Source of the DNA: a virus
Direction: 5' to 3' (one strand)
Length of the DNA: 17,381 nt
Virus genome (UHGV): UHGV-0315696
A program made the translations under genes and the position numbers. This document shows positions 1 through 17,381 of this stretch, in pieces. How positions within the stretch are numbered: the stretch's first letter is position 1; each line of letters starts with the position of its first letter. The notes beneath the pieces were generated by a model. It worked only from the letters and a program-made list of their open reading frames with translations, ran no database searches and was not told where the DNA came from.

Positions 1-7314: not shown

Positions 7315-8076
7315 ATGACACAGTTTCAACTTGCATTAATCGCTAGAGAAGTTGATGGAGAAGTCATCCATCTTCGCACCAAAGACGGATACATCAATGC
7401 CACCGCGATGTGCAAGTCTGCGGGGAAGCTACTTGCTGACTATACACGACTAAAAACAACACAAGATTTTTTTGATGAATTATCACGCGATATGGGGATT
7501 CCCATATCGGAGTTAATTCAATCATTTAAAGGCGGAAGAGCAGAGAATCAAGGGACTTGGGTTCATCCAGACATCGCAATTAATTTAGCTCAGTGGCTAT
7601 CTCCAAAATTTGCAGTGCAAGTATCGAGATGGGTGCGTGAGTGGATGTCAGGTGAAAGAGCGCCTGCCGAACTCCCTATCCACCTTAAGCGGTATATGAC
7701 AAACCGAGGCAGAGTTCCTCATACGCACTTTTCTATGCTTAATGAACTGACGTTTAACTTGGTTGCGCCACTTGAACAGGCCGGATATACGCTGCCAGAA
7801 AAAATGGTCCCTGATATTTCAGAGGGTAGGGTTTTCTCGCAATGGCTCCGTGACAACCGGGGGGTTGAGCCGAAGACATTCCCAACATATAACCATGAGT
7901 ACCCAGATGGCCGGACATTCCCGGTACGTCTATACCCAAACGAATATCTTGCAGATTTCAAACAACACTTCAACGAAGTGTGGCTGCCTCAGTACGCTCC
8001 TAAATATTTTGCTGAACGAGACCAAAGGGCATTGACGTTGATTGAGAAAATCATGCTACCTGACCTTGATTCCTAA
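7315..8076 (+). CDS. KilA-N domain protein in the rexA/rexB slot; candidate repressor-linked exclusion/abortive-infection protein (BstA-like?)
   Basis: 253 aa with AGGA SD. The N-terminal region (...GYINATAMCKSAGKLLADY...WVHPDIAINLAQWLSPKFAVQVSRWVREW) resembles the KilA-N fold from memory. Co-oriented with cI, 31 bp downstream, followed by a strong terminator and then OL. Confidence 0.6.
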   Translation: MTQFQLALIAREVDGEVIHLRTKDGYINATAMCKSAGKLLADYTRLKTTQDFFDELSRDMGIPISELIQSFKGGRAENQGTWVHPDIAINLAQWLSPKFAVQVSRWVREWMSGERAPAELPIHLKRYMTNRGRVPHTHFSMLNELTFNLVAPLEQAGYTLPEKMVPDISEGRVFSQWLRDNRGVEPKTFPTYNHEYPDGRTFPVRLYPNEYLADFKQHFNEVWLPQYAPKYFAERDQRALTLIEKIMLPDLDS

Positions 8077-8084
8077 ATGTTATT

Positions 8085-8110
8085 CCCGGCCACAGAGCCG
8101 GGTTTTCTTT
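8085..8110 (+). terminator. Rho-independent terminator ending the cI/KilA-N transcript
   Basis: CCCGGC-CACAGA-GCCGGG followed by TTTTCTTT. Confidence 0.7.
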
Positions 8111-8116
8111 GCCTCA

Positions 8117-8125
8117 CCCCCCCCC
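8117..8125. repeat. Homopolymeric C9 tract in the intergenic region
   Basis: Read directly (CACCCCCCCCCACC). Confidence 0.8.
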
Positions 8126-8264
8126 ACCTAAAGACACATAACCAAATGTATTTATTGAAAAATAAATAGATACAACTCACTAAACATCGCAATTCAGATC
8201 TCTCGATCACCTCCCAAGCCACTCAACCCTGCAAAAAATAAATCCATATAAAAAACATACAGAT

Positions 8265-8327
8265 AACCATCTGCGGTGATAAATTATCTCTGGCGGTGTT
8301 GACATAAATACCACTGGCGGTGATACT
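8265..8327 (+). promoter_or_regulatory. Left operator OL3 (8265..8281), OL2 (8285..8301), OL1 (8309..8325) with pL (-35 TTGACA 8299..8304, -10 GATACT 8322..8327)
   Basis: ACATACAGATAACCATCTGCGGTGATAAATTATCTCTGGCGGTGTTGACATAAATACCACTGGCGGTGATACT is identical to lambda OL/pL as I recall it. Transcription is rightward on the + strand toward N. Confidence 0.9.
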
Positions 8328-8395
8328 AAACACATCAGCAGGACGCACTACTCACCAGGGCGGTGAATATACAACGATTCAAATATGAATCTACG

Positions 8396-8410
8396 GCGCT
8401 GACAAAGCGC
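8396..8410 (+). promoter_or_regulatory. nutL boxB, P22 type (GCGCU-GACAA-AGCGC)
   Basis: Perfect 5-bp stem with a GACAA loop, about 70 nt downstream of the pL start and upstream of the N-like gene. It matches the P22 boxB as I recall it. No clear boxA upstream. A second hairpin CCAAAG-TGAA-CTTTGG follows at 8416..8431. Confidence 0.55.
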
Positions 8411-8575
8411 AATAACCAAAGTGAACTTTGGGGTGTGGTGAAGGGTTCATGGACGGGAATATGTCGCACGTAAAGCGGCGAGGCCTGCGGGACTATTGCC
8501 GAATTGAAGTAGGCCGAAACAGGTCGAAATGGGTCTCCCACCTACCACACCACCAAAGTTCATCAGGAGGTCTAT

Positions 8576-8959
8576 ATGACACGCAGAACTCAGTTCAAAG
8601 GCAATTCACGTTCTCGTCGTCGTGAGCGTTTAAAGGCAAAGGCATTAGCTAACGGCGTGCTGGCCCGCGAAGAAGCAATAAGTTCAGAAGTATTACACCG
8701 CCCTACTCTAAGCAGAGCGCAGATTCAGGCTAAAGGTACTCACGAAACGCCTGAGCGCATAGAAGACGCTAAGCCAATTAAGTTCATGGCACAGGACGTG
8801 ATCTGGCAACAGAAAGAATACAGACGCAATCTGGAGCGAGCGGCCATTGTGTACGCGAATGAGTTTGGACATAAGCAACCAGAAACTGGTGTATGTCTTC
8901 CAAACGTAGCCATTTACGCGGCAGGCTACCGGAAATCCAAACAACTGACGGCGAGGTGA
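8576..8959 (+). CDS. N: N-like transcription antiterminator (P22 gp24-like; N-terminal arginine-rich motif)
   Basis: 127 aa with AGGAGG SD. ARM-like N-terminus (NSRSRRRERLKAKA). The C-terminus ...LPNVAIYAAGYRKSKQLTAR parallels my recollection of the P22 N C-terminus. First gene of the pL operon after a boxB. Confidence 0.65.
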   Translation: MTRRTQFKGNSRSRRRERLKAKALANGVLAREEAISSEVLHRPTLSRAQIQAKGTHETPERIEDAKPIKFMAQDVIWQQKEYRRNLERAAIVYANEFGHKQPETGVCLPNVAIYAAGYRKSKQLTAR

Positions 8960-8962
8960 TTG

Positions 8963-9676
8963 ATGACCACGCCTTCAGTTTTGCCGCAAAAATTATGGCG
9001 TCCGCTTGCAGAGATTAAAAACTTCGTTGAAAAAATGCCTGACGGCGTTCGCCTTACTGAGGTTACTAAAAAAGTTAAGACATTTGCCGAACTGTCAGGA
9101 AAGGAGAGAAACCAGCTCATCGATTTTATCGATAAACGGGAAAGCATCATTGTATTTAAGGTCAGAAAAGAAGGTTCTGGTAACGGAGTAACCTTTTTAC
9201 GCCACAAAAAATATGGATATCCCAAGCGGGAAGGAAACGTCACAATCATTAAGGACCTTCAATCAAAATTATGTACCAGATGCGGGCAGACAAAATCAGT
9301 CAATGATTTTTATTCAGATGCCAGCAAGCGTGACGGGAGAGCCATTTATTGCAAGAAGTGCGAATCTGCAATGAAACGCTCACGCAGAGAATGCAACAAA
9401 TTAATTCTGCAACAACAGGAACCTGAAGTGAATAACCTCAAAGCAGTTTCACCTTCACCAGAAATACTCAGAAAACAGGCTGAAGAATTGCTGAAAGCCG
9501 CCGAAATTGCGGAGAAAAAACGCCAGGAAGATGATGAATTCAACAAAAAACTTGCGCCCTTAAAACTTGAAATTCTTCAGGCCGCCGGAAAAATGCAGCT
9601 TAAACTGGACGAATTCATCGACTGTATGGATGAAATGAATAAAGCAGTTCAGAAGCTTAAAGAGCTGACCGCCTGA
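8963..9676 (+). CDS. Hypothetical early-left protein with a CxxC...CxxC zinc ribbon and a C-terminal coiled coil
   Basis: 237 aa with GAGG SD; the ATG at 8963 follows the N stop by 3 nt. CTRCG...CKKCE motif. No family recognised. Confidence 0.6.
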   Translation: MTTPSVLPQKLWRPLAEIKNFVEKMPDGVRLTEVTKKVKTFAELSGKERNQLIDFIDKRESIIVFKVRKEGSGNGVTFLRHKKYGYPKREGNVTIIKDLQSKLCTRCGQTKSVNDFYSDASKRDGRAIYCKKCESAMKRSRRECNKLILQQQEPEVNNLKAVSPSPEILRKQAEELLKAAEIAEKKRQEDDEFNKKLAPLKLEILQAAGKMQLKLDEFIDCMDEMNKAVQKLKELTA

Positions 9677-9707
9677 TATTAATAAATTGCAACTACCGGA
9701 GTTAACT

Positions 9708-10067
9708 ATGAACGAAACAGAACTGAAGCACATTATCGCCCTGCTTCTGGAAGATGCCAAACAGGTTTATCGACTTAGCCCAAATTCCGCAACGCTGACA
9801 CGCATCCAGATGGCAGAAAAAGCACTGAAACAGGATAATGAAAACAGCGCATCTGAAGTTGATGCTAATGGTGAAAATGAAGTAATAGAAATAAACAGCA
9901 ATATCAGCGACAGTTGCGTCGCTTACAGCCACCAAATAATTCGTGTAAGCGCAAGAATAATGGAATTGATGGCAAGTGAGCTTGAAAAGAACAACATCAA
10001 GCCCACTGATTGTTGTTTAAGAACCGTAATGAACGTTATTTATTACTCGATGTTCCGAAGTCGCTAA
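9708..10067 (+). CDS. Hypothetical early-left protein (119 aa)
   Basis: ATG at 9708 with GGAG SD (the track starts at 9687). No family recognised. The 3' end overlaps the convergent small ORF. Confidence 0.45.
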   Translation: MNETELKHIIALLLEDAKQVYRLSPNSATLTRIQMAEKALKQDNENSASEVDANGENEVIEINSNISDSCVAYSHQIIRVSARIMELMASELEKNNIKPTDCCLRTVMNVIYYSMFRSR

Positions 10068-10245
10068 CAGCGTCGAGTTTTTCATCAAAAAATGATTCAA
10101 ATACATCGTAAAATACGGCAATAGCACCGCCCTTATCTACCGCGGCAGGAACTGCCTTTTGAGGTATATCTTTCTCCCTGAATTGTGTGTTGTAGGTATC
10201 GACAGCCAGCCGCATCAGAAACATCACTTTTTCTTCTTGTGTCAT
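10036..10245 (-). CDS. Hypothetical small protein (69 aa) antisense to the pL operon
   Basis: Strong SD TAAGGAG 8-9 nt upstream of the ATG at 10245 on the - strand. Protein-like composition (MTQEEKVMFLMRLAVDTYNTQFREKDIPQ...). Confidence 0.45.
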   Translation of the reverse strand: MTQEEKVMFLMRLAVDTYNTQFREKDIPQKAVPAAVDKGGAIAVFYDVFESFFDEKLDAVSDFGTSSNK

Positions 10246-10465
10246 AAATTCACTCTCCTTACGGGGTTTGTAGTTGAGGAGTTCTCCACGGGTGAGGTGG
10301 AGATCGTGCGCCGGACACGGGTGAGTTCCGGCACTCTCAGTTTACTGAACAGACATTCCCCTGAAAGCCAGGGTACAACACGAAAGTGCACGGCGAAGAC
10401 TCTTTCCCATTGAAGGCTTGTCGTTAGATTTCTTCGACCGTGCGCTTCCGGTTGTGAATAACAAC

Positions 10466-10525
10466 ATTGCTGTGTGTAGCCCTTGGCGGACATCGGTTTG
10501 CCGATTGCTGATGTCCGCCCTTTTT
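10466..10525 (+). ncRNA. DicF-like sRNA candidate ending in a strong rho-independent terminator (hairpin 10485..10519, T5 10521..10525)
   Basis: TTGGCGGACATCGGTTTGCCGATTGCTGATGTCCGCCCTTTTT has the same architecture as, and substantial identity with, the DicF 3' portion as I recall it (TTGGCGGTATCAG...CTGCCGCCCTTTTT). Sits in a 440-bp noncoding stretch within the pL operon, as dicF does in Qin. The 5' boundary is a guess. Confidence 0.45.
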
Positions 10526-10701
10526 AAAGTGAATTTTGTGATGCGGTGAATGCGGCTATGCGCACGCGGAACAGTTAAACCGACAGGATGTCACGGAAAG
10601 TCATCGTCCCCTGACCCGGCGTTAGTTGTTAACTGGTTAACGTCACCTGGAGGTACCAGGCACCGCATCAACAAAGTTCATTTGTGAAAATGGAGATAAT
10701 T

Positions 10702-10923
10702 ATGATTGCTCATCACTTCGGAACTGATGAAATACCACGTCAGTGCGTGACGCCTGGCGATTATGTTCTTCATGAAGGTCGGACATATATCGCTTCAGCA
10801 AACAATATTGAAAAGAGAAAACTCTATATTCGTAACTTCACAACAAAAACATGCATTACCGACTGCATGATTAAAGTTTTCATCGGGCGCGATGGCTTAC
10901 CCGTAAAAGCAGCGTCGTTGTGA
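10702..10923 (+). CDS. Hypothetical small protein (73 aa)
   Basis: ATG at 10702 with GGAG SD 6 nt upstream (the track starts further upstream at 10684). Not similar to DicB as recalled. Confidence 0.4.
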
Positions 10924-11006
10924 CGAGTAATAAAATACACCTTCCATATCTGTAACAGACAAGCCGAAATAAAACCGCATTAATTATCAACCACGGAAAA
11001 ATAAAA

Positions 11007-11393
11007 ATGAAAGAACTTGCGCAAAATGAAATATTTTCCGAAACTAGTCCTGATGCAATAAATGAAGTCAAAGAAATTGCAGAACGCATCAGTAAAATAT
11101 GCAAAGAATACAAAATCGACTTTGTATTTTCTTTTTCAGTACTTACAGAAGTTGGAAATAACGAATATAAGGACAGTCGTTTTGTTTTATGTGGGTTAAA
11201 TGGCAAAACACCAAGCCCATATATTCATGCTGCATGTGAAGTCGTCAGAAGCAACATTGGAGCACAACAAATCCATACACTGGCGCAGGCTCTTGAGTTT
11301 GCAAGAGAAAATTCTGAGTGCGACTGCCCTGAATGCCAGCACGAAAAGGGAAAAACAACTCACAAAACAGCAAACCAGGCAACCTTCCACTGA
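11007..11393 (+). CDS. Hypothetical protein (128 aa) with a C-terminal CDCPECQHEKGK motif
   Basis: ORF with a weak RBS. No family recognised. Confidence 0.45.
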   Translation: MKELAQNEIFSETSPDAINEVKEIAERISKICKEYKIDFVFSFSVLTEVGNNEYKDSRFVLCGLNGKTPSPYIHAACEVVRSNIGAQQIHTLAQALEFARENSECDCPECQHEKGKTTHKTANQATFH

Positions 11394-11400
11394 AATAAAA

Positions 11401-11430
11401 ATCCGGCAGCGCAGGCTACCGGATTTCTCC
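11401..11430 (+). terminator. Terminator-like hairpin (imperfect stem, weak U-tract)
   Basis: ATCCGGCAG...CTACCGGAT followed by TTCTCC, just after the 11007..11393 ORF. Confidence 0.25.
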
Positions 11431-11500
11431 CTGCGTCACCGTATTCGGAGAAATCAGACAAAGGGCCGCTAATTCTAATCCAGCCAGAGATTTAAATACA

Positions 11501-13573
11501 ATGAGCGCTGATAAACAGACTTTTGCACTACACTGCGAAGCAAAAAACGATAAAGTCAGAAAACGCCTTGGCATCAAAGGCGGTTTTTTCTGGACCGAGG
11601 CCAGAAAACTTTCTGTCGCAGTTTCCCGCTGCATTGCAGCCATGGACGATGCAGGCTACGACGAGGATGATTTCAAAAAACCCGTTCGCGTAAATTTCCC
11701 CGTCGTGAATGACCTTCCACCGGAAGGCGTGTTTGATACTGAATTCTGCAACCGCTATGAAAAAGGCGGGGAAGATGGCATCACCATGATGGCTATATCC
11801 TTCAATGACAACATCAACGGTGAAGATGCCACAACTGCTGGCGATGACAACGATGACCCGGACGGAACTATTCCGGATGATGTGGAGAAAAGCGAATCCC
11901 CGGACAGCGACGATGACTGTTCTGAGTGTGAAATTCCCGTCGCCACTCTGAGCCTTACTCATCGCTTCCTTCACCTCTTCTTCTTCAGCAAGGATGAAGA
12001 TGGAAAATACCGGCATCACGCCACACCAGAACAACGCAATAACGTGATCCGTATGGAGATGGACACAGAGGACAGTTACCTTCAGAGCCTGCTTACTGCT
12101 GTGCGCGCCGCACATCATGAACTGGATAAACTGACGAACTATCACCTTAGTCGCCTGGCTGAATCTGTAGGGAAAGCATTCCCCCACTCTGCAAATCATC
12201 GCATCAGCCCGGCTGAATTCGACAAGTTCATTTCCACCTGGATGAAAACTGACTACCTTGATCAGGGCCTGCTGACAAAAGAATGGCAGAACGGAAATTA
12301 TGTTTCAGGCATTACCCGTACGCCTTCCGGTGCTAACGCTGGCGGCGGAAATCTTACCGATCGTGGTGAAGGATTCAAACATGATAAGACATCACTCGCA
12401 CGAGATGTAGCCACCGGCGTTCTGGCCCGTTCAATGGATGTGGATATTTATAACCTGCACCCAGCACACGCAAAACGCGTTGAAGAAATCGTGTCAGAGA
12501 ATAAGCCGCCCTTTTCTGTTTTTCGCGACAAATTTATCGCCATGCCCGGTGGGCTGGATTATTCCCGCGCCATTGTGGTGGCTTCCGTGAAAGAAGCACC
12601 AATCGGCATTGAGGCCATCCCGGCACGCGTGACTGAATATCTCAACAAAGTGTTGACCGAAACCGATCACGCTAACCCGGATCCGGAAATCGTGGAAATT
12701 GCCTGCGGTCGCTCATCAGCACCGATGCCGCAGCGCGGAACAGCAGAAGGAAAACATGGCGATGAAGAAAAGCAACAAGCATCGGACACAATGGCTAATG
12801 AACAGGCAGCGCCTGAATCAGTGGAAGAAATTCCAGTTAAACATAATGAGGACACGCAATCACTGGAAAATGTCTCATCTGTAGAAACGAAATACCAGGA
12901 ACTGAGGGAGGAACTCAATAAAGCCAGGGAAAACATCCCCCCAAAAAATCCAGTCGATGCCGACAAATTACTGGCTGCCTCGCGTGGAGAATTCGTTGAA
13001 GGCATCAGTAACCCTGCTGATCCGAAGTGGGTGAAGGGGATCCAGACTCGCGACACTGAGGACCAGAATCAGTCCAAAGTGGAACAAATTGCCCCAGAAG
13101 CGGGACAAAACAGCCCGGATACGCAACAAAACGGGTCAGAAGAGCAACAGCCAGGGCCAGTAGCGCAACCGGAGCTGGAAAAAAACTGCCGCGTCTGTGG
13201 TCAGACTGGCGGGGGTAACTGCCCTGACTGTAGTGCGGTAATGGGCGATAGCACTTACACAGAAACTTTTGGAGAAAATGACGCCGCTGATGGAGAAGAC
13301 TCAGCACAAACTGAGGAGAAGATCATTCAGGAAAACTCTGTTGATGCCGCTCAGGAGGGCGAAACCGTTGTTCAGAACGAGCCAGGCAGTGATACGTCCG
13401 GCGATGACGCCAATTCTGAGCCAGTAACTCTCGACTGGAAAAGACAGCTCGTGATTGCCGCCGTCTATGGTTTGTGCGCCAACCCCGCATGTATAGCCAC
13501 AGCGCCAGCAATCCCTGATATCGCCATCATGATTGCCAACAGGCTTGAAAATTTCGGAGGTGATAAATCATGA
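11501..13573 (+). CDS. Large acidic hypothetical protein (690 aa) with Asp/Glu-rich low-complexity segments and a [15 protein letters not shown] zinc-ribbon-like motif
   Basis: Uninterrupted 2.07-kb ORF in the pL operon whose stop overlaps the gam start (ATGA). The minus-strand ORFs inside it are shadows. No family recognised. Confidence 0.7.
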
Positions 13574-13866
13574 ATGCCTGGCTTATCCCCGATCGCATTG
13601 AAGAGCAGTCATGGGCACGACACTACCAGCAAATTGCCCGTGAAGAAACTGAAGCTGAGCTGGCAGACGACCTGGAAAAAGGTCTGCCCCAACACCTGTT
13701 TGAATCGCTATGCATCGATAATCTGCAACGTCACGGGGCCAGCAAAAAAGCTATTTCCCGTGCATTTGATGACGATGTCGATTTTCAGGAACGCATGGCA
13801 GAACACATCCGCTACATGGCTGAAACCATCGCCCGTCACCAAATTAATATTGATTCAGAGGTATAA
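13570..13866 (+). CDS. gam: Gam, host RecBCD inhibitor (short GamS-length form)
   Basis: 98 aa ([60 protein letters not shown]...), near-identical to the C-terminal 98 aa of lambda Gam from memory. Confidence 0.9.
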
Positions 13867-13871
13867 AACGG

Positions 13872-14657
13872 ATGAGTACAGCACTCGCAACGCTGGCAGG
13901 GAAGCTGGCTGAACGTGTCGGCATGGATTCTGTCGACCCACAGGAACTAATCACCACTCTTCGCCAGACGGCATTTAAAGGTGATGCCAGCGATGCGCAA
14001 TTTATCGCATTGTTGATCGTCGCCAACCAGTACGGCCTTAATCCCTGGACGAAAGAAATTTACGCCTTCCCTGACAAGCAGAACGGCATCGTTCCGGTGG
14101 TTGGCGTTGATGGCTGGTCCCGCATTATCAATGAAAACCAGCAGTTTGATGGCATGGACTTTGAGCAGGACAATGAGTCCTGTACATGCCGGATTTACCG
14201 CAAAGATCGCAATCACCCGATCTGCGTTACCGAGTGGATGGATGAATGTCGCCGCGCACCATTCAAAACCCGCGAAGGCAGAGAAATCACCGGACCGTGG
14301 CAGTCGCATCCCAAACGGATGTTACGGCACAAAGCCATGATTCAGTGTGCTCGCCTGGCCTTCGGATTTGCTGGCATCTATGACAAGGATGAAGCCGAGC
14401 GTATTGTCGAAAATACTGCATATACTACAGAACGTCAGCCGGAACACGACATCACCCCGGTTAACGAAGAAACCATGTCGGAAATTAACGCCCTTCTTAC
14501 TTCCATGGAAAAAACGTGGGATGACGACCTGTTGCCGCTCTGTTCCCAGATTTTTCGCCGCAACATTTACACATCTTCAGAACTAACACAGGCTGAAGCT
14601 GTGAAGGTTCTTGGATTCCTGAAACAGAAAGTCACAGAGCAGAAGGTAGCAGCATGA
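13872..14657 (+). CDS. bet: Bet (Red-beta) single-strand annealing recombinase
   Basis: 261 aa, near-identical to lambda Bet from memory ([66 protein letters not shown]...). Confidence 0.95.
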
Positions 14658-15334
14658 CACCGGACATTATCCTGCAACGTACAGGGATCGACGTGAGAGC
14701 TGTCGAACAGGGGGATGATGCGTGGCACAAATTACGGCTCGGCGTCATCACCGCTTCAGAAGTTCACAACGTGATAGCAAAACCCCGCTCAGGAAAGAAA
14801 TGGCCTGACATGAAAATGTCCTACTTCCACACTCTGCTGGCTGAGGTCTGCACGGGTGTGGCCCCGGAAGTTAACGCCAAAGCCCTGGCATGGGGAAAAC
14901 AGTACGAGAACGACGCCAGAGCTCTGTTTGAGTTTACTTCCGGCGTGAATGTTACTGAATCCCCGATCATCTATCGTGACGAAAGTATGCGTACAGCCTG
15001 CTCTCCCGATGGTTTATGCAGTGACGGTAAAGGCCTTGAGCTGAAATGTCCGTTTACCTCCCGGGATTTCATGAAATTCCGGCTCGGTGGTTTCGAGGCA
15101 ATAAAATCAGCTTACATGGCCCAGGTGCAATTCAGCATGTGGGCGACGCGAAAAGATGCCTGGTACTTTGCCAACTATGACCCACGTATGAAGCGTGAAG
15201 GCCTGCATTATGTCGTGGTCGAGCGGGATGAAAAATACATGGCTGGTTTTGACGAAATGGTGCCAGAGTTCATCGAAAAAATGGACGAGGCACTGGCTGA
15301 AATTGGTTTTGTATTTGGGGAGCAATGGCGATAG
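14654..15334 (+). CDS. exo: Exo (Red-alpha) 5'-3' exonuclease
   Basis: 226 aa matching lambda Exo from memory ([65 protein letters not shown]...). ATGA overlap with bet, as in lambda. Confidence 0.95.
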
Positions 15335-15372
15335 CCGTAGCAACGAGGTGCAAATGATATGACAGTTAAGGA

Positions 15373-15633
15373 ATGCTACCTGTGTTCGTTCTGATCCAGC
15401 GCGGGCAGTCCTTCGTCGACGCCAACAACTATCCGGTTGAAGTCTGCAAAATCACTCTGACGCAGGTAATCTTCCGCAGGCTGGATGGGAGAACCAGAGC
15501 CGCTTCAATTAGCGCATTTAATGCAGAATTTGAGCGAATCGATCACAACGAACTACACATGATTAAAGCAGAAATTGAGAAGGAAAAGCATATTGCCAGC
15601 CTTCGAAAAATGCGCCGCATATCAATCAACTGA
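15373..15633 (+). CDS. Hypothetical small protein (86 aa)
   Basis: ORF between exo and xis with a poor RBS; its stop is immediately followed by a terminator hairpin. Low confidence that it is translated. Confidence 0.3.
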   Translation: MLPVFVLIQRGQSFVDANNYPVEVCKITLTQVIFRRLDGRTRAASISAFNAEFERIDHNELHMIKAEIEKEKHIASLRKMRRISIN

Positions 15634-15635
15634 CA

Positions 15636-15656
15636 ACCGCCTTCGGGCGGTTTTTA
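15636..15656 (+). terminator. Rho-independent terminator
   Basis: ACCGCC-TTCG-GGCGGT followed by TTTTT. Confidence 0.55.
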
Positions 15657-15667
15657 ATGGCGAAAAT

Positions 15668-16039
15668 ATGGATTCACACAGTATCACCCTCAAAGAGGCC
15701 TGTAAGTTTCTCAAGATATCAAGGCCAACAGCTGTTAACTGGATACGAACGGGCCGACTACAGGCAACCCGAAAAAATTCTTCCGGTAAAAGATCACCTT
15801 ATCTCACAACCCGGCAAGCCTGCATTGCAGCACTTCATTCACCGCTGCATACTGTCCAGGTGAGCGCGGGTGATGGCATAACAGAGGAAAGAAAATGTCA
15901 CTCTTCCGCAGAGGTGAAATATGGTACGCCTCGTACTCGCTCCCGGGCGGGAAGCGAATTAAGGAGTCTCTTGGCACAAAGGACAAGCGGCAAGCTCAGG
16001 AGTTGCACGACAAGCGAAAAGCAGAACTCTGGCGAGTAG
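15668..16039 (+). CDS. xis: Excisionase-like protein; 3' end uncertain, reads about 145 nt into int
   Basis: ATG at 15668 directly upstream of int. The N-terminal region ([31 protein letters not shown]) resembles excisionase/AlpA-type HTH proteins. The C-terminal part translates int sequence in another frame and looks non-protein-like. Confidence 0.45.
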
Positions 16040-17058
16040 ACAGACTGGGGGATATGCCAGATGTCACTTTCGAAGAAGCCTGCCTGAGATGGCTTGAGGA
16101 AAAAGCCGACAAGAAATCCATCGATTCCGATAAATCCAGAATCGCATTCTGGATTGAGCATTTCGAGGGAATAAGGATTAAGGATATATCGGAGGCAATG
16201 ATCTACTCAGTTATCAGCAAAGCGTATAACCGAAAAACAAAGGAGAGATGGAAGTTGCAGGTGGAGGCTGCATTAAGAAAAGGGAAAGAACCACCAGCCT
16301 ATATACCTAAATCGGTGAGCACGCAAACAAAAGCAACACACCTGGCAATGATCAAGGCTATTCTGCGCGCCGCAGAGCGAGACTGGAAATGGCTTGAAAA
16401 AGCACCTGTAATCAAAATACCTGCCGTAAAAAACAAACGCGTGAGATGGCTGGAAAAAGAAGAAGCCAGGAGACTCATTGATGCATGTTCTGATCCCCTG
16501 AAATCTGTAGTTAAATTTGCACTGGCAACTGGCCTGAGGAGATCAAACATTATTAATCTGGAGTGGCAACAAATCGATATGCAGCGACGTGTTGCCTGGG
16601 TAAACCCTGAAGACAGTAAGTCAAACCGCGCTATTGGGGTCGCACTGAATGACACTGCCTGCAAGGTGTTGCGTGATCAAATAGGCAAACATCACCGCTG
16701 GGTGTTTGTTTATACCACTGCTGCCAGAAGGCCTGACGGGACAATGACACCAAGCATCAGAAAGATGCGCCTGGACTATAACACATCGTGGTTAACAGCA
16801 TGTCGTCGGGCAGGAATTGAAAATTTCCGTTTTCATGACCTCCGCCATACCTGGGCCAGTTGGTTAATTCAGTCAGGTGTACCACTGTCAGTACTTCAGG
16901 AAATGGGCGGCTGGGAGTCTATCGAAATGGTGCGTAGGTACGCACACCTTGCACCTAATCATTTGACAGAGCACGCGAGGAAAATTGACGACATATTGGG
17001 TGACGATGTCCCAAATTTGTCCCACCCTGAGGTTTTTGAGGATGCAAAGAAAGCATAA
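15895..17058 (+). CDS. int: Tyrosine site-specific integrase
   Basis: 387 aa with GAGGAAAG SD. Catalytic-domain motifs are visible ([11 protein letters not shown] with H-x-x-R; VRRYAHL with the Tyr nucleophile). Not lambda Int. Confidence 0.9.
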
Positions 17059-17095
17059 GTAATTGAATTAGAATGAGTTAAGCTCACGCTTTCAA

Positions 17096-17312
17096 GTGGT
17101 GAGCAACAACTTTAAAGATCTTGGCCCGGAAGTCAGTTTCCGCCGTATTTATGAATATGCTGGCGGCGACTGGCAGGAAGATAATGGCGTCTGGCACCAG
17201 AACGTGTTCGCTTATTATCTCTCCATCTCCTGTAACCATTGCGATGACCCAGCATGTACAAAAGTCTGCCCCAGCGGCGCAATGCATAAGCGTGAAGATG
17301 GCTTTGTGGTGT
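17096..17312 (+). pseudogene. 5'-truncated fragment of a dmsB/ynfG-family iron-sulfur subunit gene (about codons 27-97); presumed attachment-site junction
   Basis: The translation [66 protein letters not shown] matches E. coli DmsB/YnfG from memory. An in-frame stop lies just upstream (17069..17071), so the first Cys cluster is missing. Homology ends abruptly after 17312. Confidence 0.6.
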
Positions 17313-17381
17313 CGGCCAGCTCATCGCCGGAGATCAGCATGATATTGCCCTGAATGGGATTGCCCTCCGGGGCACCGTAGC

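Follow-up and report, generated by a model that had tools for sequence, protein, structure and literature searches.

The closest described relatives of the locus analysed here are the BstA abortive infection systems. As described by Owen et al. 2021 (PMC8585504), BstA proteins are encoded downstream of prophage repressors and bring about abortive infection through a block of phage DNA replication, from which the resident prophage is exempted by a cognate DNA element, aba. The aba of BTP1 is 63 bp long, spans positions −29 to +34 and has terminal CCCGCC direct repeats. The validated BstAs are 41.7–48.4% identical to BstA-BTP1, and the discussion of the same paper states the synteny with lambda, in which rexAB lies at the same site as BstA (PMC8585504). 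Table S1 of that paper includes E. coli O178:H19 2012C-4431, and also contains homologs of ~250 aa that may or may not correspond to the short clade defined below. In O178:H19 2012C-4431, a lambda cI that is 99.2% identical to the cI of our sequence is followed by a 301-aa canonical BstA with 42% identity to BstA-BTP1. Given the inclusion of this strain in Table S1, the occurrence of a BstA in the rex slot of a lambda immunity region is already published.

The window, i.e. the whole stretch of 17,381 nucleotides from UHGV virus genome UHGV-0315696 that was analysed, carries an immunity region that is 99.9% identical to that of Escherichia phage PhiR5_2 (PV340546.1). Full-text literature searches returned no paper on PhiR5_2 biology and none on later BstA/KilA-N work. 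The region begins with cI (6570..7283, + strand, from the list of open reading frames), which opens the lysogenic pRM/pRE transcript and encodes a lambda-type repressor (237 aa, of which 235 match lambda CI); its nucleotide identity to lambda 38255-37226 is 96.5%. The spacer of 31 nt that follows (7284..7314, + strand) contains an AGGA Shine-Dalgarno sequence; the promoter/terminator scan found neither promoter-like sites nor + strand terminator-like sites in it, and it leads to an open reading frame of 253 aa on the same strand (7315..8076), hereafter the ORF. The cI-ORF transcript is closed by an intrinsic terminator (8085..8111, + strand), the equivalent of lambda t_imm. Its hairpin at 8085-8102 reads CCCGGC-CACAGA-GCCGGG and is followed by TTTTCTTT; the stem is that of the lambda hairpin after rexB, and the loop is altered. 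Further along lie the operators OL3-OL2-OL1 and the pL promoter (8265..8327, + strand), which drive an N-like gene at 8576-8959; the promoter scan places the pL hexamers TTGACA-17-GATACT at 8299-8327.

Homology to lambda ends at 7284 (lambda 37226), one base beyond the cI stop, and picks up again at 8085 (lambda 35824), one base beyond the rexB stop, at t_imm. Between these points an 800-bp cassette (7285..8084, + strand) stands in place of lambda 35825-37225, the 1401 bp holding rexA and rexB, which have no counterpart in the window; tblastn of RexA and RexB against the window gave no match below E 0.5. With homology broken precisely at the stop of cI and at t_imm, the cassette is an exact substitute for rexA and rexB. 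The O178:H19 prophage, with its canonical bstA in the slot, has identical breakpoints when compared with the window (7284 and 8085). The initial annotation of this region had thus correctly recognised a co-oriented 253-aa ORF starting 31 nt past cI, a terminator behind it and the loss of rexA and rexB. Its interval for the feature, 7315-8110, has the right start, and its end takes in the terminator as well, the ORF stop being at 8076. Its description of OL/pL as identical to lambda is true of the operators, since the 61-bp OL1-OL3 block (8265-8325) is a 100% match, and not of the whole region, as the broader stretch 8085-8366 is 88% identical to lambda. On the OR side, OR3 and OR2 have the same sequence as in lambda, and no exact copy of the lambda OR1 17-mer is present in the window.

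The ORF protein combines two domains. Residues 13-112 (7351..7650, + strand) form a KilA-N (APSES-like) DNA-binding domain, as the initial annotation had supposed for the N-terminus; the Pfam KilA-N model matches here with E 8.2e-27 and 93.6 bits against a cutoff of 23.8. Residues 120-237 (7672..8025, + strand) are homologous to the C-terminal domain of BstA, and align to profile positions 149-271 of the PADLOC BstA HMM with E 2.5e-20. Comparison with BstA, which had been proposed as a check, was therefore positive, and was so with two further methods. Residues 1-252 match PHROG 6287, “BstA abortive infection system, replication inhibitor”, with E 1.8e-82, a family also matched by BstA-BTP1 and two E. 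coli BstA-family homologs (1e-98 to 1e-150), and a profile of 32 homologs aligned to the three canonical BstAs over 214 columns (hhalign 98.2%, E 3e-14). In pairwise BLASTP searches the similarity is confined to the C-terminal half: residues 133-251 align with BstA-BTP1 (29% identity, E 5e-15), and the alignments with the validated BstAs cover residues 128-251 only, at 22-30% identity, with no BLAST alignment between the N-terminal domains. Canonical BstAs themselves have no match to Pfam KilA-N. This combination of a KilA-N head, a BstA tail and BLASTP similarity restricted to the C-terminus places the ORF protein, on sequence comparison, in the BstA superfamily, within a distinct, compact clade whose proteins have a canonical KilA-N domain at the head; we refer to it as the short clade.

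KilA-N is the sole Pfam domain of the full protein. Residues 114-253 searched separately against Pfam give no match, and the KilA-C, ANT or Bro-type C-terminal domain that is the hallmark of KilA/Ant antirepressors is absent by the same database. For the C-terminal domain, searches yielded no solved-structure relative, no informative structural match, and no catalytic motif or fold. NCBIfam contains no model naming the ORF protein, and a full-text literature search found no experimental study of a short-clade member.

The short clade comprises 2748 database proteins at E ≤ 1e-5, and its members share 53-60% identity across Proteobacteria, Verrucomicrobiota, Bacteroidota, Planctomycetota, Spirochaetia, Nitrospirota and CPR bacteria. 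Canonical BstAs are 32-42% identical to each other, compared with ~60% across phyla in the short clade; cross-phylum identity of 53-60% is unusually high for a defence protein. Among 5426 complete E. coli genomes, roughly 1200-1300 of which carry the 3' half of a lambda-type cI, the ORF gene or a variant of at least ~77% nucleotide identity is found in 139, and the exact cI-ORF junction in 18; in the same genomes, cI is joined to rexA in 94 and to a canonical bstA in 10. Placement downstream of a repressor is seen in the window and behind three other repressors: the cassette occurs at 94-97% nucleotide identity behind two other, unrelated repressors in E. coli DY612 and H6 (the H6 copy of the gene being split), and a Proteus phage encodes a homolog, 80% identical in protein, behind its own cI. 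Where the cassette is found outside the lambda context, ~30 nt resembling the lambda cI 3' end are carried along, which indicates that it was exported from a lambda-type immunity region. A second E. coli variant (86% protein identity) lies in a nin region, where it adjoins hokD on the opposite strand.

The gene is under strong purifying selection, with dN 0.002 and dS 0.19 between the ORF and its DY612 counterpart; for more distant homologs, dN is 0.07-0.15 and synonymous sites are saturated. Upstream neighbours in 65 diverse genomes include an S24 repressor in 3, aceK in 8 and an IS1595-family transposase in 6. With only 3 of 65 beside an S24 repressor and others beside aceK or IS1595, the clade is not tied to prophage immunity regions. 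The eight aceK-adjacent loci belong to Stenotrophomonas, as judged by cross-reading the lists of homologs and neighbours and not from the family tally itself. Restriction or Abi genes are occasional neighbours among the 65 genomes.

The initial annotation had also proposed a search of the gene for an internal DNA element resembling the anti-BstA element, and this search turned up a conserved palindrome that has no likeness to the BTP1 aba. The palindrome, CGATATGGG-GATT-CCCATATCG (7488..7509, 22 bp), starts 174 nt into the ORF, within the KilA-N coding region, and is the sole inverted repeat in the gene with arms of at least 8 nt. It encodes the peptide D-M-G-I-P-I-S, which in the HMMER alignment corresponds to a 7-residue gap relative to Mbp1. 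Among the codons used for this peptide are GGG, CCC and ATA, all rarely used in E. coli. In a scan of homologs with saturated synonymous sites, identity at third codon positions peaks at codons 51-70, at 0.8-1.0 compared with a background of 0.2-0.5, and the RNA fold z-score of the palindrome region is −3.3. The majority form in homologs is CGATATGGGAATTCCCATATCG, from which the window form differs by one central change, with loss of an EcoRI site.

More distant homologs retain the palindrome with other stems and with the peptide altered to suit, giving the variants ETGIPVS (CGAAACGGGAATTCCCGTTTCG), DIGIPIS, DAGIPAS, DVGIPTS, SMGIPID, SAGIPAD and VMGIPIT. At least 7 of the 10 stem pairs are retained in 51 of 82 unique sequences, and perfect 10-bp stems are of 13 distinct types. 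Across the 82 sequences, 71% of the cells are paired, compared with 25-43% in slid registers, and the covariation score of 0.319 (slid registers, at most 0.119) was reached by 0 of 500 shuffles. Some of the compensation involves synonymous changes alone: codon 6 has A at its third position where codon 1 is GAT, and T where codon 1 is GAA, so that protein-level selection cannot account for the pattern. RNAalifold analysis of 51 sequences recovered this hairpin alone, with compensatory changes in 7 of 9 pairs; the longer hairpin of the single-sequence fold, with a further helix outside the stem, was unsupported by it, the 9-bp stem alone being conserved. Mismatches in the stem comprise 4 G.T and 14 A.C, i.e. 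they have no G.U bias, and a sense-strand RNA hairpin is therefore not favoured.

The palindrome has been lost in one part of the family, a clade of the AQTGLPEQQLIH peptide type that has the same peptide length; it includes Stenotrophomonas, Oceanisphaera, Salinicola, Marinomonas, Shewanella and others. No comparable repeat is present in three canonical bstA genes. Rfam searches with the ORF gene region and with the palindrome-rich stretch of locus L173 gave no family, and a full-text literature search found the palindrome sequence in no paper. At L173 an ORF with no Pfam match lies beside a related 26-bp palindrome, and its neighbour is a MUG113/T5orf172 protein. Judging from this comparative evidence, the palindrome is a real, conserved nucleic-acid element. 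Its role may be that of a site for self-immunity or recognition, of a hairpin in RNA, or of a palindrome that promotes recombination.

Three other candidate elements in the gene were discarded. The 7-bp inverted repeat TCAACTT-N16-AAGTTGA at 7326-7355, within the opening 41 nt of the ORF, was put down to codon coincidence, and is gone in the Rouxiella, Hafnia, Providencia and Photorhabdus homologs; one apparent compensatory change in it was noticed in a 78% variant. Conservation of the first 20 coding nucleotides between the window and the Rouxiella homolog is not general, as other homologs diverge there. A second palindrome, GAATTAATTC, lies just 3' of the first; counting the first-codon bases of Leu and Ile/Val by hand gave no consistent picture.

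The palindrome is also found outside the short clade. In three phages, Bacteroides LoVEphage, Planktothrix PaV-LD and Synechococcus S-SRP02, it occupies the equivalent codons of KilA-N genes whose C-terminal parts are unrelated, and is therefore part of the KilA-N coding sequence and not of the BstA C-terminal domain. Copies also occur in non-coding DNA. We call a site stand-alone if no homolog of the ORF gene is present within the flanking DNA examined. By this definition, 104 of 120 sampled IMG/VR sites with the perfect 22-mer are stand-alone in non-coding DNA, as are 76 of 119 sampled sites with the window's own variant and 4 of 10 sites of the ETGIPVS type. The 104 stand-alone perfect 22-mers fall into 14 sequence contexts, the largest of which (87 sites) is the interval that separates hokD from a DUF551 gene in lambdoid nin regions, e.g. 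that of E. coli O157:H7. The listed stand-alone examples of the window variant are mostly beside a rho-independent terminator, and the one locus detailed is a nin-like region. Certain phages carry two or three different palindrome variants inside 400 bp. PhiR5_2 has the in-gene copy only.

The hokD locus is found in three states: with no palindrome, with a stand-alone palindrome, and with a full gene that contains the palindrome. In the two palindrome-free hokD loci that were inspected, homology breaks close to the palindrome's left edge, a few bases away at most, and most of the E. coli alignments listed for this locus end no more than ~30 bases upstream of it. The stand-alone copy at hokD retains ~14 nt of gene-like flank.

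Taking the gene and its setting together, we favour the reading, which we hold to be probable, that the ORF is a moron of the BstA family that has taken the place of rexAB, is likely to be expressed in lysogens with cI, and is likely to abort infection by heterologous phages. From its slot between cI and t_imm, the gene would most likely be expressed by lysogens as part of the pRM-driven cI transcript. We infer the defence function from homology to the sister clade: by analogy with BstA-BTP1, BstA-Ec and BstA-Kp, the protein would recognise DNA that a superinfecting phage is replicating, the replication of that DNA would be blocked and the infection aborted, and the resident prophage would require a cis-acting DNA element for its own exemption during induction. 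Points that weigh against this reading are the restriction of BLASTP similarity with validated BstAs to the C-terminal half, the failure of canonical BstAs to match Pfam KilA-N, the lack of a BTP1-like aba layout at −29 to +34, the loose association of the family with immunity regions, its high cross-phylum identity, and a C-terminal domain for which structure searches gave no informative match. The canonical KilA-N/APSES DNA-binding fold at the N-terminus would also suit a regulator that serves the phage's own development and has no part in defence, whether antirepressor, transcription factor or host-killing “Kil” function, with the palindrome as its autoregulatory operator. This N-terminal domain matches PHROG 129, “transcriptional regulator”, with E 8e-24, near relatives of the ORF protein bear the depositors' labels “DNA-binding protein” or “transcriptional regulator”, and the persistence of the palindrome alongside unrelated C-termini links it to the DNA-binding domain and not to the BstA C-terminus. 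However, the C-terminal half is homologous to BstA, not to KilA-C, ANT or Bro; a moron slot behind cI with its own terminator suits a lysogen accessory gene and is awkward for a lytic regulator or killer; and the gene is dispensable for lambdoid development, more than 1000 E. coli genomes having rexAB, canonical bstA or other cargo in this slot. We consider a purely regulatory role to be quite unlikely. Very unlikely, in our judgement, is a lysogen defence that works unlike BstA, for instance by sensing a particular DNA structure or sequence, in which the palindrome of an invader would be the trigger and the C-terminal domain would act on it. Exact 22-mers do lie between genes in many lambdoid prophages with no gene homolog nearby, the N-terminal domain of the ORF protein is unlike that of canonical BstA, and the short clade is far more conserved than the canonical BstAs. 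Against this, the site lies inside the defending gene itself, so that a simple model of the site as trigger predicts self-targeting on induction, the C-terminal domain gave no catalytic motif or fold, and in the published precedent the cis element in the bstA locus protects (PMC8585504).

For the palindrome itself, the moron reading leaves a more speculative choice. It is, speculatively, the best candidate for the cis element that the ORF protein would recognise, and the specific proposal that it is the cognate site of the short-clade KilA-N domain, as duplex or extruded hairpin, and thus the equivalent of aba, with orphan copies serving as immunity or decoy sites, is one that we put forward tentatively and consider rather unlikely. 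If this were the case, palindromes amplified on the replicating prophage would switch off its own BstA-like protein, and orphan copies in other lambdoid prophages would allow these to escape from the ORF defence. Because each arm of the palindrome encodes part of the binding domain, site and protein would co-vary, which could give rise to differing “specificities” across phyla. The palindrome may also have no dedicated function. It would then be a quasi-palindrome perfected by template-switch correction, with stand-alone copies as deletion remnants, and the gene would still be a BstA-like moron; the weight that we give to this possibility, which we regard as somewhat unlikely, concerns the palindrome alone. 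In each stem pair at least one position is non-synonymous, so that correction between the arms combined with selection on the protein could freeze the sequence. The hokD-linked homology of many E. coli genomes stops right at the palindrome's left edge, or a few bases short of it, as is typical of recombination end points, and both the gene-like flank of the stand-alone hokD copy and the lack of G.U bias among stem mismatches fit as well. Difficult to reconcile with an element of no function are the survival of the palindrome across phyla by way of at least 13 different perfect stems, its retention in KilA-N genes with other C-termini, and the exact 22-mers in at least 14 unrelated contexts, together with the clustering of two or three variants within 400 bp in some phages. 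The clade that lost the palindrome at equal peptide length also argues against its being an inevitable side effect of the sequence.

As far as the field is concerned, the gene is most likely ordinary, a variant of a known defence type in a known slot. It adds a very widespread clade, of more than 2700 database proteins and with 53-60% cross-phylum identity, to the BstA family, and confirms the slot from cI to t_imm as a swap site for single-gene defences. The palindrome is the new result and the part worth following up, and outweighs the gene in importance: it is a nucleotide-level constraint in a coding gene of putative defence function, with compensatory synonymous changes and with orphans in other prophages. 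If it is a self-immunity or recognition site, it would be the first sequence-defined, portable handle on how BstA-type systems tell self from non-self, and carrying the immunity site alone would be a natural anti-defence strategy. If it is instead a recombinogenic hairpin, it would mark an exchange junction of lambdoid modules.

In its relation to aba, the palindrome resembles the described element in being a small DNA segment inside a bstA locus that is constrained at the nucleotide level, as aba acts independently of coding capacity. It differs in size, structure and position, the BTP1 aba being 63 bp with direct repeats at −29 to +34 and the palindrome 22 bp and inside the ORF, and also in its presence in KilA-N genes without the BstA C-terminal domain and as intergenic stand-alone copies. 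No direct repeats of at least 6 nt, as in a BTP1-like aba, were found in 7230-7420, and positions −29 to −13 differ among loci that encode an identical protein. As the aba elements of BstA-Ec and BstA-Kp are unmapped, the BTP1 layout cannot serve as a family-wide criterion.

With RexAB, the ORF shares the slot from the cI stop to t_imm, presumed co-transcription with cI in lysogens and, presumably, the general role of prophage-encoded abortive infection of superinfecting phages. There is no kinship in sequence or architecture: RexAB is a sensor plus a membrane channel, whereas the ORF product is a single soluble protein of DNA-binding type. P1 KilA, the phage “Bro/KilA” proteins, yeast Mbp1 and Bqt4 differ from it in that the partner of its KilA-N domain is a BstA domain and not KilA-C, ANT or ankyrin repeats. 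The likeness to BstA-BTP1, BstA-Ec and BstA-Kp lies in the position directly downstream of a repressor, on the same strand and with a terminator of its own, in membership of PHROG 6287, and in occupation of the rexAB slot of lambdoid prophages, including those of lambda immunity. In contrast to the canonical proteins of 298-307 aa, the ORF protein has 253 aa; its head is a canonical Pfam KilA-N domain, whereas theirs neither match this model nor align with it by BLAST, similarity to the validated BstAs extends over the C-terminal half and not the full length, and its gene has an internal palindrome that the three canonical bstA genes lack. Given the matches to the BstA and KilA-N profiles and the location directly behind the repressor, in the rexAB slot, “short BstA-like variant”, one of the two descriptions offered in the initial annotation, is an apt name for this protein.

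A palindrome at the same codons as the 22-bp inverted repeat of the KilA-N/BstA-like gene is present in the genes of KilA-N proteins whose C-terminal regions are unrelated, in Bacteroides LoVEphage (L421), Planktothrix PaV-LD (L422) and Synechococcus S-SRP02 (L423). The forms seen in these genes are GCCGATATG-N8-CATATCGGC and CGATATCG-N6-CGATATCG, and the Synechococcus S-SRP02 palindrome has 9 of 10 pairs. The palindrome accompanies KilA-N domains generally.

Many lambdoid prophages also carry exact copies of the 22-bp in-gene palindrome on their own, between genes (IMG/VR loci L172-L291 and L293-L410, and L292, where the copy lies at 2811-2832 in E. coli O157:H7). Some stand-alone copies are flanked by hokD on one side and a DUF551 gene on the other, many copies of the window's own variant adjoin a GGCCTC-TTCG-GAGGCC-TTTTT terminator, and at nearly all of these loci any KilA-N/BstA-like gene is absent from the flanking DNA examined. 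The hokD locus is found in three states: empty, with the palindrome alone, or with the entire gene. When two palindrome-free E. coli loci, L424 (~1332) and L425 (~1327), are compared with L178, which carries the palindrome at 2010-2031, homology stops no more than a few bases from the palindrome's left edge, and the ends of most alignments listed for the hokD locus fall no more than ~30 bases upstream of that edge. At this locus the palindrome is a mosaic junction marker.

On some phage contigs, two or three differing palindromes with a common GGGAATTCCC-type core cluster inside ~400 bp, for example ATAAAAACGGGAATTCCCGTTTTTAT, GTCGGGATTCCGAC and the 22-mer of the DMGIPIS type (named after the encoded peptide). 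Such clusters lie at 5709-5734 and 6010-6067 of L173, where a MUG113/T5orf172 gene adjoins the palindromes, and at ~13856-13920 of L225.

Repeats of another kind occur near the O-like replication gene of the window, where a ~60-bp repeat has two copies upstream of the gene and one within it (4839-4924, 5611-5673 and 5705-5763). Between the two upstream copies is a perfect 16-bp tandem duplication (TTGGTGTGACTGCACA twice, 5667-5698). These repeats may be iterons or otherwise origin-related, and because of them the peptide QPQQPEAD is repeated, occurring both in the O-like protein and in the product of a small ORF (5601-5819). By the annotation of the corresponding part of Escherichia phage PhiR5_2, a HigB/HigA toxin-antitoxin pair (~974-1502) lies within the − strand early operon, between the replication genes and NinB, and is itself transcribed in the opposite (+) direction. 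The gene 3' of the lambda-identical pL (8576-8959) is not lambda N; its product has 127 aa and is rich in arginine at the N-terminus (MTRRTQFKGNSRSRRRERLKAK). Lambda nutL, too, is missing to the right of pL (8330-8575); there is therefore a mosaic joint immediately to the right of the operators.

At loci of distant homologs in Verrucomicrobiota, Bacteroidota, Alphaproteobacteria and CPR bacteria (L049, L055, L057, L060, L065, L070 and L087), a co-oriented ORF of ~275-310 aa precedes the gene and ends −8 to 42 nt from it. Upstream neighbours match the IS1595/ISXO2-like transposase family in 6 of 65 diverse homolog genomes, a count in which the matching members are not itemised, and the ~275-310-aa ORFs are taken, by presumed membership, to include these six. 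Such transposase-like neighbours suggest that the gene moves as an IS passenger. In E. coli H6 and H5, the gene (L008 4001-4762) has 97.5% identity to that of the window; it is annotated there as a pair of ORFs and is probably a disrupted pseudogene. Where the preceding repressor is not that of lambda, the cassette retains a decayed copy of the last ~30 nt of lambda cI (CAGTGGCCAGAAGAGACGTTTGGGTGA; ~3941-4000 in both L008 and L009, against 7257-7284 in the window), a remnant that is the footprint of the cassette's origin in a lambda-type immunity region.

Follow-up and report, generated by a model that had tools for sequence, protein, structure and literature searches.

The interval that follows the antiterminator gene N is a classic mosaic slot of lambdoid phages, and to our knowledge its occupants outside lambda are mostly unstudied. 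Here we ask what the two genes that fill this slot in Escherichia phage PhiR5_2 encode, and what they might do early in infection. The whole stretch of DNA that we analysed (17,381 nucleotides; hereafter the window) corresponds to the early region of PhiR5_2, as a 17.4-kb match to the phage record (PV340546.1) in reverse complement and with 100% identity.

A first-pass annotation of the window had noted two unrecognised genes right after N, and its coordinates proved exact in the phage record. Gene 1 (8963-9676, plus strand) encodes a basic protein of 237 amino acids (aa; pI 9.5), and gene 2 (9708-10067, plus strand) an acidic protein of 119 aa (pI 5.2). The record lists them as XSB41355.1 and XSB41354.1, respectively, each as a "hypothetical protein". 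Both open reading frames are true genes. Gene 1 has homologues in 67 clusters and matches phrog_2539 over its full length (residues 3-237, E = 8.4e-130), and gene 2 matches phrog_2982 (E = 3e-76). The sequences are already public as hypothetical proteins or PHROGs of unknown function; no paper in our literature search mentions the accessions of either protein, and papers on phage POCJ13 do not discuss genes 1 and 2. The pair are uncharacterised accessory genes of a lambdoid early operon.

Genes 1 and 2 lie directly downstream of N

On the plus strand of the window, the order is cI, a KilA-N/BstA-like gene, pL, N, gene 1 and gene 2. The N gene (8576-8959, plus strand) is of the 933W type (Pfam N_peptide, E = 2e-15) and is named "antitermination protein N" in the PhiR5_2 record, with gene 1 directly 3' of it. 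Our promoter scan placed pL at 8299-8327 on the plus strand (TTGACA-17-GATACT, 10/12 matches). The flanks of pL, like cI, are immunity-region DNA with 95-97% identity to HK97 and lambda. We presume that pL is the promoter of N, gene 1 and gene 2.

The junction between N and gene 1 is exceedingly tight. Gene 1 starts 3 nt past the stop codon of N, and its Shine-Dalgarno sequence, GAGGTGA, includes that stop codon, such that the last codons of N are part of the ribosome-binding site of gene 1 (8957-8965). The same pattern (GCG AGG TAA/TGA, then 2-4 nt, then ATG) is kept in homologous loci with other N alleles, where we found it six times. Genes 1 and 2 are spaced 31 nt apart. Both would share a transcript with N, to which gene 1 is probably also coupled in translation.

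Our terminator scan detected no plus-strand terminator between 8890 and 10470. Downstream of pL, the first intrinsic terminator that we could recognise is a DicF-like hairpin with a U tract at 10471-10530 (plus strand), which consists of a 13-bp GC-rich stem followed by CUUUUU (-26.4 kcal/mol, z = -3.6). It scores 29.5 bits against Rfam DicF (E = 0.001), below the gathering score of 48, and the homologous stretch is annotated as DicF in phage Tritos. N, gene 1 and gene 2 are all upstream of this terminator and would thus be made before antitermination is needed. Genes 1 and 2 are therefore probably made as early as N, with Rho-dependent termination between N and gene 1 being possible.

An exchangeable module with a patchy distribution

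We compiled 94 related loci, drawn from genomes, metagenomes and IMG/VR. Gene 1 homologues fall into two main positional groups. Members of the first group are proteins of 195-249 aa encoded 2-11 nt 3' of N, next to at least six N alleles. Those of the second group (171-173 aa) are encoded in the nin region, in the order antirepressor-like gene (mostly KilA-N), homologue, DUF968, upstream of Q. Homologues in Providencia and Morganella are found elsewhere in the early-left operon, not beside N. Among 5,426 complete E. coli genomes, 81 carry the N-adjacent group and 84 the nin-region group (about 1.5% each). Among isolated phages, the N-adjacent form occurs in only five distinct ones (PhiR5_2, phiSTEC1589-Stx1c, POCJ13, 75/02 Stx and, as a partial match, another). 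Carriers of gene 1 include O104:H4 and Shiga-toxin phages of Shigella.

Comparison with phage 933W defines the edge of the module. The 933W N is 99.4% identical to that of PhiR5_2, yet homology between the two ends at window position 8962, with the gene 1 start codon beginning at the very next base. In the interval where PhiR5_2 has genes 1 and 2, 933W has L0079, Ea10-ssb, cIII and a lambda-type kil, whose sequences are unrelated to either gene. Unlike 933W, PhiR5_2 has a Rac-type kil and a RecE-family module, and no cIII homologue was recognisable between N and gam. More than 100 phages have the 933W-type N (99.4% identity) without gene 1. Since the same N occurs in 933W and in these relatives lacking gene 1, the pair appears to be exchangeable and not a cofactor of N. 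By comparison of sequences, genes 1 and 2 head an alternative, exchangeable left-arm module. This agrees with the first-pass annotation, which had assigned them to the slot where lambda has ral and sieB: within the pL operon they come first after N, and they are swappable with respect to 933W. We propose that they would form a non-essential accessory cassette at the head of that operon. The stop codon of N is also an exact mosaic breakpoint relative to 933W-type phages.

In other genera, the gene that follows the gene 1 homologue varies. In an Intestinirhabdus locus (L014, 5662-6816), we observed a 384-aa protein with (ANLxG)-type repeats, which resemble a pentapeptide repeat by eye. In an Enterobacter locus (L011, 5635-6861), the next gene after the homologue encodes a 408-aa protein of unknown family.

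Gene 1 combines a winged helix, a zinc ribbon and a long helix

The AlphaFold model of gene 1 is confident (pLDDT 86) and comprises a winged helix (residues ~8-90), an inserted C4 zinc ribbon with a helix (~93-151), a disordered linker (153-160) and a conserved C-terminal coiled-coil helix (166-236). The winged-helix fold is supported both by the order of its elements in the model (H1-H2-H3-beta-beta) and by structural matches to solved winged helices. Its wing carries the motif LRHKKYG, almost invariant among homologues, and the only histidine of the protein (H81). The C4 motif is formed by Cys104/107 and Cys130/133 (CxxC-(22)-CxxC). The C-terminal helix is predicted as a single long helix of 70 residues (pLDDT about 90) with continuous a/d heptads, in which 15 of 20-21 positions are hydrophobic or Ala in the best register. 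By this heptad pattern, residues 166-236 qualify as a coiled coil in what is a single-chain model. The domains also differ in charge, with a pI of 10.0 for the winged helix, 9.6 for the ribbon and 5.5 for the C-terminal domain.

The first-pass annotation had described gene 1 as a protein with a zinc ribbon and a long coiled coil. Both are present; the ribbon, however, is not a feature of the family. It is an insert found in 14 of the 37 aligned homologues and absent from the other 23. Homologues that bear it are ~237-252 aa long, and forms without it are ~195-200 aa. Note that four ribbon-bearing homologues carry the precomputed Pfam label PF27269.

Searches for relatives of known function were negative. 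The Pfam scan (E <= 0.1) returned no Ral, SieB, HTH, PadR or MarR match for either protein, and no significant Pfam family was found above threshold. This bears out the earlier remark that neither protein resembles lambda early-left genes. We likewise obtained no match for gene 1 or gene 2 in NCBIfam or among PADLOC models (E <= 0.01), and nothing below E = 0.05 in single-sequence and profile searches of PDB sequences, whether with the whole family or with the winged helix alone. None of these searches clearly tied gene 1 or gene 2 to a characterised protein with an unrelated function. Both proteins lack a membrane segment: the maximum 19-residue Kyte-Doolittle values (0.55 for gene 1, 0.71 for gene 2) are well under the transmembrane level.

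What gene 1 does resemble is restricted to parts of the protein. Its ribbon (residues 104-133) matches EndoVII and HNH PHROGs (E = 1e-8 to 1e-10) and superposes on HNH N-terminal ribbons in BFVD. The CxxC-(22)-CxxC ribbon is like the Stc1-like N-terminal ribbon of HNH/endonuclease VII nucleases, but the matches are confined to it, and gene 1 lacks an HNH or beta-beta-alpha-Me catalytic motif. We therefore rejected the idea that gene 1 is a nuclease. In overall architecture, gene 1 can be likened to PadR-type and other small winged-helix regulators with an added ribbon. Unlike these regulators, it has no sequence match to Pfam PadR, to other HTH families or to PDB sequences. Its C-terminal helix is far longer and is more conserved than its winged helix, and its family instead has zinc ribbon, AlpA or AP2-like modules inserted or fused.

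Variable modules are joined to one conserved helical domain

The gene 1 family is a compact prophage family. A word-indexed search recovered the 67 clusters of homologues (33-98% identity), all from Enterobacterales and all unnamed, and only 106 relatives emerged when 1.84 billion representatives were searched exhaustively with an HMM. Gene 1 also matches phrog_2565 through its C-terminal domain (E = 3.7e-19), and its remote homologues likewise fall in PHROGs 2539 and 2565, which are labelled function unknown. The family core is the N-terminal domain plus the C-terminal helix, with the helix being the most conserved part. Invariant residues are mostly helical (P166, E167, R170, A173, E174, L176 and A180, and further E184, L202, E203, Q206, D216 and D220).

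Around this core, the domain content is highly variable. An AlpA HTH is fused to it in three homologues. Five proteins of 400-560 aa have three tandem winged helices (two extra), and another (P0153) has a second ribbon. One homologue (P0147) has an AP2-like domain at a Pfam E of 9e-4, which is under the cut-off, and the same region matches HNH-endonuclease PHROGs. At the other extreme, three proteins of ~80 aa are stand-alone C-terminal domains. Among the 20 relatives that we scanned (long and C-terminal-only forms), no Pfam family scored above its curated cut-off except the AlpA HTH in one of the three fusions (P0094). The main basis of our mechanistic reading is this apparent addition of variable, putatively DNA-binding modules to one conserved helical domain.

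Gene 2 travels with the module downstream

Gene 2 is predicted to form four helices, with a disordered acidic linker at residues 43-66 (net charge -7), in a model of low confidence (pLDDT 69, pTM 0.37). Even with a profile search included, its homologues are confined to E. coli and Shigella. The N-terminal 45 residues are a conserved, nearly invariant module, which is also found by itself (44 aa) or joined to another C-terminal part (220 aa).

Next to the 237-aa form of gene 1 in E. coli, gene 2 always follows. Outside E. coli, gene 1 homologues have no gene 2 and have other neighbours downstream. Where gene 1 is truncated or missing, gene 2 is kept with its own downstream module. An obligate gene 1-gene 2 pair of the toxin-antitoxin type was therefore rejected, because each gene is found without the other.

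The module 3' of gene 2 comprises a convergent 69-aa gene, the DicF-like element, kil, a 128-aa protein and a RecE-family protein. The 69-aa gene (10036-10245, minus strand; phrog_2605, E = 7e-45) has a strong AAGGAG ribosome-binding site, shares 32 nt with the 3' end of gene 2 and marks the boundary of the cassette. The phage record lacks it, although RefSeq genomes list it as WP_000189938. It is also found much more broadly than either gene of the pair: members of its cluster were observed on more than 1,000 contigs. The Rac-type kil (10702-10923, plus strand) has an STnc100-like leader directly upstream (10522-10716, plus strand; 28 bits, below the gathering score). The layout of DicF-like hairpin and kil presumably parallels dicF-dicB of the Qin prophage.

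What the two proteins might do

We tentatively favour, at somewhat less than even probability, a reading in which gene 1 encodes a soluble, non-catalytic, oligomeric early protein that binds nucleic acid, and gene 2 is independent, lineage-specific cargo. The winged helix of gene 1 would contact DNA. In the PhiR5_2 allele, the inserted C4 ribbon would aid this contact, as an accessory similar to that in phage HNH/EndoVII nucleases. The C-terminal coiled-coil helix, which is the signature of the family, would oligomerise the protein and may also touch a conserved partner. The resulting DNA-bound dimer or oligomer could modulate an early DNA or transcription transaction. Gene 2 would be a small, acidic and helical protein in its own right, carried along with the Rac-type kil module on its 3' side. 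Note that the architecture of gene 1, which points to nucleic-acid binding, suits anti-defence, regulation or DNA metabolism equally well.

A more specific proposal, which we consider doubtful, gives the leading part to the C-terminal domain. Gene 1 would then stand for an unrecognised class of early phage effectors, with this conserved helical domain of ~75 residues, which also exists on its own as a protein, as the effector. Exchangeable modules (between one and three winged helices, up to two zinc ribbons, an AlpA HTH or an AP2-like domain) would hold the domain on DNA, where it would capture or block a conserved DNA-associated factor of the host or of a rival phage. It would amount to DNA-anchored counter-defence or host takeover, run from the pL or pR operon of lambdoid phages.

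More generally, one or both proteins might disable an immune system of the host or of a prophage at an early stage of infection, which we judge unlikely but less so than the tethered effector. Gene 1 could hide phage DNA by coating or masking it, or its conserved C-terminal domain could obstruct a defence that targets DNA, and gene 2 could be a small acidic inhibitor, as its size and the charge of its linker would allow. The first-pass annotation had taken its idea of anti-defence or exclusion from position only. The position is indeed suggestive: directly behind N, the pair fills the leading slot of a mosaic accessory region that contains ral in other lambdoid phages, and expression before the first terminator suits a function that is needed immediately. 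The patchy distribution among E. coli genomes and isolated phages points the same way, as does the variability of the downstream gene in other genera, once with pentapeptide-like repeats. The only anti-restriction hint in the protein itself is a match of the gene 1 ribbon to the "Lar-like restriction alleviation" phrog_5558 (E = 2.6e-8; residues 99-161 on profile positions 6-67 of 130). However, this match covers only the optional ribbon, and the same residues fit EndoVII and HNH PHROGs no less well. Lambda Ral and Rac Lar, like SieB, share the position just downstream of N in the mosaic accessory region of the early-left operon. Gene 1, though, has three to four times the size of Ral and no match to Pfam Ral, and neither gene 1 nor gene 2 has a match to the SieB family or a membrane segment. 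In one locus (L005), precomputed Pfam annotation identifies a Ral homologue downstream of the gene 1 homologue, so gene 1 is not a replacement for Ral. PADLOC models were also silent. Furthermore, gene 1 homologues retain 40-60% identity across genera, occupy fixed positions and include a sister group in the nin region. Such conservation and fixed positions make an accessory function intrinsic to the phage look likelier than a fast-evolving inhibitor. Silas et al. treated the ral region as an accessory region, and genes 1 and 2 are not among the 200 accessory genes tested in their functional screen. We considered orf184 of that study as a possible relative and rejected it, as it is an unrelated 107-aa protein.

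Two further readings are much less probable. Superinfection exclusion or prophage-encoded defence, in which a lysogen would express the genes against incoming phages in the manner of SieB or Rex, strikes us as improbable. It is consistent with the BstA-like Abi gene in the rex slot and with the convergent 69-aa gene just downstream, which may be a lysogen-expressed moron. Gene 1 is also intact in an O104:H4 prophage whose N is flagged as partial by RefSeq, and the PhiR collection reportedly stems from a 2025 study of prophage defence systems by Brenes and Laub. Both genes, however, are within the cI-repressed pL transcript, and promoter-like sites in our scan were no commoner than in shuffled sequence (4 found versus 5.4 expected). 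The lack of membrane segments and of PADLOC matches also argues against exclusion, and homologues in the nin and recombination regions likewise belong to lytic operons. Slightly less probable again is that gene 1 is an RNA-binding cofactor of N antitermination, or acts on the fate of early mRNA, with its winged helix on a nut-like or other RNA hairpin. The spacing of 2-11 nt between the N stop and the gene 1 start, with a shared ribosome-binding site and across at least six N alleles, would fit such a role. We nevertheless dropped it as a lead idea because the same N occurs without gene 1 in more than 100 phages, and because many homologues are encoded away from N, namely those of Providencia and Morganella as well as all of the nin-region group. 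The fused AlpA HTH, the AP2-like domain and the HNH-type ribbons are, moreover, modules of DNA-binding types. The probability left after the four readings (DNA-associated early protein, counter-defence, exclusion and N cofactor) falls to other or no detectable function.

Returning to the DNA-associated early protein, our analysis turns an anonymous pair of open reading frames into a defined target, in which gene 1 represents a compact family with variable, putatively DNA-binding modules and one conserved coiled-coil domain. PhiR5_2 is a cultivable phage with lambda immunity that plates on MG1655, which makes the locus experimentally tractable. If the C-terminal domain binds a host factor, gene 1 would represent a new early mechanism of host takeover or counter-defence. 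Should gene 1 prove to be no more than a minor regulator, the result would be routine.

Other features of the PhiR5_2 window

The KilA-N/BstA-like gene (7315-8076, plus strand) encodes a BstA-like abortive-infection protein of 253 aa in the rex slot, between cI and pL, with matches to Pfam KilA-N (E = 8e-27), phrog_6287 "BstA" (E = 1.8e-82) and PADLOC BstA (E = 2.5e-20). The DNA that flanks it is 95-97% identical to the immunity regions of HK97, mEp234 and lambda, in which the same slot holds gp48/49, hicAB or rexAB.

At the other end of the window, Rfam identified a C4 antisense RNA (609-693, minus strand; 74 bits) near an antirepressor gene and, beside this RNA, the Hfq-binding small RNA isrK (719-796, minus strand; 75 bits). 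Their presence suggests that PhiR5_2 has a C4-controlled antirepressor module similar to that of P1/P7. A HigB/HigA toxin-antitoxin pair (~976-1504, plus strand) is annotated in the phage record to the right of the replication genes. Downstream of kil, an exonuclease VIII-like RecE-family protein of 690 aa is encoded immediately upstream of gam-bet-exo (together 11501-15334, plus strand). The complete gam-bet-exo and the RecE-family protein place two lineages of recombination exonuclease in one operon.

Follow-up and report, generated by a model that had tools for sequence, protein, structure and literature searches.

A probable KilS-type small RNA with an RprA-like seed in the kil leader of a lambdoid prophage

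The locus considered here raises the question of which small RNA (sRNA), if any, is carried in the long spacer ahead of a prophage kil gene. The window, a stretch of 17,381 nucleotides from the virus genome UHGV-0315696, was originally predicted to hold a noncoding stretch of about 440 bp in a pL operon, and within it a variant of the sRNA DicF that ends in a long stem-loop and T5 on the + strand. The setting is as described. The spacer measures 438 nt (10246-10683) and is without an annotated CDS in the best 20 E. coli RefSeq matches, these being the ones whose annotation was compared among 10,341 matching places for the spacer in E. coli genomes. It is bounded by a minus-strand ORF (10036-10245) on one side and by kil (10702-10923) on the other, and the order on the + strand, with a cI-like repressor, an N-like antiterminator, kil, RecE/gam/bet/exo and an integrase, fits a pL operon; this operon is N-dependent and its prophage is a lambdoid one of E. 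coli. The minus-strand gene, which on a reading of the sequence has an AAGGAG Shine-Dalgarno 8 nt ahead of its ATG, occupies the position of sieB in K-12 Rac. The features of the locus are:

8576-8959, + strand: N-like antiterminator gene (phrog_271 'anti-termination protein N-like', E 3e-39)
10036-10245, - strand: 69-aa opposite-strand gene bounding the spacer (RefSeq CDS WP_047644941.1; phrog_2605, E 7e-45)
10263-10433, + strand: conserved structured leader common to the Qin and Tritos dicF loci (about 85% identity to the ydfC-dicF spacer)
10381-10398, + strand: 5' arm of the long leader helix (covariation and single-sequence folding; the minimum-free-energy fold extends to about 10374)
10425-10430, + strand: TAGATT in the loop of the leader helix, which resembles a -10 hexamer and is a weak part of this list (read against the published K-12 transcription start 1418502)
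10432-10450, + strand: 3' arm of the leader helix (covariation and single-sequence folding)
10434-10525, + strand: probable KilS-type sRNA (5' end placed by alignment to the K-12 KilS start; 3' end at the last T, as in K-12)
10465-10466, + strand: putative RNase E site that would leave the seed at the 5' end (homology to the K-12 site)
10466-10479, + strand: seed AUUGCUGUGUGUAG, identical to RprA nucleotides 60-73 (exact 14-mer; Rfam RprA alignment)
10485-10519, + strand: predicted hairpin of an intrinsic terminator and Hfq module, whose stem of 13 bp is perfect and whose 9-nt loop is at 10498-10506 (folding)
10521-10525, + strand: U5 tract, the same 3' end as in K-12 KilS and the 53-nt form of DicF (context CCGCCCTTTTTAAAGTGAATTTTGTGATG identical in K-12 kilS and dicF)
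10526-10701, + strand: kil 5' UTR with the conserved hairpins GTTAACTGGTTAAC and CACCTGGAGGTACCAGG, weakly STnc100-like (Rfam; conserved in the Qin and Rac loci)
10702-10923, + strand: kil gene for a KilR-type FtsZ inhibitor (90% identical to K-12 KilR; phrog_294, E 8e-36; RefSeq name 'kil')

Hairpin, leader and start of the transcript

The long stem-loop is present where it was predicted. Nucleotides 10485-10497 pair with 10507-10519 around a loop of the sequence UUGCCGAUU, and the stem is followed by C and then by TTTTT, which gives only five U after the hairpin. The fold of 10440-10530 reaches -32.5 kcal/mol (z = -4.07), with none of 200 shuffles equally stable. In copies of the L148 type the stem pair C10491-G10513 is replaced by U-A, and in L021 by U.G. 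Upstream of this, leader hairpins are predicted at about 10283-10303, 10310-10331 and 10359-10373, and the fold of 10263-10530 has a z of -4.0. It is apparent that the long leader helix is maintained, with 91.5% of its cells paired across 32 distinct homologues and compensatory changes at five pairs, a degree of pairing reached by 0 of 500 shuffles and set against 28-48% in slid controls.

How an RNA from this spacer might begin is a separate matter. The start of KilS, the sRNA of the Rac prophage in K-12, has been mapped at 1418502 (PMC8175672), and there an extended -10 (TGTTAAATT) lies at -15 to -7 of the start site, followed by GTGGGAG. The window instead carries the Qin-type flank CGTTAGATT...TTCGACC, and a consensus promoter scan of the spacer found no sigma-70 site. 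As the K-12 start context is replaced and the scan was empty, an independent transcript is uncertain. The RNase E site of K-12 KilS, at 1418471, is the homologous C immediately 5' of AUUGCUG (PMC8175672 Table S6), and processing at this place in the window would leave the seed at the 5' end.

Membership of the KilS family

An sRNA gene is very probably present in the spacer and, judged by alignment and by covariance model, the element is an orthologue of KilS (K-12 b4833). A covariance model (R1) that was built from 16 KilS-type sequences, with the window type excluded, gives the window 55.7 bits (E 1.5e-12) at 10440-10525, in comparison with 23-26 bits for true dicF loci and 15.9 for RprA. 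In the alignment to K-12 kilS 69 positions agree, 22 differ and 8 columns hold gaps, which is about 70% identity overall, made up of 14/14 identities in the seed, 24/32 in the 5' part and, in the 3' part, 31 identities with 14 mismatches and 8 gap columns. The block GCTGATGTCCGCCCTTTTT and at least the next 40 nt are identical to K-12 kilS. The element also lies directly upstream of the KilR gene, in the kil 5' UTR, and KilR is found downstream in 32 of the 35 scorable KilS-seed loci of a sample that was itself found via the common downstream flank.

K-12 kilS is an annotated ncRNA (NC_000913 b4833) for which Rfam has no family. Both it and the window have Rfam scores below threshold, with 39.1 and 29.5 bits respectively for DicF, 28.1 and 29.7 bits for RprA (RF00034; E 0.23 for the window, gathering score 70), and 28.0 and 28.3 bits for STnc100 (RF02076; at 10522-10716 in the window, gathering score 47). 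In K-12 the transcript is stable, bound by Hfq and about 98 nt long (Bar et al. 2021, PMC8175672), with support from Hfq RIL-seq, a northern blot with a hairpin-specific probe, the mapped start and the RNase E site; the published support is thin, with few chimeras, few RIL-seq partners and an sRNA score of 0.03-0.15 (PMC8175672). The literature found on KilS is this one paper, which does not mention RprA, and a search for the sieB-kilR region or the kilR leader returned none. KilS is thus a known but barely characterised family, of which the window element is an additional member. The window type is rare: of 5426 complete E. coli genomes it occurs in 71-85, among them the O104:H4 outbreak lineage, and the K-12 type in 1455-1534. 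With the assignment to KilS a recurrent unannotated element, which would otherwise be called 'DicF-like', is named correctly.

The RprA-like seed, its predicted targets and its exchange

The original prediction held that the sequence before the hairpin resembles DicF with a divergent seed. That stretch in fact matches KilS and RprA, and the seed, whilst it does differ from that of DicF, is more than divergent, since it is identical over 14 nt to an sRNA of the host. The 14-mer occurs once in the window, where 0.01 occurrences are expected, and in the element a 5' hairpin and an A-rich single strand, UGAAUAACAAC, precede the seed AUUGCUGUGUGUAG, which is separated by 5 nt from the 13-bp terminator hairpin and its U5. 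In other members of the family the identity to RprA extends over 16-20 nt, up to ATTGCTGTGTGTAGTCTTTG in L115 and L160. Upstream of AACAAC in the window nothing could be aligned to RprA nucleotides 1-59. Processed RprA consists of the last 47 nt, RprA60-105, and begins with AUUGCUGUGUGUAGUC (PMC9262595; PMC3465796). No published mention of the seed identity between KilS and RprA was found, and chimeric reads of the two that fall within the common 16 nt could in principle be mis-assigned.

RprA60-105 alone represses csgD, and the pairing of GCUG in RprA with CAGC (-87 to -90) of csgD has been proven by compensatory mutation (PMC3465796). The seed of the window includes this GCUG and is near-perfectly complementary to csgD site Ib. 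In target predictions, made as duplexfold energies with accessibility left out, the window seed on csgD -113 to -82 reaches -29.1 kcal/mol and RprA60-78 on csgD reaches -24.2 kcal/mol, with 0 of 500 shuffles as good in either case. A second candidate is yncL, which is a named RIL-seq partner of KilS (PMC8175672) and, for RprA, a common partner in both RIL-seq and TRIC-seq. The common 14-mer on the yncL 5' UTR (-37 to -17) gives -14.0 kcal/mol, matched by 2.2% of shuffles; seed segments of 30-35 nt did no better on yncL than shuffles, and whole sRNAs formed unrealistically long duplexes that were not separated from shuffles. Within the window the seed finds only a G.U-rich site at 10531-10570 in the kil UTR, which at -20.3 kcal/mol is not outstanding.

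As the target-recognition stretch is identical to that of RprA, the window RNA may switch off the same biofilm genes, and in this it would be a mimic of RprA. KilS, which has had no known role so far, thereby gains a testable function in the form of RprA seed mimicry with csgD site Ib as the target, and the compensatory csgD mutants needed for the test are already in the literature.

The seed is also found in other company. RprA-type seeds, or variants of one base, are carried by 25 distinct cassettes that have at least eight different hairpins and several different flanks, and in all 25 a hairpin and T-run lie 4-8 nt downstream of the seed. In its flanks the window element has about 80-85% identity to the dicF loci of Tritos and Qin, with kil downstream, and it occupies, by this homology, the slot that dicF holds in Qin-type prophages. 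Sequence comparison thus places KilS and DicF at one slot between common flanks, as exchangeable cassettes whose seeds and hairpins recombine. For another cassette, L088 with a type-C seed, the Rfam search gave a weak match to the DicF hairpin only and no other resemblance to a core sRNA, and for this reason seed mimicry is supported for the RprA-type seed only. A BLAST search with the divergent carriers L166 and L142 against a phage collection gave no informative match.

A wider reading, which we hold tentatively and with slightly more doubt than belief, is that the dicF/kilS position is a modular 'sRNA slot' of lambdoid pL operons and that KilS-type RNAs are phage copies of the business end of RprA. 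With pL or the kil leader transcribed, the prophage could then bring about some of the Rcs/RprA response in its host, with csgD (perhaps also dgcM) and with it curli and biofilm repressed, and yncL regulated. Terminator hairpins and seeds of the DicF type, the RprA type and at least two more would be shuffled between conserved flanks, and with this shuffling target specificity would be exchanged by recombination.

Proposed gating of kil, alternative readings and known systems

It is likely that the spacer is the kil leader of a lambdoid-prophage pL operon and that it holds a KilS orthologue, at about 10434-10525 on the + strand, which would gate kil and pair with targets of RprA. Transcription begun at pL, or at a weak internal promoter, would stop at the hairpin unless the polymerase is modified by an N-like antiterminator, and with such an N-like gene upstream read-through would be conditional. 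The hairpin would in this way gate the toxic kil gene and also form the Hfq-binding 3' end of the sRNA. In K-12, kilR is controlled by transcription termination (PMC5793797). The leader helix, of some 18-24 bp (10381-10398 with 10432-10450), together with an RNase E site 5' of the seed, would yield a processed form of about 60 nt, the 5' end of which would be that of RprA60-105. Among the targets of RprA, this form would pair with csgD at site Ib, with yncL and perhaps with dgcM. Expression of the pL operon would then lead to shut-off of curli and biofilm functions.

The hairpin might also be an operon-internal terminator or attenuator and nothing else, with the short RNA a by-product that has no function in trans. 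In favour of this, the hairpin lies in the 5' untranslated leader of a toxic gene and an N-like gene lies upstream; the dependence of K-12 kilR expression on termination factors (PMC5793797) is in keeping with it, and so are the few RIL-seq partners of KilS. However, a terminator has no need of the 14-mer upstream, yet this is the best-conserved part and is kept while hairpins swap, and it matches both the validated pairing nucleotides of RprA and the csgD site. K-12 KilS is moreover Hfq-associated and visible on a northern blot (PMC8175672), and termination as the whole of the function is thus unlikely. The roles of terminator and sRNA are not mutually exclusive, and the best explanation includes gating. 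Under attenuation by itself, kil would be silent until N antitermination, or lost Rho/NusG activity, permits read-through.

The original reading of a DicF variant with an altered seed, taken here as a member of the same family whose targets still centre on ftsZ and cell division, is improbable, and the element is not DicF. The slot and homologous flanks do speak for it, as do the downstream gene, which is likewise an FtsZ inhibitor, and the natural chimeras of a KilS seed with a DicF hairpin that exceed the Rfam DicF cutoff (61.6 bits in L115). A permissive Rfam search also returns DicF at 10471-10520 with E 2.4e-4 in a 701-nt search. This match, however, has 29.5 bits against a gathering score of 48 (RF00039), at which there is no match in the window, and K-12 dicF as a control scores 76.7. 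The resemblance is confined to the hairpin base, with GGCGG...CCGCCCUUUUU, and to the flank 3' of the hairpin. DicF pairs with xylR through its 5' segment and with ftsZ and pykA through its 3' loop (PMC5069750), and in the window both are missing; the alignments have other sequence in place of the 5' single-stranded UUUCUGGUGACGUUU, and the loop is the one given above and not ..UUUUACUCCGUGACUG... The KilS model separates the window from dicF loci by the scores already stated. Target prediction on the ftsZ and ftsA leaders with full-length sRNAs (duplexfold) put no RNA above shuffles, DicF on ftsZ included (z = -1.2), with unrealistically long duplexes that made the test uninformative for all RNAs. 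What remains of the prediction is an sRNA gene in the slot of dicF, which belongs to the named sRNA KilS.

More improbable still is a role of the conserved blocks in cis, by which they would affect the leader structure, processing or translation of the kil mRNA, with the RprA-like block an Hfq or RNase E module and not a seed. The covariation of the leader helix, the conserved hairpins of the downstream UTR, the RNase E site that adjoins the RprA-like block in K-12 and the weak complementarity of the seed to 10531-10570 all speak for it. Against this, an identity to RprA of 16-20 nt far exceeds a loose binding motif, the block also occurs beside unrelated downstream flanks and genes, and the internal site is the G.U-rich and unremarkable one noted earlier. 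That the spacer codes for small proteins, such as a 45-aa ORF (10550-10687) or a minus-strand 83-aa ORF (10242-10493), has practically no chance of being right. Such ORFs exist mechanically and 'hypothetical proteins' are annotated here in some phage records, but RefSeq/PGAP annotates none in the best 20 genomes, every reading frame is broken by 1-base indels in the alignment to the homologous Tritos dicF locus, and such indels against the Qin and Rac loci too, with a non-homologous middle segment, disrupt the frames.

The preferred reading, a KilS orthologue that gates kil, can be set beside several known systems. With DicF the element has in common the slot in a pL-type operon, homologous flanks, a gene for a cell-division inhibitor downstream, the base of the hairpin and probably its biogenesis by termination and RNase processing. 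It differs in having another 5' seed and another loop in place of the one that binds ftsZ and pykA, and in its partner gene, kilR, where that of DicF is dicB; between leader helix and sRNA the Qin locus is longer by about 120 nt. Over-expressed DicF stops cell division through repression of ftsZ. Identical to K-12 KilS are the seed block, the terminator's 3' arm, U5 and the flank downstream, and the block GTGCGCYTCCGGTTGT is common to both. The stem of K-12 KilS, in contrast, is bulged and its loop longer and rich in U, where the window has its perfect stem and 9-nt loop; in the window the Qin (dicF-locus) type is seen at the 5' end and in the upstream flank, and the prophage has its N-like gene intact.

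The likeness to RprA lies in the layout, in which the processed form has the seed at its 5' end and, after a short spacer, the terminator with its U-run, in the RNase E site of K-12 KilS at the homologous place, and in the predicted pairing at csgD site Ib and yncL. The window RNA is however encoded by a phage and not by the chromosomal rprA locus, there is no evidence in the window for an Rcs-controlled promoter, the terminator hairpin is unrelated, and the contacts made by nucleotides 1-59 of RprA, including 28-59 for rpoS, hdeD, narP and csgD site II, are missing from KilS.

The anti-sRNAs AgvB and AsxR of EHEC mimic an mRNA target and by this means sponge a core sRNA. As a prophage-borne, Hfq-type RNA that would disturb or enlarge the regulon of a core sRNA, the window RNA is generally comparable to AgvB, AsxR and StxS. 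Whereas in the known anti-sRNAs it is the mRNA target that is copied, the window RNA would carry a copy of a host sRNA's own seed and would therefore act on the same mRNAs, and if this is true the activity of a prophage pL operon would be linked to the shut-off of biofilm functions in its host.

A KilS-type RNA upstream of kil

The window is an E. coli lambdoid prophage, being 100% identical to a prophage that lies beside a truncated ynfG in strain G1/2 and likewise to phage PhiR5_2, and a pL-type operon is found on its + strand in the following order.

6570-7283, +, cI-like repressor, at the start of the pL-type operon
between the repressor and the N-like antiterminator, KilA-N protein gene
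8576-8959, +, N-like antiterminator, a 127-aa ORF (phrog_271 match, E 3e-39)
between the N-like antiterminator and the minus-strand gene, three further genes
10036-10245, minus strand, 69-aa gene (phrog_2605)
10246-10683, spacer of 438 nt between the 69-aa gene and kil
10702-10923, kil, downstream of the spacer
after kil, RecE, gam, bet, exo and int, in that order

The KilR protein of the window is 90% identical to KilR of K-12. The long stem-loop with T5 that the original prediction had seen in the spacer is borne out, with 13 perfect pairs (10485-10497 with 10507-10519), a loop of 9 nt and then C and T5 (10521-10525), the fold having a z of -4.07 with 0 of 200 shuffles as stable. At C10491-G10513 the L148-type copies have a compensatory U-A, and L021 has U.G (L-numbers denote individual loci).

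At the same position in the Rac prophage of K-12, upstream of kilR, lies an annotated ncRNA, kilS (b4833, 1418405-1418502), which was predicted from Hfq RIL-seq (Bar et al. 2021, PMC8175672) and confirmed by northern blot with one probe specific for the hairpin loop, with transcription listed as starting at 1418502, cleavage by RNase E at 1418471 and yncL as the named partner (PMC8175672). Aligned over the whole RNA, the window and K-12 kilS have 69 identities, 22 mismatches and 8 gap columns, and the 14-nt seed through which targets would be recognised is identical. A covariance model built from 16 KilS-type sequences, with the window type left out, scores 55.7 bits on the window (10440-10525, E 1.5e-12), 26.0 and 23.1 bits on dicF loci and 15.9 bits on RprA. 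That the element is a member of the KilS family can be taken as shown with high confidence. Rfam 15 gives no gathering-level match on the Rac locus and thus is without a KilS family. The allele of the window is the rarer one, carried by 71-85 of 5426 complete E. coli genomes, O104:H4 included, and never annotated in these carriers; the K-12 type is found in 1455-1534 of the same genomes.

Some further features of the prophage deserve mention. RefSeq has just a 69-nt 'regulator, partial' pseudogene at 8891-8959, and because the full 127-aa ORF at 8576-8959 matches N-like antiterminators it may be an intact N gene that is under-annotated. A small opposite-strand gene lies directly upstream of the sRNA leader in many loci, phrog_2605 in the window and sieB in Rac (L003), with other small ORFs of that strand in the same position in L142, L161, L166 and L167, which suggests a moron slot adjoining the sRNA slot. 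At gathering thresholds Rfam finds in the whole window a C4 antisense RNA (609-693, - strand, 74.4 bits) and isrK (719-796, - strand, 75.4 bits), both away from the spacer, and nothing else; the pair, present too in L007 and L020, is just upstream of an ORF6N-domain gene running off the window start, and 609-796, on the pR side, resembles a c4/isrK-antirepressor immunity module of the P1/Gifsy type.

A seed shared with RprA

The seed AUUGCUGUGUGUAG at 10466-10479, first picked out by the Rfam RprA alignment, has a single copy in the window, where chance would give 0.01, and is nucleotides 60-73 of the host sRNA RprA, which shares 16 nt with K-12 KilS and 20 nt, ATTGCTGTGTGTAGTCTTTG, with L115 and the L160 group. 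Processing leaves the last 47 nt of RprA, RprA60-105 (PMC9262595; PMC3465796), therefore the 5' end of the processed form starts exactly with AUUGCUGUGUGUAG. When the mapped RNase E site of K-12 KilS is placed on the sequence it is the C immediately 5' of AUUGCUG, so processed KilS and processed RprA would share a 5' end, and the two forms have the same layout in predicted folds. RprA is unmentioned in the KilS paper (Bar et al. 2021, PMC8175672).

RprA60-105 alone suffices for repression of csgD, the pairing of RprA GCUG with csgD CAGC (-87..-90, 'site Ib') has been proven by compensatory mutations, and ydaM/dgcM is also affected by the same GCUG mutation (PMC3465796). With duplexfold, RprA60-78 is predicted to pair with csgD -99..-83 at -24.2 kcal/mol, the K-12 KilS seed with -99..-82 at -26.5 kcal/mol and the window seed with -113..-82, which includes the site of the other two, at -29.1 kcal/mol; 0 of 500 shuffles were as good in each case, and the predicted site holds the validated CAGC. 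A common partner of RprA in RIL-seq and TRIC-seq is yncL (bioRxiv 10.1101/2025.09.11.675593), on whose 5' UTR (-37..-17) the shared 14-mer has a predicted energy of -14.0 kcal/mol, with 2.2% of shuffles as good.

Scanning viral contigs for AACATTGCTGTGTGTAG and pooling the hits with loci found by their flanks gave 25 distinct cassettes, in which this seed or a one-base variant is combined with 8 or more different hairpins, with a stable hairpin and T-run 4-8 nt after the seed in all 25 and with unrelated flanks and neighbouring genes in some (L166, L167, L160, L171, L142, L161, L143). Loci collected by their seed make a circular argument for its conservation; this does not apply to the flank-based sample or to the pairwise comparison of the window with K-12 kilS, and judged from such comparisons the seed is under selection. 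In these prophage contigs the RprA-type seed is followed by unrelated hairpins, such as GGCCGA...TCGGCC; L166 and L167 are near ParB-like and methylase genes, and L142, L161 and L157 are upstream of distant KilR-like proteins.

It is probable that the hairpin stops transcripts unless N-type antitermination operates, which would gate kil and create an Hfq-binding sRNA. More tentatively, with a chance at or slightly short of even, RNase E cleavage would expose the seed, which would then act on targets of RprA, for instance csgD and yncL.

The leader and the kil 5' UTR

A stem with a T-run is also what a pure attenuator would have, an unlikely alternative against which stand the seed identity and the northern blot of K-12 KilS. 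A cis-acting leader, less likely still, in which the spacer would work on its own transcript, could draw on the structures either side of the hairpin, and has the same seed to account for. A long helix pairs 10381-10398 with 10432-10450, and single-sequence folding agrees and extends it to ~24 bp. Across 32 distinct homologues, KilS and DicF types together, 91.5% of cells are paired against 28-48% in slid controls, with 5 pairs showing double (compensatory) changes, a level reached by 0 of 500 shuffles. This helix, common to KilS-type and DicF-type loci, may be where the RNA is processed, perhaps by RNase III, an enzyme known to cleave the dicBF transcript (PMC5069750). The loop of the helix has a conserved TTGTCGTTAAATTT element. 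Its K-12 Rac version, TGTTAAATT, covers -15..-7 relative to the mapped KilS start and is an extended -10, whereas the window version is CGTTAGATT, with TAGATT at 10425-10430, and therefore an independent promoter there is doubtful.

Two adjacent predicted hairpins at 10283-10331 (CUCCAC...GUGGAG and GCCGGA...UCCGGC), both with ACGGGUGAG, are also found in the dicF leader of phage Tritos and in the Qin leader, where the second copy is variant (ACGGGUGCG). The kil 5' UTR, 10526-10701, has hairpins that are conserved in the loci of Qin and Rac, and it weakly resembles STnc100 (28.3 bits; K-12 Rac kilR UTR 28.0; cutoff 47), which may be the equivalent leader in related prophages.

DicF and the modular sRNA slot

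The original prediction had correctly spotted an sRNA locus and called it a variant DicF, a family name that is wrong. A permissive Rfam scan over 10100-10800 gave three matches, all below cutoff: DicF (29.5 bits, cutoff 48), RprA (29.7, cutoff 70) and STnc100 (28.3, cutoff 47, at 10522-10716). The same trio is obtained with K-12 kilS, while Rfam DicF scores 76.7 bits on K-12 dicF. In favour of DicF, two flanks align as homologous to the dicF loci of Tritos and K-12 Qin, ~200 nt upstream and everything from CCGCCCTTTTT on downstream. Flanked by these is a core of another cassette, in which both target-binding segments of DicF are missing, the 5' end for pairing with xylR and the loop on the 3' side for pairing with ftsZ and pykA (PMC5069750), and DicF identity is rejected on these grounds and on the Rfam score. 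The likeness to DicF had been supposed to lie upstream of the hairpin, but is found in the hairpin base and in the flank downstream. Small proteins encoded in the spacer can be dismissed, as the stretch, called noncoding in the original prediction, is without any RefSeq annotation in the 20 best matches and every mechanical ORF is broken by one-base indels against homologous loci.

Some relation to DicF does stand. The exact downstream flank was scanned for in public genomes and viral contigs, giving 136 usable loci, with the DicF seed in 84, the KilS seed in 42, a third type (CCATGTTGATT...) in 6, a fourth in 3 and another seed in 1. The KilS seed precedes KilR in 32 of 35 scorable loci and the DicF seed precedes DicB in 68 of 71; swaps occur. 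In the chimeras L096 and L115 a DicF-type hairpin follows the KilS seed, L115 scoring 61.6 bits and so over the Rfam DicF cutoff, and in L011 a window-like hairpin follows the DicF seed. Seeds and hairpins thus recombine, which makes DicF and KilS allelic relatives, judged from these sequences.

Between the same flanks (loci L006-L138, slot upstream of CTTTTTAAAGTGAATTTTGTGATG) there are at least 4 seed types and at least 6 hairpin types, and by this sampling the dicF/kilS position is modular. GGTGG/CCACC replaces GGCGG/CCGCC in L020, L040 and L116. The third seed type is that of L061, L068, L088, L106, L111 and L112, and an Rfam scan of L088 gave a weak match to the DicF hairpin (34.1 bits) and no likeness to another known sRNA.

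KilS-type RNA is thus already known but barely characterised, and the window adds a member to it; the parts worth following up are the identity of its seed with that of RprA and the modular slot that it shares with DicF.

Follow-up and report, generated by a model that had tools for sequence, protein, structure and literature searches.

The right-hand end of the window (the whole stretch that was analysed, 17,381 nt of the UHGV virus genome UHGV-0315696) very probably combines a prophage integrated in the Escherichia coli gene ynfG across the 7-bp core TTTAAAG with a technical chimera at 17311/17312. On the biological side, the integrase would recombine the phage site attP (...GGTGAGCAACAAC-TTTAAAG-TTGGTTACG...) with attB in ynfG (...GCAAAGAT-TTTAAAG-ATCTTGGCC...) across the 7-bp overlap. 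On the technical side, the window would switch, 200 bases into ynfG, to 70 bases from Faecalibacterium, a gut Firmicute, and this terminal chimera would stem either from a read that is itself chimeric or from a wrong join made when a human-gut metagenome was assembled.

Judged by comparison with complete genomes and phage records, the window covers the early-left arm of an E. coli prophage of lambdoid (933W/Stx-phage-like) type and ends at the int-proximal chromosome junction. Over positions 1–17311 the window is matched at 99.4% by the three complete E. coli genomes G1/2, G8 and G6/7 and, because they span this whole interval, its left end is not chimeric. Escherichia phage PhiR5_2 matches the window over 453–17108 with 99.1% identity, and the phages 75/02 and POCJ13 show 93% identity across 62% of the window. 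The limit to which matches extend leftward varies by relative (position 1, 453, or, for the Shigella Stx phages, 3340), which is the usual lambdoid mosaicism of the replication and immunity region. Further along the arm, at 11501–15334, a gene for a RecE-family exonuclease VIII (690 aa) sits directly upstream of gam, bet (RecT-family) and a lambda-exo/YqaJ gene; two recombination exonucleases are present within this one operon, and related prophages are annotated likewise.

On the chromosomal side of the junction, positions 17111–17311 (plus strand) correspond to codons 27–93 (F27–V93) of E. coli ynfG, the 5' part of the int-proximal remnant of that gene, with 199 of 201 nt identical to K-12 and a match to Pfam Fer4_11. 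The gene ynfG encodes the Fe-S subunit of YnfEFGH, a selenate-reductase paralogue of DmsABC. An earlier note, made from the letters of the sequence, had described a DmsB/YnfG-like fragment of about codons 27–97 lying directly downstream of int, in a reading frame closed by an upstream stop and opened by a GTG, and missing its first Cys cluster. Most of this description was borne out: int ends at 17058 and ynfG homology starts at 17111, the ynfG frame is closed by a TAG at 17069–17071 and its next start codon is the GTG at 17096 (both within the phage-derived arm), and the first Cys group of the K-12 translation, C14-x2-C17-x2-C20-x3-C24, is absent from the int-proximal remnant, which lacks all four of these cysteines. 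The fragment is indeed derived from ynfG from codon 27 onward; its end, however, falls at codon 93 (17311) and not at codon 97. When the alignment to both dmsB and ynfG proposed in the earlier note was run, 2 mismatches to K-12 ynfG versus 31 to dmsB (170/201 identical) were counted in the 201 ungapped nucleotides, and the fragment is therefore ynfG rather than dmsB.

Beyond 17311, resemblance to E. coli is lost. In 5,337 E. coli genomes, every megablast match ends at this position, and real E. coli genomes carry on with GTTGATGAAGATGTTTGTATCGGCTGCCGCTAC (VDEDVCIGCRY), a continuation that begins GTTGATGAAGATG and in which ynfG goes on. The departure from the expected continuation that had been placed at about 17312 is thus located between 17311 and 17312, and the refuting case named in the earlier note, that the break is continuous host sequence in the real genome, does not hold, as E. 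coli genomes run on with ynfG. The 70-nt tail (17312–17381) does not belong with the remainder of the window and corresponds, on the minus strand, to a stretch from the interior of a Faecalibacterium ORF that is uncharacterised. A degenerate pattern for 11 minus-strand codons of the tail returned 21 loci in a one-genome-per-species collection, nearly all of them Faecalibacterium, and nucleotide identity of the tail to 21 genome assemblies was 91–96%. F. prausnitzii ATCC 27768 carries the match midway through an ORF of 236 aa (L021 1425..2135) that has no Pfam family and lies antisense to ynfG. A 30-mer of the tail is present in 79 metagenome contigs, every source-named one of which is a human-gut assembly; the whole 70-mer is exact in 74 of the 79, and in those 74 it is preceded by GTGCCTCGGTCTTTGCGGTG, the Faecalibacterium continuation. 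The tail has a G+C content of 61%, versus 50% for the ynfG part.

Searches elsewhere for the tail were negative. No match was obtained in 5,426 complete E. coli genomes (megablast and blastn, 11-base words, E ≤ 10), matches to 50,697 phage records and 72,556 plasmids stayed at chance level, and an exact 36-mer from the tail was absent from IMG/VR. None of the 79 metagenome contigs and none of the 21 genomes had ynfG beside the tail. A terminal repeat or an inversion was ruled out as the source of the tail, as no second copy occurs within the window. The break and the tail are not chance, because exact copies of the 70-mer turn up in 74 independent contigs and the ynfG match has an E-value of 0.

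The 17311/17312 join would be explained most simply by a chimera of the metagenome assembly or of the library, formed within a single read or by a false join at a contig tip. It is called as such because the partners are gut organisms of different phyla, a 4-bp microhomology is present at the join, the join lies 70 bases from the end, and the junction occurs in no other searched sequence (neither IMG/VR nor the metagenome collection contains the junction 32-mer). When the window, E. coli and Faecalibacterium are aligned with one another, the microhomology, GGTG, falls at 17308–17311, with 9 of the 10 bases over 17302–17311 common to both partners, so that exact identity to Faecalibacterium extends in the window over 17308–17381 (74 nt). 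Tested as a chimera, the sequence to the left is 99–100% E. coli, while that to the right is 100% identical to the 74 gut contigs, in Faecalibacterium context. The ends of chimeric short-read metagenome contigs have the same form, with unrelated genomes from one habitat joined at a microhomology of a few bases and a foreign part of read or k-mer size (here 70–74 nt) at the extreme end, and a junction unique to the window is, as judged by comparison, likewise as in such contig ends. We know of no assembler default k-mer size to which 74 nt corresponds, which counts against an artefact.

Several further observations were made around the switch point. The paralogy of ynfG and dmsB was considered for the contig break and set aside as a sufficient cause, the longest exact run shared by the two genes being 26 nt and located away from the break. 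In the human-gut contig ENA OXEX01006196 (positions 1–60), an untrimmed Nextera adapter (...CTCGTGGGCTCGGAGATGTGTATAAGAGACAG) is followed directly by GTGTCGGCCAGC..., so that this read starts 3 nt from the position at which the window switches to Faecalibacterium sequence, and contig ENA OQIP01000632 starts with CGGCCAGC.... The starting of contigs near the switch point may reflect a tagmentation hot spot or may be coincidence.

Were the join genuine, Faecalibacterium DNA would have entered E. coli ynfG (or the reverse) by illegitimate recombination at the microhomology, and Firmicute DNA would stand in an E. coli chromosome next to the end of a prophage. Such an in vivo, inter-phylum event is considered very improbable. 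Both the shared GGTG and the 9 of 10 common bases at the join would also be expected from illegitimate recombination, and E. coli and Faecalibacterium do live together in the human gut; yet the tail occurs in 0 of the 5,426 complete E. coli genomes, neither the 79 contigs nor the 21 genomes place ynfG next to it, and the junction was found nowhere else. Further, the foreign part amounts to only 70 bases at the extreme end and shows 100% identity with an allele common in Faecalibacterium, as a co-assembled read would give.

With the join read as a chimera, its practical consequence is one of quality control: 17312–17381 is contaminating Faecalibacterium DNA, and trimming is advised. Gene calls, att-site predictions and host assignments that use the last 70 bases would be wrong, including the 85-aa ORF at 17096–17353 (plus strand). 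This ORF, for whose product an exact look-up returned no gene on record, is composed of the phage-supplied GTG-VSNN, YnfG residues 27–93 and 14 codons that run antisense through Faecalibacterium DNA, and it is an artefact.

The abrupt loss of homology inside a gene and close to an integrase could also suggest that the 17312 break is itself the att core, or marks the boundary of a further mobile element (another prophage or an IS) in ynfG, a reading with next to no remaining probability. The core maps 200 bases upstream, to 17111–17117, and the tail is unmatched in the phage records, the plasmids and the E. coli genomes and is internal to a Faecalibacterium ORF, with neither a repeat nor an element end, such that core mapping and tail searches together refute this reading. 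Among the three origins that the earlier note had offered for the break (att core, further rearrangement or assembly join), the first fails on the position of the core and the second on a tail that is not of E. coli, phage or plasmid origin, while the assembly join agrees with the Faecalibacterium-type tail.

The core was placed by a four-way comparison of the K-12 attB, the int-distal and int-proximal junctions of the lysogen UPEC-245U, and the attP of the circular record of phage 75/02. The attB of K-12 reads ...GGCGTGCAAAGAT TTTAAAG ATCTTGGCCCGG..., the int-distal junction ...GGCGTGCAAAGAT TTTAAAG TTGGTTACGTATCG... and the int-proximal junction, which is that of the window, ...GGTGAGCAACAAC TTTAAAG ATCTTGGCCCGG.... 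Shigella phage 75/02 Stx, deposited in GenBank as a circular record, has the attP ...AGCAACAAC TTTAAAG TTGGTTACGTATCG..., as predicted from the junctions. The other prophage end and a common core, which the earlier note had recommended looking for, were accordingly both found, the former as the int-distal junction of UPEC-245U. TTTAAAG (17111–17117, plus strand) is the sole stretch identical in attB, both junctions and attP, and on this comparison the core (overlap region) can be stated precisely as these 7 bp, between ynfG codons 27 and 29. In attB, the sequence itself displays a dyad, CAAAGAT | TTTAAAG | ATCTTGG. Two core-type sites around a 7-bp overlap are the usual layout for lambda-type tyrosine recombinases, and we infer that the attB dyad works as two such sites flanking the overlap.

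Between the int stop and the core, 17059–17110 (plus strand) is the phage-derived attP arm, to which PhiR5_2, 75/02 and POCJ13 match as far as 17108/17109. Some integrative elements bear a copy of the gene end that they replace. The phage could on this pattern carry its own dmsB/ynfG-like segment (a moron or a replacement gene end), an idea that finds a trace of resemblance in the arm just left of the core, where 9 of 15 scattered bases (17096–17110) equal K-12 ynfG, but that is as good as eliminated: no ynfG match exists left of 17111 beyond these bases, the three phage records leave the window at 17108/17109 and pass into the other attP arm and not into ynfG, the fragment has 99% identity to the ynfG of the chromosome and in lysogens precedes ynfH-dmsD-clcB, ordered as in the chromosome, and the idea is refuted by attP as it stands in the circular 75/02 record. 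Where the earlier note had the phage either integrating in an Fe-S subunit gene or carrying a segment of one, integration in ynfG therefore stands and the carried segment falls, on both the 9/15 arm and the circular attP.

A motif count on the reconstructed attP located ATGCAAAG three times, at -69, +80 and +100 from the core. One copy (17042–17049, plus strand) is in the int-side arm, within the 3' end of int, and two are in the other arm, outside the window, where they form the direct repeat ATGCAAAGCTTTGT (L025 ~13400–13470, minus strand). These copies may be arm-type Int binding sites.

The genes required of a lambda-type system are found beside the site. A tyrosine-recombinase integrase of 387 aa is encoded at 15895–17058 on the plus strand (PF00589, E 1.5e-45, profile positions 1–171 of 172; phrog_10426 and phrog_1, 'integrase') and is transcribed toward the att site, its TAA stop occupying 17056–17058. 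The motifs HDLRHT (HxxR) and RRYAHL can be read in Int at 16834–16950, and we take these to be the HxxR catalytic motif and the catalytic Tyr motif of the family, respectively. The exact Int protein was found in 5,236 blocks of a public gene collection, with an identical right flank at 10 of the 10 places read. Upstream, and overlapping the start of int by 145 bases, is an excisionase gene, xis, of 123 aa (15668–16039, plus strand; phrog_2907, E 9.7e-44, residues 1–116 against profile positions 2–117 of 117; Pfam HTH_17, 5.5e-09). An ORF at 15657–15863 was rejected as xis, having no Pfam match and a non-genic-looking translation, with the true xis located in another frame. In the prophage of UPEC-245U, a close relative, PGAP marks only a 66-bp 'HTH, incomplete' pseudogene at the place of xis, and in some lysogens the gene may be under-annotated or decayed. 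Taken together, a catalytic domain, a cognate xis beside int and a common core make up what is, as predicted from sequence, a complete lambda-type tyrosine-integrase integration module. Occupied and empty ynfG sites both occur across genomes and circular or free phage records have been deposited, by which integration and excision activity is implied.

For the host gene, insertion breaks the reading frame after codon 28 of ynfG, leaving a promoter-proximal stub that would encode a peptide of 37 residues, MTTQYGFFIDSSRCTGCKTCELACKDFKVGYVSFKIN, and an int-proximal remnant that lies ~63 kb from the ynfE promoter. The in-frame, phage-supplied GTG of this remnant has no purine-rich Shine-Dalgarno sequence upstream (GCTCACGCTTTCAA-GTG). 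Some gene callers predict an ORF of 183–184 aa in lysogens that matches the remnant and continues to the ynfG stop codon, and PGAP annotates the remnant in lysogens as a pseudogene ('ynfG, incomplete, missing N-terminus'). YnfG is probably non-functional in lysogens, and ynfH and dmsD, as members of the ynfEFGH-dmsD operon, are likely to be uncoupled from the ynfE promoter, with their expression affected.

Across 5,426 complete E. coli genomes, the int-ynfG junction was detected in 89, including the O104:H4 outbreak lineage, using a 482-base probe over the int-ynfG boundary at a coverage of at least 80%. In the UPEC-245U lysogen, the arrangement is ynfE-ynfF-[84-bp ynfG stub]-prophage (~63 kb)-int-[540-bp ynfG remnant]-ynfH-dmsD-clcB, with both pieces of ynfG annotated as pseudogenes. 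The ynfE-ynfF-ynfG-ynfH-dmsD context is that of lysogens with an identical junction, the ynfG of the window itself being cut off at 17311. Phage 75/02 has been reported to integrate in the ynfG homologue, sharing this site with the Stx1 phage POCJ13 (PMC5447701), and a 62.5-kb Stx1a prophage of the O113:H4 strain RM10410 has ynfG at both ends (PMC10562709). The ynfG att site is thus already known, and the window re-observes an established lambdoid/Stx-phage attachment site. As the site was established, the result has little biological weight, and the gain is the exact core, TTTAAAG (17111–17117).

Compared with characterised phages, the prophage of the window is most readily placed alongside PhiR5_2, 75/02 and POCJ13, with which it has a common int/xis module and early region and, with the core TTTAAAG, an identical attP. 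Relative to 75/02 and POCJ13, the window is mosaic in its cI-side and replication region (1–3340). Both of these are Stx phages, whereas the window stops short of the Q/late region, the expected location of stx; in the UPEC-245U prophage, a close relative, no stx is annotated. The likeness to the Int/Xis system of lambda comprises a PF00589 recombinase, an adjacent excisionase, an int gene directed toward the att site, an identical 7-bp overlap and repeated arm motifs, with the overlap in attB flanked here by imperfect inverted core-type sites. In contrast to lambda, whose target is an intergenic site between gal and bio, the site used here is inside a coding gene, which is destroyed, and the core sequence also differs.
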